From: Pseudobdellovibrionaceae bacterium
Lineage (GTDB): Bacteria > Bdellovibrionota > Bdellovibrionia > Bdellovibrionales > Bdellovibrionaceae
Assembly: GCA_013359135.1 (NCBI GenBank)
Contig: JABWCN010000002.1
Coordinates: 50,253-114,252 of the forward strand
DNA length: 64,000 nt
Direction of reading: 5' to 3'
In this document: piece by piece, positions 1 to 64,000 of the stretch
How the letters are laid out: every line of letters begins with the position of its first letter
How positions within the stretch are numbered: the stretch's first letter is position 1
The notes under the pieces: model-generated
The model's input: the letters and a program-made list of their open reading frames with translations, nothing else
What the model was told of the DNA's origin: nothing
Database searches by the model: none
Position numbers and translations under genes: made by a program

Positions 1-1087
1 TTTCTGCATTAGGAATAGCTTTTCCGATTGAGTGAGGTCTTTTATCAATTTCTTCAGGTGGTAAGTAGGTTGAGCGGAAAGATTCAGTTAAGCCATACAT
101 TAAGTATGGCTTTGTTTTTGGAAAAGCAGAGCGTAGTCGCTTAAGAATTTCAGCAGGCATTTTTCCACCAGTATTTGCCAAGTACTTAAGATGTTCTGTC
201 ACTGATTCTGGCCAATTTAGATTAGAAATTTGAATCCATAGTGGAGGAACGGCTGTGAGTCCGGTAACTTTTTCTTTTGTTACAACACTGAGTATATCAT
301 TGGGTAAGATATAATTTAGTAAAATAACAGTGGCACCTACGTGAAAAGCTGTAGTGATTTGACTAAATCCAGCGTCAAATGACAGTGGAAGTGCAGCCAG
401 AATAATATCTTCATTGGTATTGTTTAAGTAAGAGGCAACATTTTTAGCTCCAAAAATCATATTCCTATGTGAAAGTACTACTCCTTTAGGTTTTCCAGTA
501 CTTCCTGAAGTATAGAAAATACTTACAGCATCAATATCAATTTGAGGAACCAATGAGAACTCTGTATTCAGGGGTGCTATATTGGTTGGTATCTCGTAAA
601 GTTCTGTTTCATTCCATGAAGACAAAGATATTTTTTCAAAAATTTCTTTGTGAGCTAGTGTTAGTCTTTTGATGTCTTCAATTGTTGAATCAGTTAAGAT
701 TATTTTTGATAAACCTGAGAGTTTCTTTAAAGAAGATAATAGTGGTTCAATCCTTTGAATAGAGGTAATAAGGACCTTACTGCCAGAGTCTTGAAGAATG
801 TGAAATACTTGGTCTTGTTTTAGAATAGGATTTATTGGAATAAACATGTTGCCAGAGCATGAAGCTGCAAAACACGAAATTACAAACTCGAAACGCTTCT
901 CTAAAAAAATCGCAACTCTTTGTTGGTTGATAATTCTTTCACTAAGTAAGTACTGACCTAATGAAATCACCTTGAGTGCTAACTCTTTGTAGGTCATTTT
1001 TAACTCTTTGTCTTTTAGTGCCACATTCGTTGGGTGATTTTGTAGTGTCTGAAAAATAAGGTGGTGTAATAAAAAACTTGTTTTCAT
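1..1087 (-). CDS. AMP-dependent acyl-CoA synthetase/ligase, partial; the C-terminal part lies beyond the window start
   Basis: ATG at 1085-1087 (minus) followed by a hand-translated N-terminus MKTSFLLHHLIFQTL... The ORF is open to position 1, so no stop within the window. It contains the AMP-binding P-loop-like motif YTSGSTGKPKGVVLSH. It is not in the ORF track because it is truncated. Confidence 0.6.
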   Translation of the reverse strand, partial: MKTSFLLHHLIFQTLQNHPTNVALKDKELKMTYKELALKVISLGQYLLSERIINQQRVAIFLEKRFEFVISCFAASCSGNMFIPINPILKQDQVFHILQDSGSKVLITSIQRIEPLLSSLKKLSGLSKIILTDSTIEDIKRLTLAHKEIFEKISLSSWNETELYEIPTNIAPLNTEFSLVPQIDIDAVSIFYTSGSTGKPKGVVLSHRNMIFGAKNVASYLNNTNEDIILAALPLSFDAGFSQITTAFHVGATVILLNYILPNDILSVVTKEKVTGLTAVPPLWIQISNLNWPESVTEHLKYLANTGGKMPAEILKRLRSAFPKTKPYLMYGLTESFRSTYLPPEEIDKRPHSIGKAIPNAE

Positions 1088-1110
1088 AGAAATAAATCCT
1101 TATTTAAGTA

Positions 1111-1740
1111 TTAATTCCATTTTCTTGCGGGATTTCCTTTCCATGTTTCACCAGCAGGAATATGAGTTCCTGGATTAACCATGGAGCCAATCGCTACAGA
1201 GACATCCTCTTCGATGATTGTATTAGGAAAAACAACTGAATAAACTCCAATTGTAGAGTTTCTCTTTATTTTAACTTTTCCAAGATGAAGTTTGTCGTGT
1301 TGAATGTAGTTTCCGGAAATAAGTGTTCCATGACCTAAAACTACATTATCTTCCAATTCAATAAAATAAGGAGAATCAATTTTTCCTCCTATAGCAACAT
1401 TTTTTCCTATTTTTGCCCCAAATAACTTTGCTATAATTGGAGCAAAAGCAGCTTGATTTAAAAGGAATAATGATTTTTCAGCGATGTAATGAATCATTGT
1501 GACTAATTTCCAGTAAGTAAATTCAGCACTATCCATTGAGTAAATTCCTTCTTTCAATGGATATATTTTCAAAAATAAGCGCAGAAAAAATCCCGAAAAA
1601 AAACCATAGCTGCAAAAAAAAATTAAAATGTTGAGTGTGTATGAGTAAAATTTAAAAAACTCAAGTGTGATGGGTGCTAATAAAATAAAGGAAAAGTATC
1701 CAGCCATGAAACTTATAAAAAGAATTGAAATTCCAGTCAA
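1111..1740 (-). CDS. hexapeptide-repeat (left-handed beta-helix) acyltransferase with N-terminal transmembrane segments
   Basis: 209 aa. The first ~90 aa are hydrophobic. The C-terminal half has imperfect hexapeptide repeats (IGKNVAIGGKI..., VVLGHGTLISGN...) typical of sugar/sialate O-acetyltransferases. It sits 23 bp downstream of the acyl-CoA ligase on the same strand. Confidence 0.55.
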   Translation of the reverse strand: MTGISILFISFMAGYFSFILLAPITLEFFKFYSYTLNILIFFCSYGFFSGFFLRLFLKIYPLKEGIYSMDSAEFTYWKLVTMIHYIAEKSLFLLNQAAFAPIIAKLFGAKIGKNVAIGGKIDSPYFIELEDNVVLGHGTLISGNYIQHDKLHLGKVKIKRNSTIGVYSVVFPNTIIEEDVSVAIGSMVNPGTHIPAGETWKGNPARKWN

Positions 1741-2075
1741 AATAAAATCGATAATTGATATTTTGATAATAACTCCTATTTTTATCCACAGGTGAAAGAT
1801 GTCTTAGAATAAGTCATTCAAATAATTTCATATTTATTGTCCTAGTTTATTTAAAAAATAATTTAAAAGTTGTTACTTTGTAACTTATTTATCCTATCAA
1901 ATGGTAACACTAGACTAAAGAAGATGGTAAATTTTTAATTAAAGAAACTAATGTTTTGAGCTAAGAAATGATTCAAATTAGTACGTTTCTGATATGTTTC
2001 GTTTCATTAATAGACTTAAGTCGATAAATTTATGAGTTTTTCAGAGCTTCAATTATACTAGACTTGAGGCCAGCT

Positions 2076-2696
2076 ATGAAATTTGATAGTTTAGTAAAAT
2101 TAGTAGTGCTTATTTTCTCTTCGACACTTGTTGTGTTTTCCTTTCAGAATTGTGCAAATAGCAAAAGCTTATCACAGATCAACAATGACCAAGTATCTGC
2201 TGTTAATGAACTTACGTCTTCTGGTGCACACGGAACATCAGATTTAGAATCAAGTAAATTAACTCAAATGGATTTTTCTAAGGCTACCCATTTATTTTTG
2301 CAATTAGATTCTATATATTCACAAATAAGTACGAGGTCTAAGCCAAGTGTAAATATAAATTTGCAAAACGGTGAAATTAGAAGTGTGACTCAGGAGGGTG
2401 AAGTTAATAGTCCTATTCGTTGGTGTTTACTTAAAGACGAGCTAGAAGAATTAAAAGCAATATTGGAGACTTCAAAAATCTGTAAGCCAACAAATATGAT
2501 TAATAATAGTCAAGTTTGTACTCAAGTGTATATCTATCCTTATGCAAAGATAGAACTTCCAGGTGAAGAGGTTGTTAAGCTTGGAGAGAAATCAGGCTGT
2601 AGTACTGGAATTGACCTTTGTGAGCAGCATAGAAATGCTATGAATGGTTTTATTTCTTATCTATCATCGCATCTTGAGTACAGAAAATGTCTTTAA
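2076..2696 (+). CDS. secreted cysteine-containing hypothetical protein with an FQNC motif after the signal peptide
   Basis: The track ORF starts at a TTG (2064). ATG at 2076 has GAGG 5 nt upstream and gives MKFDSLVKLVVLIFSSTLVVFSFQNC... The signal peptide ends in FQNC. There are 7 Cys in the mature part. I recognise no domain. Confidence 0.45.
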   Translation: MKFDSLVKLVVLIFSSTLVVFSFQNCANSKSLSQINNDQVSAVNELTSSGAHGTSDLESSKLTQMDFSKATHLFLQLDSIYSQISTRSKPSVNINLQNGEIRSVTQEGEVNSPIRWCLLKDELEELKAILETSKICKPTNMINNSQVCTQVYIYPYAKIELPGEEVVKLGEKSGCSTGIDLCEQHRNAMNGFISYLSSHLEYRKCL

Positions 2697-2710
2697 CACT
2701 CATGGCTACT

Positions 2711-3025
2711 TTATCTAGAAATAAAATCTAAAATCTCTGTTTTGTCTTTTTCTGGATGGCAAATAATCACTGTTTGTGTTGTGCTGTTGTCTGAATCAAT
2801 GACAGCGATTGCCTGTTCTCCCTTTGGACAAGCTCCAAGACAGCTTGAAGTCATCACTCTTATTTCTTTGCTTAGGCTTTTGCTCCTAAGTTCAGCTTTA
2901 AGATAGTTTTTCAAGTTTTCAGCTACATTTTCAGTATTTGAAAGTTCAGATGGCGCTATTTCTTTACTACATTTAGTGCAAACAAATACCGCACGTTTAC
3001 TCCATGATGTAACTTCTTTTTTCAT
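2711..3025 (-). CDS. thioredoxin-like [2Fe-2S] ferredoxin family protein
   Basis: 104 aa with a CTKC ... CLGACPKG pattern (CxxC ... CxxxCP), typical of thioredoxin-like 2Fe-2S ferredoxins. It is the last gene of the men operon strand. Confidence 0.45.
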   Translation of the reverse strand: MKKEVTSWSKRAVFVCTKCSKEIAPSELSNTENVAENLKNYLKAELRSKSLSKEIRVMTSSCLGACPKGEQAIAVIDSDNSTTQTVIICHPEKDKTEILDFISR

Positions 3026-4238
3026 TTATTAACTCCTTGTATGTAGAGGTATTAAACTCGCTCAATTTTAGCTTGCCAATCTCAGTGAGTGGAAACTTAT
3101 CAGTTAATACATAACTGAATATTTTTTCAAAAGGAAGAACCGAATTGTTGAATAAGTTTAAAATTTTATTAATAGATTTATTTATGTTTTGCTGTGGTTT
3201 AGCTTCAAAGAAAGCTATTAATTCTGATCCATCTCTCTGGTGAGGGATTTCAATAATGGTTGAGTTGGTGATGGAAGGTAAAAAATCAATGCTTAAACTA
3301 TTCAGTCTTTGTCTAAGTAAAAATAAATTTATAAGTTCACCTTTTATTTTGGTAAAGTCAGAACCTCTTCCTATAAAAGAGATTTTTCCTTGAGAAGTTA
3401 AAGAAACGATATCTTCAGTTTGCCAAAAGTTATCAAAGAGTTTTGGAAATTCAAAATCAATATTTCCATTGTCGCCTTCTTTCAGAGTACAAGTATAAAG
3501 TGTATTGCAATTAATAGTTAATTTACTTTCAGAGTTTGTGCTAATTTTTATCTCGTTAAATGGAGTGAATAAATTTTCTTTGCTATCACTGTAAGCTATC
3601 ATGCTACTTGTTTCAGTCATACCATATGTTTTTATGAGTGGCCATCCAAGCTGTGTGGCTTTAATAAAAATAGTTTCATCAAGATGGCCACCACCTACAA
3701 ATACTTTTTTAATAGAGACAGGAGCTTGCAAAACTTTTTGTACAATATCAAAAACTTGTGTTGGGACTAAAGAGCAATAGTTGATTTTATAATCTGTAAT
3801 TATTTTAGAAAAAAGCGCTAAATCCCATTTCTCAAAAGCAAATGTTCTTTGTTTAAAAAGGTGGCTTCTGGCTAAAATGGATAATCCACCTATGTGGTGG
3901 CAAGGTAAACTAGTTAACCAATTTTCATTCTTTTTAAAGGAGAAGTGTTGCCCAACCATATGTGCTGAATTTAAAATTGCCATTTTTTTTAAAGCAACAA
4001 GCTTAATTTTAAAAGAAGTCGTACCTGAGCTTGCTAAAAGTATGAAAGAGTCTCCCATGGAAAGTGGGTTTTCTTCAAAAAAAATATTAATTTTATTGGT
4101 CAGAGAATTTGCTGTCAAAGTTGATAGTTTCTGATTTAGTATGATATAGTTTTTTTTATCATCGAAAATTGATGGTTCAATATTATTTTTTTGAATTAAT
4201 TCGATTTTCATTAACACTCTATTGTTGAAAGTTTCCAT
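2997..4238 (-). CDS. menE: AMP-binding enzyme, probable o-succinylbenzoate--CoA ligase (MenE-like)
   Basis: It has a degenerate AMP-binding motif (ASSGTTSFKIKLV), a YGMTETS motif and a C-terminal conserved Lys region. It is directly downstream of menC/menA/menB on the same strand. The true start is probably ATG at 4210 (TAATG overlap with the menC stop). Confidence 0.5.
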   Translation of the reverse strand: METFNNRVLMKIELIQKNNIEPSIFDDKKNYIILNQKLSTLTANSLTNKINIFFEENPLSMGDSFILLASSGTTSFKIKLVALKKMAILNSAHMVGQHFSFKKNENWLTSLPCHHIGGLSILARSHLFKQRTFAFEKWDLALFSKIITDYKINYCSLVPTQVFDIVQKVLQAPVSIKKVFVGGGHLDETIFIKATQLGWPLIKTYGMTETSSMIAYSDSKENLFTPFNEIKISTNSESKLTINCNTLYTCTLKEGDNGNIDFEFPKLFDNFWQTEDIVSLTSQGKISFIGRGSDFTKIKGELINLFLLRQRLNSLSIDFLPSITNSTIIEIPHQRDGSELIAFFEAKPQQNINKSINKILNLFNNSVLPFEKIFSYVLTDKFPLTEIGKLKLSEFNTSTYKELINEKRSYIME

Positions 4239-5227
4239 TCTTGCTGGTTTAAATAAAAGATCATTTTGTTAAAACTGTTCTGATCTGCTAAGAATTCAGC
4301 CTTTAAAAAAGGAAGAAGTTCTATATTCGAGTTTTGATACAAGTGATGCGTATAAAAACCTGGGGTTTGGATAATATTTGGAAAATGATTTTTAAAGATA
4401 GAGTGGATGAAATAGGTTTTCCAAGTACCCAAAAAAGAATCCATCATGTTAGTAAAAACTATTTTTTTATTATTTCTTATTGCCTCAAGGACGAATGAAA
4501 AGTGGTAAGGACGAGCAGTTTTACATACCAAATAATCAAAGCAGCTGAGCAGCTCTTTGTTGTTTTCTAATTTACTGTTCAGAGAGTCTAATGCTAATGG
4601 AAATAGTTTTTTTAACTCAAACCACTGTTTAATATCAAACGGACAAGGATCTTCAAGGTATTCCAAATAAGGAATTTTTTTTAATTTTTCTTTAGCATCA
4701 ACAAGAGTTTTAAAATTCTGGCAGGAGTTAAAATCTAATCTAATAGTACACCAATTTAAATTATGTCGAAGTATTTTCTTAATTTCTTCTTCAAAATTTT
4801 TAGTTATTTTTAATTTTAAAACGTCGAATCCTTGTGCATTTACTTTTTCAATTTCAGTATTAAATGAATTGGTCATTGGCGTAAAAACATAGTTGGATCT
4901 AACAGATTTAAAAGAAAAATTAGTTAATAACTGGTGAGTTTTAACTTCCTTTAGGAAATTATCTTCGCTATTGATAAGTGAGTTTACAAACTTAGAAATC
5001 CTCGCGCCTTGATTTAAGACGGAAGATTGTTTTAGTTCCTCATCTCCAAGTTCAGGCCAATGAATGTAATCAAAAAATCCCGATAGAAATTGTTCAATAT
5101 CTGTCATCAGACAAGACGGAGTTATTTTTACCCAGAGGCCATGTCTGTTTCCTGGTCTTACTGTTAGGGAGTTAAGCTCAGATTTAGGTGTTAAGTAATA
5201 GTTTTTAAAACTAGTTTTTAATTCCAT
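4211..5227 (-). CDS. menC: o-succinylbenzoate synthase (enolase superfamily, MenC-like)
   Basis: 338 aa. Enolase-superfamily landmarks appear in MenC-like order: KxK (LKLKI), RLDFN, LEYLEDPCP, ALDS. It sits between menA and menE and overlaps menA by 10 bp. Confidence 0.5.
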   Translation of the reverse strand: MELKTSFKNYYLTPKSELNSLTVRPGNRHGLWVKITPSCLMTDIEQFLSGFFDYIHWPELGDEELKQSSVLNQGARISKFVNSLINSEDNFLKEVKTHQLLTNFSFKSVRSNYVFTPMTNSFNTEIEKVNAQGFDVLKLKITKNFEEEIKKILRHNLNWCTIRLDFNSCQNFKTLVDAKEKLKKIPYLEYLEDPCPFDIKQWFELKKLFPLALDSLNSKLENNKELLSCFDYLVCKTARPYHFSFVLEAIRNNKKIVFTNMMDSFLGTWKTYFIHSIFKNHFPNIIQTPGFYTHHLYQNSNIELLPFLKAEFLADQNSFNKMIFYLNQQEWKLSTIEC

Positions 5228-6135
5228 TTCAAAGAAAATCCAAGGCTAATAAGCAGTCCAAATAGAAGATGTAAAGCGGCGGCTTGTGCTAAAAAATTAT
5301 TATAAATAGGACCAGGCTCGCGTAACTTTATATTTTTAAAAAGTTTAATAGCAAGGGGAACTGTTAGTAGTGGGAAAAAAAAAGACAAATAGTCATGTGT
5401 ACTAAGCCAATAAATACCAAGAAGGAAAGGAGATAAAATTAAAAAATAAATTTCTTGTTTTGCATGTTTTTCTCCAAGTCTAACTGCTAAAGTCAGTTTA
5501 TTGACTTTTTTATCTCCGTTAAGATCTCTCAGATTATTAATTGCTATTAGAATAGTTGCTAATAATCCAATCTGTAAACCTAAAATAAAACTTCCGACGT
5601 CAATAGTTTTGGCATGCAGGAATATCATCCCACAGACAGCGACCAGACCAAAAAAAATAATGACAAATAAATCCCCAAGCCCTTTATAAGCTAGTGGATA
5701 AGGGCCCGCTGTATAACCGTATCCTAAGAGGATTGAAAGTACACCGATTATAACAATAGGGAGCCCACCTGACATCACTAAAGGTAAACCAAATAAAGCA
5801 GAAAGAGCAAAGCTCAGCGACCCAAGACTGAGAACTACTTTATAACTCAAGACTCCAGATTGAGTGATTCTTTGTGGACCTATTCTTTCTTTGGTATCAG
5901 CACCTTTTTTGAAATCAATGGCATCATTAATTAAATTTGTTCCAATTTGAATGAAGGTTGCAGATAGGAGTGCGAAAATAAAATACTTTAGGCTCCAAGA
6001 GGCAAAAGTACTTGAAGCATAAGCCGTACCAACCACACATGGAACAAAAGCGGCTGTTAATGTTTTTGGGCGAAATGCTAAAAGTACACTTTTAATTGGT
6101 GATTCTTGGTTCATTGAAAATGAGTTCATGGGCAT
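5218..6135 (-). CDS. menA: 1,4-dihydroxy-2-naphthoate polyprenyltransferase (UbiA family)
   Basis: 305 aa polytopic membrane protein with the NDAIDFKKGADT motif (NDxxDxxxD). It is adjacent to menB. Confidence 0.8.
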   Translation of the reverse strand: MPMNSFSMNQESPIKSVLLAFRPKTLTAAFVPCVVGTAYASSTFASWSLKYFIFALLSATFIQIGTNLINDAIDFKKGADTKERIGPQRITQSGVLSYKVVLSLGSLSFALSALFGLPLVMSGGLPIVIIGVLSILLGYGYTAGPYPLAYKGLGDLFVIIFFGLVAVCGMIFLHAKTIDVGSFILGLQIGLLATILIAINNLRDLNGDKKVNKLTLAVRLGEKHAKQEIYFLILSPFLLGIYWLSTHDYLSFFFPLLTVPLAIKLFKNIKLREPGPIYNNFLAQAAALHLLFGLLISLGFSLKWN

Positions 6136-6146
6136 GATGATAAAAC

Positions 6147-7022
6147 CTATGGTAACCTTGGAAATTTACCGAAATCAGGTTTTCTTTTTTCGACATAGGC
6201 ATTTCTACCTTCTTGAGCTTCTTCACTCATGTAATAAAGTAAAGTGGCATTACCAGCTAAATCTAGAAGACCCATTTGTCCATCACAATCAGCATTTAAA
6301 CAAGCTTTTAAACAACGTAATGATAATGGTGAGTGTTCAAGCATTTCTCTACACCATTTTACGGTCTCGATCTCTAGGTCTTCTAAAGAAACCACATGAT
6401 TCACAAGGCCCATATCTAAAGCTTGTTGTGCATCATATTGTCGACATAAATACCAAATTTCTCTCGCTTTTTTTTGGCCAACAATTCTTGCTAAATAACT
6501 TGAGCCCAAACCGCCATCAAAAGAACCTACCTTTGGTCCTGTTTGTCCAAAGCGAGCATTGTCTGCTGCTATTGAAAGATCGCATACAACGTGAAGAACA
6601 TGTCCCCCACCAATTGAGTAACCCGCTACCATGGCTACTACTGGCTTAGGAAGCTGTCTGATTTGTTTCTGTACATCCAAAATATTTAAACGAGGAATTC
6701 CATCTTTTCCAACGTAACCAGCATCACCACGGACTCGCTGATCTCCTCCAGAACAAAAGGCAAGAGGACCTTCTCCGCACAGTATAATTACACCAATATT
6801 TGGATCTTCTCTAACAATATTGAAGGCCTCTTGGAGTTCGAAAACTGTTTGAGGTCTGAAAGCATTTCTGACTTCAGGTCTATTGATCGTTATTTTCCCG
6901 ATTCCATCTGAGGTTTTTTCTAATTTGATATCGGAAAAGGTCTTAATAGCAGACCATTCAGCACCTGATTTAATTTTTCTATTTGCATGTTTTTGTGTAA
7001 ATTCTTTTGAAGATATAGTCAT
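6147..7022 (-). CDS. menB: 1,4-dihydroxy-2-naphthoyl-CoA synthase (crotonase fold)
   Basis: 291 aa with classical MenB motifs: [48 protein letters not shown]. Confidence 0.9.
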
Positions 7023-7165
7023 AAGCTCCCCACTGGATAAAATGATTTAAAGAATGTATGCAAAAAATCATATTTTCTCAATTAAAAAACTTATGTTATT
7101 TAATAGGGTGTGTTCTCTCGCCTAAAGGGGGTAATCAGTCGAATCAGTTGGTCTACAATTAAATA

Positions 7166-7600
7166 CTATTGTAAGCTTATAATTTTGATTTGGCTTGATG
7201 TTATGGACTGATTTGCTGGAATAAAACCAATTCCACCTTCATTTTGCTCAACAAAGGATATAATTTCTTGGGAAGACTCTGCTTTTTTTGGTGGCAAAGC
7301 TTTTCCGGAAAATAGTTTTAGTCGCCAATCTTGCAAATATTGAGAAAGGGATTGTGACATTACAGTATTGACGAATTGTTCAGTTATTAAATTCGAGTCA
7401 GATGTCCTGATAGGTCTGATTCGAAGATTATCATTCCAAAAGGATCTGTTTCCTGCATAAATTTCTTTGAGGTCACTTATTGAAATCGAGTCGATATTTA
7501 CTTTTGAGTTAACAATTATTGAAAAAGCATGAGATTGAGCAAAGGAGGAAAAAGAAAATGATAAAATCAATAGGAACACCAATCTAAGTTTAATTTTCAC
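7166..7600 (-). CDS. short periplasmic PstS-like (phosphate-binding-protein-like) domain protein
   Basis: 144 aa with a signal peptide. IIVNSKVNIDSISISDLKEIYAGNRSFWND ... GGIGFIPAN resembles the ends of PBP-like phosphate-binding domains, but it is much shorter than a full PstS. Confidence 0.35.
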   Translation of the reverse strand: MKIKLRLVFLLILSFSFSSFAQSHAFSIIVNSKVNIDSISISDLKEIYAGNRSFWNDNLRIRPIRTSDSNLITEQFVNTVMSQSLSQYLQDWRLKLFSGKALPPKKAESSQEIISFVEQNEGGIGFIPANQSITSSQIKIISLQ

Positions 7601-7708
7601 GACTACTCTCCTTGAATCTTAACTTCAATCATTTTTTAAAATAACATGCTTGTCAAATGCTAAAATTAGTTTAAGCTTTTATTATCAAATCATGGAGAAG
7701 ATAATTTT

Positions 7709-8974
7709 ATGCGAAACAACATTATCAGAGCTTACATTAAAGTTGGTGAGAAATCGGATATTTTAGGAGTGATCACTTTGATCAAGAAAACTGTTATGTT
7801 GGTTGCTATCCTACTGACTTGTAATAAGTCCATGGCTTCTGAGGTCGATTGGAAATTCTTTATGTCGACCGCAGTTACTGAGTCAACAAATGGCATCTTG
7901 ACTGACGATGGGGTTTTTCCAACACAGAATGCATCTAGGTTTTCAAAATTAGGTGTCTCTGCATACACTATGATTGATGATCATCTTGATGCCATTGTTA
8001 ATTTAGTATTTAAGCAGAGTAATCTTTATAACAAAATTTATAATCCTGTTGATTATGGAGTTGTTTCCTATCACTTAACAAATAATCTTTCTACATTAAG
8101 ATTTGGTGTGCTACGAGTTCCAGTTTGGTTGATTTCCGATAATTTAGAAGTTGGTATTTTGCACCCTTGGATTCGTCCTCCTATGGAAGTTTATTCCTTA
8201 AACCCATTTAGTAGTTTAAATATGGTTAGCTTTGATAATTCTTTTAATCTTGGTCAAGGAAAGTTAAAAATTGATACCTATGCAGGTGGAGGGGCTTCTG
8301 AAGTTTATCTGCGTGGAAATGTGACAGCTCAGACTAGTGAGGATGTTAGGCTTTATGGAGCTACGCTTTCCTATGAACTGGAAAAATTATTTTTAAGAGC
8401 AAGTTACAATCGAGCTAGTGTGGCTATTGAAGCCGATATCCCTACAAGTACAGTTGTTCCTTCTACTGGAGGTGCCCAATATATGAGAGTGTTTACTCCA
8501 ATGAAATGGGATCTAGGATGGACTAACTTTACTTCTCTTGGTTTGAAAACTGAATTGGGACGTTTTATTCTTTGGGCGGAGTATGCTTCTGAAAAGTCAG
8601 AGAGAGTGATTAACATTAAATCCGCTGCCTATGCAACTTTGGGGTATCAGATTATTAATAATAAATTATCAGTTCACTTCACACATTCTAAAGAGCTAGA
8701 GGCCGATCACTCTTTACATCAAGCTTATAAATACACAGTCGTGGGTAGTGTTAAAGGTAAACAGTACACAAATACTTTGGGTATAAATTATTTCTTGAAC
8801 AATTATACTTCACTTAAAATTGATGTCTCTGAGTCTAGATTTTACGATGGTGGATTTGATTTTTCAGACTATTATCCAGCGCAAGCTTCAGGAAATAATT
8901 TCCCAGTACCTGGCGAAAATGGAGTTCCAGATAAAGCAAATTTATACTCTGCTTCTATTGATGTGTCTTTTTGA
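7709..8974 (+). CDS. outer-membrane beta-barrel protein (porin-like), C-terminal Phe
   Basis: 421 aa with alternating amphipathic beta-strand pattern, aromatic girdle residues and terminal ...IDVSF. An RBS precedes 7709. An alternative start at 7796 would give a typical signal peptide MLVAILLTCNKSMA. Confidence 0.5.
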   Translation: MRNNIIRAYIKVGEKSDILGVITLIKKTVMLVAILLTCNKSMASEVDWKFFMSTAVTESTNGILTDDGVFPTQNASRFSKLGVSAYTMIDDHLDAIVNLVFKQSNLYNKIYNPVDYGVVSYHLTNNLSTLRFGVLRVPVWLISDNLEVGILHPWIRPPMEVYSLNPFSSLNMVSFDNSFNLGQGKLKIDTYAGGGASEVYLRGNVTAQTSEDVRLYGATLSYELEKLFLRASYNRASVAIEADIPTSTVVPSTGGAQYMRVFTPMKWDLGWTNFTSLGLKTELGRFILWAEYASEKSERVINIKSAAYATLGYQIINNKLSVHFTHSKELEADHSLHQAYKYTVVGSVKGKQYTNTLGINYFLNNYTSLKIDVSESRFYDGGFDFSDYYPAQASGNNFPVPGENGVPDKANLYSASIDVSF

Positions 8975-9100
8975 TGTAAAGCCTATTTTGACTAGTGAAA
9001 TTTTTCGTATCAAAGTGAAACATTTTGTCGATATTTGATTGTTTTTTTTATAAATCATGAAATTTCATGATTTTTTTGTTATTTTACCGATATTAAAAGG

Positions 9101-10528
9101 GTGAAAAGTAAATTTGGTTTTCCTATTAAATTATCAGCTATTTCACTGATTCTAACCTTGTCAGTTTTCTATGGGCTTATTTTTTTACTCCATAGAGCCT
9201 ATAAAGATATTGAACAGATTCAGAAAATCGAGTTCCCATTTTTATTGATGAGTTCATCTTCTCTTCGTCTTGTTGAACAATCAAATTACCTGTTAGAAAT
9301 GATTATTAAAGAGAAACAAGTTGCCAAAATAGATGAGTTTTTATCAACTTACGAAGCATACCAATTAGCTCTTGATGAGTCTGAATCTTTTTATAGGTCT
9401 TCTTTTTTATATGATAATCAAAATGCATTACCATTTGTTAGGCTAAAAAATACTTTTAATGATCCCACAACAAATTTTTTAAACTTAATTAAAGCTCATG
9501 AGTTTGAAAAAGCAGAAAAAGTTTATCAAAAGGTTATCAGTGATAAGTATTTAGAATCAAGAGAGTCCTTATCTCAAGTCGCATTTAATCTTTCAAAAAA
9601 GCACGACAGTAAATTGATTTCAAACAATCAATTATTCTACATATTTTTTATTGCTTCATTGATAGGATTAGGTTTGGTTATTACACTTTGGTTTTTTGTT
9701 TTTATTGCGTATAAGAAAAATAAAGAGGCAAGAGAAAATGCCGAGGCGGAACTTGAAAAAGAAAGAGTGAAAAGTATTCACAATTCAAAGATGTCTGCAT
9801 TAGGTGAAATGGCTTCTGGCGTAGCTCATGAAATTAATAACCCGCTTACGATCATTCAAGGAGTAGTGACGATAACTATAAAAAAACTTCAAACTTCTAC
9901 CGAGCCTAAAGAGCTCGCATTAGAATCATTTGATAAGATTTTAAAAGTAGTAGAGAGAATTGCCAAAATCGTTAAGTCAATGCGGACCATTTCAAGAGAT
10001 GCCAGTAGCGATCCTATGGTTTCCGTCAATATTTATAACATGGTCGATGAGATCTTAAGTTTTTCTAAGCAAAGATTGTCAAAGTTTCAAATTGAACTTA
10101 TTAATCAAATTAATCCTGAAATTAAATGTGAGTGCCGTCAGATTGAAATTGAGCAAGTTCTTTTAAATTTACTGAATAATTCTATCGATGCTATCGAGTC
10201 TTTAAGTGTTAAAGATAATTTCTCTTCAGAGGTTGAGACCACAAAGAGATGGATAAAACTGCAATCAGTGGAGCAGGGGAAAGACATTCTCATTAAAGTT
10301 GTTGATTCTGGCCCTGGAATTCCTAAGGATGTTAAAGAAAAAATCATGTCACCATTTTTTACTTCTAAAGAAATTGGTAAGGGTACTGGGTTAGGCTTGA
10401 GTATCTCTTTAGGTATTGCAAAAAAGCATGGAGGGCATTTGTTTTATGATGAGAGTGCCGAGAATACGACTTTTGTGTTGCAGTTACCCATGACTCAAGA
10501 AAAAAAGAATGATTCTGAAGCCGCTTAA
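9101..10528 (+). CDS. sensor histidine kinase (HisKA + HATPase_c), two transmembrane segments
   Basis: GTG start with an AAAAGGG RBS. H-box ALGEMASGVAHEINNPLT, N-box LLNLLNNSIDA, G-boxes VVDSGPGIP and GTGLGLSI. No cognate response regulator is adjacent. Confidence 0.85.
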   Translation: MKSKFGFPIKLSAISLILTLSVFYGLIFLLHRAYKDIEQIQKIEFPFLLMSSSSLRLVEQSNYLLEMIIKEKQVAKIDEFLSTYEAYQLALDESESFYRSSFLYDNQNALPFVRLKNTFNDPTTNFLNLIKAHEFEKAEKVYQKVISDKYLESRESLSQVAFNLSKKHDSKLISNNQLFYIFFIASLIGLGLVITLWFFVFIAYKKNKEARENAEAELEKERVKSIHNSKMSALGEMASGVAHEINNPLTIIQGVVTITIKKLQTSTEPKELALESFDKILKVVERIAKIVKSMRTISRDASSDPMVSVNIYNMVDEILSFSKQRLSKFQIELINQINPEIKCECRQIEIEQVLLNLLNNSIDAIESLSVKDNFSSEVETTKRWIKLQSVEQGKDILIKVVDSGPGIPKDVKEKIMSPFFTSKEIGKGTGLGLSISLGIAKKHGGHLFYDESAENTTFVLQLPMTQEKKNDSEAA

Positions 10529-10557
10529 TTGTTAAATCAATTATTGAAGGAGAATCC

Positions 10558-11076
10558 ATGCTTCAGGAAGTCACTATTTTCACAACAGGTGGAACGATCG
10601 AGAAAACTTATAATGAATTTGATGGTTCATTAGAAAATAGAGGAACTAGTATCAAAAATCGTATTCTTACGAAATTAAGACTGCCAACGACACCAATTCA
10701 TGTTTTTCCCTTGATGAGTAAGGACTCTCTCTACATGACAGAAGCAGATCGTGAGTTGATATTATCACATTTGAAAGAAGCTACATCGAAATCTAATCCT
10801 ATAGTTATTCTTCATGGAACTGACACCATGACAGTGACAGCAGAGTATTGCTGGAAAAGTATTAAATCCCCTAAGGTTGCAGTTGTTTTTACAGGGGCTA
10901 TGATTCCAATGGGATTTGATGATTCTGATGCGACTCAAAACGTCACTGAAGCCTTGCTGGCAGCAAAATTTTTAAAACCAGGTTTTTATATTTGCTTTCA
11001 TAACCAAATATTTAATGTTCCTAATGTGATAAAAAATAAAACCAAAGGAACTTTTGAAAAATTACAGGTTGACTGA
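10558..11076 (+). CDS. L-asparaginase N-terminal-domain family protein
   Basis: 172 aa with TTGGTIEK (TGGTI motif) and ILHGTDTM motifs of the asparaginase/glutaminase N-domain. Only the N-domain is present. Confidence 0.55.
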   Translation: MLQEVTIFTTGGTIEKTYNEFDGSLENRGTSIKNRILTKLRLPTTPIHVFPLMSKDSLYMTEADRELILSHLKEATSKSNPIVILHGTDTMTVTAEYCWKSIKSPKVAVVFTGAMIPMGFDDSDATQNVTEALLAAKFLKPGFYICFHNQIFNVPNVIKNKTKGTFEKLQVD

Positions 11077-11586
11077 AGGACGAGAGACTTTAACTGCTTG
11101 GCTAGTGCCATTGAGCTGCTCTTTGATACAAACTTGAGGGTTTTGCACCACACGCTGTTGCAGTTTAGTGAAAATTGGTTCTCTAATCGCTAAGGAGTTG
11201 TCTTGAAGAACGCACTGTCGAGCAATTTTTAAGGTCATATTAATAATTATAGGGGCCTTCATGTTAGCTGACATTTGTGTTGGGTCATCTGGAATTGTGA
11301 TAACACAGAAGGAGCGAGTTTTATCTGTATGTGACAGCTTTAAAGATTCAAGATCAGTTTTAGTTAAGCCAGGTTGATAATTAGTTACAAAAAGCTCAGG
11401 TTCAAGAAGAGGAAACGCAATCTGAGGTGACTCACAACTTTGTAACCATATAAATATCTCATCAGAAGGGTCATCAACTAAAACGAATTTTCTTAGATCT
11501 GAGAAGCCAAGCAGGCCTTCAGGAAAGTTTATAACGTCATCAGATTCAAATTTCACCTGTCCAAAACGAGAAGTCTGGATAAGCAT
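11062..11586 (-). CDS. fliW: flagellar assembly factor FliW (CsrA antagonist)
   Basis: 174 aa with strong FliW/DUF180 similarity (FPEGLLGF..., MSANMKAPIIIN versus Bacillus MTANLQAPIVIN). Confidence 0.85.
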   Translation of the reverse strand: MLIQTSRFGQVKFESDDVINFPEGLLGFSDLRKFVLVDDPSDEIFIWLQSCESPQIAFPLLEPELFVTNYQPGLTKTDLESLKLSHTDKTRSFCVITIPDDPTQMSANMKAPIIINMTLKIARQCVLQDNSLAIREPIFTKLQQRVVQNPQVCIKEQLNGTSQAVKVSRPSVNL

Positions 11587-11734
11587 AGTCCCTCCTGTTT
11601 AACTAATGACTCACTGAACCTTCAAAATGGTTAGTTAGAATTAGTCTTTACCCCTAGGAAAAATTTGAACTTAAATGATCAAAAACTCAAGATTTTTGGA
11701 CTTTAGCGCAATGTTTAATATGCAGTTTTAGCAA

Positions 11735-11998
11735 CTATTTAGAATCTTTATTGCCGGAATTGTTGTTCACTAAGGGTTTTAGTAAACTAGCAACGGATTT
11801 TGATTTGTCTGCTGAAACTTGGGAAGATTCTTTATTTTGATCTTGGATGGCAAGATACACCTCTTCTCTATGTATCTTAGTGTCTTTAGGAGCTTCAATG
11901 CCTAAACGAACCTGTTTACCTTTGATTTGCACCACTCTGATTTTTATATGATCATCAATGGCTATGCTTTCACCCAACTTCCTTGTGAGAACGAGCAT
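11735..11998 (-). CDS. csrA: carbon storage regulator CsrA
   Basis: 87 aa: MLVLTRKLGESIAIDDHIKIRVVQIKGKQVRLGIEAPKDTKIHREEVY is canonical CsrA. A C-terminal extension is typical of FliW-partnered CsrA. Confidence 0.9.
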   Translation of the reverse strand: MLVLTRKLGESIAIDDHIKIRVVQIKGKQVRLGIEAPKDTKIHREEVYLAIQDQNKESSQVSADKSKSVASLLKPLVNNNSGNKDSK

Positions 11999-12414
11999 GA
12001 TAGTCTCCTTAACTTTATGTTTGTAACCCTATCGGAACAAAAATTCGGAACTGTAGGTATAATTTATATGGCCGAAAGTCAAGGCTTGCCAGCTAGATAC
12101 TTACAATTGTTAAAGAAATTTCATTTTGCTTAAAAAATGTGATTTTTTGTATGCAGCAGGAGAGTATGGCTAGTGCTTCAGACATAAAATCCTTTTGATT
12201 AAACTCAGTTCGTCAATTCGCATCGTAGTTCAATAAAAATCAAAATTAATGACAAATTTTGGCTCTTATTTCAAAAAAAAAATCCCTATAAGATTTTATC
12301 ATCTAAAGAGAGTAAAGAAGTTTGACACTCAATTTTGAAAATTGTTCAAAACTCTACAGTCGATTTATAAAAACAGAAGAGTTATTATGGTCATCTATAT
12401 TTTGGAGAATTGTA

Positions 12415-13620
12415 ATGAAATTTTTGATATTACTTTTTTTATTTATCGGAGCCTTTGTAAGTTCATCTATGGCTAATCCAGTAGCTTGTGTAAATACCTA
12501 TAAAAGTTTTAAAGCTTCCAGCTCTTTTGAGAGTCGACTAGAGTTTTTTTTAGATAAAAAAACTGGGTATTTGCCGTTGTTAATTTCGGATTTTTTGCAA
12601 CAGGATTTTAAAGACTTTCTTGATTATTATAAATATCAAGTACTCCTAGCTGAGAGAAAAGGTGATAAGTCTCCACTTAAGTCTAATTTAGAGCTTTTGG
12701 AAACTGTGATAGCAACATTAGATACAAAAATACAAAAAATTGAATCTTTACATGAACCAAAATTGATTCAAAAGATATTTTCTAGTACCAAAAGTAGAAA
12801 ATTAAAGTTGGATAAAGCTGTTAATGAAGCTAATCAGTGTAAGGCAACTTTTAATAAATGTAGTTTAAGCTTAGATGTTGCTATTCAGGAAGCTGGTAAT
12901 AATATTATTTTATTAGAGACATTAAAATCAAATTTGGAAAATTATAGTAGAGAAATATCTGATTTTAATAGCACTCTTGTAGAGCAAGGTGGTAGTGGTA
13001 AATTAGCTAAATATTCCAGTGAATCTTCGCCATTTTTAATTCAGCATTATGAGCGAGTAGTGGGGATTTTAGAAGTTGTTAAATCGTTGCTTCAAATGGA
13101 AGTAAATAATGTCATTTCAGCAAAATTAAAGTTGAATATGGAAGTCCCTACTTTAGAGCAAAAATTTAAAAATTTAATTCATAAAGGAATCGAAGATTTA
13201 TTAATTGAGGGCGATAAAGAAAGAAGTAAAGATTTGTCCCCTAAAAGCAATGGAACTATACCTGAGAAGCTTAATAGAAAAATTAATATTGGAGAGAGAG
13301 TGTATGTTCTAACAGATAATAATAGTGATGTTTATATGGCTACTGTTGTGGCTAAAAATGAATCTGGTGAATACATGGTTGAATCTAAAAAGCATGGAAT
13401 CGTTAAAAAAAATCGTAACAAAATAGCCATTGATGATTATGGTTTGTCTTATGAAGGTATAAAAATTGGCATGAGGGTTGTTGCAATAAGAGATGATCGT
13501 TCTAGTCAATATTTTTCTAGTGTTCTAGGTATTCTACCTAGTGGAGTTTTTATTATTGAAGGACCTGGCAGAGGTACACTTACAGATAAGATTCGTAGTC
13601 TAATTTATGTTGCTGAATGA
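12415..13620 (+). CDS. secreted coiled-coil hypothetical protein with two C-terminal small beta-barrel-like repeats
   Basis: The track start is 12322; the likely start is ATG 12415, giving the signal peptide MKFLILLFLFIGAFVSSSMA. It has long heptad-like regions. The C-terminus has two related ~35-aa segments (ERVYVLTDNNSDVYMATVVAKNESGEYMVE / GMRVVAIRDDRSSQYFSSVLGILPSGVFIIE). Confidence 0.45.
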   Translation: MKFLILLFLFIGAFVSSSMANPVACVNTYKSFKASSSFESRLEFFLDKKTGYLPLLISDFLQQDFKDFLDYYKYQVLLAERKGDKSPLKSNLELLETVIATLDTKIQKIESLHEPKLIQKIFSSTKSRKLKLDKAVNEANQCKATFNKCSLSLDVAIQEAGNNIILLETLKSNLENYSREISDFNSTLVEQGGSGKLAKYSSESSPFLIQHYERVVGILEVVKSLLQMEVNNVISAKLKLNMEVPTLEQKFKNLIHKGIEDLLIEGDKERSKDLSPKSNGTIPEKLNRKINIGERVYVLTDNNSDVYMATVVAKNESGEYMVESKKHGIVKKNRNKIAIDDYGLSYEGIKIGMRVVAIRDDRSSQYFSSVLGILPSGVFIIEGPGRGTLTDKIRSLIYVAE

Positions 13621-13678
13621 GCTCTGTGATTTTATTGGATTGGTAGGGGGGGGAGAAATTATACAAGAGATGACTTTT

Positions 13679-14767
13679 CTATTTTAAAAAATCTAGCAAG
13701 CTTGGTTGAATCATTTTTCCAGATGTTTCAAGGGTTGCTTTCAGTGCGGAATCAGTTTTATTTATATCAGATACAACTTGGAAAACATCAGCATCTTCCA
13801 AAAGAGAGTTGGAAATTTTAGTGTCAACAATAGCTTTCTGAAGCGAATCCATGGTGCCATTCACTGTCATTATCCTCGCTCCCACCTCGGATCTACCAAG
13901 TACAATTTGAGATAAAGCTTGGTCTAACAAGTCCAAAGATTCTTGAATTCCTTCTTTGTCGTTGGATTTAAGAGAAACTTCAAGTCCTTTGAGAACCTGG
14001 AAAACATTAGTCCCAGGATCATCATTTGAAGGATCTTTACTACTTATCGTCGATTTATCGCTGAAGCTAGCTGGCCCTCTAAGTAAAACTTTATTTTCTT
14101 TGTCTTGGTTAAAAATTTCTTCTGATTCTTGTTCGTTAGCTTTAATGATTTGTAGGTCTTCAATTTTTGTTGGAGTGACTTGACCAGGCCGAACCAACCC
14201 ATCCCTTGAAATACCTTCTCCAAGAAAAATAGAGCTTCCAGGTAGATTCATAGCGACAAACTGATCTTTTTGAGTTTGCACTTTGAGATCTCCACTATCT
14301 CCGAAATACTCTCCATCTTTATTGAAGGGCATTGTTTGAGTTTTAAATCCTGAGAAAATATATCTTTCCCCTAATTTACGATTTCCTATCTGAACAGCTT
14401 GATTAAAAATTTGTTGTACTTCTTGTGCAGTAACATTTCTTGTTTGAGCGTTAGATGAAGCATCACTTGATTGACTAACGGCAAGTTCCTTAGCTCTGAC
14501 GAGTAATTCAGAAAGTTCATTCAAAGATTGGTCGGAGAATTCTAGAAAAGACTTTGCTTGATTAATATTTTTAACAAATTGATTACCGGTTCGTTCTTCC
14601 GTTTTTCCAGCTAACACTCTAGTTGTTGCTAATGGGTCATCAGAAGGTTTATTGATTTTCTTTTGAGTTGCAGCCTGGTTTTGCAAATCATTCATATCAG
14701 TACGGTTTTTACTGATATTTTTTTGCACTTGATTGTAGTTCATTTTATCTGCAATTCTCATTTTCAA
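13679..14767 (-). CDS. flgL: flagellar hook-associated protein 3 (FlgL)
   Basis: 362 aa with a flagellin-like N-terminus (MKMRIADKMNYNQV...DDP) and conserved C-terminal helix. It is immediately downstream of flgK. Confidence 0.8.
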   Translation of the reverse strand: MKMRIADKMNYNQVQKNISKNRTDMNDLQNQAATQKKINKPSDDPLATTRVLAGKTEERTGNQFVKNINQAKSFLEFSDQSLNELSELLVRAKELAVSQSSDASSNAQTRNVTAQEVQQIFNQAVQIGNRKLGERYIFSGFKTQTMPFNKDGEYFGDSGDLKVQTQKDQFVAMNLPGSSIFLGEGISRDGLVRPGQVTPTKIEDLQIIKANEQESEEIFNQDKENKVLLRGPASFSDKSTISSKDPSNDDPGTNVFQVLKGLEVSLKSNDKEGIQESLDLLDQALSQIVLGRSEVGARIMTVNGTMDSLQKAIVDTKISNSLLEDADVFQVVSDINKTDSALKATLETSGKMIQPSLLDFLK

Positions 14768-14789
14768 ATCCTAATAATTTTAAAATCAA

Positions 14790-16202
14790 TTATAATCGTT
14801 TTAAATTCAATATCGTATCAAACATTTCGTCAGCTGTACGGATAAGTCTTGCAGAGGCATCATAAGCCTTTTGCATTTCTACCATTTTTGCAGCCTCTTC
14901 ATCTAAACTAACTCCACTGATGCTTTCTCTGATCTGGGTTAGCTGGTCTAAAATATTTTTTTGGTTCTCATGAGTCTTCATTGAGCGTTGAGCAATAGTT
15001 CCTATTTGCCCTACTTGAGCTGTGTAGTAGTCATCAAGGGTTGAATTCCCATTATCCATTACTCTTTGGAATTGCAGTCCAGAAATAATGTTTGCGATGG
15101 TGTTATCGCCAGGGCTGTTAGTTCGCGCAGCTACAGCAATTTTTCCAGCATCTAATTTGATGCTCTCATTTAAACTTAGTGTCTCTGCAGCACCTTTAAC
15201 TTCAGAGGGCATTTCAAAAAATAAAATTCCATCTTTTCCATAATTGTCAAAACCTTCAATATGAGCCTTGTTAACTTCTTTTGCTAGCTCATAGGCCATA
15301 TTATCAATACTTGAAAGGTGCTGCTCTATAAGCTGATCTCTGATTTCTAAAGCCCCTCCTATGCGCCCACCTTTGATTTGACCAGTGATATTAAACAAAC
15401 TACCATTTTCAGTGGATCTATAAAAAATTTCTAAACGATCTCTTTCATCCGTGTAAGATGTTTCTAAGTCTCTTGACGACAAGCCCGAAACAAGAATAGC
15501 TGTGTTTCCGGCGGTCACACTTACCATGCCTTCTTTACTTTCTGCCCAAGTGATGTCTACTTTTTCACCAAGTTTTTTGAGTAACAAATCTCTGCGATCA
15601 CGTTCATCATTTGCAGGAACATTTTGTATTTCAACTTGTTGAATTTTTTCATTTAAAGAAGCTATTTCTTTAGTGATCTGATTGATCTCTTCTACTGTAG
15701 TTTTAATTTGTCCATCTAAATCGTTTTGAACCTCTTTGAGTTGGCCATTGACTCGTTTGAAATCTTGAGTCAAAGCATTGGCCGCTTCTTTAACCATAGT
15801 TCTTGAAGCTAAACTTTCAGGAGTTATTGCTAGCTCTCTGAAAGAATTAAAAAAATCAGTCATAAACTGATTTAGACCTTTATTTGCCTGTTCATTGTAG
15901 ATTTGTTCGACTCTTGCCAGAGAGTTGGCTTTAGATTCTGTAAAACCAAGATTCATATTCTCTTTTTGGATTTGCTTCTCAAGCCATGGGTTATTTATTC
16001 TGGAAACTTGAGTGGCTCTTGCACCTGTTCCAATACGTATTCGCCCTACACCAGTAGGGTCGTTGGCCACTTGATCGACTCTTTGTCTTGAGTAACCTTC
16101 GGTATTTTTATTGGCAATATTATGAGAGACAGTCTGCAAAGCTGTTTGTGAGTTTGATAGTGATCTTTTACCAACGTCCATCATGGACGAAATTTTAGAC
16201 AT
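14790..16202 (-). CDS. flgK: flagellar hook-associated protein 1 (FlgK)
   Basis: 470 aa with N-terminus MSKISSMMDVGKRSLSNSQTALQTVSHNIANKNTEGYSRQRVD, the FlgK signature. Confidence 0.85.
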   Translation of the reverse strand: MSKISSMMDVGKRSLSNSQTALQTVSHNIANKNTEGYSRQRVDQVANDPTGVGRIRIGTGARATQVSRINNPWLEKQIQKENMNLGFTESKANSLARVEQIYNEQANKGLNQFMTDFFNSFRELAITPESLASRTMVKEAANALTQDFKRVNGQLKEVQNDLDGQIKTTVEEINQITKEIASLNEKIQQVEIQNVPANDERDRRDLLLKKLGEKVDITWAESKEGMVSVTAGNTAILVSGLSSRDLETSYTDERDRLEIFYRSTENGSLFNITGQIKGGRIGGALEIRDQLIEQHLSSIDNMAYELAKEVNKAHIEGFDNYGKDGILFFEMPSEVKGAAETLSLNESIKLDAGKIAVAARTNSPGDNTIANIISGLQFQRVMDNGNSTLDDYYTAQVGQIGTIAQRSMKTHENQKNILDQLTQIRESISGVSLDEEAAKMVEMQKAYDASARLIRTADEMFDTILNLKRL

Positions 16203-16219
16203 TATGTCTCCAAACTAGT

Positions 16220-16735
16220 TTAGATTTCTTTGGAAATAAAATTTCCAGATTGTTCTGGCCCTTGTTTGTATTGGCCTTTTCTTTCGTAAGTTTTTTTACC
16301 ACTTAAAGTTTCTTTTATATTAGTCATGGTTCCATTTAAAACCTTTAAAGCTCTTTGCGCTAACTCATCATTATCCTTATTTAGCTCAATTATTCTAGAA
16401 ATAATCATATCTAAGGTTTTATGAAGATTTCGTAAATGATCTCCCATAGTCCCTTGTAGTTTTTGGGCTATTTCTAGAAGTCTGGGATTTTCAGTATCTG
16501 CTTTAACTAAAACACATAGCTCTTTGGCGTGTTTATACCTGAGGGTATCTGCAAGTTTAATTTTTTGAATTTGAATCTCTTTTTGACTATTGATATCGAT
16601 AATGACTTCAGATTCTGCATTTATGAGAGCTTCTTTTTCTTTACGAGCAAGATCTAATAGTTGGCGGTACAACTTAATTAAATCATCTAAATTTTGAACT
16701 AGTTTTTCGTAAGCTCTTTCTTTAACCGCATCCAT
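16220..16735 (-). CDS. flgN: FlgN-like flagellar export chaperone
   Basis: 171 aa helical protein in the flgM-flgN-flgK-flgL order. I assign it by position and predicted coiled-coil character only. Confidence 0.45.
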   Translation of the reverse strand: MDAVKERAYEKLVQNLDDLIKLYRQLLDLARKEKEALINAESEVIIDINSQKEIQIQKIKLADTLRYKHAKELCVLVKADTENPRLLEIAQKLQGTMGDHLRNLHKTLDMIISRIIELNKDNDELAQRALKVLNGTMTNIKETLSGKKTYERKGQYKQGPEQSGNFISKEI

Positions 16736-16783
16736 GCGTTTAGCTCCTTATTATTCTATGAAGTGGAACAATATCATTAATTT

Positions 16784-17119
16784 CTAATTGAGGAGGTCAA
16801 TCTCTTCATCGACCATTTTATCTGCGACGGCTTTAGCATCCACTTTATAATTACCTTCATCGATTAATTTTCTGAATCTTTCCACCTTAGCCTGATCCAC
16901 ATCAGGAGCCGCTAATGCAAGTTCTTTAATTTTTTTGGCTTCTAAGGCTTTGTCTGATAAATTTACCCTGCTTGCTTGATCAGCTGAGCTGTTAAAAATT
17001 GAAGCTGCACTAGTTGAATTGCTTCCTGCTTTTGATTTTTGAGTTCCTTCAGATTTTTCTGATTTTCCACTGTCATTGATATTCAGATTTTGTCCAACTT
17101 TGTTATGGGTAATTTTCAT
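16784..17119 (-). CDS. flgM: anti-sigma-28 factor FlgM
   Basis: 111 aa with a Ser/Ala-rich N-terminal half and a C-terminus FRKLIDEGNYKVDAKAVADKMV matching the FlgM C-terminal helix consensus. Confidence 0.75.
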   Translation of the reverse strand: MKITHNKVGQNLNINDSGKSEKSEGTQKSKAGSNSTSAASIFNSSADQASRVNLSDKALEAKKIKELALAAPDVDQAKVERFRKLIDEGNYKVDAKAVADKMVDEEIDLLN

Positions 17120-17124
17120 GGAAA

Positions 17125-17158
17125 ACCTCCTTGTATTTAGCTTTCTGATTCCTTGTAC
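17125..17158 (-). promoter_or_regulatory. two CsrA-consensus binding sites in the flgM 5' leader, one overlapping the SD
   Basis: The minus-strand RNA reads GUACAAGGAAUC-N12-AUACAAGGAGGU-N6-AUG. The second site matches the SELEX consensus RUACARGGAUGU at 11 of 12 positions. The first matches at 9 of 12. The two GGA motifs are 24 nt apart. Confidence 0.45.
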
Positions 17159-17394
17159 TTTAATCAGAATGTCTCACTAAGAACCAGTGTATCATAGTGG
17201 TACAAAAAACTAAAGTAAGTTTCTAGATAGTTGAATCTACAGGCCTTTAGTGTGTAATTAGGTATATTAAATCGTTAAAAAGTCATAAAATGCAGTATTT
17301 ATTTTTGAGTTGGAGGTAATAGGTATAAGACTTTAGTTTGAGAAAGAGCTGGAATAGCGTCAGCATAGCCATCAAGTTAAAGTTATTTAGGTAG

Positions 17395-18207
17395 CTATTT
17401 TTTTGAAAGCATGGGAATAAATTTATTATAAATTTGCTCAACAATGAGAGGATTACCAGCAATAACTGAACGACTATAAGGAGTGTGTGGTTGATTGTTG
17501 TAATCTTTTAAAACTCCTCCTGCTTCTTCGACTAAAAGTTGTCCTGCAGCGACATCCCATGGGCTTAAATTTTTCTCCCAAAAACCATCGAAAACACCTC
17601 TTGCTACTTGGCAAAGATCATAGGCTGCAGCACCAGCTCTACGGATACCTCGACAATCCCCTACAATAGAAGAAAAGAGTTGAATTTGCTCTTGCAAAGC
17701 AACTTTATCGTCGGGAAAAAAACCAGTAGCAAGTAATGCTTTTTTTAAGTCTTTATTTGGATTTATTTTGAGCTTATTTCCATTAACAAAAGCTCCATGA
17801 CCTTTGATAGCCGTATAGGTTTCTCCAAGCATAGGAACATCAATGACGCCAAGAAGAAGCTCACCATTTTGTTCATAACCGATACTTATACAGAAGACTG
17901 GAAATTGATGAATATAGTTTGTAGTGCCATCAAGAGGGTCGCAAATCCATCGACCCAAATGACCACCGCGCCCCTCTGAGACTTCGTCCCCGGCAAAAGA
18001 GGATTCCTCACCTAAGAACTCAGTGTTGGGATACTTATTTAAAAGAAAATTTTTGATAACATATTCAGATTCTTTATCAGCCTCACTGACCAGGCCAGCT
18101 AAATATTTTTCTTCTACCTGAGCTAGCTTACCAAAATATTTAAGTAAAACCTCTCTTCCAAGTTTGGTAGCATGAATGGTATCATAGAGTGCTTGACGTA
18201 AGTTCAT
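17395..18207 (-). CDS. suhB: inositol monophosphatase family protein (SuhB-like)
   Basis: 270 aa with ICDPLDGTTNYIH and FPVFCISIG motifs of IMPase. Confidence 0.85.
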   Translation of the reverse strand: MNLRQALYDTIHATKLGREVLLKYFGKLAQVEEKYLAGLVSEADKESEYVIKNFLLNKYPNTEFLGEESSFAGDEVSEGRGGHLGRWICDPLDGTTNYIHQFPVFCISIGYEQNGELLLGVIDVPMLGETYTAIKGHGAFVNGNKLKINPNKDLKKALLATGFFPDDKVALQEQIQLFSSIVGDCRGIRRAGAAAYDLCQVARGVFDGFWEKNLSPWDVAAGQLLVEEAGGVLKDYNNQPHTPYSRSVIAGNPLIVEQIYNKFIPMLSKK

Positions 18208-18431
18208 TTGACCTCAATGGTTATGAGTTTTTTAATTATCTTTTGAACTATCAATCTGAACTATAGTCGCGTCAACAATTGAAATGTAAGAAAAATAAGA
18301 TTGTCTAGGAGTGTCTATTCATGCAATCCCTTCTTAGGTCGCATTGACCAGGTAAAGCCTTCTTAGATAACATAATAGTGTGAAGAGCTTGAATAACTCA
18401 AGACGAGTGATACCTTTGGGGAAGGAATAAT

Positions 18432-19346
18432 ATGGGAGCAAAGTCGGATGTTGTTGTTAAATTAATTTTGGTATTTTTTATTTCGCTACTGTCGTTTGCA
18501 ATTGGAACATTTGTGGGAAAAAAATATAGCGATAATCAATATAAATTGGCAAAACTAGAGCCAGAAGCCAAAGAAACTCATGGAGCTGATAAGCATGCAG
18601 AGAGAAGTGTCGCTTCTGCTGAAGGTGATAAAACCGGGCATGGAGAACAGGGAAATACTCATGAGGCAAAATCAGAAATGATTAGTGATGATGAGATAAA
18701 AAAATTGACCGATGAGACTTTGAAAAAAGAAGAGTTTGTTGCTGATGATTCAGCAGAAAAAAATGCTACTACCAAGCACGATGGACATGCGGTAAATCAT
18801 GAAACACCTGAAGTTAAGAAAGCAGCTACGCATGAGAGTACTCACGCAGAAGTGGCTAAATCAGAAAAAACTCACGTAGAAAGTCCTAAAAAGACAACAG
18901 AAGTTAAAAAAGAGCATGCTGCACCTACAGTTGGACACGGACAAAATTCTAAAAATGAAACTTCTAAAGGAGCAGAAGGTCATGATGAAGCTCTAGCCGC
19001 AGCGCAAGCTTTTTTAGATGGAAAAGCTCCTGAAGTTAAAGAAGAGATAAAAAAAGAAACTAGGCTTCCTTCAAGCCTTCCCAAAGATGTGGCGCAATAT
19101 GCAGTGGGAAAATTCACTGTACAGGTTGCTTCTTATGCAGAGAAAGTGGATGCAGAAAAAAAATCTACTAAATTAAAAGAGATGGGTTATCAAACAAACA
19201 TCTTCACTGCTCTAGTCAATGGTAAAACTTGGTACCGTGTTTCTTTTGGTCTGTTTGCTACCCAAGAAGAAGCCCTGTCTGAAAAAGCTAAATTTCTTGA
19301 AAAAAATAAAACAGAATCTGCACTTGTACAAAAAATTAAAAATTAA
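18432..19346 (+). CDS. SPOR-domain cell-division protein with a K/E/H-rich repetitive linker
   Basis: N-terminal transmembrane helix, then a long charged low-complexity region with His-containing repeats, then a C-terminal SPOR fold (FTVQVASYAEKVDAEKKSTKLKEMGYQ...WYRVSFGLFATQEEA). Confidence 0.7.
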   Translation: MGAKSDVVVKLILVFFISLLSFAIGTFVGKKYSDNQYKLAKLEPEAKETHGADKHAERSVASAEGDKTGHGEQGNTHEAKSEMISDDEIKKLTDETLKKEEFVADDSAEKNATTKHDGHAVNHETPEVKKAATHESTHAEVAKSEKTHVESPKKTTEVKKEHAAPTVGHGQNSKNETSKGAEGHDEALAAAQAFLDGKAPEVKEEIKKETRLPSSLPKDVAQYAVGKFTVQVASYAEKVDAEKKSTKLKEMGYQTNIFTALVNGKTWYRVSFGLFATQEEALSEKAKFLEKNKTESALVQKIKN

Positions 19347-19352
19347 TATGAT

Positions 19353-20894
19353 TTGGAGATGAAAATAAAAAATCATCTCCAAAGATATTCCATTTCTACT
19401 CTTAGTCTTTTTAGTTTGTTCTTTTCCACATTAATCATTGCTTCCAATGCTCAGGCAGCCAATGCAACTATAAGTACCACTAGACCTAAACTAGTGGTAT
19501 TTTTAGTTTTCGATCAGTTACGTGCTGATTATTTATTGAAATATAAAGAAGAATTCGTAAAAAACTCAAGCTCAAAGCTTGGTGGGTTTAACTATCTACT
19601 AGAAAATGGCTCCTACTACCCATATGCAGAATACAATGTATTGCAAAATATGACTTGTCCCGGACATGCAATGATTTCAACGGGTTCTTGGCCTATTAAT
19701 ACTGGAATTAGTTTAAATGAGTGGTACGATAAAGAAACAAAAAAAACGGTCTACTGTGTTGAGGATGAAAAGTATGATAGATCTCCACGACGATTAGCAA
19801 CGACTACGTTAAGTGATGAGTTTAAGGCTTTAGATATTCCAAGTAAGGTCTTTGGGGTTGCTCTTAAGGACAGATCTGGAATTATGCTTTCTGGGCGTAA
19901 AGCAGATGGTGTTTTTTGGTTTAATGAAAAAAATTGGCAGTGGGAAACTAGTAAGTTTTATAAAGATTTACCAACTTGGATGGGTCCCTATAATTCAAAA
20001 ATTAGCAAAATCAAGGGTGAGAAAAAGTGGTTAGCTTCTAAATGGGGAGTCGAAGCAACTATAAATTTAGGGCAAGAAATTATTCTCAATGAAAAACTAG
20101 GAAAAAATAAGGGTACAGATTTTTTGTTCATGAGTTTTTCAACTCATGATATTGCTGGGCATACCTATGGACCAAACTCAAAAGAAATGAAAGAATTAAC
20201 ACTTGCCGAAGACCTACAAATTGCAAGGTTTATGAATTTCATGAGGTCTAAATTTCAGCTTTCTAAAGATGTTTTATTTGTTTTAACTGCAGATCATGGG
20301 ATTCCAGCTTCGATAGAGTATTCAAACTTAAATAAAGTGGAAGCTGAGTTTATCAATGAAATTGAAGTGATTGAAAAAATATATTCTGAACTAAATAAAA
20401 TGTATTCGCCAAAAGAAAAGCAGGAGTGGTTTAGTTCATTTAAATCATTACACTATTACGCTAATGATGTTGTTTTAGAAAAGCTTAGCATAAATAAAAA
20501 AGAGTTCCTCGAGACTTGTAGGAAAATTATTCTTAAGCAAAATCAACTGGAAGAAGTATTAATTCCTTCGAGCTTTACTATAGAGAAAATCATAAATCCG
20601 CAGTTAAGAGCTCAAGTAGATAATAGTTTTGTAGGCCATCAGTGGGGAGATTTAATTTTAGTTCCAAGACCTTACTCTATGAATAAATCGCAAATTGTCT
20701 TAGTTAATCATTTAACTGGCTATGTGTATGATCGAACTGTTCCTTTGATTTTAGTAGGTGATGCTTTTAGAAGGCAGACTTTTTATCAAAAGGCGTATAT
20801 TGTTGATATTGCTCCAACGGTGTCAGCTGTGTTGCATAGCTTGCCTGGAGCTAAATCAGATGGAAGGATTTTATACGAGACTTTTAGAAACTAA
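19353..20894 (+). CDS. alkaline-phosphatase-superfamily nucleotide pyrophosphatase/phosphodiesterase (type I PDE family), secreted
   Basis: Signal peptide, VVFLVFDQLRADYL near the N-terminus and LTADHG, which are characteristic of the Phosphodiest/NPP family. Confidence 0.65.
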   Translation: MEMKIKNHLQRYSISTLSLFSLFFSTLIIASNAQAANATISTTRPKLVVFLVFDQLRADYLLKYKEEFVKNSSSKLGGFNYLLENGSYYPYAEYNVLQNMTCPGHAMISTGSWPINTGISLNEWYDKETKKTVYCVEDEKYDRSPRRLATTTLSDEFKALDIPSKVFGVALKDRSGIMLSGRKADGVFWFNEKNWQWETSKFYKDLPTWMGPYNSKISKIKGEKKWLASKWGVEATINLGQEIILNEKLGKNKGTDFLFMSFSTHDIAGHTYGPNSKEMKELTLAEDLQIARFMNFMRSKFQLSKDVLFVLTADHGIPASIEYSNLNKVEAEFINEIEVIEKIYSELNKMYSPKEKQEWFSSFKSLHYYANDVVLEKLSINKKEFLETCRKIILKQNQLEEVLIPSSFTIEKIINPQLRAQVDNSFVGHQWGDLILVPRPYSMNKSQIVLVNHLTGYVYDRTVPLILVGDAFRRQTFYQKAYIVDIAPTVSAVLHSLPGAKSDGRILYETFRN

Positions 20895-21423
20895 AACCAG
20901 TTCTTAAAATCATTTCAGGAGTTGGTTGGGGTCGGTAGTCTTTGGCTTCAAGTAAGCGAAAGTCAATCTGACCAGTAAAAAATTTAAAATGAAACTGCAA
21001 GGATATTAAACCTGATAAGAAAAGAGTATTATTTGTTTTATCAGTGATCTCTTGATCTAAATATCGAGTGACAAGTTTGGCATTGTAAAATCCGCTTCCA
21101 AGTCCAAGATAAAGTGAAAAATAAGAATTTAAACGATGAGCTTCATATAGATAGCTGACATGATATTCTTGTGTAGTTTCGTCAAAGTTTATTGTTTGAT
21201 TACCTGATGAGTTTTGATATTCCACATGTTCTAAAAGCAATTGGTGTCGTTCATAATTAGTAGAAAAAGATAGATTTTTAAACTGATTGAATTGGTATTC
21301 TCCATTAGAAATTTCGACGTACCGATAGTCAAAATTAAAAGGAAAAAGTGTTACCTTTAGTTCTTGTGCTGAACATAACGAACTTATAATAAAAAAAATC
21401 ACTAAAAAATAATTTAACTTCAT
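20884..21423 (-). CDS. small outer-membrane beta-barrel protein
   Basis: 179 aa with a signal peptide, alternating hydrophobic pattern and C-terminal ...RTGFSF. Confidence 0.45.
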   Translation of the reverse strand: MKLNYFLVIFFIISSLCSAQELKVTLFPFNFDYRYVEISNGEYQFNQFKNLSFSTNYERHQLLLEHVEYQNSSGNQTINFDETTQEYHVSYLYEAHRLNSYFSLYLGLGSGFYNAKLVTRYLDQEITDKTNNTLFLSGLISLQFHFKFFTGQIDFRLLEAKDYRPQPTPEMILRTGFSF

Positions 21424-21445
21424 GTGATTTATTTCCTAATTTCTT

Positions 21446-22855
21446 TTAATCGTTTTCTTTGGGTTTGATCTCATATTTATTTTCAATTTCATTTTGAATA
21501 CAAGTGTTACTATTAGCTATTTGGTTCAAAGTAGTGGTCGAGTTATTAGTCGTAAATTTAATAGCATTAAGAATGAATTCACATTCTATAGCATTTTTAA
21601 TCATAAATGTTTTTGAAAATTTAATAAGCACATCCTGTGGTGATGGTAGGTCTTCATAGTTTAAAGAGATTTGACTATTTGCTAGATCGTTCCCCCAGCC
21701 GGAAATGAGTTGAAAAATACTCTTTGAGACTTCTAATTTCGCCTCATCGAGGGAAATTTTTCTATTTGTCGCAACGAAATTAGTCAGTTCTTTGTAAAAC
21801 AATCCAACTCGAGTACCTATTTCATAGGAAAGCGTATTATAGTATACTTCTTTGACTTCGGGATCTGCTGAAATCACAAATACCGAAGATAAAATTTCTG
21901 ATTTTGAATGCAAGGCGGGTCGTTCTAAGTTTTGAGACTTAAGTTCCAGAGTCCTATTGGTAGGAGTTTCTTTAATCGAGTGACTAATGAAGTTAATGTC
22001 ATTTGTGTAAGACCACCCCCAAAAATCAGCGATACCTTCGTTGTATCCTTTTAAAAGTACTCTAAAGTAATCATAGACAGAATCTTCGGTGAGTTGTGCT
22101 AAGTCAGTTTTAGCTAAAATAGATTTTCCTTTGTTAGTAAATTCTGTGGAAGCAAGCAAAGGTTTCATTGAAATATTCAACACTCCAGATCTTGAGTTTT
22201 TACTTAGTGCAAGAATTTTTTCATCCATTTTTTTGAAAAATGGATTTTCATTTATTTTTAATTGAATAGTTTTGTAAAAAAGAGAATGAAAATATTCATG
22301 TGCAAACACGCCTGCATTTAATGCTAGGGGTAGATCTTGATCGGTATATTTGAGAAAAATTATGGCATCAGTTTTACCTTCGTAAAGGGCATTGTTGTCT
22401 TTATAACCTTTACCATTGATTTGTGTGTTGAGGATGATTTTTCTTGGCAAAGTATTTATTTTTTCGGCCCCAATTTTTTGATCCCAAAGAGCTAGATTTT
22501 GAGTGTGATAATAAATGGAAGCGAGGTTTGTTGATAATTCATCTTTAGGAATAAAAACTCCACTTTTAGTTTTCAAAAAGTGAGCTCTGGGTTGTATTCC
22601 TTTCAGTTCGTCGTTCTCTTTGTATGCCTTAGTATAAAAACGAGCGAATTTTCCACTGAGGCTAGTGAGATCAAAAATATTAAGTAACTCTATAACCTCA
22701 AATTTATATTTTTCAGGAATTAATGGATCCACAGTAAGTAATCTAACGCGAATTTTCCCTTTTTCGGAATCGCTATCAGGATTAAAGCTTTTACCACATG
22801 ATAGCGTCGTAACCATAGCTAGACTTAAAAAAAGAGAATAAATAATTTTAGTCAT
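21446..22855 (-). CDS. lipoprotein, putative HExxH zinc metallopeptidase
   Basis: Signal peptide ending in a lipobox-like TLSCGKS. It has one HEYFH (HExxH) motif and no other recognisable domain. Confidence 0.4.
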   Translation of the reverse strand: MTKIIYSLFLSLAMVTTLSCGKSFNPDSDSEKGKIRVRLLTVDPLIPEKYKFEVIELLNIFDLTSLSGKFARFYTKAYKENDELKGIQPRAHFLKTKSGVFIPKDELSTNLASIYYHTQNLALWDQKIGAEKINTLPRKIILNTQINGKGYKDNNALYEGKTDAIIFLKYTDQDLPLALNAGVFAHEYFHSLFYKTIQLKINENPFFKKMDEKILALSKNSRSGVLNISMKPLLASTEFTNKGKSILAKTDLAQLTEDSVYDYFRVLLKGYNEGIADFWGWSYTNDINFISHSIKETPTNRTLELKSQNLERPALHSKSEILSSVFVISADPEVKEVYYNTLSYEIGTRVGLFYKELTNFVATNRKISLDEAKLEVSKSIFQLISGWGNDLANSQISLNYEDLPSPQDVLIKFSKTFMIKNAIECEFILNAIKFTTNNSTTTLNQIANSNTCIQNEIENKYEIKPKEND

Positions 22856-23083
22856 TGATTTCCTTAATAATTAAAAGAACGAATAGACGGTATCCTATTT
22901 GGTTTAGTTCTACATTTTTTTATTTAAAAAAGCTACTTGTGTACAACAAATAGTTTTTTGTCAAAAAGTAGAACAGGCAAAAATTGTCATTCTGTCTATT
23001 TCACTACAGTGGTAAAAATTTCAAATACTGTTAATATAGTATTCACAGGCACTAAGTAAAAGTTTATTTAAGGAGTAAGCCTT

Positions 23084-23857
23084 ATGAAAAAAAAAGCACT
23101 CAGATACCTATTATATATCGCATGCTGTCTGGGGCAGACTTTTCCTGTAAGCGTAAAAGCAGGTAGCAGTTATTTATGTGGAAGCCATTACACTCATAGC
23201 ACCAGGGAACTCAGCCTGACGCAAAAGATGTTAACTCAGTTTAATTCGGTTGAAAATGTTTCTTTATCCTTATTTGTTGCTGATTTTTTAAGTAAAAGTT
23301 TTGAGCAAATTTATTCTCCATTTTATGAACAAGCAGAAAGATCAAGAAAAGTCGTTGACCAAGAAAGTTTGATTGCTGCGATGAAAAATTTTGATAAAAG
23401 TCAGGGATCTACTCAGCAGATTTTGAGCTCAAAGTTAATTGAGGCAAAGAGTTTAGCAAAGCTTAATTTAAATGAAGATTTGTACTTTGTAAGTCAGATG
23501 GATGGATTTGTTTTAGAAATGAAAGAGATGAAAGGCTATTTTGAGTCCAAACAGGGCTATAAGTTTTCGGAAAGTAAAAAAGTAATACTTGAAATTGAGA
23601 ATATGATAAAAAAAGTTGGAATTATATTAACTGTGGCGAAAAATTCTGTACACTTAAATAGAAATATTTTGATCACCACAGTGAGTATGCAAACGGCCTT
23701 AACAGCTGCAGCTGTGAAACAAGGCTATCTGTCCCTTAAACCAACTCTTGATAATATGAAAGCTTTAATTGAAGGAGCAGCTGATTCAGGAGGACCTGTT
23801 GATATGACTTTTACTGGAGCAAGTGATGGAGTCATTGGAAATGATTCTAAGAAGTAA
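23084..23857 (+). CDS. secreted hypothetical protein
   Basis: 257 aa with an N-terminal signal peptide (MKKKALRYLLYIACCLGQTFPVSVKA). Mostly helical and low-complexity. I recognise no domain. Confidence 0.4.
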   Translation: MKKKALRYLLYIACCLGQTFPVSVKAGSSYLCGSHYTHSTRELSLTQKMLTQFNSVENVSLSLFVADFLSKSFEQIYSPFYEQAERSRKVVDQESLIAAMKNFDKSQGSTQQILSSKLIEAKSLAKLNLNEDLYFVSQMDGFVLEMKEMKGYFESKQGYKFSESKKVILEIENMIKKVGIILTVAKNSVHLNRNILITTVSMQTALTAAAVKQGYLSLKPTLDNMKALIEGAADSGGPVDMTFTGASDGVIGNDSKK

Positions 23858-24016
23858 AAGATAGCAAAAATATTTTATTATTCTTTGAAGTTTAAAATAT
23901 TTTAAAGTTAGTCGAGAATCATAGGATAGGCTTTTTCCCTTGTTAAGAAATATTTAGTTGAGTTTAAGATTTGGCTGTTAGTAAAATAATATTCTATTAT
24001 GTATAGGAGAAAGAAA

Positions 24017-24376
24017 ATGGCCAATTATATAGATGGTTTTGTAATTCCAATTAAAAAGAAAAATCTGAAAGATTATAAAAAAATGGCTGCTTTGGGCTGT
24101 AAATTATGGACAGAATATGGTGCACTTTCTTATTACGAGTGTGTTGGAGATGATTTGAAAGTAAACTGGGGATTAACTTTTCCGCGTATGTGTAAATTAA
24201 AAGCTGATGAGACTGCTATATTTGCTTTCATTGTATTTAAATCAAAGGCTCATCGTGATAAGGTTAATTTGCAGGTTATGAAGGATCCTCGGATGAATAT
24301 GGAAAATGTGAAAATACCATTTGATATGAAAAGATTTGCTATGGGTGGATTTAAAACATTAGTTCACTCTAAATAG
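24017..24376 (+). CDS. DUF1428 (YbaA-like) family protein
   Basis: MANYIDGFVIPIKKKNLKDYKKMA...YYECVGDD matches the conserved DUF1428 N-terminus. The track ORF begins 18 nt upstream, at 23999. Confidence 0.65.
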   Translation: MANYIDGFVIPIKKKNLKDYKKMAALGCKLWTEYGALSYYECVGDDLKVNWGLTFPRMCKLKADETAIFAFIVFKSKAHRDKVNLQVMKDPRMNMENVKIPFDMKRFAMGGFKTLVHSK

Positions 24377-24402
24377 TTTAGATTGATAGGGTGTACTTAG
24401 AG

Positions 24403-24798
24403 TTATTTAAAAACAATTGTTTTTCCAATGGGAGCTAATGAGATTTTGGCAAGCTTTAGATGTTGAAGGGCAAAGGGAATCCCAATGAGTGTGATTCCTA
24501 AAATGATAGCCCAACCTAAGTGAACTAAAGCCAGCCACCAGCCACAAAATACAAACCACAATATATTGCCAATAAATCCAAAAAATCCAGTCCCAATATC
24601 CGCCCCACTGATTTGTTCACGACTTCTGACTTGGGACCCAAAGGGCCATAAATTCAGCACGCCAATATTAAAAGCAGCACGAGCCCATGGAATACCAACA
24701 ATAGAAACAACCATAAAAAAAGACGAAACAAACCACGAAAAAGCGGTTGTCCAACCCCCAAGAAATAGCCAAAGTAAATTCAAAATAAAATTTATCAT
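24403..24798 (-). CDS. YccF/DUF307 family inner-membrane protein
   Basis: 131 aa. The pattern GGWTTAFSWFVSSFFMVVSIVGIPW ... NILWFVFCGWWLALVHLGWAIILGITLIGIPF resembles E. coli YccF. Confidence 0.65.
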   Translation of the reverse strand: MINFILNLLWLFLGGWTTAFSWFVSSFFMVVSIVGIPWARAAFNIGVLNLWPFGSQVRSREQISGADIGTGFFGFIGNILWFVFCGWWLALVHLGWAIILGITLIGIPFALQHLKLAKISLAPIGKTIVFK

Positions 24799-24887
24799 AG
24801 ATTTTATCTTCCCATGGCTACTTCATAAAAACCAGCTTTTAAAAACCTCATGCTCTAACAAAAAGTGGAATGACAAAAACAAGCTAT

Positions 24888-25448
24888 CTAAATCAGCAAA
24901 GTAGTTTGAATCCAATCAGAATCAAACAGATTGCCAACGTTCATATTTTTTTTCTCGCTGTCTTCACGAAGGAAAGTAAGAAGTAAAGAAATAAGGTCAT
25001 CAGTGGTGATGATTCCAACAAGTTCTTGATCTTCATCTACTACAAGGACAGAGGAAATTTTATCATGTAACATCTTGTGAACGACCTGCTCTAGGTTCTC
25101 TTTTTTTGAAACAGTTTTTACTGGCCAATTCATGTATTCTCTGACAACAGCTTCTGCTGAAAATTGTGTGTATTCAGCAGGTACTAGATGGTCTTTAGAG
25201 TAATCAGATCTCATGGCCCTGAGAAGATCCCTTTCTGAAAGCATTCCGACGATGACGGAATCGTCATTTCTGACTGGTAGATGTCTAATGCTATTTTTTT
25301 TCATCAATTCAAAGGCGTTTGTTAAAGAAGCCTTCCAATCTATGGTGATTAATTTATTTGTCATGGTATCTTTGGCTTGGTAACTCATAAATCCCCCTTC
25401 TGATAGTTTTATTGTCCCCCTGAACTTGCAAAAAAACATGACAATCAT
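24888..25448 (-). CDS. CBS-pair domain protein
   Basis: Two CBS motifs (IRHLPV...GMLSERDLLRAM; ISSVLVVD...VGIITTDDLI). The more likely start is Met-21 (about 25388). Confidence 0.7.
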   Translation of the reverse strand: MIVMFFCKFRGTIKLSEGGFMSYQAKDTMTNKLITIDWKASLTNAFELMKKNSIRHLPVRNDDSVIVGMLSERDLLRAMRSDYSKDHLVPAEYTQFSAEAVVREYMNWPVKTVSKKENLEQVVHKMLHDKISSVLVVDEDQELVGIITTDDLISLLLTFLREDSEKKNMNVGNLFDSDWIQTTLLI

Positions 25449-25497
25449 CAGGTTACGCTATGTTTAAACCAGTTGTGACAGGTTATTCCAATGACAG

Positions 25498-27849
25498 TTG
25501 AGGGGAAAGCATATAAAAAGTGGACCAACTATGACAACATATGATAACGTAAAAAATGGACACATTTTAGAAACTCTAACCTCTAAACTTAACCCTCCAC
25601 AGCGAGAAGCTGTTTTAAAGATGGAAGGTCCTTTGTTGATTTTAGCAGGTGCAGGTTCAGGTAAGACACGTGTACTAACACATCGTTTGGCGGCCATAGT
25701 AGCTTCAGGAAAAGCTGCTGGAGATGAAATCCTTTGTGTGACCTTTACTAACAAAGCGGCGCGTGAAATGGAAAGTCGAATTTACCAGCTTCTTTCTGAT
25801 TTGGGATTAATTATTAGAGGTGATCTTTGGATTAATACATTCCATAGTTTTTGTGTAAGAATTTTAAAAAAGCATTTGACGCTTTTGGATTACAAACCAT
25901 TTTTTACAATTTATGATTCTTCAGATCAGCTATCTCAACTAAAGAGAGTCTGTCAGCAGTTAAATATTAATGACAAAATTTATCCTGCTAAAAATTTTCA
26001 ATCAAGAATCAGTTTTGCTAAAATGAATGGTCTTACACCAGAAACTTTGGCCAAAGGAAATAGATCCCTTATGGATTTAAAAACTTTGGAGGTTTTTCGT
26101 GCCTACGAAATGGAAATGAAAAAAGCGAATGCCCTTGATTTTGATGATCTTTTACTTAAGACCCATGAGCTTTTTGTAATGTACCCTGATCTATTGAAAG
26201 AATATCAGCAAAAATTTAAATTCATTATGGTTGATGAGTATCAAGATACCAATCACATACAATATTTGATAGTGAAATTATTAGCTCAAGCCCATAGAAA
26301 TCTGTGTGTTGTTGGAGATGAGGATCAGTCTATATATAGCTGGCGAGGAGCTGATATAAAAAATATCTTGGATTTTGAGCAAGATTTTACAGAGGCCAAA
26401 GTTGTTAAACTTGAAGAAAACTATCGCTCTACTCATAATATTGTGCAGGCGGCCACTGCAGTTATAAAAAATAATTCGCAAAGAAAAGATAAAACTCTTT
26501 TTACTAATAACAAAGTGGGTGAGCTTATTTATGTGCAAGAAGAGCGAAATGAATATGATGAAGCTAAGTTTGTTGTGAAGACAATACAAACGATGATTAA
26601 TGAGGGCGAAGGGACCTATCAAGATTATGCTATTTTCTATCGTACAAACGCGCAATCGCGTGTTTTAGAAGAGCAGTTAAGAACGTCGTCTATACCTTAT
26701 CGACTTGTTGGTGGTGTTAGATTTTATGAACGAATGGAGATCAAAGATATTCTTGGCTACTTGAAGTTAAGTTTGAATCCTGCTGATGATTTAGCAGCAA
26801 AAAGAATTATTAACGTCCCCACTCGAGGTATTGGAAAAACTACTGTAGAAAAAATTGAAGCGTTAGGATTTGAAAGTAAGTTGACCTTTTTGGATGCTAT
26901 TCAAAAAGCTATTGATACCAAAATTTTTAATGCCGGAACTACTAGTAAATTAAGACGATTTTTGGATCTAGTAATTGAACTACGAGATGATTCATTACAT
27001 TATAAACTTAACGACTTTTATCATTTGGTTTTAGAGAAGTCAGAATACTTAAAGGCATTAAAAGCCGAAGACACTACGGAGGCTGAAGCTAGAATCCAAA
27101 ACTTAGAAGAGTTTGATAATGCCATTGCTCAATTTATAAAAGAACGAGGAGAAGAAAGTTCCTTACAAACTTTTTTAGAGGAAATGGCCTTGGTTTCCGA
27201 TGCTGATCAGTTGAATCAAGAAGTGAATTCTGTTACATTAATGACCTTACATATTTCTAAAGGTCTTGAATTTCCCTATGTTTTTATTGTGGGACTAGAA
27301 GAAAGTTTATTTCCAAGTTTGCGTGGAGATGATGATTCTGTAGATGATATGGAAGAAGAAAGACGATTGGCCTATGTAGGAATGACTCGGGCAAGGGTGA
27401 AGTTATTTTTAACCTATGCTCGCACAAGGAAAATTTGGGGGCAAGATCAGACAAATCCACCTTCCAGATTTTTAAAGGAAATTCCTAAGGAACTGGTGAA
27501 CTTTAAAGCTACAGCAATGAATTCTTTTTTTCAAAAGTATGGCCAAAGTCACTTTAACTCTCAGTACTCTTCAGAAAACTCAGGAGGATTTTACTCCGAA
27601 AAGAAGTCCTCCAAAGGAAGTGACTTTGATTTTGAAAGTCAATCTTTTCCAGATGAGGAAAGTTATTCCGCTAATTCGGGACGTGGAAAGTCCTACGCAA
27701 AAGGTATGCGAGTTAAACATCCTACTTTTGGAATAGGTTCAGTTTTTGAAACTGAGGGTTCTGGAGAGATGTTGAAAGTGAGCGTTCTTTTTTCAGATCA
27801 AACGATTAAAAAATTTGTTGTTAAATACGCTCGTTTAGAAATAGTATAG
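25498..27849 (+). CDS. uvrD: ATP-dependent DNA helicase UvrD/PcrA
   Basis: Walker A AGAGSGKTRVLTHR, DEYQDTN, helicase motifs throughout, and a C-terminal disordered linker plus Tudor-like domain. The likely start is 25531 (MTTYDN...). Confidence 0.9.
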   Translation: MRGKHIKSGPTMTTYDNVKNGHILETLTSKLNPPQREAVLKMEGPLLILAGAGSGKTRVLTHRLAAIVASGKAAGDEILCVTFTNKAAREMESRIYQLLSDLGLIIRGDLWINTFHSFCVRILKKHLTLLDYKPFFTIYDSSDQLSQLKRVCQQLNINDKIYPAKNFQSRISFAKMNGLTPETLAKGNRSLMDLKTLEVFRAYEMEMKKANALDFDDLLLKTHELFVMYPDLLKEYQQKFKFIMVDEYQDTNHIQYLIVKLLAQAHRNLCVVGDEDQSIYSWRGADIKNILDFEQDFTEAKVVKLEENYRSTHNIVQAATAVIKNNSQRKDKTLFTNNKVGELIYVQEERNEYDEAKFVVKTIQTMINEGEGTYQDYAIFYRTNAQSRVLEEQLRTSSIPYRLVGGVRFYERMEIKDILGYLKLSLNPADDLAAKRIINVPTRGIGKTTVEKIEALGFESKLTFLDAIQKAIDTKIFNAGTTSKLRRFLDLVIELRDDSLHYKLNDFYHLVLEKSEYLKALKAEDTTEAEARIQNLEEFDNAIAQFIKERGEESSLQTFLEEMALVSDADQLNQEVNSVTLMTLHISKGLEFPYVFIVGLEESLFPSLRGDDDSVDDMEEERRLAYVGMTRARVKLFLTYARTRKIWGQDQTNPPSRFLKEIPKELVNFKATAMNSFFQKYGQSHFNSQYSSENSGGFYSEKKSSKGSDFDFESQSFPDEESYSANSGRGKSYAKGMRVKHPTFGIGSVFETEGSGEMLKVSVLFSDQTIKKFVVKYARLEIV

Positions 27850-27883
27850 TTAGTGAAAACAAAATAATTTAACAGAGGATTTT

Positions 27884-28447
27884 ATGAAAACTTTATGCTC
27901 TTTTTTTCTGATTTTAGCTTTAACTACAATCGTTTCTGCAAAAACAAAAGTGAATTCTTCAAAGAATTCAGCTTTTCAATCGCCAGTGATTGATTCTTAT
28001 TATGGTGGTTTCGAATATGAATTACAGACCTCTTTCTCGGGAGCCTCTTTGAACACTTATAAATCAGGAGGAAGTAATATCACAGAGATTGATGCGGAAG
28101 TGTCTTTGTCCAAATTGATTAAAAATAACATCCAAGCTGGTGGTTATGTTCATTTAAGAAACTTGAGTGGGGGAGACTCTTATAGTTTTTTAGAGTTTTT
28201 AGGTTTTGGAGTGTATAACTTTGATAATGATTTGAAACAGTCTCTTTATGCCAAAGCTGGTCTAGGAATGCTAAACGTTCTGAATGATAAATTTAAAAAT
28301 GAATCAAAATTAGCAATTATGTTTGGTGGAGGAAAGAGAATTTTAGTTCTTGAGAAGTTCACTTATAATCCAGAAGTTAGAGTTACTCTAGTAGATGGCG
28401 CTACTCGAATTCAGTTAATGTTTTTAAATTTTTCTTTATTATTTTAA
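27884..28447 (+). CDS. small outer-membrane beta-barrel protein (OmpW/OmpA-like)
   Basis: 187 aa with a signal peptide, alternating pattern and C-terminal Phe. Confidence 0.45.
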   Translation: MKTLCSFFLILALTTIVSAKTKVNSSKNSAFQSPVIDSYYGGFEYELQTSFSGASLNTYKSGGSNITEIDAEVSLSKLIKNNIQAGGYVHLRNLSGGDSYSFLEFLGFGVYNFDNDLKQSLYAKAGLGMLNVLNDKFKNESKLAIMFGGGKRILVLEKFTYNPEVRVTLVDGATRIQLMFLNFSLLF

Positions 28448-28481
28448 CAATCCTATTAGTATACATGGACTAGTGTGAGTT

Positions 28482-28925
28482 ATGAGTATTAAAAAAAGGG
28501 TGATGGATTATCTCGCAAAGCGAGATCACTCTGAAAAAGAATTAAAATTAAAACTTTCGCGTTTACGTTCATGGGAGAATAAAAAACAGCCACTTTATTC
28601 TAAAGAAGAGATTGAGGCTGTTTTATTGTGGGCCAAGACGAACAAGTGGCTAGTTGCAGAAACAGCCCTTGCCGAAAGATGGTCTCAAGCCTTGGATCGC
28701 AAGAAAAAAGGAATCCATTTTATTAATGCCTATTTAAATCAAAAAGGCTTACCTCCAGTAAAAAAAAATGAAGATGTTGAATTAGAAAAAGCTATTGAAT
28801 TATTGAAAAGAAAAATAGGCCAGCGCTCAGTTGATTTATCTCTAAAAATAAAGCTTAAAAGATTTCTGCTATCTAGAGGTTTTGATTCTAACACCATTAA
28901 AAAGGCAGTCTCCACTTTAACGTAA
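28482..28925 (+). CDS. recX: RecX family regulatory protein
   Basis: 147 aa with YLAKRDHSEKELKLKL and repeated three-helix pattern. It sits beside uvrD. Confidence 0.6.
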   Translation: MSIKKRVMDYLAKRDHSEKELKLKLSRLRSWENKKQPLYSKEEIEAVLLWAKTNKWLVAETALAERWSQALDRKKKGIHFINAYLNQKGLPPVKKNEDVELEKAIELLKRKIGQRSVDLSLKIKLKRFLLSRGFDSNTIKKAVSTLT

Positions 28926-29354
28926 TTTTTTAAAAAGTAACTCCTTGTATCCAGTAGAGGAATCAAATTCCCTAAGAAAATGTATCTCAGGAAAAACAGC
29001 AATCACGAGTTCAATGGTGGTAAAAACCAAGTTACCTTGGCAGAGATGACCACCAAAAACCTGAGCTTCTTTATTAGCTACCATAGCGTGAACATGTATA
29101 CCTTGGTTAGAAATTAGCCCAGACAAAGACAGTACTTCGTGAGGAGTTTTTTGCTCATAAAAGGAGTTACTATTGGCTTTACGGAGGTTAACCTGGCTTA
29201 AACTCCCAACACTGCTAATAATACCGCCTGAGGTAATATTTTGAGCTGTGCAAAATTTTTCTAGGTTAGTTCTTAAATCATCATTAGGTGATAGTTTTAA
29301 AAAGTAAAAATCAGCCAATTGTGTATAAAAATAATTTTTGTTGTTTTCATCCAT
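28917..29354 (-). CDS. PPC/DUF296 domain protein
   Basis: 145 aa. VLSLSGLISNQGIHVHAMVANKEAQVFGGHLCQGNLVFTTIELVIAV matches the PPC (DUF296) core. Confidence 0.6.
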   Translation of the reverse strand: MDENNKNYFYTQLADFYFLKLSPNDDLRTNLEKFCTAQNITSGGIISSVGSLSQVNLRKANSNSFYEQKTPHEVLSLSGLISNQGIHVHAMVANKEAQVFGGHLCQGNLVFTTIELVIAVFPEIHFLREFDSSTGYKELLFKKLR

Positions 29355-29385
29355 TTTTAAGAAATTCCTTTTTTATTTTTTATGT

Positions 29386-30006
29386 TTAGCGAGAGAAAAT
29401 ATTAATACTAATTAAGTTTCCTTCTCTGTAGGTCATTTTAGAACCAGCTTTTGCTTTGCATGACATAGCATTGGCCTTAGGTAGGATGAAATTAGAAAGT
29501 TGTTCAATCATGCATGTAAAAGGAGCAATTAATGGGCTTATCTTATCAGAAGAGGTTAGGCTAATAGGTTCAAGTTGAAATTTGCTTTTTGGATAACTGT
29601 CAAAATCAGAGATAAATCCTTTGTAGTTTGAAATAAAATATTTAAGGGTTTTAATGTTGTTCGAGTTCCAACGTTCATTAAAGTAAAATACCATACGGTT
29701 AGAGTTTTCTGGAGCCAAACTTTGGAATTCTTTTTGATCATTTTCATTCATCAGCTGATAACCGACTTTTTGTTGTTGAATTTCAAGTGAGGTTTTATAA
29801 GTCGATGAAGCTTCGTTGTTATTATTGAGATCGCTAATGATGATGGAAATATCTTTTTTTTCTAAATTTTGAACATCCATTGGTTCATTTTCCAAATAAA
29901 AATCAACGGCTAAAATGTAGTCGTTGATAGTGGATGATTTGTCTATGCCCTCTTTCGGGCAACAGCTGACTAATAATAAAACAGCTAGAATGGCTAAAAT
30001 TCTCAT
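29386..30006 (-). CDS. lipoprotein, hypothetical
   Basis: Signal peptide plus LLVSCC lipobox. I recognise no domain. Confidence 0.45.
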   Translation of the reverse strand: MRILAILAVLLLVSCCPKEGIDKSSTINDYILAVDFYLENEPMDVQNLEKKDISIIISDLNNNNEASSTYKTSLEIQQQKVGYQLMNENDQKEFQSLAPENSNRMVFYFNERWNSNNIKTLKYFISNYKGFISDFDSYPKSKFQLEPISLTSSDKISPLIAPFTCMIEQLSNFILPKANAMSCKAKAGSKMTYREGNLISINIFSR

Positions 30007-30104
30007 TTAAGCACCTCTTGTTCTCTCAGTGGAATTTAAAAGCAAAATTGGTTCCTCATATATAGGTTTACAATGGCAAAAATGAGAACTAGCATAGAGG
30101 ACGT

Positions 30105-30983
30105 ATGAATCAAATTCCTTTACTTGGTTTTTCTGATCCTATTAGTAGCTGGTCTCATCTTTTAACGGCATTGAGTTGTTTTTTTGGTGGTTTTTTACTA
30201 TTGAAGCGTGGACAAGGAAATACCTGGAGGCAAGTAGCTATTTCAGTTTATATTTTTTCTTTGATTTTTTTGTTTAGTATGAGTGGAGTTTTTCATCTTT
30301 TGCCGAAGGACAGCATTTCTCGAGGCGTTTTACAAAGATTGGATTATGCAGGAATTTGGTTACTTATTGCTGGGACTTTCACTCCTATTCATGTCATATT
30401 ATTTAGAGGACCATTACGCTGGTTAGTATTATTGTTTATATGGACAGTGACACTTACAGGGTTAATTTTACAAGTGATTTTTTTCAGGGATTTTCCAGAA
30501 TGGTTAGCGCTCAGTTTTTTTCTTGGTTTAGGCTGGATTGGTATACTAAGTTATCAATCGTTTAAAAATAATTATCTTAAACATAGTCCCAAATTAATAG
30601 CATTGGGTGGACTTAGTTATTCAATTGGAGCTATTTTTGATTTTATTAGATGGCCTATTCTTTGGTATCAGTATTTTGGTCCCCACGAGATATTTCATCT
30701 TTTTGTTTCATTGGGTGCATTTATTCATTGGCGCTTTATCTATCAATGGTGTAATCATCCGATTTCTGATGATTTTTTGTGTGATGTAAAAATATATTCG
30801 AATCAGGAGTATAAACTCAGTGGAGTTAACGATCAATTAGAGCTAAGTTCCTTCTCATTAGAAGAAGTTAAACAAAAAGCTCTACAGGAAATTGATCGTC
30901 GTTATCACCATAAATACAAATATAATGTGTACTTCCGCTATTTTCATGAAGACAAAGTGTCTTCAAATAAATCCCATATTTAG
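30105..30983 (+). CDS. hemolysin III / PAQR family channel protein with a C-terminal extension
   Basis: Seven transmembrane segments. HlyIII motifs DYAGIWLLIAGTFTP and HEIFHLFVSLGAFIHW. Confidence 0.75.
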   Translation: MNQIPLLGFSDPISSWSHLLTALSCFFGGFLLLKRGQGNTWRQVAISVYIFSLIFLFSMSGVFHLLPKDSISRGVLQRLDYAGIWLLIAGTFTPIHVILFRGPLRWLVLLFIWTVTLTGLILQVIFFRDFPEWLALSFFLGLGWIGILSYQSFKNNYLKHSPKLIALGGLSYSIGAIFDFIRWPILWYQYFGPHEIFHLFVSLGAFIHWRFIYQWCNHPISDDFLCDVKIYSNQEYKLSGVNDQLELSSFSLEEVKQKALQEIDRRYHHKYKYNVYFRYFHEDKVSSNKSHI

Positions 30984-30992
30984 GATCTTGTT

Positions 30993-33008
30993 TTATAAAC
31001 TAGGTTCATGGTTTTTCTTTAGCATATCTGCAAGTAATACACTTACTAAACCTTGACTGTCCTGGTTTGCTGATGAAACTTGTATATCTGGAGTTATTTT
31101 CAGTCCTGCGCTGGCAATTGCTTTCACAACTTCTACCGTAGTAACCCCCTGAGCTGTAAGTGCTTCGACTTGATCTCGATAGGCTTTTGCTTGAGCCTCT
31201 CCTTTGGCCTGAACTACTGAAGCTTCAGAGTCTCCAAGCTGCTTGATCTTCAGAGCCTCTGCTTCAGCGCTCATGCGGACTCTAGAGGCATCACCGCGTG
31301 CTCTTTCTTCCATTTGACGAGCTTCATGTTGGGCTACCTTGATCCCAGCTTCTGCAGTGATAATTTGTACCTGTACATCAGCTTCCGCTTTAGTTTTTTC
31401 GAATTCTATTCTTCTTTGCTCGGCATCTTTTTTTGAGTCGTACATCGATTTTTCTTGTTCTGCCAAGTTCTTCTGCTGAGTCGTTTTCATTAAAGCTTCT
31501 GGCAGATGAATATTGGTGATCATTACTGAAACAACTTCAACTCTGTATTTTGTCAGGTCATTCCTGACAGCATCCTCGGCCGCTTTTTGTTCTTCAGCAC
31601 GATTTTGCTGATAGGAAATAGCAGGTGATTTTGCGACTTGGGCTCTAAAAATTCCATCGATTTGAGGGTGAATCACATTGGTTTCTAGATCTTGAATTGA
31701 ACCTAATTTTTGTACAACATAGGGGGCATTTTCTGGCAGGATTCGATATTGACAACGAACTTCTACCTGCATTTGAAAACCATCGTAAGAAACCACTTGG
31801 AAAGGGTCAAATGTACCTTGATTGGTTTTTCCTTTTTCAGCACTCCAGTCAACTGAACGAGTCGTTGTTGGTATAATGATAACTGAGTAGGCTAAGAGAT
31901 TTATATTATAGCAACCTGGCCCAAGGACTTCTTTTTGAATTCCTCGGAAACCTTTTGGTACTACATGACGAGTTTTATTTTTATCATCAACGCTAATGGT
32001 TTCATTAATGTACTCTTCGGGGTCTTTACCAATGTTAGAAATTAAAACGGCTACTTCACCTTGCTGAATCAGAGTTTGTTTACGTTTTGAAATAGAAAAC
32101 AGGTAGGGATTTATGTAGTATGTTCCAGGAGTAAGGATGCTCTCTTGAGGACCTCGCTTACCACCATTATCTAGAAATTTTTGGCCGTCCTGAAAGCTGT
32201 TGTGACCTTCAGGTGTGTGAACTACAACTTCGTTGCGATTCATAGGTAAGCCATCCCTTGCTTCAACAATTCCAACTTCATTTTCCATAATTTTCGTGGC
32301 TTCTTTGATTTCTACTTTAAATATTTCTGTATTAATATTATAAGTTCCAGTTCTTAGAAAATCAATTTGAGGCCCTTTTTGACCGCCATTTTTAAGAAAA
32401 AATTCTGCTTTTTGAAAATTATCATGATCTACTACAGAACGAGCCAACAGCTGACCTTGCTCAAGAGCTGCGCCGTCAGCAGCTGTGACGACCCCTATGA
32501 AACCTTCCGGCACAACAGTTTTTTTAATTTTAGTTATAATAAATAAGTCAGGGTGAACTTTAAAAAAACCATTAGTCAAAAAGCGTAATTGTTTTCCACG
32601 AATACCACCTTTTTCAAGAAAGGCTACGGGGTCTTGAAAATTATTATGGACATCACCAGCCGGATCATCGGCAAAAATCCTGCCAGGAGGTAATGGGACT
32701 CCATCAGTAGCCTCTACTATTCCCAGTTCATCAGCGGCAATATTTAGAAATTTATACTTTGCTACTACGGTAACAAAGGGCCAAAGAATAAAATGTAAAC
32801 CTGGCGATAAGTATTGAGCTTTCATCCCAACTTCATCATTGATGGCAAAAGCTCTACCTGGAGCTAATTCCTTTCCTAAAAACTTTCTTTCAATTATTGC
32901 TATCTCTTCAGCACCCACATTTATTAGAAACTTAGAGATAAGAAGTACTAACAATAAGATGGGGATTAAAATAAGAATAAGCATACTAGGTTGTAAAAGA
33001 AATTCCAC
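30993..33008 (-). CDS. flotillin / SPFH (band 7) family protein with four N-terminal internal repeats
   Basis: 671 aa with an N-terminal transmembrane segment and an SPFH core. The C-terminal flotillin region is Ala/Glu/Gln-rich (AEAEALKIKQLG..., AKGEAQAKAYRDQVEA). Four repeats of the form F(L/Q)xxGGxRGxQ...L(T/R)xG(T/F)(Y/F)xIN precede the SPFH core. Confidence 0.8.
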   Translation of the reverse strand: MEFLLQPSMLILILIPILLLVLLISKFLINVGAEEIAIIERKFLGKELAPGRAFAINDEVGMKAQYLSPGLHFILWPFVTVVAKYKFLNIAADELGIVEATDGVPLPPGRIFADDPAGDVHNNFQDPVAFLEKGGIRGKQLRFLTNGFFKVHPDLFIITKIKKTVVPEGFIGVVTAADGAALEQGQLLARSVVDHDNFQKAEFFLKNGGQKGPQIDFLRTGTYNINTEIFKVEIKEATKIMENEVGIVEARDGLPMNRNEVVVHTPEGHNSFQDGQKFLDNGGKRGPQESILTPGTYYINPYLFSISKRKQTLIQQGEVAVLISNIGKDPEEYINETISVDDKNKTRHVVPKGFRGIQKEVLGPGCYNINLLAYSVIIIPTTTRSVDWSAEKGKTNQGTFDPFQVVSYDGFQMQVEVRCQYRILPENAPYVVQKLGSIQDLETNVIHPQIDGIFRAQVAKSPAISYQQNRAEEQKAAEDAVRNDLTKYRVEVVSVMITNIHLPEALMKTTQQKNLAEQEKSMYDSKKDAEQRRIEFEKTKAEADVQVQIITAEAGIKVAQHEARQMEERARGDASRVRMSAEAEALKIKQLGDSEASVVQAKGEAQAKAYRDQVEALTAQGVTTVEVVKAIASAGLKITPDIQVSSANQDSQGLVSVLLADMLKKNHEPSL

Positions 33009-33128
33009 GTAATTTTCTCCTCTATCATTTTACTGAATTCTAGTTTATTGTGCTCAAACAAATTTTAGTTCACAATGTCATATTTTTGACTGGGCGATGG
33101 ATTGAAGACGAAAAACTAGGTTAAGAAA

Positions 33129-33154
33129 GTCAATCTCACTTCGATGAGATTGAC
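33129..33154. other. perfect 10-bp inverted repeat (GTCAATCTCA-N6-TGAGATTGAC) in the alaS/flotillin divergent intergenic region
   Basis: Read directly from the sequence. It is about 95 bp upstream of the alaS start. No U-tract follows it on the alaS strand. Confidence 0.5.
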
Positions 33155-33245
33155 TCAAATCAGTTACTGTTTAATACACAAATTGTTGCATATTTATTCT
33201 TTGACTGAAATTAGTCCTCAGATATAAAACAGTAGAAATAAGGAA

Positions 33246-35981
33246 ATGAAGACAATGAAAAATTCAAATAATTCAGGCCAAAATATGTCAAGTAAAGAAG
33301 TTAGAAATTCATTTATTAATTATTTTAAGAAACAAGGTCATACTCATGTTGCAAGTTCCTCATTGATCCCTGAAAACGATAACACATTGTTGTTTGCAAA
33401 TGCTGGAATGAACCAGTTTAAAAATTTATTTTTAGGATTAGAAAATAGAGACTATAAAAGAGCGGTGACTTCACAAAAATGTGTCAGGGCCGGTGGAAAA
33501 CATAATGACTTGGAAAATGTTGGTTTCACAGCTAGACATCATACTTTTTTTGAAATGTTAGGTAATTTTTCTTTTGGAGACTACTTTAAAAAAGAGGCTA
33601 TTCATTTTGCCTGGGAATACCTGACCAAAGATTTAGGTTTAGATAAAAATAAATTGTATGTAACTGTCTTTCAAAACGATGATGAGGCTGCCGATATTTG
33701 GCATCAGCAAGAAGGAATTCCCAAAGAAAGAATTTTTAGATTTGGTGAAAAAGATAATTTTTGGAGAATGGGTGATACAGGTCCGTGTGGGCCTTGTTCA
33801 GAGATTTTTTATGATCGTGGCGAAGAGTATGGTAAAGTTAAAGATCCTTTTAAGTCTATAGAAAGTGGAGAAGATCGTATCATAGAAATTTGGAACTTAG
33901 TTTTCATGCAATTCTTTGAAAAAGCTCCAGGTGTTATGGAACCATTACCTAAGCCTTCTGTTGATACTGGATCTGGCCTTGAGCGTGTAGTTTCCGTGGT
34001 TCAAAATAAATTAAATAACTATGACACCGATGTTTTTAGACCGATGATTGAAAGAGCATGCAAGGTAGGTTCTTTTGATTACATAAATGATTTGAAAATT
34101 TTAGCAAGCAATAAAGAACAAAGTGAAAAGACTGCAGCGATGAGAGTACTTGCCGATCATTGTCGTTCTGCTGGCTTTTTAATTGCTGATGGAGCTTTGC
34201 CATCCAATGAAGGACGTGGATATGTTTTAAGGCGGATCATGAGGCGAGCAATTCGTTATGGAAGAAAGTTGTCAGATAAATCATTGCTTTACCCTATGGT
34301 TGACGAACTTATTCTTTCTATGTCTGATGTTTATCCTGAGTTAGCCCAAAGAAAAGAACACATTTTATCAACAGTCAGAGATGAGGAAACAAGATTTTTA
34401 CAAACTCTAGATACTGGGTCTGATATTTTAGAAGGTGAAATTCAAAATTTATTAAAACAAGGTAAAAAGAAGCTGTCTGGTGAGGTTTTATTTAAACTCT
34501 ATGATACCTATGGATTTCCTGTGGATTTGAGTCGTTTGATTGCTGAAGAAAAAGGGGTACAAGCAGATGAAACTGATTTTGAAAAACTTCTAGAGCAGGC
34601 AAAGATTAAAGCTAAAGCTTCATGGAAGGGAAGGTCGATGGATACAGACCAAGCTCATCTAATTTCTTTAGCTTCGGAATTTTCACAAAAGCATCAACAA
34701 ACTCAATTTCAAGGGTATATTTCCTTAGATGCAACAGCAAGAGTTATTGGCTTGTCTAATGGTCATTCAAAAGTCGATTCTTTAACAGAAGGTCAGACGG
34801 GATATCTCATTTTAGATAAAACCTCTTTTTATGCAGAAGGAGGAGGGCAGGCGGGAGATAAGGGGCTAATTATTTCTGCAGAATCACAAACTCAGCTTAG
34901 AGTTACGAATACAACTAAAGTTAATGATGTCTTTTTACATGCTATTGAGGTTGTAAAAGGAAAATTGAAAGTAGATGAGAAAATAAATACAAAAGTTGAT
35001 GTTAAAGTTCGTCGCCAAACAGCAGCACATCACTCGGCAACACATTTGCTTCATGCTGCTTTGAGAAAGACATTGGGAACGCAAGTGACACAAGCTGGTT
35101 CTTTAGTTGATGAGCAAAAGCTACGTTTTGATTTTACATACAATAAGCCACTTACTCCAGAAGAGATTGAAAAAATTGAAGCTTTAGTGAATGAAGAAAT
35201 TTCATTGGCCTCTCCAGTAAGTACTCATTTAATGACACCATCTCAAGCTCAGGATTTTGGAGCACTGGCATTATTTGGGGAGAAGTATGGTGATCAAGTG
35301 CGAGTTTTAAAAATGGGTGATTTTTCTTGTGAGCTGTGTGGTGGTACACATGTTAATAATACTTCTGAAGTTCGTGTTTTTAAAGTGGTTTCAGAATCTG
35401 GGGTTAGCAGTGGAGTTCGCAGAATAGAAGCTTTAGCAGGGGATTTAGGTTTAAGTTATTTGTTTAAAAATTTGCTTGAGAATCAAAAAGCAAAAGCTGA
35501 AGCGCAAATTCATGAAGGTTGGGAAAGTTTTTTAGAAAGAGAAAAACTAGAACTTCCTGTCTGGATTGAAAGTAAAAAGAATGAAATTAAACTCTTAGAA
35601 AAACAAATCAAAAAAATGAAGTTGGATCAGGTAGATTTAGAGAAAGTAGTAGAACAAAAGTTTGCAGCTAATAGCAGTCATCAATTTGTTGTGTTTCAAG
35701 TTGCCTCAAGTGAAAGAGATTCACTATCAGAAATTGCGGACAGAGTAAAAAATAAAATTCAGTCAGGCATAGTTATTCTTTTAGGAGAAGCAGAGGAGTC
35801 AACACCACTAATAGTTTCTTTAAGCAAGGATGTTTCAGCAAAATTAAAAGCCGGAGATATTGTGAAGAGTTTGACTCAAAAGTTTGGTGGAAAAGGCGGG
35901 GGAAGGCCAGATTTTGCTCAAGGTTCTTTAACTTCAGCCTCACTAGTTGATGTGAAAAACTATTGCCAAAATAATTTTTAA
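33246..35981 (+). CDS. alaS: alanine--tRNA ligase
   Basis: 911 aa with class II aaRS motifs, editing domain HxxxH/CxxxH (HSATHLLHAAL...CGGTHV) and a C-terminal DHHA1 region. The likely start is the second ATG, at 33255 (SD spacing). Confidence 0.95.
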   Translation: MKTMKNSNNSGQNMSSKEVRNSFINYFKKQGHTHVASSSLIPENDNTLLFANAGMNQFKNLFLGLENRDYKRAVTSQKCVRAGGKHNDLENVGFTARHHTFFEMLGNFSFGDYFKKEAIHFAWEYLTKDLGLDKNKLYVTVFQNDDEAADIWHQQEGIPKERIFRFGEKDNFWRMGDTGPCGPCSEIFYDRGEEYGKVKDPFKSIESGEDRIIEIWNLVFMQFFEKAPGVMEPLPKPSVDTGSGLERVVSVVQNKLNNYDTDVFRPMIERACKVGSFDYINDLKILASNKEQSEKTAAMRVLADHCRSAGFLIADGALPSNEGRGYVLRRIMRRAIRYGRKLSDKSLLYPMVDELILSMSDVYPELAQRKEHILSTVRDEETRFLQTLDTGSDILEGEIQNLLKQGKKKLSGEVLFKLYDTYGFPVDLSRLIAEEKGVQADETDFEKLLEQAKIKAKASWKGRSMDTDQAHLISLASEFSQKHQQTQFQGYISLDATARVIGLSNGHSKVDSLTEGQTGYLILDKTSFYAEGGGQAGDKGLIISAESQTQLRVTNTTKVNDVFLHAIEVVKGKLKVDEKINTKVDVKVRRQTAAHHSATHLLHAALRKTLGTQVTQAGSLVDEQKLRFDFTYNKPLTPEEIEKIEALVNEEISLASPVSTHLMTPSQAQDFGALALFGEKYGDQVRVLKMGDFSCELCGGTHVNNTSEVRVFKVVSESGVSSGVRRIEALAGDLGLSYLFKNLLENQKAKAEAQIHEGWESFLEREKLELPVWIESKKNEIKLLEKQIKKMKLDQVDLEKVVEQKFAANSSHQFVVFQVASSERDSLSEIADRVKNKIQSGIVILLGEAEESTPLIVSLSKDVSAKLKAGDIVKSLTQKFGGKGGGRPDFAQGSLTSASLVDVKNYCQNNF

Positions 35982-36006
35982 GTAATTTGGCAACGCGACT
36001 ATTTTT

Positions 36007-37041
36007 TTAGATAAAAATTCCTAAAGACTGAGCCTTTTGAACCCATTCGTGTTCAGGAGGTACTAATCTTGGAGCTTGCATAAGATTGCTAATTGGAGCT
36101 GTTTGTATTTGTCCATTTCGATAGACAACTGCCTTATTCCAATTTTCTGCCAACACTAATTTAGCGGCTTCGACTCCCATGTTGAGAGTTAAAAAGCGAT
36201 CAGTGGTTGTTGGGGCATGTGATCTTTGTAGGTGTCCAAGAATTACATGACGAGCTTCCCAATTTAATTCTTTTTCCAGCCAGCGAGCCATTAATTCTGA
36301 AACACCACCAAAGCGTTCTTTTTCCGGTGAGTTTGAAACTTGAAACGCAACAGTGGGTTGTTCACCGATGGCAACAGATCCTTCTGAAATTGCAATCATA
36401 AATCCTCTTTGAAGATGCTGTTTGTGTTTTATAAAACTAAGCAAAGCTTCTTTGTTGAAAGGTCTTTCTGGTATCAGGATAGCATCAGCATAACTTGCAA
36501 GTCCTCCACCTAAGGCCATCCAACCAGCAGTTCTACCCATGGTTTCGACGATAATAATTCGGCGATGTGCTTGAGCTGTATATCGAAGAGAATCAATGGC
36601 ATCACTCACAACGGAACAAGCTGTATCAAAACCAAAAGTAAGTTCCGTTCCAGACAGGTCATTGTCTATAGTCTTAGGAACTCCAATAATAGGTATTTTT
36701 TGCTCAAATGGTCTTAGAGCTTGAAATGTACCATCACCACCAGCAACGATAAGACCATCTAAATTTAGATTTTCAAAACACTTCAAAAATTTTTCTTCGT
36801 AGCCTTTAGTCGAAGATTTATTTGAAGTTCCTAATAATGTCCCAGATTCAGAATGGATACCAAGAACTTTATCTAAAGTGAGTTGAATAAGGTCTTGATT
36901 AAAAATACCTTCAAAACCATCCTTAATCCCATAAACTAAAAAATTATTTTGGATTAGTGTACGAGTACAGGACTCGATAATTCCATTAAGTCCGGGGGCA
37001 TCTCCCCCTCCAGTAAGAAGTCCTATAGATTTTTTTTTCAT
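36007..37041 (-). CDS. pfk: 6-phosphofructokinase
   Basis: IGLLTGGGDAPGLNG, GGDGT and MGR motifs. I cannot tell ATP- versus PPi-dependence from the sequence. Confidence 0.9.
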   Translation of the reverse strand: MKKKSIGLLTGGGDAPGLNGIIESCTRTLIQNNFLVYGIKDGFEGIFNQDLIQLTLDKVLGIHSESGTLLGTSNKSSTKGYEEKFLKCFENLNLDGLIVAGGDGTFQALRPFEQKIPIIGVPKTIDNDLSGTELTFGFDTACSVVSDAIDSLRYTAQAHRRIIIVETMGRTAGWMALGGGLASYADAILIPERPFNKEALLSFIKHKQHLQRGFMIAISEGSVAIGEQPTVAFQVSNSPEKERFGGVSELMARWLEKELNWEARHVILGHLQRSHAPTTTDRFLTLNMGVEAAKLVLAENWNKAVVYRNGQIQTAPISNLMQAPRLVPPEHEWVQKAQSLGIFI

Positions 37042-37132
37042 TTTAATCCTTAATCGCTAGGTCATCACGTCCTAGGGCTTGGGTTAATTTTATAAATTGG
37101 TTAATCTATAAATAATAACTAAAATTATTATT

Positions 37133-39739
37133 ATGTCTAAAACAAATTCACTGAAATTATGTATGGTACTATGTTTATTTTTTTTACTTTCATGTCAATT
37201 AGTTCGTCAAGAATCTATTGTCGGAAATTCCCCGAATAGAAATATTGCTTGGGATACTGATACTGTGAAACCGAGTGAGTTTAGCCAGGTACAAAGAATA
37301 TTTGATAGCCGTTGTGTTGCTTGCCATGCATGCTACAATTCACCTTGTCAGTTGAATTTGACAAGTTATGAAGGAGTTCTAAGAGGAGCTAATAAAAAAA
37401 GTATGTTTGATTTTGAGTTTGCTGACCGTCAGCCGACGAGACTAGGAGTTGATGCTAAATCTACTAAAGAATGGCATTCTAAAAAATTTGGATTTTATTC
37501 CGTTGTTGAAAATCTTTCTTCCTATGAAAAACAACAACTGGAGCCTACATCTGTTTTATGGAAAATGATAGATTTAAATAGTAATGTGTCCACTCAATTC
37601 GTCCGCCAACAAGGACCATTTGAATATGAAAAGAATGCTTTTTGTCCGACGGTTAAAGAGCTATCAATATACGAAGGTAAGACACAAGGCTTTGGTGATA
37701 GTATAAATCAACTTGGGAAAGTTTATTACGCAAAAGGAATGCCTTATGGCTTACCTCCATTATCAGAATCACAGGCTGGGATAATAAAGTCTTGGCTGCA
37801 AAAAGGGTTTTCGGGGTATTCTCTACAAGAGCAAGAACAAAGAGCTACAATTACTGAAAAGAATAGGCAAATTAGAGATTTTGTTGAAAATTTTTTGAAT
37901 TCATCAAATCCCTATCAAAAAGTAGTTTCAAGATACATTTATGAACACATTTTTTTGGCACATATTTACTTTGATGAAAACAATAGGGAGTTCTTTAGGT
38001 TAGTAAGATCAAGTAAACCACGTAGTGAAATTGGATCAGATGAAGAAATTTTTGAAATCGCAACTAGGAGACCAACAGATAATCCAGAGAGAAAATTTTA
38101 TTATTTATTTAAAAAAATAACAGAAACAATTGTTCAAAAAAATCATATTTTATATGGAATAAATTCTGAAAAAATTAATTATTGGATTCGAATTTTCGAA
38201 ATTGATAAAAATAAAGAAACATCACTTATAATGCCATCCTATGATAGTGAAAAGTCTTTAAATCCATTTGCGACGTTTAAAGATCTACCTTTAAAAGGTA
38301 GATTTCGATTTTTATTAGATGACAATTTTTATCATATTCAATCTTTTATTCTAGGACCTGTTTGTCGAGGTCAATTAGCTGTTGACTCTATTGAGGATCA
38401 TTTTTGGGTATTTTTTATGTCTCCAGAAAGTGATCCTATGTTAAAAGATGGTGGAGAGTTTATAAATAGTAATGTGAAATTAATTGGTGCTGCTGGGGTT
38501 GCTGGTTCATCTTTTGAGCTGAATATGAATCGCAATTTAGGTGAGTTTAGAAAAAAAAGAAAAGAGCTTTATAAGAATTTTGTATTTGATAAAAAAGTCT
38601 TATGGTTAGGAGATGAGGATGGGAATTACAAATCAAATAAGAAAAATAATTATCCCGTTTTAACAATTTTGCGACACTTTGATAATGCATCAGTTTTAAA
38701 GGGCCCCCTTGGAAGCGTACCTAAAACAATTTGGCTTATTGATTATCATATATTTGAAGATATGTATTACAATCTAGTGGCTGGCTATGATTTATTTTCT
38801 GGAAACTTTCATCATTTAAGAACGCGATTTCATATGGATGGTTCACGAGTTAATGGTCAAGATTTATTTTTGGGTCTTTTGCCTGATCCATATAGGTCAA
38901 TTCTTAGGGAGTCTTGGCATGTGAATTATAAAAAATCATTTGATCCAACAAATGTTATCAGCAAAGGATTAAATAAAATTCTAGCAGGTGATATTGTCGA
39001 AGCCTTTCCATCTAGAGAATCTAAAACAAAGTGGTTTACTTCAGATGAAATACTTTCTGTAACTCAAGAGCATAAAGCATCAATTGATGGCGCTAATCAA
39101 CTGAAGAAAAGTTTATTAACTAAAATGATAAAAGATATCGGGAGTAAAAGGTTACATCAAAAATTTATCGAAGAATGTTGTAGTCCATGGCCTAATAATC
39201 AAATATTTTATCCTGAAAATACCATTGATTTAGAATTTAAAAAAATATCTCGTTTACGAAGTGATCAGTTTGATTCATTACCAGATGTCACTTATATTTT
39301 ATTAACAGATGCAGACTCGGGAAAAGGAGATTTTCCTGTTTATACTTTAATTAACAATAAGCAACATTTTAATTTAGATCAGATGAGTAATGAATCAGGA
39401 AGACGAGATTTCAAAAATGATTATTTAACTGTTTTTAAAGGTATGGTAGGAAGTTTTCCAAATTTATTTCTAAAGCTTAAAAAGAATGAATTAAATCAGC
39501 TGATAAAAATGATTCAAAAAATTGCTAGATCAACTAATCAGATTTCCCTACTTGCTAACCCTGTATGGCAGGAGTTCTATAAAAGTGAATGGGTTGTAAG
39601 TCGTTTTAGTCCTGATTTTTGGGAAGTGTACGACCAACTCCATCAAATTCAGAATAATTATCGATTCTTGGAAAGTGGAGTCATCGATTTAAGTCATTAT
39701 AGCTATTTTGATGAGAATGAGGAAAAAGTTTATCGTTAG
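37133..39739 (+). CDS. cti: putative fatty-acid cis/trans isomerase (Cti family) with a heme c CxxCH motif; lipoprotein-type signal
   Basis: 868 aa with a signal peptide ending LLSC. A single CVACH heme-binding motif lies in an N-terminal CVACHACYNSPCQLNL context, which I recall as characteristic of Pseudomonas/Vibrio Cti. The size is comparable to Cti. I could not run a family search. Confidence 0.5.
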   Translation: MSKTNSLKLCMVLCLFFLLSCQLVRQESIVGNSPNRNIAWDTDTVKPSEFSQVQRIFDSRCVACHACYNSPCQLNLTSYEGVLRGANKKSMFDFEFADRQPTRLGVDAKSTKEWHSKKFGFYSVVENLSSYEKQQLEPTSVLWKMIDLNSNVSTQFVRQQGPFEYEKNAFCPTVKELSIYEGKTQGFGDSINQLGKVYYAKGMPYGLPPLSESQAGIIKSWLQKGFSGYSLQEQEQRATITEKNRQIRDFVENFLNSSNPYQKVVSRYIYEHIFLAHIYFDENNREFFRLVRSSKPRSEIGSDEEIFEIATRRPTDNPERKFYYLFKKITETIVQKNHILYGINSEKINYWIRIFEIDKNKETSLIMPSYDSEKSLNPFATFKDLPLKGRFRFLLDDNFYHIQSFILGPVCRGQLAVDSIEDHFWVFFMSPESDPMLKDGGEFINSNVKLIGAAGVAGSSFELNMNRNLGEFRKKRKELYKNFVFDKKVLWLGDEDGNYKSNKKNNYPVLTILRHFDNASVLKGPLGSVPKTIWLIDYHIFEDMYYNLVAGYDLFSGNFHHLRTRFHMDGSRVNGQDLFLGLLPDPYRSILRESWHVNYKKSFDPTNVISKGLNKILAGDIVEAFPSRESKTKWFTSDEILSVTQEHKASIDGANQLKKSLLTKMIKDIGSKRLHQKFIEECCSPWPNNQIFYPENTIDLEFKKISRLRSDQFDSLPDVTYILLTDADSGKGDFPVYTLINNKQHFNLDQMSNESGRRDFKNDYLTVFKGMVGSFPNLFLKLKKNELNQLIKMIQKIARSTNQISLLANPVWQEFYKSEWVVSRFSPDFWEVYDQLHQIQNNYRFLESGVIDLSHYSYFDENEEKVYR

Positions 39740-39946
39740 AAGCTTTTTTTCCTCAGTTGACCTTATGTAAAAAATCAAGACAACAAGACCAAAGCAGTTT
39801 TTAGATTCTAAAATTAAATACAATTTTTTTAATAAAAAATACAGGTTAAAAGTTTCTGTCGAAAAGTTCGTCAAACTATAACGGCACTTTGTAAAGAGCT
39901 TTGACACCTTTTTTCACTTAAAATGAATTTATATCTAGCTCACAGT

Positions 39947-39962
39947 TGGAACGGATGTCGCA
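39947..39962 (+). promoter_or_regulatory. sigma-54-like -24/-12 element (TGGAAC-N5-TCGCA)
   Basis: GG and GC with the correct 10-nt separation. Two mismatches to TGGCAC-N5-TTGC. It is 105 bp upstream of the 40067 ORF. Confidence 0.25.
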
Positions 39963-40066
39963 GTATGACCACTTGAAAGATTGTTGCACTGGAATAAATG
40001 AAATCAATTTCTGTGGTTTGCATGATATCCAAGAGTTATAAAATAATAAATTTTTAGGGTGTAAAA

Positions 40067-40657
40067 ATGAAGAACTTAGTTATTTTTTGTTATATCATTA
40101 TAGCTTGCTCTAATTCAGTTAGAGCAACCGAGGTAAACTCCAATATTTGTGCTGGTGAATTTTCACCTGCAACATTAATAGTTCGTGAAGTAAATGAATG
40201 TTCTGAAAGTGAAATTAATCAGAATTACCTTAAAATTTTAGAATTAGAAGATCATGTCAAAAGGGATCAAATTTATCTCCAGAAACTTAAAGAGCAGTCG
40301 GGTAGAAATAAAGTTAGTTATAATCAAGTTGTTTTTGTTGAAACACATTATTTAACTATGGCGTGGTTAAGTCTTGGTTCTGGTGTCATTAGTGGATTAG
40401 GCTATGTTATGCATGGATTAACAGAAGGTGGGAAATTATTCCCTAATTCATCTAAAATTTTTAAGGGTTCAGTTATCACATTAATTTTGAGTGAATTATC
40501 ACATATAGCTGCTAAGGAAGAAAAATCAAGACTTGAAATTGAGTTTAAAGATATTCCCCTGCTCGAGAAAAGTATAACAGCAATGAGATCTGAGATTCAA
40601 TTGAGGAAAAAAGCAATTGAAATTGCTTTGAAAATTAAAAGTTTTAAAAGTAAATAG
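40067..40657 (+). CDS. secreted hypothetical protein
   Basis: 196 aa with a signal peptide and an internal hydrophobic segment. I recognise no domain. Confidence 0.4.
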   Translation: MKNLVIFCYIIIACSNSVRATEVNSNICAGEFSPATLIVREVNECSESEINQNYLKILELEDHVKRDQIYLQKLKEQSGRNKVSYNQVVFVETHYLTMAWLSLGSGVISGLGYVMHGLTEGGKLFPNSSKIFKGSVITLILSELSHIAAKEEKSRLEIEFKDIPLLEKSITAMRSEIQLRKKAIEIALKIKSFKSK

Positions 40658-40680
40658 TTGTCTTTTTTTAGAAAGTTTTC

Positions 40681-41451
40681 ATGGTGAGAGTAGTTGTTTT
40701 TATTTTTATAATAGTTAAATTTACCACCTCATTTGCTTTGGATATGACTCCCAATGGAATTTATCGGGCGACAAAAGAAGCTTGTCTGGAGTTAGCAGAT
40801 AAAGATTTGAACTCATCGGCATATGATAGGATTGCAGCTGGGTATTTTCCCACGCGTGACTATACGGAAATGATGACATTTATTCGGAGTGAGAGCTTCA
40901 AGAAAGCAATCAACGATTTTAATTTTTCTGAAAATGTTGCCACTACAATGGTTCTAAATCAAAACGACTTCCATAGAGCTATAGCAGAGTGTGCTAAAGA
41001 TAATAAACGACTTAAACAAATTTTTTTAGATTCAGTTATAAGATCTGATAAGGCGGGTAAGTCCCTTGCTATATTTATTATCTTTGTTGGTATAAAGGGT
41101 TGGTCTTCGATTTTAAAAAAATTTCCTAATGAAATTTCAGGATATTTCATTAACTTTCATAAATATCTAGTTACTTTTTTGGGGCTATCCTTTCTTGAAG
41201 GAGATAGTTCGAAGTCTAATATTCAGAAAATCGATCATACTCAACTTATCAAGCTCTTGGAAAATAAAAAAGATCATTTTCAATCGATTTTTCTATCAAT
41301 TCAGGCGCAAATTTTTTCTGAACAGGAAAAGATTGAAAGATGTGGACAATGTTCAGATCTTGAACAGCTAAAGGTAAATCGTGAAGCTTTGATTGAGTTG
41401 CTCAACGCTGTAGATAAAAGCAAAGCCCAGGAAAATTTAAAGATGCCCTAG
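40681..41451 (+). CDS. secreted hypothetical protein
   Basis: 256 aa with a signal peptide. Helical. It is 24 bp after the previous ORF, so probably co-transcribed. Confidence 0.4.
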   Translation: MVRVVVFIFIIVKFTTSFALDMTPNGIYRATKEACLELADKDLNSSAYDRIAAGYFPTRDYTEMMTFIRSESFKKAINDFNFSENVATTMVLNQNDFHRAIAECAKDNKRLKQIFLDSVIRSDKAGKSLAIFIIFVGIKGWSSILKKFPNEISGYFINFHKYLVTFLGLSFLEGDSSKSNIQKIDHTQLIKLLENKKDHFQSIFLSIQAQIFSEQEKIERCGQCSDLEQLKVNREALIELLNAVDKSKAQENLKMP

Positions 41452-41553
41452 CTTTAGATTGATATTCCATATTTATCCAACTTTTTTGAAATTCTATAAA
41501 ATTTATCTAATTCTGAAAATTTATTATGATGAGAATGAGGAAAAAGTTCATTG

Positions 41554-42033
41554 TTAGATTTCTTGAGCTTCCCTAGCTAGTTCTTGTTCTGAGGCTATTT
41601 GTTCTTGCATATCTTTATTGATTTTTTCAAATTTAATAAGCGAACCTTTGCCAACCCCAGGACAGAAATTAACAACTTCTTTTTTCCAGGCTTTGGCGCT
41701 CATAACCTCTGGCCAAAAGGGCCAAGTTCGGCACTGAGTTGGTCTTGCCTCATAAATAGAGCACTTTTTATTTTTCAAAAAATGACAGTCGGGATTGTTT
41801 GGAGTTTCGATTAAATGCCAGAAACCATTTGTTCTTTGGCAAAATCTTTTAGTAAATTGAGAGGTTGTTAATTCAAGATGTTTTGCCATGCGTTTTCTGT
41901 CGGAAAGCGTTAAAAATACGAAGCCAAATTCGCCATGTGAAGTGCAGCATTTACCGGATCCTTGGCATTCGAATTTGATTCCTTTTTCAAATAATTTAAG
42001 ATCGATTTTTGTCTTTAACATTGTTAACCTCAA
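41554..42033 (-). CDS. YkgJ/UPF0153-like cysteine-cluster (putative Fe-S/Zn) protein
   Basis: 159 aa with 13 Cys, including the CQGSGKCC and CPG clusters typical of the CxxCxxCC domain family. Confidence 0.5.
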   Translation of the reverse strand: MRLTMLKTKIDLKLFEKGIKFECQGSGKCCTSHGEFGFVFLTLSDRKRMAKHLELTTSQFTKRFCQRTNGFWHLIETPNNPDCHFLKNKKCSIYEARPTQCRTWPFWPEVMSAKAWKKEVVNFCPGVGKGSLIKFEKINKDMQEQIASEQELAREAQEI

Positions 42034-42461
42034 GAGCTTAAAGGCTTCTGTAAATAGGGTTCAAATAGTGTCTTAACTTCGCTAGGAACATAAATTTTTT
42101 TGAAAGTTTTTTTATCCACAAAGACGTGGGTAATTTGACACTGAGTCAGTGTTTTTCTTTGGGAAGCACCTTCTTCTATGAACTCGTACACTGAGGTAAA
42201 ACTTGAGTCACTGATTTTGTTAAGGCACAAATGAACCTGCATGATTGTCCCAGGTTTTATAGGTCTTAAAAAACTAGCTTCGGAATTGACAATAGGAATA
42301 GCCCAGTCCTGATTTTCGAACCAGAAAACCCACTTGGGATTTAAACTCAAAAGCCAAGACTCATAAACACGATGGCAAATATCCCAGGTATTAGCAAAAA
42401 ATAAGATTCCCGCTGGGTCACATTGGTCGAAGCTGATTTGATGATGGTAGATATAATTCAT
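42030..42461 (-). CDS. hotdog-fold acyl-CoA thioesterase (4HBT/YbgC-like), possibly DHNA-CoA thioesterase
   Basis: 143 aa. The N-terminal ISFDQCDPAGILFFANTWDICHRVYESWL pattern is typical of 4HBT thioesterases. It is divergent from the polyprenyl synthase. Confidence 0.55.
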   Translation of the reverse strand: MNYIYHHQISFDQCDPAGILFFANTWDICHRVYESWLLSLNPKWVFWFENQDWAIPIVNSEASFLRPIKPGTIMQVHLCLNKISDSSFTSVYEFIEEGASQRKTLTQCQITHVFVDKKTFKKIYVPSEVKTLFEPYLQKPLSS

Positions 42462-42482
42462 ATTTGTTTTAACTGAAGTATT

Positions 42483-43469
42483 GTGTTAAATCCATTAAAT
42501 CTCAAGGAGAATTTTCTGTTTAATAGTCATGATTTAAAAATATATAGTCCCAAAGATTTTCCTTCTTATTTGCCTAAGTTAAATAATCTGTATGATGATC
42601 TTTTTTCTGGAGGAAAAGGCTTTAGAGCCAAGCTAGTCAAGTGGGTTGGGGAGAGTTTAAGACTTTCTCGTGAAGCAGAACATTTATTGGCTCAGACCAT
42701 TGAATTTATTCATAATGCTTCTTTGCTTCATGATGATCTTGTTGATCGATCCCATCTTCGTCGTGGTAAACCTGCTGCTTGGACAAAATACACTCCAGAG
42801 TATGCTGTTCTTGCTGGTGATTATTTGTTAGCAAGAGTAATGGTTAACTTGTCGCAGTTTGGAAATATCAAGTTGGTTCAATACACTGCGGAAATGATTT
42901 CAGACTTACTTGAGGGTGAGTGGTTGCAAGATTCTGTTGTGGGAGATTTTTTTGTTTCTCCTCAACAGTTGGATCTTATTCATGAACTAAAAACTGCGTC
43001 TTTATTTAAATGGTGCTTAAAGGCCCCTTTTATTGCAGCTAAAAAAGAAGACCCAGAATTATTAGCAATTATTGATGAGATGGGTTCTTTGTTGGGATTA
43101 CTTTTTCAACGTAGTGATGACCTTTTAGACTATGATATCAGAAATGCGGAGGGAAAGGCTGTTTTGGGTGACCTTAAATCTAAGTATTTGAATTCTTTTG
43201 GCGCTTTTATCTGTCAGGGCAAGTCTAGAACTGAAATTGACAATATCGTTAGAAGCCAGAATTTAGAAACCTTCTTTCAAGCCGTTGGTGGAAAACACTT
43301 TTTCGATTTAAAACTTAAAGAATTCGATGAAATGAATAGTCAAAAGATCGAACTATACTTTCATCATATGTCTCGTTTGAAAGAAAAACTAAATAATGAT
43401 GAACAAGATATGATTAACTTTTTAAGCCCTTTACCTGATTTACTATATTGGAGAAAGAAACCAGGATGA
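42483..43469 (+). CDS. polyprenyl diphosphate synthase (trans-IPPS, long-chain)
   Basis: First DDxxD in LLHDDLVDR. Second aspartate-rich motif FQRSDDLLDY. Confidence 0.85.
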   Translation: MLNPLNLKENFLFNSHDLKIYSPKDFPSYLPKLNNLYDDLFSGGKGFRAKLVKWVGESLRLSREAEHLLAQTIEFIHNASLLHDDLVDRSHLRRGKPAAWTKYTPEYAVLAGDYLLARVMVNLSQFGNIKLVQYTAEMISDLLEGEWLQDSVVGDFFVSPQQLDLIHELKTASLFKWCLKAPFIAAKKEDPELLAIIDEMGSLLGLLFQRSDDLLDYDIRNAEGKAVLGDLKSKYLNSFGAFICQGKSRTEIDNIVRSQNLETFFQAVGGKHFFDLKLKEFDEMNSQKIELYFHHMSRLKEKLNNDEQDMINFLSPLPDLLYWRKKPG

Positions 43470-44557
43470 AGCGCCTTTACACCGTAAGTAAGAAATCTCA
43501 AAATTTTGAAAAGTATTTAGACGGGACATTCTCAGCTACAGATGTCGCATTGGTGTTAGAAACTCATAATTTGAATTCTTTAGAAGAAAGTATTACGTTT
43601 GAGATTAAAAATAGAGATCAAATTGTAAAACCAAATTGGTTACAGATTTTGCTGACTTTATCAAAACCATATAAGTTTATTTATTTATTTTTTCCTGTGT
43701 TATTTATATTATTAGATTTTCTAATTCATGGAGTTGAATTTGATCAGCTAACGACGGTATTATCGGTGATATCTGCTATACTCCTTTTTTTAGGCATTAA
43801 CTTGATGTCTGACTTTAGAGATCATTTGCAAGGTTTTGATCGAGTCAATGAAAACCACAAATCAAAACCTATTTTTTTGGGATGGGTCAGAGCTATTAGG
43901 GTTAAACAAAGTGCTTTGTGTTTGATTTTTTTATCATTCCTATTTTCTATCCCAGTATTGATTGCTTTTCCAAGGTTGTTGTTTATTGTTGTGATAACGG
44001 GAACTATTATTTTTTATAGTCTTTTGAGGAGAAAGAAAAGCTATAGAGATCATTTATTTGGAGATGTTTTTTGGGCAATTTTGGTTGGACCATTACTATC
44101 TACGGGAATGCAAGTCGCTTTTTCTGGAATTGTTCAGTTAAAATATTTTTTATTTGGTTGTGTTTGGGGAATTCTAATTTTCTTTAGAATTCAAATCTCT
44201 AATTTTGAACATATATTATCGAGTTCATTGGCAAAAGTTAAAAACTTAGTTAATTACTTTGGATTTGAACATTCAAAGAAGTTTCTTTTTTCAATCTGGA
44301 CATTATTCTTGCTAAGTTTTGTTTTTTTTCAAGCAGCATTTCATCACTGGTTAATCTGGATGGGGACTGTTTTAATAATCTTTTTTATGGGATATAAGCA
44401 GTTTAGGTTGTTATATAAATTATCATCTCCTTCAGGATCTGAGATGAAGATAGTCAATGAAGGGTTGAAAGTCTTGTGGGCTAGTATGATTATGCTATGG
44501 CTGGTGCAGATTGTTTTTGAATACCTAATGATTATTTCAGGAGCAAATTTTATTTGA
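43448..44557 (+). CDS. polytopic membrane protein, possibly a UbiA-superfamily prenyltransferase (degenerate motifs)
   Basis: 8-9 predicted transmembrane segments after a ~70 aa soluble N-terminus. Loop motifs NLMSDFRDHLQGFD and YRDHLFGD only loosely resemble NDxxDxxxD / DxxxD. It overlaps the polyprenyl synthase by 22 bp. Confidence 0.35.
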   Translation: MEKETRMKRLYTVSKKSQNFEKYLDGTFSATDVALVLETHNLNSLEESITFEIKNRDQIVKPNWLQILLTLSKPYKFIYLFFPVLFILLDFLIHGVEFDQLTTVLSVISAILLFLGINLMSDFRDHLQGFDRVNENHKSKPIFLGWVRAIRVKQSALCLIFLSFLFSIPVLIAFPRLLFIVVITGTIIFYSLLRRKKSYRDHLFGDVFWAILVGPLLSTGMQVAFSGIVQLKYFLFGCVWGILIFFRIQISNFEHILSSSLAKVKNLVNYFGFEHSKKFLFSIWTLFLLSFVFFQAAFHHWLIWMGTVLIIFFMGYKQFRLLYKLSSPSGSEMKIVNEGLKVLWASMIMLWLVQIVFEYLMIISGANFI

Positions 44558-45354
44558 AATCTATTTTTATTGAAACAGATACATTGGAGTCTCAATTAAA
44601 AGCGAAAGATTTTTTAAGACCTTTCTTTGAAATTCAATGTTTTTCAATAAATTTGAATTCAATAACGCAACAGACTGATAGCATGTCTAAACGATATTTT
44701 AAAAAAAAAATTGAAGAGTTTAAAAAGCAAACACAAAAAGATAATTTTTTCTATTTAATTCATGAGAAAGATAAATGGATTTTATTAGATGAAGAGCAAA
44801 ACTCTTTGATGATTGATTTTGATGAAGATCACTTGAATTATCGACGTAAGTCAGCGGGAAAAAATGATTTGCTACTAAAAGCTATCGGAAAAAAAAGTGA
44901 AAATATTTTGGACGTAAGTTGTGGACTTGGAATTGATAGTGTTTTTCTTTTAGGTCAGGGGTTTACCGTCGAATCTTTTGAAAGAAATCCATTAGTTTAT
45001 TTTTTGCTGGAGCAAGCGAAAACAAGTTCATCTAGAAATGAAATTAAATCTTGGCCAATATACTTTTTAGACTCACAAAGTGATAGTTTTGATGAAATTG
45101 TTAAGCAGAAAAATTTTGATGTTATTTATTTTGATCCTATGTTTCCTGAAAAAAAGAAAACGGCATTGTCTAAACAAGAAATGCAGCTTTTTAAAAATTT
45201 AGTTGGATCTGATGAGGATGCTATTGAGATTTTAAAAAGACTTCTTATGTATGGAAAAAAAGTCGTTGTTAAGAGGCCTCTTCGAAGTGAATATTTACTA
45301 GAAAAGCCAAAAATGACTTTTGAAGGTAACTCCATTCGTTTTGAAGTTTATTAG
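44554..45354 (+). CDS. rsmJ: 16S rRNA m2G1516 methyltransferase RsmJ-like (class I SAM MTase, DUF548)
   Basis: LDVSCGLGIDSVFLLGQGFTVESFERNP and DPMFPEKKKTALSKQEMQLFKNLVGSDEDA...KKVVVKRP...RFEVY align motif for motif with E. coli RsmJ/YhiQ. Confidence 0.75.
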   Translation: MKSIFIETDTLESQLKAKDFLRPFFEIQCFSINLNSITQQTDSMSKRYFKKKIEEFKKQTQKDNFFYLIHEKDKWILLDEEQNSLMIDFDEDHLNYRRKSAGKNDLLLKAIGKKSENILDVSCGLGIDSVFLLGQGFTVESFERNPLVYFLLEQAKTSSSRNEIKSWPIYFLDSQSDSFDEIVKQKNFDVIYFDPMFPEKKKTALSKQEMQLFKNLVGSDEDAIEILKRLLMYGKKVVVKRPLRSEYLLEKPKMTFEGNSIRFEVY

Positions 45355-45375
45355 TCAATCAAGGAGAAAACGCAG

Positions 45376-46572
45376 ATGTTATTGTTTTTTGGTTTTTATG
45401 TAGTTATTTTATTTCTTTTTTACCAATTAAATATTCTTTTGAATAGAGTTGAGAAAAAATTTTTTTTCCAGTTTCTGACGTCTGATTCTGAAAAAATAAA
45501 AGACTGGATCCTGCCTCTAGTTAGCCTTAATTTTTTAGGTACTCAATTTGTTCCAAGAAACAGAGAACTTCTACTTTTTTGGCGTAGCCAAATTTGGAGT
45601 CTAAAAAAATTTTTATTTGCGTCAGCACAGACACTATTTTCATATTTTTGGTTAATTTTAATTTTAGTTATTTTGTTTGAAATTAATAGTGGCTATATTT
45701 TTGTTATGGTTGCTTGTATTTTTATAGTTGATCACCTTTGTATGCAATTTTTTAAGCAGCTAAATGTAAAATGGTTGTCTTATTTTATTGAGATACTAGT
45801 AGTATTAGGAATTATTTTATTTTTTATTGAGCAGGTTATTCGTTTGGCTCCAGTTTATTTACCATATCTAGAAGAGACTGGAATTGTTTTTTATTTGACT
45901 GATTCAGCTATTCTTAATGGTTTGGGACTTTTATTTATGACATTTGTGTTAGGATTTTTTTTGCCAATTCAAGGTTTTGGTTTAATCTTAGGATTATTTT
46001 TGTATTTGAATTCGCAAATCTCTTACGTCAATTTAGCATTTTTGATTTCTGGAGAATCTTTTTTTTGGATTTTTCAGCTGGGTTATTTATTTTATAAATC
46101 TGGTAAAAATTATTTCAAATATACTTATAGACTGGGATTTTATCTAATTTTATCTCAGTTAGCGTTTCTATTTTCAGCCTATTTGATCAAAAGTAATTTT
46201 TTATTTAACGGTGGCTATGGAGATTTTTATTCATTGAAATTAAATTTTTTATCTTTGGTGGTTTTGAATTTAGTTCTAAAATATTTTACTTTTATGATTT
46301 GGGGGCATTTTAATTCAGCTTTGCCGAAAGGTGAAATTTTAATTACTGACAAGACTTTAGTTGATGAGAAATTTATTTATTTTGATGAAAAATCACTTTT
46401 TTGGATTTATCAAAAGCTAGATCAAAGACTAAAAAAAATACTTCAATTTCAACTAGAATTAAATGAGCATAATAAGGATAAAATTCCTTTATTTACGCTA
46501 GAAAAGTTTGATAATGAGAGAGCTGTTCTGAACGATTTAGTTCAAGTAATTAATGTCAGATTGAAAGAGTAA
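45376..46572 (+). CDS. polytopic membrane protein, hypothetical
   Basis: 398 aa with about 10 hydrophobic segments. It ends 2 bp before the PP2C phosphatase gene. Confidence 0.45.
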   Translation: MLLFFGFYVVILFLFYQLNILLNRVEKKFFFQFLTSDSEKIKDWILPLVSLNFLGTQFVPRNRELLLFWRSQIWSLKKFLFASAQTLFSYFWLILILVILFEINSGYIFVMVACIFIVDHLCMQFFKQLNVKWLSYFIEILVVLGIILFFIEQVIRLAPVYLPYLEETGIVFYLTDSAILNGLGLLFMTFVLGFFLPIQGFGLILGLFLYLNSQISYVNLAFLISGESFFWIFQLGYLFYKSGKNYFKYTYRLGFYLILSQLAFLFSAYLIKSNFLFNGGYGDFYSLKLNFLSLVVLNLVLKYFTFMIWGHFNSALPKGEILITDKTLVDEKFIYFDEKSLFWIYQKLDQRLKKILQFQLELNEHNKDKIPLFTLEKFDNERAVLNDLVQVINVRLKE

Positions 46573-46573
46573 A

Positions 46574-47458
46574 ATGAGTGACAAAAAAGATGAGCTGATT
46601 CAAAAACTTCAAGATGAGTTGAATGAGAGTAGAGCTGAATTATCTATTTATAAAAATAGAGTTAAGCAGTTAAATGTGGAGTTAGAAAAAATTATAAATA
46701 ATATCGGCCGTGATTTGCAAAACACACTAAAACTGCAAAAGCTTCTTTCTCCGACAGAAATACCTAAAATTTCAGGGTTTGAGATCAGTTCCAAATTTAT
46801 TCCTGGAGAGAAAAAAGGTAGTAATTACTTTGATATCTTTGATCATAGTGACAAGCTGAAGTTCAGCTTGTTACTTACAAGTTGTTCAGGATACTCTATT
46901 TCTTCTTTATTACTATCTGTATTGATGAAACTAACAGGTTCCGTCGAAGCTAAAAGAGGAACTTCACCACAGCAATTAATTAATAAAGTCTACAGTGAAC
47001 TTAAAGATTTTATGAGTGACGAAGATAAAGTCTCCATATTTTATGGAACTGTAGATAAACGAGATTATCTGTTTAATTATGCTTCAGCAGGAAGTTTTTT
47101 AGCTTATCATCAGCTTCATGATAGAGAAGTCTTACAGAAGTTAAGTTGCCAAAATCCCGCGCTTGATAAAAGGTTTAACACAGAGTTGCAATTAAACACT
47201 TTAAGTTTGGGTTCCAAGGATAGACTTATTTTAATGACTGATGGAATTTTATTGAACCACAATTCAAAAAAAAATCCATGGAATGAGGAAGAATTGAAAG
47301 AAAGTATTTTGGGAGCCCCAAGAAAAGGTGTGCATGAAGTTCGAAATGAGATTTTATTTCAAAATGAAAAATTCTTAGGTACAGATGAAAGAGATTTTGA
47401 TGTCACAGTTCTTATCACTGAAGTCAAGGATGCTGTCATAAAACTTGCGACAGAGTGA
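46574..47458 (+). CDS. PP2C-family (SpoIIE/RsbU-like) serine phosphatase with an N-terminal coiled coil
   Basis: GEKKGSNYFDIFD (the GDYYD-type metal site), LMTDGI and a terminal DERDFDVTVL, matching SpoIIE-domain motifs. Confidence 0.6.
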   Translation: MSDKKDELIQKLQDELNESRAELSIYKNRVKQLNVELEKIINNIGRDLQNTLKLQKLLSPTEIPKISGFEISSKFIPGEKKGSNYFDIFDHSDKLKFSLLLTSCSGYSISSLLLSVLMKLTGSVEAKRGTSPQQLINKVYSELKDFMSDEDKVSIFYGTVDKRDYLFNYASAGSFLAYHQLHDREVLQKLSCQNPALDKRFNTELQLNTLSLGSKDRLILMTDGILLNHNSKKNPWNEEELKESILGAPRKGVHEVRNEILFQNEKFLGTDERDFDVTVLITEVKDAVIKLATE

Positions 47459-47582
47459 CAACTTTGTTATTTTACTTTCAGAGTCTTTTTGGTAGGACTA
47501 GATAAAAAACTAACTTTAGTGAATAAAAAATAGAATTAAAGATCTAGAAATATAAAACAGCTAATTGATAAGAAAGGTAATT

Positions 47583-48725
47583 ATGGCTACAGAAGTGCAA
47601 AATTATGAAGGAGCATTAGATAAGGGTTTAGAAGGAGTTGTTGCCTGTACGACATCAGTTTCATCTATTATTGAGAATACATTAAATTTTAGAGGCTACA
47701 CTATTGAAGATTTATCACAAAATGCATCTTTTGAAGAAGTGGTCTACTTGCTTTGGAATGACAAACTTCCTAATAAATCTGAACTAGCTGCTTTTAGAGC
47801 TGATTTAGACAAAGAGATGAAACTAGATGCAGCCTTTATTCAAGTTTTAAAAGGTATTCCAACTAAAGTTCATCCTATGGCTTGGCTAAGATCAGCAGTC
47901 TCTTTATTAGCTCATTGGGATGTGGATGCTAATGACAATTCGCACGCAGCGAACTTGAGAAAGTCTCTTAAATTAACCGCTAAAATGAGCTCTATCGTGT
48001 GCGCATACGATGCTATAAGAAATGGTAAAGATCCTGTACAACCAGTTGCAGGTAAATCAATTGCTTGGAACTTCATGTATATGCTTGGTGGGGGAAAAGA
48101 GCCCGATGCTGAGTTAGTTAAAATTTTTGATACTTGTTTAGTTTTGCACGCTGATCATGAATTAAACTGTTCTGCATTTGCAACTAGGGTTACAGCCTCT
48201 TCATTGTCTGACTTGCATTCAGCAGTAGTTTCTGCAATTGGAGCCTTGAAAGGTCCACTTCATGGTGGTGCCAATGAACAAGTCATTCTTATGTTGAAAA
48301 AAATTGGTACTTTAGAAAAAGCACAACAATTTGTTAAAGATGCTTTAGATGCTAAAGAAAAAGTAATGGGAATAGGACACAGAGTCTATAAAAATGGTGA
48401 TCCACGAGCGGCTTTATTAAGAAAATTTTCAGAAAAATTGACTCAAAAAATTGGAGAGCCACAATGGTATCAAATGTCTTCATTAATTGATGATACTATG
48501 TACAAGGAAAAAGGTTTAATGCCAAATGTCGATTTTTATTCTGCTACTGTTTACTATTCTATGAAAATACCAACTGATTTATTTACTCCTGTGTTTGCTA
48601 TTTCTAGAATTGCTGGATGGTGTGCTCATGCTTTTGAGCAATACGCAAACAACAGAATTTATCGTCCACGTGGAAAATGGAATGGTAAAAATGGTTTAAA
48701 ATGGCAAGATTTAGATAAACGATAA
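47583..48725 (+). CDS. gltA: citrate synthase
   Basis: GIGHRVYK and the HGGANE catalytic His region. The start is ATG 47583 with a GAAAGG RBS; the track ORF begins at 47565. Confidence 0.9.
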   Translation: MATEVQNYEGALDKGLEGVVACTTSVSSIIENTLNFRGYTIEDLSQNASFEEVVYLLWNDKLPNKSELAAFRADLDKEMKLDAAFIQVLKGIPTKVHPMAWLRSAVSLLAHWDVDANDNSHAANLRKSLKLTAKMSSIVCAYDAIRNGKDPVQPVAGKSIAWNFMYMLGGGKEPDAELVKIFDTCLVLHADHELNCSAFATRVTASSLSDLHSAVVSAIGALKGPLHGGANEQVILMLKKIGTLEKAQQFVKDALDAKEKVMGIGHRVYKNGDPRAALLRKFSEKLTQKIGEPQWYQMSSLIDDTMYKEKGLMPNVDFYSATVYYSMKIPTDLFTPVFAISRIAGWCAHAFEQYANNRIYRPRGKWNGKNGLKWQDLDKR

Positions 48726-48742
48726 TCTATTAAGGAAAACAT

Positions 48743-49144
48743 ATGGCTAGTGTATTTACTAAAATTATTAATGGGGATTTACCTTGTTATAAAATCTTCG
48801 AAGATGATTTAACGCTTTCTTTTTTAGCGATAGACCAAGTGACAGAGGGGCATACCTTGGTTATTCCAAAGATGGAAGTGAATCACTGGCTAGATGTTCC
48901 AGAAGAGATTTATTTAAAGATCCACGCTAATTCTCAAAAAATTGGTAAAGCGGTTAAGCTTTTTACCAAGGCAGAACGAATACTAACTGTGGCCGTGGGG
49001 TTTGAAGTGCCCCACTATCACTTACATTTGATTCCAGCATGGTCTATGGGTGATTTGGATTTTAAAAAAGGCAAAAGATTAGATCCTCAAGAAATGGAAA
49101 GAATCCAAAAAGGTATTGTCGCTCAATTAAAAGCTATTGGATAA
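48743..49144 (+). CDS. HIT-family (histidine triad) hydrolase
   Basis: VPHYHLHLIP histidine triad. Confidence 0.85.
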   Translation: MASVFTKIINGDLPCYKIFEDDLTLSFLAIDQVTEGHTLVIPKMEVNHWLDVPEEIYLKIHANSQKIGKAVKLFTKAERILTVAVGFEVPHYHLHLIPAWSMGDLDFKKGKRLDPQEMERIQKGIVAQLKAIG

Positions 49145-49145
49145 G

Positions 49146-50612
49146 CTAGTGATTTTCAATATAAGGGAAGCTATTTCCCTCATCTAGTCTCCAAATATAT
49201 TTAAAGTCCCAGTCTTTATAAGTTTTTTTCGATTTAAATGACTCTTCTTCTAGAGGAGTACCAAATGAGTTGGTGCAGTTCGAACAGGAGCCTTCGGCAA
49301 GGTAGAAGGATTGATTTAAATCGATGAGAAAATTTTCTTTATTGCCAATAATAGGTCCACCAGAGGTATTTCTTGCTAGTTGAATTGATGAAATTGCAAA
49401 TGAACTTTGGATAAGTGAGTTATTGCTTTTCAGGCTACCAACTAGGCCACCGATATTTTGAGTACCTTCAATTGTACCCCAAAAAAATGAGTTAATTACA
49501 CTAGATTTTAAAAGACTGCTAGATTTTATCGTACCTATTAGTCCACCAATGCTCTCTTGATTTGAGTTATCTATGTTGATATTGGATTTTGAGAATAAAT
49601 TTTCCATAAATGTGTTTTCAGCTTTTCCAATAACTCCTCCAACATCCTTTGCGTTTCCAGTAATTAAAAGTTGAACTACAACTTTTTTTATTTCTCCTTG
49701 ATACGATTCGGCGATCAGACCTCCAACAGTGGAAAACTCATTATCACTAAATAGTTTTCCTTGAATAAGAATATTTTCTAAGTAAAAAGGTTTCAGTCCA
49801 ATCGCAGTACATACGAGTCCTGATAATTTGGAAGTAGACTTTGAATTATTTAAGGATGAAAACTCAACTTCTTGTAGAGTTAAGTTTTTAATAACTCCAC
49901 CATTAATAAATGGAAAGAGACAAACATTTTCATCTGTTGTTCTAAGCTGTAAATTTAAAAGAAAATGATTGTCTCCCTCTAGAGCTCCTGTAAAACTCCA
50001 AGAGTTCATTGCAAATATGGGTTTAAAGTTATTTGTATTGGTCTGCCCAACATCCAAAAAATCAATATCCTTGGCGAGAATATTATCGTTACTTAAGTCC
50101 ATAGATAAAAATTGTTCTTTATTATAAATAAAGATTGGTGACCCTCTAGAGGAGTTTGCCTTATAGATGATGGTTTCATCATATAAATCAGCTTGAGAAG
50201 CTCTTATATAGCGTGAAAGTCCTCGAATATTTATAAAGTAAGGTGTGTATTGGGTGTAATTGATAGTGACAGCAAAAGTGTTGTTAATGCAGTCAACTTT
50301 TATGGGTTGATCTATGTCACCACTAATGACTACTTGACCTTTTTGTGACTGACAATAGCCGGTTAAGCTCCAGCTTTGATTTTCAAATAGAACTCGATTT
50401 TTAACATCAGATTTATGATTAGATTTAAAAGAGAATTTTAATGTCTTAGGGTTGTCTTCATCTGAAGTATTAGGATTTTCAATTTGAGTTTCGTGTCGAG
50501 AATCATCGAGAATAATTCCCACGCTACTAATTTCTGCAGTAAAAGAACAGCCCCATAGAGCAAATAGAAAAATTGTTATTAGTGGTTTTAAAATGTAATT
50601 AATTGGTATCAC
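49146..50612 (-). CDS. secreted beta-helix protein with multiple GLUG-type (GGLxG) repeats
   Basis: Signal peptide. Recurring (I/V)GG(L/V)(I/V)G(S/T/K) units (IGGLIGT, IGGLVGS, VGGVIGK, VGGLIAES) spaced about 20-25 aa apart in the C-terminal half. Confidence 0.5.
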   Translation of the reverse strand: MIPINYILKPLITIFLFALWGCSFTAEISSVGIILDDSRHETQIENPNTSDEDNPKTLKFSFKSNHKSDVKNRVLFENQSWSLTGYCQSQKGQVVISGDIDQPIKVDCINNTFAVTINYTQYTPYFINIRGLSRYIRASQADLYDETIIYKANSSRGSPIFIYNKEQFLSMDLSNDNILAKDIDFLDVGQTNTNNFKPIFAMNSWSFTGALEGDNHFLLNLQLRTTDENVCLFPFINGGVIKNLTLQEVEFSSLNNSKSTSKLSGLVCTAIGLKPFYLENILIQGKLFSDNEFSTVGGLIAESYQGEIKKVVVQLLITGNAKDVGGVIGKAENTFMENLFSKSNINIDNSNQESIGGLIGTIKSSSLLKSSVINSFFWGTIEGTQNIGGLVGSLKSNNSLIQSSFAISSIQLARNTSGGPIIGNKENFLIDLNQSFYLAEGSCSNCTNSFGTPLEEESFKSKKTYKDWDFKYIWRLDEGNSFPYIENH

Positions 50613-50756
50613 TGTAAGTAATGGTTCGGATTTCTGATAAATGACTTTATGAGCTAGACTTTGGCCTCTCTCAAAATAAGACAGTTAATAAATATTAACA
50701 CTCAGCTTAGTGAAAAAGTTTTAGAAGTTAAGTCTTAACCCGATAGGTAAATACCA

Positions 50757-51221
50757 TTGATGAAACAATTTTATTTATATCCAGGACAGTTATCAGTATT
50801 TAAAGAGGAAACCGTAGTTTCAACTCTTTTGGGTAGTTGTGTGGCCGTTGCTCTTTATGATGAAACAACAAAGGTTGCAGGACTAAATCATTTTTTATTA
50901 CCTGAGCCTACGCCTTTTGATAGTCTTTCTCCGCGCTATGGAACCTATGCCATTGCTCAGCTTATTAAAGAGTTAGAAGGATTGGGAGCAAATACGCATC
51001 GGTTAAAGGCTAAGATATACGGTGGTGCTAATGTTATAAATAATGTTCTTTCGGGGCCATCAATTGGCGAGCTAAATATCAAAAAAGCCGAAAAAATATT
51101 AAATCACTTACGAATTCCTATTGTTGAAAAAAATGTGGGTGGGAATAAGGCAAGAACAATAAAGTTAAACACCTATACTTTTGAGGTAGTTCTCCGATTT
51201 AATGATAAGAATGCCGCTTAG
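50757..51221 (+). CDS. cheD: chemoreceptor glutamine deamidase CheD
   Basis: VSTLLGSCVAVALYD...GLNHFLLP and the C-terminal NVGGN motif. Confidence 0.7.
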   Translation: MMKQFYLYPGQLSVFKEETVVSTLLGSCVAVALYDETTKVAGLNHFLLPEPTPFDSLSPRYGTYAIAQLIKELEGLGANTHRLKAKIYGGANVINNVLSGPSIGELNIKKAEKILNHLRIPIVEKNVGGNKARTIKLNTYTFEVVLRFNDKNAA

Positions 51222-51248
51222 ATTTTTATTTTTGAAATAGTCAGTGCC

Positions 51249-51863
51249 CTATAACTTTAAGTGATTACGGGGACATTTTTGTTTTAAAAAGCAGTTTTCA
51301 CAATCTGGATTTCTTGCTTTACAATGTCTTCGTCCATGAAAAATTAAGTAATGGGAAAGCATAATCCATTCTTTTTTTTCAAATAACTTTTGAAGATCTA
51401 ATTCAATTTTCTCTGGTGTTTTATTTTTACTAAAACCTAAGCGTTGGCTTAAGCGACTTACATGGGTATCCACAACAACACCATTAGGAATATTGAAAGC
51501 AACCCCCAAAACCACATTTGCTGTTTTTCTTCCAACACCAGGTAACGTTATCAAACTGTCAATATTTGGAGGAACCTTCGAATTGAAGTTCTGCACTAAT
51601 AATTGGCAACAGGCTTTGATATTTTTAGCTTTATTTTTATAAAATCCGGTTGGTCTTATCCACTTTTCAAGGTCAGTTAAAGAGGCTTCGGCTATGTGGT
51701 GTGGAGTTGGAAACTTTTTAAAAAGCGCTAGAGTCACTTTGTTCACTCTTTCATCAGTGCATTGCGCAGATAGAATGGTAGCAATTAGTAATTCAAAGGA
51801 ATTACTATGATTTAGCTCACAATGGGCATCGGGATAGTGTTTTTTAATAAGTTTAAGAGTCAA
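51249..51863 (-). CDS. nth: endonuclease III
   Basis: HhH-GPD (LPGVGRKTANVVL) and 4Fe-4S loop CKARNPDCENCFLKQKC. Confidence 0.9.
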   Translation of the reverse strand: MTLKLIKKHYPDAHCELNHSNSFELLIATILSAQCTDERVNKVTLALFKKFPTPHHIAEASLTDLEKWIRPTGFYKNKAKNIKACCQLLVQNFNSKVPPNIDSLITLPGVGRKTANVVLGVAFNIPNGVVVDTHVSRLSQRLGFSKNKTPEKIELDLQKLFEKKEWIMLSHYLIFHGRRHCKARNPDCENCFLKQKCPRNHLKL

Positions 51864-51893
51864 ATGGGGTTTAGGGTCGGCCTTGTAAATAAA

Positions 51894-52136
51894 TTACCCC
51901 TCTTTGTCGCCAAAATCACCGATGGCTTCTACTGGACAGCCTTTGAGAGCCTCTTCACAGGCTGCAACCTCAGCAGGGTTGGTAGGCTGTTTTTTTACAA
52001 ATGCATGTCCATCTTCTTCATGCATAGCAAAATTTTCAGGAGCAGATAAAACGCAGGCATCACAGGCAATACAGGATTGATCAACGAATATTTTTCCAGG
52101 GACATTGTCTTTCCATTTTTGTGATAAATCAGCCAT
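51894..52136 (-). CDS. single-cluster ferredoxin
   Basis: CIACDAC ... CP motif. The likely start is MADLSQ (52136) rather than the track start at 52166. Confidence 0.7.
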   Translation of the reverse strand: MADLSQKWKDNVPGKIFVDQSCIACDACVLSAPENFAMHEEDGHAFVKKQPTNPAEVAACEEALKGCPVEAIGDFGDKEG

Positions 52137-52323
52137 ACGAACTCCTTTTTTGTGGACCAAGGTCATCTTTATCTTATTTTTTGAGTGAAGTCTAGGCTAC
52201 AAGTAGAATTTACTTTATCACCAAAGTCTCAGGACTGGAGTCTTATAAATGTCGTAAAAATTCTATTTCTTAGCTCTGATCCAAATTTGTTGGTTATACT
52301 GTGATTATTAAGGGAGATACCAT

Positions 52324-53418
52324 ATGTTGGAAGGTCCTAAGAATCCAAGTGATAAGGAATTCAGTAAGGTTTTGGATTTTTTAAACAAAAGCTTACGTAA
52401 AGATTGCAGTTGGTCGATTGATAAAGAGTATCCGACGGCTTTAAATTTAAACAATCGCCATAATATGAACATAGTATGGGATGATCAAAACATTGTTTCC
52501 CACGCCGTTTTAAAACCACTTATAATTAAATCACCGCACGTGATCTATAAATTGGGAGCCATAGGCTCAGTTGTGACTGATGAAAATTACAGAAATCAAG
52601 GGTGGTCTACAAAAATTATTCAAAAATGCAATCAACTAGCTTTAGAGCAAAGTTGTGATGTGACAATATTGTGGACCAATCTGTATGAGTTCTATCAGAA
52701 AATGGGTTTCGAGCTTGCAGGCTATGAAATGTCTTTCGTTATTGATAAAGATTTTAGCTATGACAGAACGCTCTTCCGTTATTCATCTGAAAAAAATATT
52801 TCACCTGAGGCTATTGCCAAACTCTATTCACAACATACGGTTTCAACTGTGAGAACAATTGAAGAAATTAGGAAATTTATTCAAATTCCAAACACTCACC
52901 TTTATACGGCATGGAATTCTCAAGGAAATTTAGCCGCCTATGCTGTTGAAGGTAAAGGTATAGATTTACAAAATTATATCCATGAATGGGGAGGTAGTGT
53001 TCCTGCGATTGTAAATTTACTGGGATATATTAAAGATCAAAAGCCTAGTGGATTTACTTTTATTAGTCCAAAGACTTCAGTCAATTTGAATAGTAAATTA
53101 ATAGAGCTTTCAACTATTAGTAATGTAGGCTATTTGGGAATGATCAAAATTATCAATTTTGATCAGCTATCACAAAAAATAAAAAAGGCATTTAGAAATT
53201 TAGGTGTTAGCGATATTGTTCTGGAAAAACATGCGGATTATTATTTATTTGGCTGTGGACAGGATCTATGCACGTTGCAAAAAGAAAGTGAGTTGGTTCA
53301 GCTTCTATTTGGTCCTGTTGAGTTTTCAGAACTAAATGTATTTCAAACGAACACAATTGAAAAATTAAAACTGATTCTTCCGCTTCCTTTTTGGGTTTGG
53401 GGATGGGATTCAATATGA
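52324..53418 (+). CDS. GNAT-family N-acetyltransferase with a C-terminal extension
   Basis: GNAT motif A region GSVVTDENYRNQGWSTKIIQKCNQLALEQ. The C-terminal about 180 aa is unassigned. Confidence 0.5.
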   Translation: MLEGPKNPSDKEFSKVLDFLNKSLRKDCSWSIDKEYPTALNLNNRHNMNIVWDDQNIVSHAVLKPLIIKSPHVIYKLGAIGSVVTDENYRNQGWSTKIIQKCNQLALEQSCDVTILWTNLYEFYQKMGFELAGYEMSFVIDKDFSYDRTLFRYSSEKNISPEAIAKLYSQHTVSTVRTIEEIRKFIQIPNTHLYTAWNSQGNLAAYAVEGKGIDLQNYIHEWGGSVPAIVNLLGYIKDQKPSGFTFISPKTSVNLNSKLIELSTISNVGYLGMIKIINFDQLSQKIKKAFRNLGVSDIVLEKHADYYLFGCGQDLCTLQKESELVQLLFGPVEFSELNVFQTNTIEKLKLILPLPFWVWGWDSI

Positions 53419-54221
53419 GCCTAAAATTTTTACTTAATATTTTATTATGTGTCACGTGTGTAGGTTTATTTAGCTGTCAGCAAAATAAAAAATTAGAGGA
53501 AGATTTAGGTGATAAAGTTGTCACTGAGGACTATCAGAAAGTCGTCATAGAGTCGTGGGGTGATACAGAGTTAACTCAAATGAAAAAGGGAGATACGGCT
53601 TCTATAGATAAACTTATAGGAATTAATAATGGAGCATTGAGGCCATTTTACCAAAAAAGTATGACGATCACTGATGTTGAAACAAAATCTGATGTTACAG
53701 ATTTTCATTTAGTCATTATGTCTAAAGAAAATGCTGATGGTGGAGAGGCAAAACTATCCACCAGAGAGCGTATTCTTACCATTAAAAATGATTCTCCAGC
53801 AAATTCCTCTGGCCAAGCATCTCAAAAAGATGCTGAGGATGAAATTCAAACGACTCCTTTTGAAAATTTTTTGTATGTAGTAAAACTTTGCAGTTATAGT
53901 TTTATTGAATGCTATAAGTTAAAAGTTGAAGACTTTAAGGAAGATCTTCCAATTGCAATGAAAAAAAGAAGTTGTGAAGGTTTTTCAGATTGCCAGTGGT
54001 CTGGAAAGAAAATTTCTATTGTCGTGAGAATGACTTCTAAAGATCAGCAAACGGGAGCAGAACAAAAAATTAATAATATTATTAGTTTTAAAATTGTAAA
54101 AAATATGCCCTATCTTTTCCGGATGGTAGAGTATTGTTTTGACGGATTATCTGAATACCAAAATCAAAAATTTCCAGTGAAAGTTTGTCAGTTTGTTACA
54201 GATTCACAACAAGGTAACTAG
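53391..54221 (+). CDS. lipoprotein, hypothetical
   Basis: Signal peptide with GLFSCQQN lipobox. I recognise no domain. Confidence 0.4.
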   Translation: MGLGMGFNMSLKFLLNILLCVTCVGLFSCQQNKKLEEDLGDKVVTEDYQKVVIESWGDTELTQMKKGDTASIDKLIGINNGALRPFYQKSMTITDVETKSDVTDFHLVIMSKENADGGEAKLSTRERILTIKNDSPANSSGQASQKDAEDEIQTTPFENFLYVVKLCSYSFIECYKLKVEDFKEDLPIAMKKRSCEGFSDCQWSGKKISIVVRMTSKDQQTGAEQKINNIISFKIVKNMPYLFRMVEYCFDGLSEYQNQKFPVKVCQFVTDSQQGN

Positions 54222-54327
54222 TCTTTATAGATGTTCAAATTAAGACGTTGTAAGCCATAAGTCTAATTTATTTCGATTTGATTGGATTTTCTAAATTTTT
54301 CTGAAATCACACCGAAGTAAATGGTAG

Positions 54328-54702
54328 ATGAATATCAAAAGTGTGATTCCAAACAATCTCATTTCTCCTATCAAAACTTTAGACAAAGTTGATAGGATGA
54401 TTAAGTCAGATTCAACTCATGACAGAGATGCCAACGGTCAACAAGCTTATGATCAAAATCAAAAACAACATGAGCCAATGACAGAAGAACAGCTTAAAGA
54501 GGCAATGGAACATCTTAAAAATTTGCCGTTCGTTAAAGAACACAAATGGCAAATACAACTTGTTGTTGAAGATGCTAAAAGATATGTCTTAGTTAAAGAT
54601 AATTTAGGAGAAGTCATAAGACGATTTCCTGAAATTGACCTATGGACCCTGCCAGTAGATCTCGAGGATCGTAGAGGTCAACTTCTTAAAAAGTCTGCTT
54701 AA
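54328..54702 (+). CDS. flaG: FlaG-like flagellar protein
   Basis: 124 aa. The C-terminal F.VKEHKWQIQLVVEDAKRYVLVKDNLGEVIRRFPEIDLWTL resembles the FlaG family pattern (...VxVxDxxTGEVIRQIP...). It has a poor SD. Confidence 0.45.
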   Translation: MNIKSVIPNNLISPIKTLDKVDRMIKSDSTHDRDANGQQAYDQNQKQHEPMTEEQLKEAMEHLKNLPFVKEHKWQIQLVVEDAKRYVLVKDNLGEVIRRFPEIDLWTLPVDLEDRRGQLLKKSA

Positions 54703-54764
54703 GTTGATTTTTTTCTGAAAATCTAAAATTTAATAAAAACTTCCTCTGCGGTATATGTAAACAG

Positions 54765-55760
54765 TTAAAAAGAATATCGCTTACTTTTTTGAGTCATAAA
54801 ATCTGCAATAATTTTACCTGCTCCACTGGGAACTCTCACGGTGTGGGATAAGACATTCCTTGGTACATAACCAATGACTAACTCAGAGTTTAACTCTTTG
54901 ATAGATTTTTTAGTAACTCCTAAAATCTCTGCTAACAGTTCAAGATCAGTTCCTCCAGGAACAGTCACATAGTCGTATTTTAGCGGATCTCTTTTTTCTA
55001 GGGAGCGAAATCCATACAAATTTGGAGCTTTGGTTATAAGCATTGCTGCTAAAATTTTAGGAACATAGTTTTGAGTTTCTTCAGGTAAAGCTTTTTTATG
55101 AATTAATGTCCAATAGTCTTTAGTTTTGTGTTTTTCAATTTGCCTTCTAAGGCCATTTTCACCCATGTTGTAGCTTGCTGCTACTAGGTACCAGGAGCCA
55201 AATTCGCCATACAAATCCTTAATGTACCTGATAGCAGCTTGTGTGCTTTTTCTGATATCTCTGCGTTCATCGAGCCACCAACTTTTTTTCAATCCATAAC
55301 GTTGAGCAGTTCCTTCGATAAATTGCCAAGGCCCAACAGCATCAGCAATACTCACAGCTGAAGACGAAAAACCTGATTCTATCATTACCATAAAAGCCAA
55401 ATCGGTAGGTAAGTTGGCATTTTGTAACTCATTTTGAATGAATGGTAAATATTTTGAAGAGCGTTCTAGCCACTGTCGAAACCATTTTGAGCCTTTAGTT
55501 TGAAAATAATGAACCCATTTAGAAACCTGTTTATTGTATGTAATCGGTAAATCGAAAATTAAAGCATTAGACTCTGAAGTTTTATTGTTTAGTGTTAATT
55601 CTTTCAACTTATTTTTTAGTGCTTCAGCTTCAGTGGTATTTTTTTGTTTCAAATAATCACTATTAATAACTGATTTTTTTTCAGAAAAATTTGAGGGCTC
55701 CTGAGAAGGAATAGCTCCCCAGGAGCAGATTGCAAAGAAGAAAACAAAAAAGCTTTTCAT
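54765..55760 (-). CDS. lytic transglycosylase (SLT domain, MltD-like), secreted
   Basis: Catalytic E-S motif MVMIESGFSSSAVSIADAVGPWQF. Size and arrangement are like the MltD catalytic module. It is divergent from flgF. Confidence 0.75.
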   Translation of the reverse strand: MKSFFVFFFAICSWGAIPSQEPSNFSEKKSVINSDYLKQKNTTEAEALKNKLKELTLNNKTSESNALIFDLPITYNKQVSKWVHYFQTKGSKWFRQWLERSSKYLPFIQNELQNANLPTDLAFMVMIESGFSSSAVSIADAVGPWQFIEGTAQRYGLKKSWWLDERRDIRKSTQAAIRYIKDLYGEFGSWYLVAASYNMGENGLRRQIEKHKTKDYWTLIHKKALPEETQNYVPKILAAMLITKAPNLYGFRSLEKRDPLKYDYVTVPGGTDLELLAEILGVTKKSIKELNSELVIGYVPRNVLSHTVRVPSGAGKIIADFMTQKSKRYSF

Positions 55761-55920
55761 ATTATTATTATTATCTATTTAAATGGCAACTAAGTTTAGA
55801 AAATCTTTTGACGGTCTGGTTTTAGTTATCGCCAAATTTCTTACAGGTTTAAAGACTGAACTGAATTGATTTAAAAGGATTTATTCAACATAAGATTTGT
55901 TTTTCTTAATAAGGTCTAGG

Positions 55921-55936
55921 TGGCCTTTAATTTGCT
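55921..55936 (+). promoter_or_regulatory. sigma-54 promoter (TGGCC-N6-TTGCT) for the flgF operon
   Basis: GG at 55922-55923 and GC at 55934-55935, with exact -24/-12 spacing. It is 48 bp upstream of the flgF ATG. Confidence 0.5.
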
Positions 55937-55983
55937 CATTTAAGTTCTTGTAAAGCATTAATAAACTATCAGTAAAGGATGTT

Positions 55984-56802
55984 ATGAGTATAAAAGGTGT
56001 TTATACAGCCCTTAGTGGAGCTATGGCTCAAAATCTTCAGATGGATACAATTGCCAATAACATCGCAAATGTGAATACTCCAGGCTTCAAAAAAGACTCA
56101 CAAGTTTTTAATGAGTATTTAACTGCAAATGAAAAACCACCATCAGTTATACAGGTTCCAAGAATTCCAGCAAGTATTGAAAGTTTCTATGACCTTCAAG
56201 GTGGTGATAAGAGTTTTGTTGATGCTAAGGGAACGTTTACTGATTTCTCTCAAGGTTCTTTAAAGCACACAGGTAATCAGTTAGATGTTGCAATTGATGG
56301 AAAAGGTTTTTTTGAAATTGCTACCCCTACAGGAGTCAAGTTAACAAGAACAGGAAATTTTACTTTAGATGGCAATGGTAGGTTAGTAACAAAAGAAGGT
56401 TTTTTTGTTCTTAAAGCTGGTGGAGAAGGTGAGGATCCAGAGGCTCGAAGTATCACTCTCAATGGAGCTCTTCCATTAAGTATAAATGATGCGGGTGATG
56501 TGCTTCAAGGTACTGATGTTATTGCTAAGCTATCACTTGTTGATGTTGAAAATAAGGATAGCTTACAAAAAGTTGGAAACTCTATGTACACGTTTAAGTC
56601 CAATCAACCTGCTGAGGTAGTGGCTTTAAAAAATCCATCAGTAAAAAGCGGCTTTTTAGAATCAAGCAATGTGAATATTGTCCAAGAAATGACAGACATG
56701 ATCAAGACTCAAAGAATTTTTGAGAGTACGCAAAAAGCAATTAGTGCATACGATTCAATCAGCGATAAGTTAGTCAATCAAGTAGGAAAAACAAATGGTT
56801 AA
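55984..56802 (+). CDS. flgF: flagellar basal-body rod protein FlgF
   Basis: N-terminus MSIKGVYTALSGAMAQNLQMDTIANNIANVNTPGFKK, and a C-terminal conserved rod helix. Confidence 0.8.
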   Translation: MSIKGVYTALSGAMAQNLQMDTIANNIANVNTPGFKKDSQVFNEYLTANEKPPSVIQVPRIPASIESFYDLQGGDKSFVDAKGTFTDFSQGSLKHTGNQLDVAIDGKGFFEIATPTGVKLTRTGNFTLDGNGRLVTKEGFFVLKAGGEGEDPEARSITLNGALPLSINDAGDVLQGTDVIAKLSLVDVENKDSLQKVGNSMYTFKSNQPAEVVALKNPSVKSGFLESSNVNIVQEMTDMIKTQRIFESTQKAISAYDSISDKLVNQVGKTNG

Positions 56803-56813
56803 TGAGGTAATAA

Positions 56814-57599
56814 ATGATTAAAAGTTTAAATACTGCAGCAACTGGAATGGCAGCTCAGCAATCAAATATGGATGTTATTGCAAATAATATTGCTAACGTT
56901 TCAACAAATGGTTTTAAAAAGTCTAGGGCAGAGTTTGAAGATTTAGTTTATCAAACTGCTAAAGAACCAGGAGTAGCTACAGGTGAGAATTCTTTTTCTC
57001 CTAATGGTGTTCAAACGGGGTTAGGAGTCAGAACAGCATCTATTCAAAAAAACTTTGAAACTGGTCAAGCTGTGATAACGAAAAATGCTCTTGATATTCA
57101 AATTGAGGGAAGTGGATTCTTTCAAGTGTTAACACCAGATGGACAGATTGCCTATACTAGAGATGGAGCTTTTAAAAAAGATCCTAGTGGAAAGCTGATA
57201 GATAAGAATGGTAATGTACTTCAACCAGAGATTACCATTCCTGCTGGAGTGAAAGGGCTTGATATTTCGGCTAGTGGTGAAGTGAAAGCGATTCAAGGAT
57301 TGAGTGATACTCCTCAGATTATAGGGCAGATTGACATTGTTAACTTTGTTAATCCATCCGGCTTAAAAGCATTGGGAAAAAATTTATTCTCTCAAACTCC
57401 AGCTAGTGGCCAAGCTTCCACGACAAGACCTGGTCTTAATGGTTCAGGTTACTTAGCTCAAGGTCAGTTGGAATCTAGTAACGTGAATATTGTAGACGAA
57501 ATGGTTAATATGATCACCGCTCAAAGAGCTTACGAGACAAATTCAAAAGTCATTCAAGCGAGTGATCAAATGTTACAATCAGTGAATAATCTAAGATAG
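56814..57599 (+). CDS. flgG: flagellar distal rod protein FlgG
   Basis: MIKSLNTAATGMAAQQSNMDVIANNIANVSTNGFKKSRAEFEDLVYQ matches the FlgG N-terminus almost residue for residue. Confidence 0.9.
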   Translation: MIKSLNTAATGMAAQQSNMDVIANNIANVSTNGFKKSRAEFEDLVYQTAKEPGVATGENSFSPNGVQTGLGVRTASIQKNFETGQAVITKNALDIQIEGSGFFQVLTPDGQIAYTRDGAFKKDPSGKLIDKNGNVLQPEITIPAGVKGLDISASGEVKAIQGLSDTPQIIGQIDIVNFVNPSGLKALGKNLFSQTPASGQASTTRPGLNGSGYLAQGQLESSNVNIVDEMVNMITAQRAYETNSKVIQASDQMLQSVNNLR

Positions 57600-57608
57600 A
57601 GGTTTTAA

Positions 57609-58487
57609 TTGAAGACAAAAATAGCGGTATTTTTTTCATTTTTTTTCACACAATTGGTTTTTGCAAAAATGGAAATTGCTTTGGTAGATGAAGTAGAAGT
57701 AACCAAAAAAGAATCCTACAGTTTGTTCGACATAGTATATTTGAAAAAAGGGACAGCTCTTGAGCTAGAGTCGTTAAAAAAAATTAAAATTTTAGATTTA
57801 ACAAAGTCAGAAATTATCAATGTTGTTCGTGATAACAAAGATAAAATACAATTAAAAGTGAATGATGATTTTAAAATTAAAACAACAAAAAATCTTTCTA
57901 GAGAAGAGGGAATAAGAAAAGTTAAGAACTATCTATTAACTCAATGTGATGAGTGTATTTTTGATATTCAAGTTACGCAATTAACTGAAAATTCTATGCT
58001 TGATTTTTCTCTCTCAGAAAGTGCCTTTCAGGGTTCTAGAGGCAGTTTTATGATTCCATTGAAGTCAACAACAAGTAAGCTAACGGGTTGGTTTGTGGGA
58101 ACTTGGAAAACTTTTAAGAAAGTTCCAGTATTAAACAAATGGGTCGCTCAGAAAAGTAGGGTTATGGCAGAAGATTTGAAAGAAGAACTTAAAGAAGTTA
58201 CTTTTTTTATGGATAAAATCCTGAGTAAAGAAGAGCTACTTGGTAAACAGGTTAATCGCGCACTTTCAGCAGGTTCAATTATAACCAGAGAAATGATTGT
58301 CCATGAAGCAGCAGTTAGGAAGGGAGATGCTGTTAAGCTGATTCTTAAAAATGGTGAGATTGAAATTGAAGTTCAAGGCTTTGCAGAATCTGATGGTCAG
58401 TATGGTGAAAAAATAAAAATTAAAACGGGATTAAACAAAATTATTACAGGAATTGTTTCAGAAAAAGGACAGGTAGTTTCAGAATGA
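57609..58487 (+). CDS. flgA: flagellar P-ring assembly chaperone FlgA
   Basis: Signal peptide and a C-terminal SAF-like domain (VRKGDAVKLILKNGEIEIEVQGFAESDGQYGEKIKIK). It precedes flgH and overlaps it by 4 bp. Confidence 0.7.
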   Translation: MKTKIAVFFSFFFTQLVFAKMEIALVDEVEVTKKESYSLFDIVYLKKGTALELESLKKIKILDLTKSEIINVVRDNKDKIQLKVNDDFKIKTTKNLSREEGIRKVKNYLLTQCDECIFDIQVTQLTENSMLDFSLSESAFQGSRGSFMIPLKSTTSKLTGWFVGTWKTFKKVPVLNKWVAQKSRVMAEDLKEELKEVTFFMDKILSKEELLGKQVNRALSAGSIITREMIVHEAAVRKGDAVKLILKNGEIEIEVQGFAESDGQYGEKIKIKTGLNKIITGIVSEKGQVVSE

Positions 58488-59224
58488 AAAAGAATAATTG
58501 GAACTGGATCATTTTATCGTTAATTTCTCTTTCAATAACCTCACTCCTTTCTTGTGCTAATATGGGTGTGTCATCAGAGGTTTCTAGCGAAGATTTTGAT
58601 TCTGGATTAACTAAATATAATGAAAACCCCAATTATGGGGTATGGGGACAACGTCATTATAAAAAGACTACTAAATCTCAGTTAGAAGAAGAATCTGATT
58701 TAGATAGTAAAGCAGGATCATTATGGGTTATGGACGGACAGCAGTCTTATTATTTTACGCAGAATAAAAATCGTAAAGAAGGCGACTTCTTAAATGTCAG
58801 AATTGAAGGAGCTGCTTTGAAGCAAGTTGAAACGAAAGTAAGTATTATTAAAAATTTACTTCAAGAATTAGAACAACAAGAAAAGGATGAGCTTTTTCAA
58901 AAAACTACCCCTAGTGACAAACAAACTAGTGTTGATTTGAGAGCTCCAGCTTCTGAAGCTAAAAAAGCTCCTGAAAAGGAAGAGAAAAGTGAAATTTCTG
59001 ATCTTGGTCCAATTCAAGCTCGTATAGTCGAAAGATTAAATGATGGTAATTACCGTATTAAGGGACAACAACCATTTATGATTGGTAAAAGAGAGTACAA
59101 AGTTATCGTTGCAGGTGTTCTTAGGCCTGAAGATTTTAATGATGAAGGTATAAATTCGTCAAAAATTATTGATCCTCAATTTGATGTTGTTTCTATTAGG
59201 AAGAAGGAAGTGAGTAAACAATGA
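58484..59224 (+). CDS. flgH: flagellar L-ring lipoprotein FlgH
   Basis: Lipobox LLSCANMG, the GSLW motif, and a C-terminal conserved region. Confidence 0.85.
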   Translation: MKKNNWNWIILSLISLSITSLLSCANMGVSSEVSSEDFDSGLTKYNENPNYGVWGQRHYKKTTKSQLEEESDLDSKAGSLWVMDGQQSYYFTQNKNRKEGDFLNVRIEGAALKQVETKVSIIKNLLQELEQQEKDELFQKTTPSDKQTSVDLRAPASEAKKAPEKEEKSEISDLGPIQARIVERLNDGNYRIKGQQPFMIGKREYKVIVAGVLRPEDFNDEGINSSKIIDPQFDVVSIRKKEVSKQ

Positions 59225-60225
59225 TAGTTTTTGGTAAAATTTATTTATTATGTTTTATGATGTTTATGAGCTTATGTGCTCAAGCAGCTAGATTAAAAGA
59301 TATAGCAAGTATTAGAGGAGTCAGAGAAAATCAGCTCGTTGGCTATGGAATTGTTGTAGGTCTTAAAGGAACAGGTGATGGAAAAAATGAGTTTACTGCG
59401 AAAAGTATGGGAAGGCTTCTTGATAAACTTGGAGTTAAACTTGAAAGCCAGGAGGTTCAAAGTAAAAATGTTGCAGCCGTGATTGTAACAGCCACGTTAC
59501 CAGCCTTTGCTAAGGCAGGTAACCCTTTAGATATTACTGTCAGCTCAATCGGAGATGCGGGGAGTCTTCAGGGAGGAACTTTGCTACAAACTCCACTCAG
59601 AGCAGGCAATGAGCAGGTATTTGCTGTAGCCCAGGGAACCGTAGTGATAAGTTCTGATGGTAGTAAAGAAGCTCACACAACAGCAGGAAGAATTCCGAAT
59701 GGTGCCATCATAGAAAAAGATGTTCAAAGTGATTTTGCATCAAAAAAAATGTTTCGACTAACTTTGCACAATCCAGATTTTACAACAGCTGCTAGAGCAG
59801 TATTAACAATTAATCGTGAACTAGGTGGACAGTATGCAGCTGCCAAAGATGCTGGAACAATAGATATTGTGACACCTTTTTCATACGAAAATAAAGGTGT
59901 TGAGCTTTTAGCAACTATTGAATCAATTCAAATTAATCCCGATAGTCGCGCTGTAGTTATTATAAATGAAAAATCAGGAACTGTAGTTATAGGAGATAAA
60001 GTTAAGATTTCAAGGGTCGCTATTTCTCATAATGGAATTAGTGTTAAAATTGGTGATGGTAAAGGGAAAGCTAGTGATGAAAAAATTGCTCTTGTAGAGG
60101 GTGCTAGTGTTGGAGATTTAGTAAATAGTTTGAATAGGGTTGGAACAACTCCAAAGGATCTGATTAATTTACTGCAGGCAATTAAATCAGCAGGAGCTCT
60201 TCAAGGTGAACTAGAAATTCTCTAG
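59221..60225 (+). CDS. flgI: flagellar P-ring protein FlgI
   Basis: RLKDIASIRGVRENQLVGYGIVVGLKGTGD and other FlgI blocks. Confidence 0.9.
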   Translation: MIVFGKIYLLCFMMFMSLCAQAARLKDIASIRGVRENQLVGYGIVVGLKGTGDGKNEFTAKSMGRLLDKLGVKLESQEVQSKNVAAVIVTATLPAFAKAGNPLDITVSSIGDAGSLQGGTLLQTPLRAGNEQVFAVAQGTVVISSDGSKEAHTTAGRIPNGAIIEKDVQSDFASKKMFRLTLHNPDFTTAARAVLTINRELGGQYAAAKDAGTIDIVTPFSYENKGVELLATIESIQINPDSRAVVIINEKSGTVVIGDKVKISRVAISHNGISVKIGDGKGKASDEKIALVEGASVGDLVNSLNRVGTTPKDLINLLQAIKSAGALQGELEIL

Positions 60226-60371
60226 TTATAGGAAATAACTAGACTTTAGAAACCAAGACTAGAGCTAGGAAGAGGATTTTTAAGTTTTTAAAAAAAAATG
60301 TTTTGAAATGAGACGCTTAAAGATAAAATGATATTATAAACTTCAATTTACATGGATGTAAAATGAAGTCC

Positions 60372-60550
60372 CGGGGAGGGTGGGAAAGAGATCGAAAACC
60401 AGGATGGTCAAGAGTCGATGAAAGTTTCTCGCAGGAAACAGAGGAAGAATAAAGCAACATCAAGGATTGATGCTGAAGGAATTCAACCCCAGAGTCTATA
60501 GTGCAGGATGCACATAAGATTCTCCGACTCAAACTCCCCTCTTTTTTTCT
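60372..60550 (+). ncRNA. candidate structured sRNA rich in GGA hairpin-loop motifs (Csr/Rsm-like CsrA-binding RNA) or a long CsrA-targeted leader of the flgJ-like gene
   Basis: There are eight GGA trinucleotides in about 170 nt on the plus strand, versus three on the minus strand. Hairpins predicted by eye present GGA in loops: ACCA-GGA-UGGU (60398-60408), UUCUC-GCAGGAAACA-GAGGAA (~60426-60446), CAUCAA-GGA-UUGAUG (60458-60472), UGAA-GGAA-UUCA (60474-60485) and GUGCA-GGA-UGCAC (60501-60513). The 5' GGGGAGGGUGGGAAAGAGA pairs with the 3' UCUCCGACUCAAACUCCCC to form an interrupted closing stem. It is immediately followed by U7. A TAAAAT -10-like hexamer lies at 60359-60364, so the predicted TSS is near 60372. 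Confidence 0.4.
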
Positions 60551-60578
60551 TTAAAAAAGAATCAGACGAAGGCAAAAA

Positions 60579-61286
60579 ATGATTTCAAAAGTGTCCTCAA
60601 ACCCTTTGTTGATGTCAAAAGACATACAAACTAAAGATTCAGAATCTGCAACTCCTAAAGAGGGTATTACAAGACAGGATAAGGTTAAACAACAGTTTCG
60701 TGAAGTATCTGAACTCTATGAAAAGCAATTTCTTAGGGAGATGGTCAAGTCTATGCGATCTACTATTTCAGAGAGCGGATTAGTTAAAGTTAATCAAGCT
60801 GAAAAAATATTCCGCGAGCAGCTCGATGGAGAATATGTAGAAGGATGGCAAAAAAAAGGTGGGATTGGTCTATCTGACGTAATTTATAATAATATGATGG
60901 ACCGCTTTGGAGAAAAATTTGGAGTCAAACAGCGAATAGAAAAACCCCAGGGGCCTTTACAGTTGAAGGAGCAAGATAATTATTTTTTGAAAACTTCTAA
61001 TGACAATAAAGAAGGGCAGAATTACCAATTTAAAGACATTAAATCTGTTGATGGCAAACCCGTAGCTATAAAAATGCCTTGGCAAGGGTATTTGACCAAA
61101 AAAATCCAATTATCTCCAGATGAGTATTTTCTTGAGGCCAGTCATGGAAATCACTTAACTAGTCAGTTTCATTTTAAAGGAAATTTAAGTGATTTGTCTG
61201 CAGATAGTATTGAAGCAGGATCAAATCTGGGAACTTTAAGTCCTGACTCGAATACTTTGAACTGGAAAGTTTTAAAGTCAGAGTAA
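60579..61286 (+). CDS. flgJ: flagellar rod-binding protein (FlgJ N-terminal-domain-like); no glucosaminidase domain
   Basis: EKQFLREMVKSMRST and GGIGLSDVIYNNM match the Rod-binding domain. The C-terminal about 110 aa is unassigned. Confidence 0.6.
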   Translation: MISKVSSNPLLMSKDIQTKDSESATPKEGITRQDKVKQQFREVSELYEKQFLREMVKSMRSTISESGLVKVNQAEKIFREQLDGEYVEGWQKKGGIGLSDVIYNNMMDRFGEKFGVKQRIEKPQGPLQLKEQDNYFLKTSNDNKEGQNYQFKDIKSVDGKPVAIKMPWQGYLTKKIQLSPDEYFLEASHGNHLTSQFHFKGNLSDLSADSIEAGSNLGTLSPDSNTLNWKVLKSE

Positions 61287-61565
61287 GTTCAAGAGCTGTA
61301 CTTAATTTTTTACCTTAATCTTTAAATAGCCTAATTAATTTGATTTTAAATTTCTCATTTTGACTCATTCTTATTTTAAGATTTTTTGGTGAGTTTGAAA
61401 ATAATCACTTTTAAGCGTCAACAAAATTAGCAAGTGTAAAAGGCTATGATGTTTTAATTTATCAAAACAATATGTATTTTCTTACCTATTTAGAAAAATA
61501 CGAAAATGATAGATAATGGTTATGAGGGGTATTTGTTTTTTATAACGTCCTTAAGGGGGTAATAG

Positions 61566-62324
61566 GTGAAGTCAATTAAGTTAGTTGTTGTATTATCAAT
61601 AGTTGGTACGGTTGGTTTTTTATTTCAAAACTGTCAGGAAGTTTCTGGGGAGAATTTTTCAAAAAATAGTGTTGGTAACAATTCGACAAATACAACAGAT
61701 CAAGCAAGTACATCTAATTCACAGTCTCAAGGTTCTTCATCACAATTTCCTACTGGTCTTGTAACTAGTTCCGAGACTAATCTATTAAAAGTTTCATATT
61801 TAGCAAGTGCTACAGCGAGCACTGACTGTTCTAAAGGAGATGCTAAACTAACTTTAGAAGTAAGTAATGCAGGAAGTGATATCTTGGTATGTCCTGAATA
61901 CAGTTTAGATATGCCGACAGGACATCCTAGAAAAGGTGAAACGTTTAAGTGTGGAAATGATAATTTTGTGGTGCCTCCAACTTCTTGGAAATATGATGCT
62001 GGAGCCAGAAAATGGACTGCGAGTGAAGTTGTAAGTAATTCAGCCTATTTAGTTCCGGGGAGCTTTTATGTTGTTGTAAAAGACAATCAAGGAAATATCT
62101 ATAAGTCAGGTGCGGCAGTTTTAAAAAGGTCTGGGTATGCTAACTGTCAAGTCAACTCTTCTGCATATACAAATAAGAGATGTGCTTGGTCTGGAGGAAT
62201 TGTTATCGGTCCGACACCAAATTATGCAGTTGTAACTAATCAATCTTGCCAATATGGAACTGAAAGATATCAGCATATTGATAGCTCTGGTTCAGTTCAC
62301 AACTATCAGTGTATTTGTCAATAA
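61566..62324 (+). CDS. secreted Cys-rich hypothetical protein with an FQNC motif after the signal peptide
   Basis: GTG start with an AAGGGGG RBS. Signal peptide MKSIKLVVVLSIVGTVGFLFQNC. 12 Cys. Ser/Thr/Asn-rich linker. Confidence 0.45.
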   Translation: MKSIKLVVVLSIVGTVGFLFQNCQEVSGENFSKNSVGNNSTNTTDQASTSNSQSQGSSSQFPTGLVTSSETNLLKVSYLASATASTDCSKGDAKLTLEVSNAGSDILVCPEYSLDMPTGHPRKGETFKCGNDNFVVPPTSWKYDAGARKWTASEVVSNSAYLVPGSFYVVVKDNQGNIYKSGAAVLKRSGYANCQVNSSAYTNKRCAWSGGIVIGPTPNYAVVTNQSCQYGTERYQHIDSSGSVHNYQCICQ

Positions 62325-62478
62325 ACTGCTAAATTAAATCGTCAAAATTTTATCTGGACCCATGAAAAATGACATTAATTTCATGGGTTCTTTGTTTTTT
62401 TTAACCTCTTTTCAAATATAAATCATCTTCAGTAAAAGAGTTTGTCAATAACCTGACAAAGTTCGATGAAGGTCGGGC

Positions 62479-62494
62479 TGGCACTGTGATTGCT
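62479..62494 (+). promoter_or_regulatory. sigma-54 promoter, consensus match TGGCAC-N5-TTGCT, for fliL-fliM
   Basis: TGGCAC at 62479-62484 and TTGC at 62490-62493. This is a perfect match to the -24/-12 consensus. The predicted TSS is about 62505. Confidence 0.6.
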
Positions 62495-62540
62495 GCTTTG
62501 TTAAATGAGAGAAAATTTTAGCTTCATCAAGGAGGATGAA

Positions 62541-63089
62541 TTGGCTGAAGAAAAAGCGGCACCCCCACCAGCAGAGTCAGCAGCCCCACCAGCCGGTGGT
62601 GGAAAAAATAACATTATTTACTTAGTTCTTATTATCATCAATATGCTTTTTTTAGCCGGTGTTGGTTGGATGATTTATCAAGGTAAGAAAAAAGAAAATG
62701 CTGAACCAAAAATTGAGCACGTAATTAAAGGAGAGCATGAAGCTCAGGAAGCTGAACAAAAAGAAGAGAAACAGTTTGTTGGCAAAGTGGTACCATTAGA
62801 AACGTTTATTGTTAACTTAGCCGGTTCCAAGGGCAGAAAAGTAGCTAAAGTGATGATGGAACTTGAGCTCAAAGATAATAAAGATAAAAATGTAGCAGAC
62901 GAAATTGATAAAAGAAAAGCTCAAGTTAGAGATATTATAATCATCATTCTATCTGCAAAAAAGTATGAAGAAATTTCAACTAAAGAAGGAATTGAAAATC
63001 TTAAGAATGAGATCAAAGATACCATTAATTCTTTTTTAACTAATGGAAAAATAACAAACGTATTTTTCACAGAATTTATATACAATTAA
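62541..63089 (+). CDS. fliL: flagellar basal-body-associated protein FliL
   Basis: Single transmembrane segment plus a periplasmic domain with VVPLETFIVNLAGSKGRKVAKVMMELELKD. The track ATG at 62505 coincides with the sigma-54 TSS. In-frame TTG at 62541, preceded by AGGAGG with 5-nt spacing, is the more plausible start. Confidence 0.7.
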   Translation: MAEEKAAPPPAESAAPPAGGGKNNIIYLVLIIINMLFLAGVGWMIYQGKKKENAEPKIEHVIKGEHEAQEAEQKEEKQFVGKVVPLETFIVNLAGSKGRKVAKVMMELELKDNKDKNVADEIDKRKAQVRDIIIIILSAKKYEEISTKEGIENLKNEIKDTINSFLTNGKITNVFFTEFIYN

Positions 63090-63116
63090 CGATTTGCTCT
63101 TGAAAAGGAATTTAAG

Positions 63117-64000
63117 ATGAATCAAGTTTTATCTCAAAGTGAAGTAGATGCTCTCCTTGCTGCCGTTTCCGACGGTGATGTCGCTTCATCAGATGCTAAA
63201 AAAGAAGCAAATAATGGTAGTGCTAAAGTTGTTGATGACAAAAAAGTAGTTACTTATGATTTAACTAGTCAAGATCGTATTATTAGAGGTCGTTTACCCC
63301 AGCTGGAAGTCATATACGAAAAATACATGAGAGCTTTTAGGGTTTCACTTTCAGGTGCTTTAAGAAAAATTGCATCTATATCTTTAACTAGTACAGAGTT
63401 TTTAAAATTTGGAGAATTCATCAATACGTTACCGATGCCGACTTGTATGAGTGTCTTACGTTTTAATAATTTAAGAGGTTCAGCACTGATGGTTATAGAG
63501 AGTAAACTTGCTTATGCTCTTGTCGATTCTTTTTTTGGTGGTGCTGATCGACCTTATACAAAAATTGATGGTAAAGACTTTACTCCTATTGAGCTCAGTA
63601 TTGTTAGAAAAGTAGTTGAACTCGCTATTCATGATCTTGAGAATGCCTGGTCGAGTGTAGAAAAAATTGGATGCAGTTTTGTTCGGACTGAAGTTAATCC
63701 TCAGTTTGTTGGTATTGTCCCGCCAACAGATGTGGTAATAGCCTCCACGTTTGATGTGGAATTAGAAAACGCCACGGGTACTATTTCCATGGTGATTCCC
63801 TACGCGACGATTGAACCAATTAAACAAAAGCTCTCAACAGGATTTCAAGTAGAGTCAGATCAAACAGATAAAAAATTATGGACAGCAATTATTAAAGAAC
63901 AATTAATGGATACCGACTTAGAGGTTAAAATTAATCTTGGTGAAACTCAAATTTTACTTGAAGATTTGATGGGTTTAAAAATTGGTGACGTCATTCCGCT
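63117..64000 (+). CDS. fliM: flagellar motor switch protein FliM, partial; continues beyond the window end
   Basis: MNQVLSQSEVDALLAAVSDGDV... then LPQLEVIYEKYMRAFRVSLSGALRKI, the FliM N-terminus. There is no stop before 64000. Confidence 0.8.
   Translation, partial: MNQVLSQSEVDALLAAVSDGDVASSDAKKEANNGSAKVVDDKKVVTYDLTSQDRIIRGRLPQLEVIYEKYMRAFRVSLSGALRKIASISLTSTEFLKFGEFINTLPMPTCMSVLRFNNLRGSALMVIESKLAYALVDSFFGGADRPYTKIDGKDFTPIELSIVRKVVELAIHDLENAWSSVEKIGCSFVRTEVNPQFVGIVPPTDVVIASTFDVELENATGTISMVIPYATIEPIKQKLSTGFQVESDQTDKKLWTAIIKEQLMDTDLEVKINLGETQILLEDLMGLKIGDVIP

Follow-up and report, generated by a model that had tools for sequence, protein, structure and literature searches.

A candidate two-site CsrA operator on a lineage-specific insertion in the flgM leader of a Bdellovibrio-like bacterium

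In the 64,000-nt stretch of DNA analyzed here (called the window throughout), the leader of flgM, the gene of the anti-sigma-28 factor, carries two CsrA-type motifs. We tentatively interpret them as a CsrA operator with two sites, arranged as in glgC and hag and acquired recently, from which CsrA would repress FlgM translation until the repression is relieved by FliW. We put the probability of this reading at about 0.45, judging from nucleotide sequence and its comparison with orthologous loci. The main rival is a neutral expansion of the leader.

The flgM leader and its two CsrA-type motifs

The window has a G+C content of 34% and stems from a Bdellovibrio-like organism. Its ORF at 16784..17119 (minus strand, 111 aa) matches Pfam family PF04316 (FlgM) with E=1.6e-15, which bears out the assignment to flgM made in the first-pass annotation. 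The ATG is located at 17119..17117, the N-terminus MKITHNK is invariant across 30 aligned homologues and the protein is about 60% identical to Bdellovibrio FlgM, with nearest matches that are metagenomic. According to Pfam matches to FlgM, FlgN, FlgK_D1 and Flagellin_N, flgM is the first gene of a flgM-flgN-flgK-flgL series. In the leader, read on the minus strand as ...CCACTATGATACACTGGTTCTTAGTGAGACATTCTGATTAAAGTACAAGGAATCAGAAAGCTAAATACAAGGAGGTTTTCCATG..., we observed two GGA-centred motifs with an A/U-CA-N-GGA core. The upstream one, site 1, is GUACAAGGAAUC (DNA GTACAAGGAATC) at 17147..17158 (minus strand) and agrees with the CsrA SELEX consensus RUACARGGAUGU at 9 of 12 positions; the downstream one, site 2, is AUACAAGGAGGU (DNA ATACAAGGAGGT) at 17125..17136 (minus strand) and agrees at 11 of 12. 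Both scores reproduce those given earlier for this leader. Both sites contain ACA-N-GGA, the element that is invariant (100% conservation) in the SELEX consensus (PMC7652899), and site 1 is without the 3' GU of that consensus. Site 2 overlaps the flgM Shine–Dalgarno (SD) sequence AAGGAGG, which lies 6 nt ahead of the AUG, so that the earlier description of the downstream motif as the ribosome binding site (RBS) holds; its own 3' end is 5 nt ahead of the AUG. The full AAGGAGG is found in 2 of the 46 gene starts of the window, flgM being one of them. The two ACAAGGA copies are located at 17156..17150 and 17134..17128 (minus strand), which places their GGA cores 22 nt apart, not 24 nt as first reported. 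One CsrA dimer can bridge two sites 10–63 nt apart with an optimum above 18 nt (PMC7652899), and the corrected spacing is still compatible with this range, as had been proposed.

For comparison we gathered 174 loci (80 from reference genomes, 80 from metagenomes and 14 from the closest Logan/NCBI contigs), which provided 153 usable flgM leaders (129 unique sequences, 88 clusters). All of the 153 leaders contain a conserved promoter block, in the window TATGATACACT at 17186..17196 (minus strand), which we read as an extended -10 element (TG-n-TACACT). The block consensus is T(A/G)TG(A/G)TAC..T and its position-specific conservation fits TGnTAC..T. From the position of this block a transcription start site (TSS) is predicted near 17178, and therefore a 5'-UTR of about 59 nt that would begin upstream of both sites and contain them. 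The distance between block and ATG ranges from 20 to 117 nt among the flgM leaders. A sigma-28 promoter for flgM was unsupported: the flgM block is of the extended -10 type, whereas the canonical-looking sigma-28 type is found upstream of csrA (see below). In most lineages the promoter block is preceded by a conserved GTCTCAGAATGATTTGGT-N6-TGTCTC, and the repeated TGTCTC may be a regulator-binding site. The clade of the window has its own conserved upstream block, CACTAAAG(A/G)CCTGTAGAT..CTAGAAACTT.CTTTAGTTTT at 17205..17262 (minus strand), which is of inverted-repeat character (CTAAAG...CTTTAG) and accompanies flgM also at loci with another gene upstream.

Folding of the leader predicts a hairpin at 17143..17169 (minus strand; hairpin 1) with an 8-bp stem, UUCUGAUU/AAUCAGAA, and an 11-nt loop, AAAGUACAAGG, that carries site 1. 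Its predicted free energy is -6.1 kcal/mol (z = -2.36), and 6 of 200 shuffled sequences fold as well. Hairpin 1 is present in the minimum free energy structure folded from the predicted TSS, in which both G's of the site 1 GGA have a probability of 0.99 of being unpaired; the 11-nt loop is larger than typical CsrA hairpin loops. A GGA in a predicted hairpin loop followed by a GGA on the SD sequence is the glgC/hag layout, and the likeness to the hag leader noted in the first-pass annotation is supported to this extent. Around site 2 a weak and optional second hairpin is predicted at 17121..17145 (minus strand; GAAAGCU/GGUUUUC, loop AAAUACAAGGA, -4.1 kcal/mol), which is not significant (z = -0.80) and competes with pairing of the SD sequence to codons 2–6; folds of the full leader favour the pairing between SD and early coding sequence. 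The loops of the two hairpins have the repeat in common, while their stems are unrelated in sequence. Taken as a whole, the flgM leader has a fold of ordinary stability (z about -0.4), and an Rfam scan of the window gave no matches to known RNA families.

We next compared the motif pair with chance expectation. ACAAGGA as such is not enriched across the window (12 observed versus 10.0 +/- 2.7 expected); what stands out is the arrangement, the chance of a same-strand pair spaced by no more than 22 nt being about 0.02. Of 5,000 dinucleotide shuffles of the flgM leader, 72 gave an exact 8-mer direct repeat, and 11 of 20,000 gave the full gapped 12/13 repeat TAAA(G)TACAAGGA, which includes one indel. 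Among the roughly 1,450 GGA-centred 12-mers on both strands of the 64-kb window, site 2 is the sole one to score 11 of 12, and its score of 11 as an SD site makes it an outlier among the 88 orthologous leader clusters as well, where the next best value is 9. ACANGGA has 21 matches in the window, of which four lie in translation-initiation regions; three of these four belong to flgM (two) and csrA (one). A simple 22-nt tandem duplication as the origin of the repeat was rejected, as only the core of 12/13 nt is common and 0 of the 10 following bases match. A repeat limited to the cores, with unrelated stems and spacers, is what would be expected of two binding sites and not of a fresh tandem duplication. 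We also rejected the idea that AUACAAGGAG is simply the favoured RBS of this genome, since among the other gene starts it serves only that of ORF 2711..3025, and an additional copy is intragenic. The RBS of this other ORF (104 aa), ATACAAGGAGTT at 3031..3042 (minus strand), agrees with the SELEX consensus at 10 of 12 positions and lies within the 3' end of an upstream AMP-binding gene; the ORF itself has a sub-threshold match to DUF1636. An identical second copy of ATACAAGGAGTT was found at 28939..28950 (minus strand) within a coding region.

Distribution of the leader insertion among orthologous leaders

In the closest relatives, whose FlgM is 70–79% identical, the promoter region is almost base for base that of the window. 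Their leaders join GAGAC(A/T)AT(T/C)C directly to TAGGAGGCTCTTTATG, and at this junction the window carries about 32 extra nucleotides, which appear in the alignment as a gap of 32 columns in 10 relatives with the same promoter block. The insertion is located at 17134..17165 (minus strand; boundaries +/- about 3 nt), and the 5'-UTR is 59 nt in the window versus 26–27 nt in the rest of the clade. It carries site 1, the ACA context of site 2 and hairpin 1 without the four leading bases of its 5' arm. We found it in the window and in a 99%-identical contig of 1.3 kb (sample SRR25608315), and it was absent from the other 151 orthologous leaders, including those of relatives whose CsrA core is identical to that of the window. 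A similar sequence that could have served as its source was not found in the window or in the 174 loci. Conserved motif pairs in related flgM leaders had been set beforehand as a check, and the outcome was negative for the upstream site: the other 151 leaders have neither site 1 nor the ACA context of site 2, and therefore evolutionary conservation does not argue for a function of site 1. Given its location on a lineage-specific insertion, site 1 is plausibly a recently evolved candidate for a regulatory link and not a conserved one.

For a test across the whole family we used the transcribed part ahead of the SD sequence in the 88 cluster representatives. GGA was observed 33 times in these parts, compared to 36.6 expected from base composition and 27.2 +/- 3.2 from dinucleotide shuffles, and its permutations are equally common (AGG 34, GAG 46). 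GGA located in hairpin loops was not enriched either (21 versus 23.9 +/- 4.1 expected). Sites with at least 8 of 12 consensus positions numbered 7 versus 3.4 +/- 1.7 expected (reached in 15 of 400 shuffles), a marginal excess in a count that includes the window, and those with at least 9 of 12 numbered 3 versus 0.9 expected, again with the window itself included. As the enrichment of GGA, looped GGA and SELEX-like sites is absent or marginal, we no longer regard CsrA control of flgM as an ancestral trait of Bdellovibrionota; the flgM leaders of this family show no convincing sign of CsrA regulation that is either ancestral or recurrent. Independent GGA hairpins occur in the flgM leaders of a few unrelated lineages, namely in L114 (GUGACAAGGAUGUCAC), L028 (GGGCCGGAUGCCC), L045 (GGGUAGGAUGCCC) and the L013 group (GGGACGGAUUCC), and as a class they are not statistically enriched. 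In L114 (metagenome contig Ga0247824_10182659, upstream of 451) the hairpin GUGACA[AGGA]UGUCAC, which is near-perfect by the SELEX standard, lies at the predicted 5' end and 19 nt ahead of the SD GGA of that leader; L028 has GGGC[CGGAU]GCCC and the L013/L098 group GGA[CGGAU]UCC.

CsrA, FliW and the csrA mRNA

The genes for CsrA and for its protein antagonist FliW are both located just downstream of flgMNKL. csrA (11735..11998, minus strand, 87 aa, Pfam CsrA E=6.6e-26) is of the FliW-partnered type and fliW (11062..11586, minus strand, Pfam FliW E=1.2e-36) follows it at a distance of 148 nt; csrA was found in 97 of the 97 sequences in which fliW was found. In an alignment with the CsrA proteins of Bacillus subtilis and Escherichia coli the window CsrA keeps L2, L4, R6, R44, Asn55 and a C-terminal extension, and in this it resembles the FliW-antagonized protein of B. 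subtilis, unlike that of E. coli. Asn55 is needed for the antagonism by FliW. With the CsrA core, the extension, Asn55 and a fliW gene encoded together with csrA, the locus has these features of a FliW–CsrA partner switch. A csrA N55D allele is listed in B. subtilis work (PMC6529632). Residues 1–62 of CsrA are 100% identical in the close relatives and 90–93% identical to those of Bdellovibrio bacteriovorus CsrA, a protein for which repression of the two-stem-loop hag leader has been shown in vivo with a B. subtilis reporter (PMC13443453). In the closest relatives flgM-flgN-flgK-flgL-csrA-fliW form one contiguous block on the same strand. The window has in addition an ORF of 432 aa on the opposite strand between flgL and csrA (12322..13620, plus strand), which has no Pfam family, a signal-peptide-like N-terminus and no counterpart in any close relative, where flgL adjoins csrA. 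No flagellin gene was found in the window or in any collected locus. A second flagellar cluster at about 54765..63089 encodes an SLT transglycosylase, a FlgJ-like rod-binding protein (60579..61286) and FliL (62505..63089). In two more distant relatives (L093 and L094) flgM lies directly downstream of flgF-G-A-H-I-J, from which we infer that the clade of the window moved the flgM operon elsewhere.

The mRNA of csrA itself contains a candidate autoregulatory pair at 11980..12010 (minus strand), composed of the SD sequence AAGGAG (12010..12005) and an ACAAGGA at codons 5–7 (11986..11980); the heptamer begins at +13 and its GGA core is 26 nt downstream of the SD GGA. We analyzed these codons in 73 unique csrA genes obtained from 101 sequences (the window and the collected loci) and found ACA(A/C)GGA kept in 68 of the 73. 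Thr5 is encoded by ACA in 69/73 genes, Arg6 by AGG or CGG in 70/73 and Lys7 by AAG in 72/73, while neighbouring Leu, Val and Gly codons vary freely at synonymous sites. In the long ORFs of the window ACA makes up 29% of the Thr codons and AGG together with CGG 12% of the Arg codons. In the csrA mRNA the heptamer and the SD sequence probably serve CsrA autoregulation as a pair that Bdellovibrionaceae and Pseudobdellovibrionaceae have in common, and the conserved codons indicate that the CsrA of this lineage recognizes ACA-N-GGA. As the ACAAGGA of the flgM leader is the same heptamer that is held by codon choice in csrA, the csrA mRNA provides independent evidence for the motif.

Upstream of csrA we observed a conserved sigma-28-type promoter, TACAGTTC-N11-TCCGATAG, at 12030..12055 (minus strand, extending to about 12085). 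Its consensus is TA(C/A)AGTT-N11-nCCGATAG, the version in locus L001 reads TAAAGCTT-N11-GCCGATAG, and an invariant block, CTTGACTTTC...TATAAATTATACC, precedes it. The window has no other sigma-28-like match, so that csrA-fliW looks like a late flagellar operon with a promoter of its own. If CsrA acts on flgM, this conserved promoter would turn the link into a feedback loop. The family-wide ACA(A/C)GGA codon choice in the csrA mRNA, together with the sigma-28-type csrA-fliW promoter, is the more general result of this analysis.

Proposed operator, rival explanations and known CsrA systems

In the proposed operator the insertion of about 32 nt would have doubled the length of the flgM leader (about 27 nt before, about 59 nt after) and thereby created the two-site arrangement. 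One RNA-binding face of the CsrA dimer would dock ACAAGG in the 11-nt loop of the 5'-proximal 8-bp hairpin, and the other face would bridge 22 nt to AUACAAGGAGGU, that is, to the SD sequence. CsrA bound there would block 30S binding, so that less FlgM is made, and might also destabilize the flgMNKL mRNA. When cytoplasmic flagellin is low, FliW would relieve the repression, and the synthesis of FlgM, a late export substrate, would be gated by the same partner switch as flagellin. The regulatory logic of such an arrangement is not obviously coherent, as CsrA would be free while flagellin accumulates, and repression of an anti-sigma factor at that time would raise sigma-28 activity; one coherent reading would be that export capacity gates flagellin and the late export substrates encoded in the locus (FlgM, FlgK and FlgL) jointly. 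The further-reaching idea that a single insertion put FlgM under the FliW–CsrA switch in one species, and so marks the datable birth of a regulatory link that closed a new feedback loop, seems doubtful to us. In this loop CsrA would lower FlgM, sigma-28 would be freed and csrA/fliW transcription would rise; the loop would be absent from sister species with an identical CsrA core.

Several explanations of the same leader do without CsrA. A neutral expansion, in which slippage or insertion copied sequence near the SD, would leave the upstream AAGGA as a non-functional pseudo-SD and the downstream one as a strong RBS, and the likeness of site 2 to a CsrA site would follow from the likeness of the CsrA consensus to an SD sequence. 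The restriction of the insertion to one species-level lineage is consistent with such an event, the range of block-to-ATG lengths (20–117 nt) suggests low constraint on these leaders, and neither the missing family-wide enrichment of GGA and looped GGA nor the unaltered accessibility of the SD sequence (0.33 in the window versus 0.27–0.57 in leaders without the insertion) points to regulation. However, a recent tandem duplication would be expected to extend beyond the 12/13-nt core, and a neutral event would leave without explanation that each core is located in a predicted hairpin loop, that the repeated heptamer is the one kept under selection in the csrA mRNA and that the score of the SD context stands extremely far apart from those of the orthologues; on balance we regard neutral expansion as somewhat unlikely. 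We consider it improbable that hairpin 1 serves as a 5'-proximal stabilizer of the mRNA, or the upstream AAGGA as a ribosome standby site, so that FlgM output is raised without CsrA. Many orthologous leaders do have an unrelated, GGA-free 5'-proximal stem-loop, for example B. bacteriovorus with AGAGUGUG...CACUCU, and the upstream AAGGA, which is not followed by a start codon, could act on ribosomes only as a standby or decoy site, but hairpin 1 begins about 10 nt from the predicted 5' end instead of at it, and neither role explains the exact repetition of the SD context in the loop or its match to the conserved csrA heptamer.

The element could also act in the DNA, with a transcription factor that binds either the inverted repeat TTCTGATT-N11-AATCAGAA or the direct repeats TACAAGGA spaced by 22 bp and blocks elongation or initiation close behind the promoter. 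The palindrome is a perfect one of 8 bp at about +10 to +36, and with a period of 22 bp (two helical turns) the direct repeats face the same side of the helix. We nevertheless judge this very unlikely, given that the repeated motif is strand-specific in meaning (an mRNA-strand GGA, one copy being the SD sequence), that no second copy of the palindrome was found in the window even with 3 mismatches (1.7 expected by chance) and that a cognate regulator is not evident nearby. Pairing of the repeated loop sequence with a trans-acting sRNA has reported precedents in OmrA/B on E. coli flgM and CJnc230 on Campylobacter jejuni flgM (PMC7549644, PMC11187230), and exposed loops are good sites for seed pairing. 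A candidate sRNA was not found in the window, though, where Rfam gave no matches and the complementary UCCUUGU sites lie within coding regions, and we give this possibility hardly any weight.

If CsrA binds the leader as proposed for the two-site operator, the lineage would offer a natural experiment in the rewiring of a post-transcriptional regulon: one short leader insertion sets it apart from its closest relatives, in which the RNA-binding core of CsrA is identical and the promoter nearly so; if it does not, the leader has just a strong RBS with its own copy nearby. The interest of the flgM feature is modest, since it is a candidate operator confined to one species-level lineage.

The predicted arrangement can be compared with several known CsrA systems. 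In B. subtilis csrA and fliW belong to the flgM-flgN-flgK-flgL locus, and the locus of the window is alike. Unlike in B. subtilis, csrA precedes fliW in the window and has its own sigma-28-type promoter. The B. subtilis hag leader, as described in PMC7652899 and PMC13443453, contains two GGA elements of which one overlaps the SD sequence, as in the flgM leader; in contrast to hag, the target here is an anti-sigma factor and not flagellin. FlgM and CsrA act in parallel on hag in B. subtilis, and CsrA control of flgM is not reported there (PMC6529632). In E. coli glgC, as predicted for the flgM leader, the SD sequence carries one GGA and the loop of a hairpin immediately 5' of it another, and in both leaders the intersite distance is in the bridging range, one dimer bridging the glgC sites (PMC7652899). 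The differences to glgC are the target, the type of CsrA (FliW-partnered, whereas that of glgC is sRNA-antagonized), the 11-nt loop and the fact that the flgM operator is a prediction. E. coli CsrA also represses its own translation (Yakhnin et al. 2011, as summarized in PMC7652899), which the pair of SD sequence and ACA(A/C)GGA in our csrA genes resembles; this comparison concerns csrA and not flgM, and serves only as independent evidence for the recognized motif. The CsrA of C. jejuni, with flaA as its main target, is FliW-antagonized, as would be expected for the type found in the window. In C. jejuni flgM mRNA was enriched 5-fold in a CsrA co-immunoprecipitation and binding was confirmed by gel shift (EMSA), with enrichment over the ORF and no 5'-UTR signal listed, whereas the sites in the window are a leader hairpin and the SD sequence (PMC4894983). 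flgM also turned up in a CsrA RIP-seq of Pseudoalteromonas (PMC11882849). CsrA acting on flgM is already known from C. jejuni (PMC4894983), and neither the kind of element nor the target is new; if the element is functional, its novelty would lie in the combination of a hairpin and an SD site as an operator on flgM in Bdellovibrionota, and in its having arisen very recently.

Follow-up and report, generated by a model that had tools for sequence, protein, structure and literature searches.

Predicted sigma-54 promoter, TTG start codon and a probable translational control hairpin in front of the fliL operon of a Bdellovibrionaceae bacterium

Introduction

Where does transcription of the flagellar gene fliL begin in the Bdellovibrionaceae, which codon starts its protein, and does the short leader between these two points carry a control element? 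These questions were raised by a stretch of 64,000 nt of DNA from a Pseudobdellovibrionaceae bacterium (GenBank assembly GCA_013359135.1, contig JABWCN010000002.1). The whole stretch is called the window below, and all positions refer to it. A first-pass annotation had proposed a consensus sigma-54 promoter, a hairpin presenting the Shine-Dalgarno sequence and a TTG start for fliL. The finding is real, and it was mostly read correctly. Here, we describe the sequence features of the locus, their conservation and their covariation, all of which were observed directly, together with the regulation that they may imply. The comparative set consisted of 80 orthologous loci from species-representative genomes and four loci from the nearest metagenomic relatives (L081-L084). 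The fliL start could be placed in 76 loci of Bdellovibrionaceae/Pseudobdellovibrionaceae.

Results and Discussion

Genomic Setting of fliL

The host genome, that of a member of the Bdellovibrionaceae, has a low GC content (~34%). The genes and the terminator used in the analysis are as follows.

11062..11586, minus strand: fliW, immediately 3′ of csrA (Pfam FliW, 1.1e-36)
11735..11998, minus strand: csrA, 87 aa, with the IHREE motif and a C-terminal extension (Pfam CsrA, 3.5e-24)
55984-60225: flgF, flgG, flgA, flgH and flgI (Pfam)
60579-61286: rod-binding FlgJ-like gene (Pfam)
61566-62324: hypothetical gene 5′ of fliL
62356..62402, plus strand: intrinsic terminator of the hypothetical gene (stem and U-run)
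62541..63089, plus strand: fliL coding sequence as read from TTG, 182 aa (Pfam FliL, PF03748)
63117..64000, plus strand: fliM, truncated at the window end (Pfam FliM and FliMN_C)

The 182-aa FliL product matched the PF03748 profile with 82.5 bits (curated cut-off 24.6). The next gene is fliM, and in the relatives L081-L084 the gene order goes on with fliN-fliO-fliP-fliQ. A gap of 353 nt lies between flgI and the FlgJ-like gene. Elsewhere in the window, flgM, flgN, flgK and flgL are followed by csrA and fliW (Pfam). FliW is a protein antagonist of CsrA. A flagellin gene, sought for a comparison of leaders, was not found in the window.

The terminator of the hypothetical gene is composed of a 12-bp stem (62356-62390) and UUUGUUUUUUUU. 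Its energy is -16 kcal/mol (z -3.54), which was equalled by none of the 200 shuffles. The terminator separates the fliL transcription unit from the hypothetical gene and insulates it. On the plus strand, no sigma-70-like site was present between the terminator and fliL. Together with the terminator upstream, this result supports a local start of transcription for fliL.

Sigma-54 Promoter of the fliL Operon

The elements found between the terminator and the predicted transcription start site (TSS) are given below.

62441-62460: extended palindrome TTTGTCA-N6-TGACAAA
62444..62457: palindrome GTCAATAACCTGAC, candidate activator site
62479-62484, plus strand: -24 element TGGCAC of the predicted sigma-54 (RpoN) promoter, followed by the spacer tgtga
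62490-62494, plus strand: -12 element TTGCT of the same promoter
62505 (+/-2 nt), plus strand: predicted TSS, 12 nt past the C of the -12 GC

The sequence TGGCACtgtgaTTGCT at 62479-62494 contains GG at -24 and GC at -12, with a spacing that is exact for TGGCAC-N5-TTGCW. An exact TGGCACNNNNNTTGC occurs once in the 64 kb (0.04 expected), and 4 of the 100 shuffled sequences had one. When one mismatch was tolerated, three matches were found against 2.2 expected, so that the exact site alone stands out. The first-pass annotation had placed the sigma-54 element correctly at 62479. In 75 of the 76 loci, the comparison revealed the same element, TGGCA[CT]-N5-TTGCT, at most 200 nt 5′ of the conserved fliL start. 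The -12 C and the start codon are separated by a median of 50 nt across the loci and by 48 nt in the window. In an alignment from the promoter to the start (A5), positions T1 G2 G3 C4 A5 and T12 T13 G14 C15 T16 did not vary at all, in contrast to the 5-nt spacer and the leader after it. Such a pattern of fixed -24 and -12 blocks beside a freely varying spacer and leader is typical of a sigma-54 promoter under selection. It allowed us to conclude that the fliL operon very probably carries a conserved promoter of this type.

The standard geometry of sigma-54 promoters would put the TSS at about 62505. The operonic fliL is absent from the B. bacteriovorus TSS tables of Karunker 2013, which cover attack-phase promoters only, and the stand-alone bd1076 is present there. 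A second near-consensus sigma-54 site, TGGCCTTTAATTTGCT, was found at 55921, 63 nt 5′ of flgF. Neither rpoN (searched by the RpoN-box motif) nor a gene for a GAFTGA-type enhancer-binding protein was present in the 64-kb window. In B. bacteriovorus HD100, bd0843 is an RpoN-like sigma factor (PMC3464611), and the B. bacteriovorus loci share the fliL sigma-54 promoter. A prior description of the fliL promoter was not found in the literature on Bdellovibrio sigma-54 and FleQ. The predicted promoter adds a new member to the RpoN-dependent promoters known from other fliL operons, and its assignment is computationally very well supported. We infer that the operon depends on RpoN and on an activator.

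A further element, missed by the first-pass annotation, is the GTCA-N6-TGAC palindrome. In the window, it lies 35 nt 5′ of TGGCA and about 55 nt from the predicted TSS. Of 75 loci, 37 have such a palindrome 5′ of the promoter; its background frequency is 0.13 per kb. In these loci, it is mostly found 108-145 nt before TGGCA, and its distance from the predicted TSS is ~130-150 nt in most relatives. The nearest relatives L081 and L083 keep the half-sites at the position seen in the window, with a different spacer (GTCAAATGAATGAC), and the B. bacteriovorus group has a one-mismatch palindrome only, GCCAAAACTTTGAC. The fliLMNOPQ operon of Pseudomonas requires FleQ and RpoN, FleQ is reported to act near the promoter, and the proposed FleQ boxes are GTCaNTAAAtTGAC in P. 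aeruginosa and GTCAaAAAAtTGAC in P. putida (PMC6120874). The GTCA-N6-TGAC palindrome may be the site of an enhancer-binding activator; it resembles a FleQ box, which is not an identification.

Hairpin over the Ribosome-Binding Site

The predicted leader and the elements at its ends are the following.

62505..62540, plus strand: predicted 5′ leader, 36 nt
62505-62507: ATG codon
62523..62540, plus strand: hairpin with the 6-bp stem UUCAUC/GAUGAA and the hexaloop AAGGAG (TTCATC 62523-62528, AAGGAG 62529-62534, GATGAA 62535-62540)
62529..62535, plus strand: Shine-Dalgarno sequence AAGGAGG, which ends 5 nt before TTG (AAGGAG: 6 nt)
62541-62543: TTG codon, 12 codons 3′ of the ATG and in the same frame

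The hairpin, the Shine-Dalgarno sequence in its loop and the in-frame TTG were thus confirmed at the positions at which they had been proposed. The 3′ arm of the hairpin constitutes the spacer between the ribosome-binding site and TTG. The isolated element folded as drawn with -5.2 kcal/mol (z -1.73), and 11 of 200 shuffles were as good. Folds of the longer leader gave z from -0.3 to -1.3, and the energy of the hairpin is within chance. Since only the promoter match is notable in the single sequence, comparative evidence was needed for the hairpin and the remaining features.

For this purpose, leaders were anchored on GGAG, and at least four consecutive pairs closing an NNGGAG loop were required. 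A stem of at least 4 bp was found in 53 of 70 fliL orthologues (76%). Among 164 ribosome-binding sites at other genes in the loci, eight had such a stem, two of these being fliL, which corresponds to about 4-5%. Of the 21 GGAG-type sites in the window that precede an ORF of 100 aa or more, only that of fliL had a stem of this length. Across the relatives, the loop was held as A(A/U)GGAG while the stems changed freely, as in the examples below.

L053: AUUUUC / GAAAAU
L048: AUUUC / GAAAU
L061: UUUCC / GGAAA
L049, L056 and L059: GAUC / GAUC
L023 clade: AUCC / GGAU
L077: ACAUC / GAUGU
Nearest relatives and L002 clade: stems with U.G wobbles

The named 6-bp structure, taken from one of the sequences themselves, was then evaluated on 52 distinct sequences. 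Of its cells, 78.5% were paired, compared with 66% after shuffling, and double changes were present in 5 of 6 pairs. The covariation, calculated with phylogeny ignored, was 0.350 versus 0.186 for shuffled sequences; none of the 500 shuffles reached it, and slid registers gave at most 0.205. In 26 divergent sequences, the arms formed 97 pairs with their own partners and 76 +/- 5 with permuted ones (p ~5e-5, phylogeny again ignored). G.U wobbles made up ~10% of the paired cells (about 25 cells), and changes compatible with G.U pairing indicate RNA on the plus strand rather than a DNA palindrome. RNAalifold returned only a trivial GGCA/UGCU pairing inside the promoter for A5, a MAFFT alignment, and no structure for the anchored 22-mers (alignment A2). 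The case for the hairpin is thus built on the counts for a named structure and on the permutation, and not on de novo prediction. In a search of the window against Rfam, no match reached the gathering score, and those in 60200-62600 were at chance level only (E up to 10).

B. bacteriovorus has both the promoter and the hairpin. The most distant loci keep the promoter and have no hairpin. In the relatives with an ATG start, the stem extends over the start codon and reaches up to 8 bp, and a structure covering the start codon should restrain initiation. Most leaders also contain a second, 5′-proximal hairpin of variable sequence. In summary, the hairpin presenting the ribosome-binding site, which had been read from one sequence, proved to be conserved, specific to fliL and covarying. 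It is likely to be a selected RNA structure. Selection that maintains pairing points to a control element of translation, and such control by the hairpin is probable.

Two wider searches were less informative. A hairpin at the ribosome-binding site of fliM (63098-63117) was considered as a second example and rejected, as it is conserved in no relative. A window-wide scan for hairpins with GGA in the loop gave 129 against ~97 in shuffled sequence; the scan is too permissive to inform.

CsrA as a Candidate Ligand of the Hairpin

A hexaloop of the A(A/U)GGAG type over a ribosome-binding site is the preferred binding geometry of CsrA/RsmE. In FliW-type systems, the established target of CsrA is flagellin mRNA and not fliL. 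Of the properties of CsrA sites, the fliL leader has a short hairpin with GGA in its loop and an overlap with the ribosome-binding site, and csrA is encoded in the window. The sequence TCAAGGAGGA (62527-62536), which contains the Shine-Dalgarno sequence, matches the CsrA/RsmE consensus WCANGGANGW, i.e., (A/U)CANGGANG(U/A). The consensus has 9 matches in the window against 6 expected and is not enriched, and ribosome-binding sites of the AAGGAGG type generally resemble it in part. A separate second GGA at a bridging distance for a CsrA dimer was absent from the window leader, which has only the adjacent GGAGGA. In relatives, an extra GGA was found in 31 of 68 leaders (21.5 expected).

In a hag reporter of B. 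subtilis, a leader with a GGA hairpin is repressed by the CsrA of B. bacteriovorus, whose native targets are described as almost unknown in the same 2026 paper (PMC13443453). No report linking CsrA to fliL was found in the literature on CsrA-fliL regulation, nor was an earlier description of the hairpin in Bdellovibrio. Loop geometry, the consensus match, the presence of csrA and fliW in the window and the reporter result make CsrA the favoured, although speculative, ligand. We regard its binding to the fliL hairpin as possible, and doubtful on balance.

A ~215-nt element (60335-60552) was observed on the plus strand in the 353-nt interval that follows flgI, 2 kb upstream of fliL. It is ~80-90% conserved in six relatives. 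Its 5′ hairpin ACAUGGAUGU has three compensatory pairs, a long closing helix is formed by GGGGAGGG...CUCCCCUC and followed by a U-run, and the internal hairpins contain CCA(U)GGAUGG, GUUUCUCGCAGGAAAC, CAUCAAGGAUUGAUG and GUGCAGGAUGCAC. The element had no Rfam match. It looks like a CsrA sponge of the CsrB/RsmZ type and is a candidate sRNA. The first-pass annotation had noted that a 9-mer of the fliL leader, CAUCAAGGA, is shared with this region. The recurrence of CATCAAGGA at 60458 was confirmed, and the element there is a conserved multi-GGA structure; as a statistic, the recurrence is at chance level (2 matches where 0.69 are expected, a number also attained in 13 of 100 shuffles). A multi-GGA element within this gene cluster adds credibility to the proposed action of CsrA on the fliL leader, but is no proof of it.

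The same observations have to be weighed against a hairpin that acts without CsrA, the promoter and TTG being read as above. Such a hairpin would tune or damp a weak GTG/TTG start, or stabilise the short leader jointly with the 5′-proximal hairpin of most relatives. The arm that occupies the spacer and, in ATG-start relatives, pairs with the start codon in stems of at most 8 bp would suit this role, and so would the second variable hairpin near the 5′ end of most leaders. The lack of a spaced second GGA site and of consensus enrichment in the window points in the same direction. However, tuning does not need a ribosome-binding site placed exactly in the loop, and the loop is held in the hexaloop form preferred by CsrA/RsmE while the stems are free. 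In addition, csrA and fliW lie within flagellar gene clusters. We consider a CsrA-independent hairpin a serious competitor, with clearly less than an even chance of being right.

Start Codon of fliL and Other Readings of the Leader

The first-pass annotation rejected ATG 62505 because the predicted TSS falls on it, and it chose TTG 62541. The choice was upheld by the comparison, and the argument was insufficient by itself. A 5′-terminal AUG can be translated leaderlessly, and a TSS on ATG 62505 alone does not exclude this codon; what argues against it is that it is not conserved. The start NTG-GCN-GAA-GAA-AAA is conserved among the loci, with GTG in 60, ATG in 14 and TTG in one. Most of the 120 homologues examined are annotated from MAEEK..., i.e., from the position of TTG. 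The longer calls share only FIKEDE[V/L], which is the translated hairpin, and are wholly divergent beyond it.

A leaderless mRNA translated from ATG 62505 would give a 194-aa protein beginning MRENF..., alone or beside the TTG product. The predicted +1 is the A of this ATG, the frame runs on to TTG with no stop between, and one public annotation (P0001, 194 aa) uses it. However, P0003, an NCBI protein with 99% identity, has 182 aa and is called from TTG. The nearest relatives L081 and L083 keep TTG and lack the ATG (L081 has ATA there). In other loci, the ATG is in another frame or has stops behind it; 36 of 75 leaders contain an in-frame stop that separates the predicted TSS from the conserved start codon. 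No ribosome-binding site was found 5′ of ATG 62505. The leader is predicted to start with ATGAGA, where the ATG is part of the semi-conserved motif T[GA][AG]GA located at the expected +1. Of the 12 additional residues, only those encoded by the hairpin show conservation. A leaderless start is accordingly improbable. We infer that TTG is the codon used, and translation of a 182-aa FliL from TTG 62541 is very probable.

The correction of the start codon is routine. Nevertheless, it fixes a recurrent error that made near-identical public proteins differ (194 aa versus 182 aa), and many Bdellovibrio FliL homologues would carry spurious N-terminal extensions that are translated leader.

It was also considered that TTCATC-N6-GATGAA is not an RNA element and is a DNA palindrome for a dimeric regulator bound downstream of the promoter, as reported for FlrC and, at some promoters, for FleQ. 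The repeat would span about +19 to +36, and FleQ is reported to act near the fliL, fliE and flhA promoters without looping (PMC6120874). Nevertheless, the stems become unrelated sequences and stay complementary, where a protein site would keep its half-sites. The roughly 25 G.U cells would count as mismatches if the element acted as DNA or were read from the opposite strand, and the conserved upstream candidate, GTCA-N6-TGAC, is a different palindrome. We find a DNA site in this place very improbable. Finally, a chance promoter match and hairpin in an AT-rich intergenic region, with the operon read from another promoter, would agree with the modest single-sequence statistics (motif p ~0.04, hairpin z -1.7), but the conservation of the -24 and -12 blocks (75 of 76 loci), the excess of the hairpin at fliL over control sites and the terminator immediately upstream make it hardly conceivable.

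Proposed Model and Its Meaning

In the proposed model, the fliL-fliM-fliN-fliO-fliP-fliQ operon would be transcribed by RpoN polymerase from 62479-62494, starting at about 62505. An enhancer-binding ATPase would be required and would probably bind at the palindrome 62444-62457, in analogy to the fliL promoters of Pseudomonas that depend on FleQ and RpoN. Read-through from upstream would be blocked by the terminator 62356-62402. On the resulting leader of ~36 nt, AAGGAGG would serve TTG 62541 and yield the 182-aa FliL, ATG 62505 being part of an initiator-region motif and not a start codon. The leader is predicted to fold so that the ribosome-binding site lies in the hexaloop and the spacer provides the 3′ arm, which in relatives starting with ATG would also include the start codon. 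As the preferred mechanism, a CsrA dimer would clamp the GGA loop and block binding of the 30S subunit. CsrA itself would be controlled by FliW and perhaps also by the multi-GGA RNA 60335-60552. The model as a whole, composed of the RpoN promoter, the TTG start and the hairpin with CsrA as the preferred mechanism, seems to us rather more probable than wrong. Its outermost part, in which the hairpin is a CsrA operator, a FliW-CsrA switch controls the early flagellar operon and the 60335-60552 RNA titrates CsrA in this clade, is conjectural and on present evidence unlikely.

The results provide the first sequence-level evidence that we found for RpoN dependence of the operonic fliL-fliQ genes in the Bdellovibrio family. 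An RpoN tier would complement the known FliA control of attack-phase genes and add a Pseudomonas/Vibrio-like level to the flagellar hierarchy of a predator. The family-wide covarying leader element is a concrete target for learning what the CsrA of Bdellovibrio regulates. If CsrA is indeed its ligand, the FliW-CsrA switch would control genes of the stator scaffold, the switch and the export gate, beyond flagellin. Protein and RNA antagonists of CsrA would then coexist in one organism, the sponge RNA being previously undescribed.

Comparison with Known Systems

Within the Bdellovibrio family, the operonic fliL has to be distinguished from bd1076 of B. bacteriovorus HD100. The latter is a stand-alone monocistronic fliL with a FliA (sigma-28) promoter and a mapped TSS (PMC11323537, PMC3627812). 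Both encode FliL paralogues from one bacterial family, whereas the gene described here is operonic, lies next to fliM and has a predicted sigma-54 promoter.

The closest counterpart of the promoter is the FleQ/RpoN class II operon fliLMNOPQ of Pseudomonas, with the FlrA/RpoN hierarchy of Vibrio. The locus described here belongs to the phylum Bdellovibrionota, its window contains no activator gene, and its regulation is predicted from sequence. The box is located at about -55 in the window and at about -130 to -150 in most relatives. In common with Pseudomonas, there is a sigma-54 promoter, here a predicted one, directly before fliL, the same operon content from fliL to fliQ, and a palindrome, GTCA-N6-TGAC, whose architecture is like that of the FleQ boxes.

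The counterparts of the leader are the CsrA/RsmA-RsmE operators, exemplified by Pseudomonas hcnA, B. subtilis hag BS2 and Campylobacter flaA. The putative target here is the leader of the fliL operon and not a flagellin mRNA, and the window leader has one GGA-bearing site (GGAGGA) and not two spaced sites. The ANGGAN hexaloop, the short stem and the overlap with the ribosome-binding site are the same, and csrA and fliW lie beside flgK and flgL, as they do in B. subtilis. Set against these operators, the fliL hairpin adds a conserved leader element to a familiar kind and is, in that sense, mildly new.

The fliL leader and FliL annotation

At the predicted transcription start, most fliL leaders of the orthologous loci L009-L080, and also that of the window (62505-62522), open with a semi-conserved T[GA][AG]GA. 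This motif is followed by a 5′-proximal hairpin of variable sequence, exemplified in the B. bacteriovorus group by GACCAC...GUGGUC; the window's own hairpin at this place is weak. About one third of the public database entries for this FliL family (P0001-P0120) carry spurious N-terminal extensions. These consist of translated leader and in some entries even of promoter, as in the case of TGGCAT-N5-TTGC, which is read in frame as ...VGIRVAFNL....

Additional candidate promoter and activator sites

55921-55936, plus strand: second sigma-54-like element, TGGCCTTTAATTTGCT, with one mismatch
62341-62359, plus strand: CGTCAAAAttttaTCTGGAC, retained in the metagenomic relatives L081 and L083

TGGCCTTTAATTTGCT precedes the flgF ATG (55984) by 63 nt and suggests RpoN dependence for the flgF-flgI rod and ring operon as well. 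The CGTCAAAAttttaTCTGGAC site lies ~138 nt upstream of TGGCA, which begins the -24 block of the fliL promoter, and this corresponds to the position of the GTCA-N6-TGAC box, the candidate activator site, in other genera. It overlaps the foot of the terminator upstream of fliL and may represent a degenerate activator site, either a second or an ancestral one.

GGA motifs outside the fliL leader

63098-63117, plus strand: fliM ribosome-binding-site hairpin UCUUGAA-AAGGAA-UUUAAGA
17125-17134, minus strand: flgM ribosome-binding site, ACAAGGAGGT
60221-60243, plus strand: 9-bp hairpin with an AGGAA loop, tctagttatAGGAAataactaga, across the flgI stop codon
60335-60552, plus strand: structured multi-GGA element of ~215 nt between flgI and the flgJ-like gene

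The fliM ribosome-binding site is likewise placed within a hexaloop, and the 7-bp stem reaches as far as the ATG. This hairpin is missing in all relatives, where fliL and fliM are 10-15 nt apart, and it is therefore probably lineage-specific or a chance occurrence. The flgM site fits the CsrA consensus WCANGGANGW, and no convincing stem flanks it. The sequence of the flgI stop-codon hairpin is not conserved among relatives.

The multi-GGA element is conserved (L001, L002, L007, and L081-L083) and strongly structured. Its five GGA hairpins (ACAUGGAUGU, CCAGGAUGG, CGCAGGAAAC, CAUCAAGGAUUGAUG, and GUGCAGGAUGCAC) are enclosed by a long closing helix, which is followed by a U-run, and sigma-70-like hexamers are found at 60303-60337. 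For the hairpin at 60450-60480, the minus strand folds better (z -4.3 vs. -1.7). The element had no Rfam match. It looks like a CsrA sponge of the CsrB/RsmZ type, and the organism possesses FliW as well.

The csrA-fliW neighbourhood

11062-16202, minus strand: flgK, flgL, a 1.7-kb stretch, csrA, and fliW, in this order

The 1.7-kb stretch contains an opposite-strand ORF (12322-13620) with no Pfam match. The gene order in B. subtilis is fliW-csrA, whereas in the window it is reversed, with csrA ahead of fliW.
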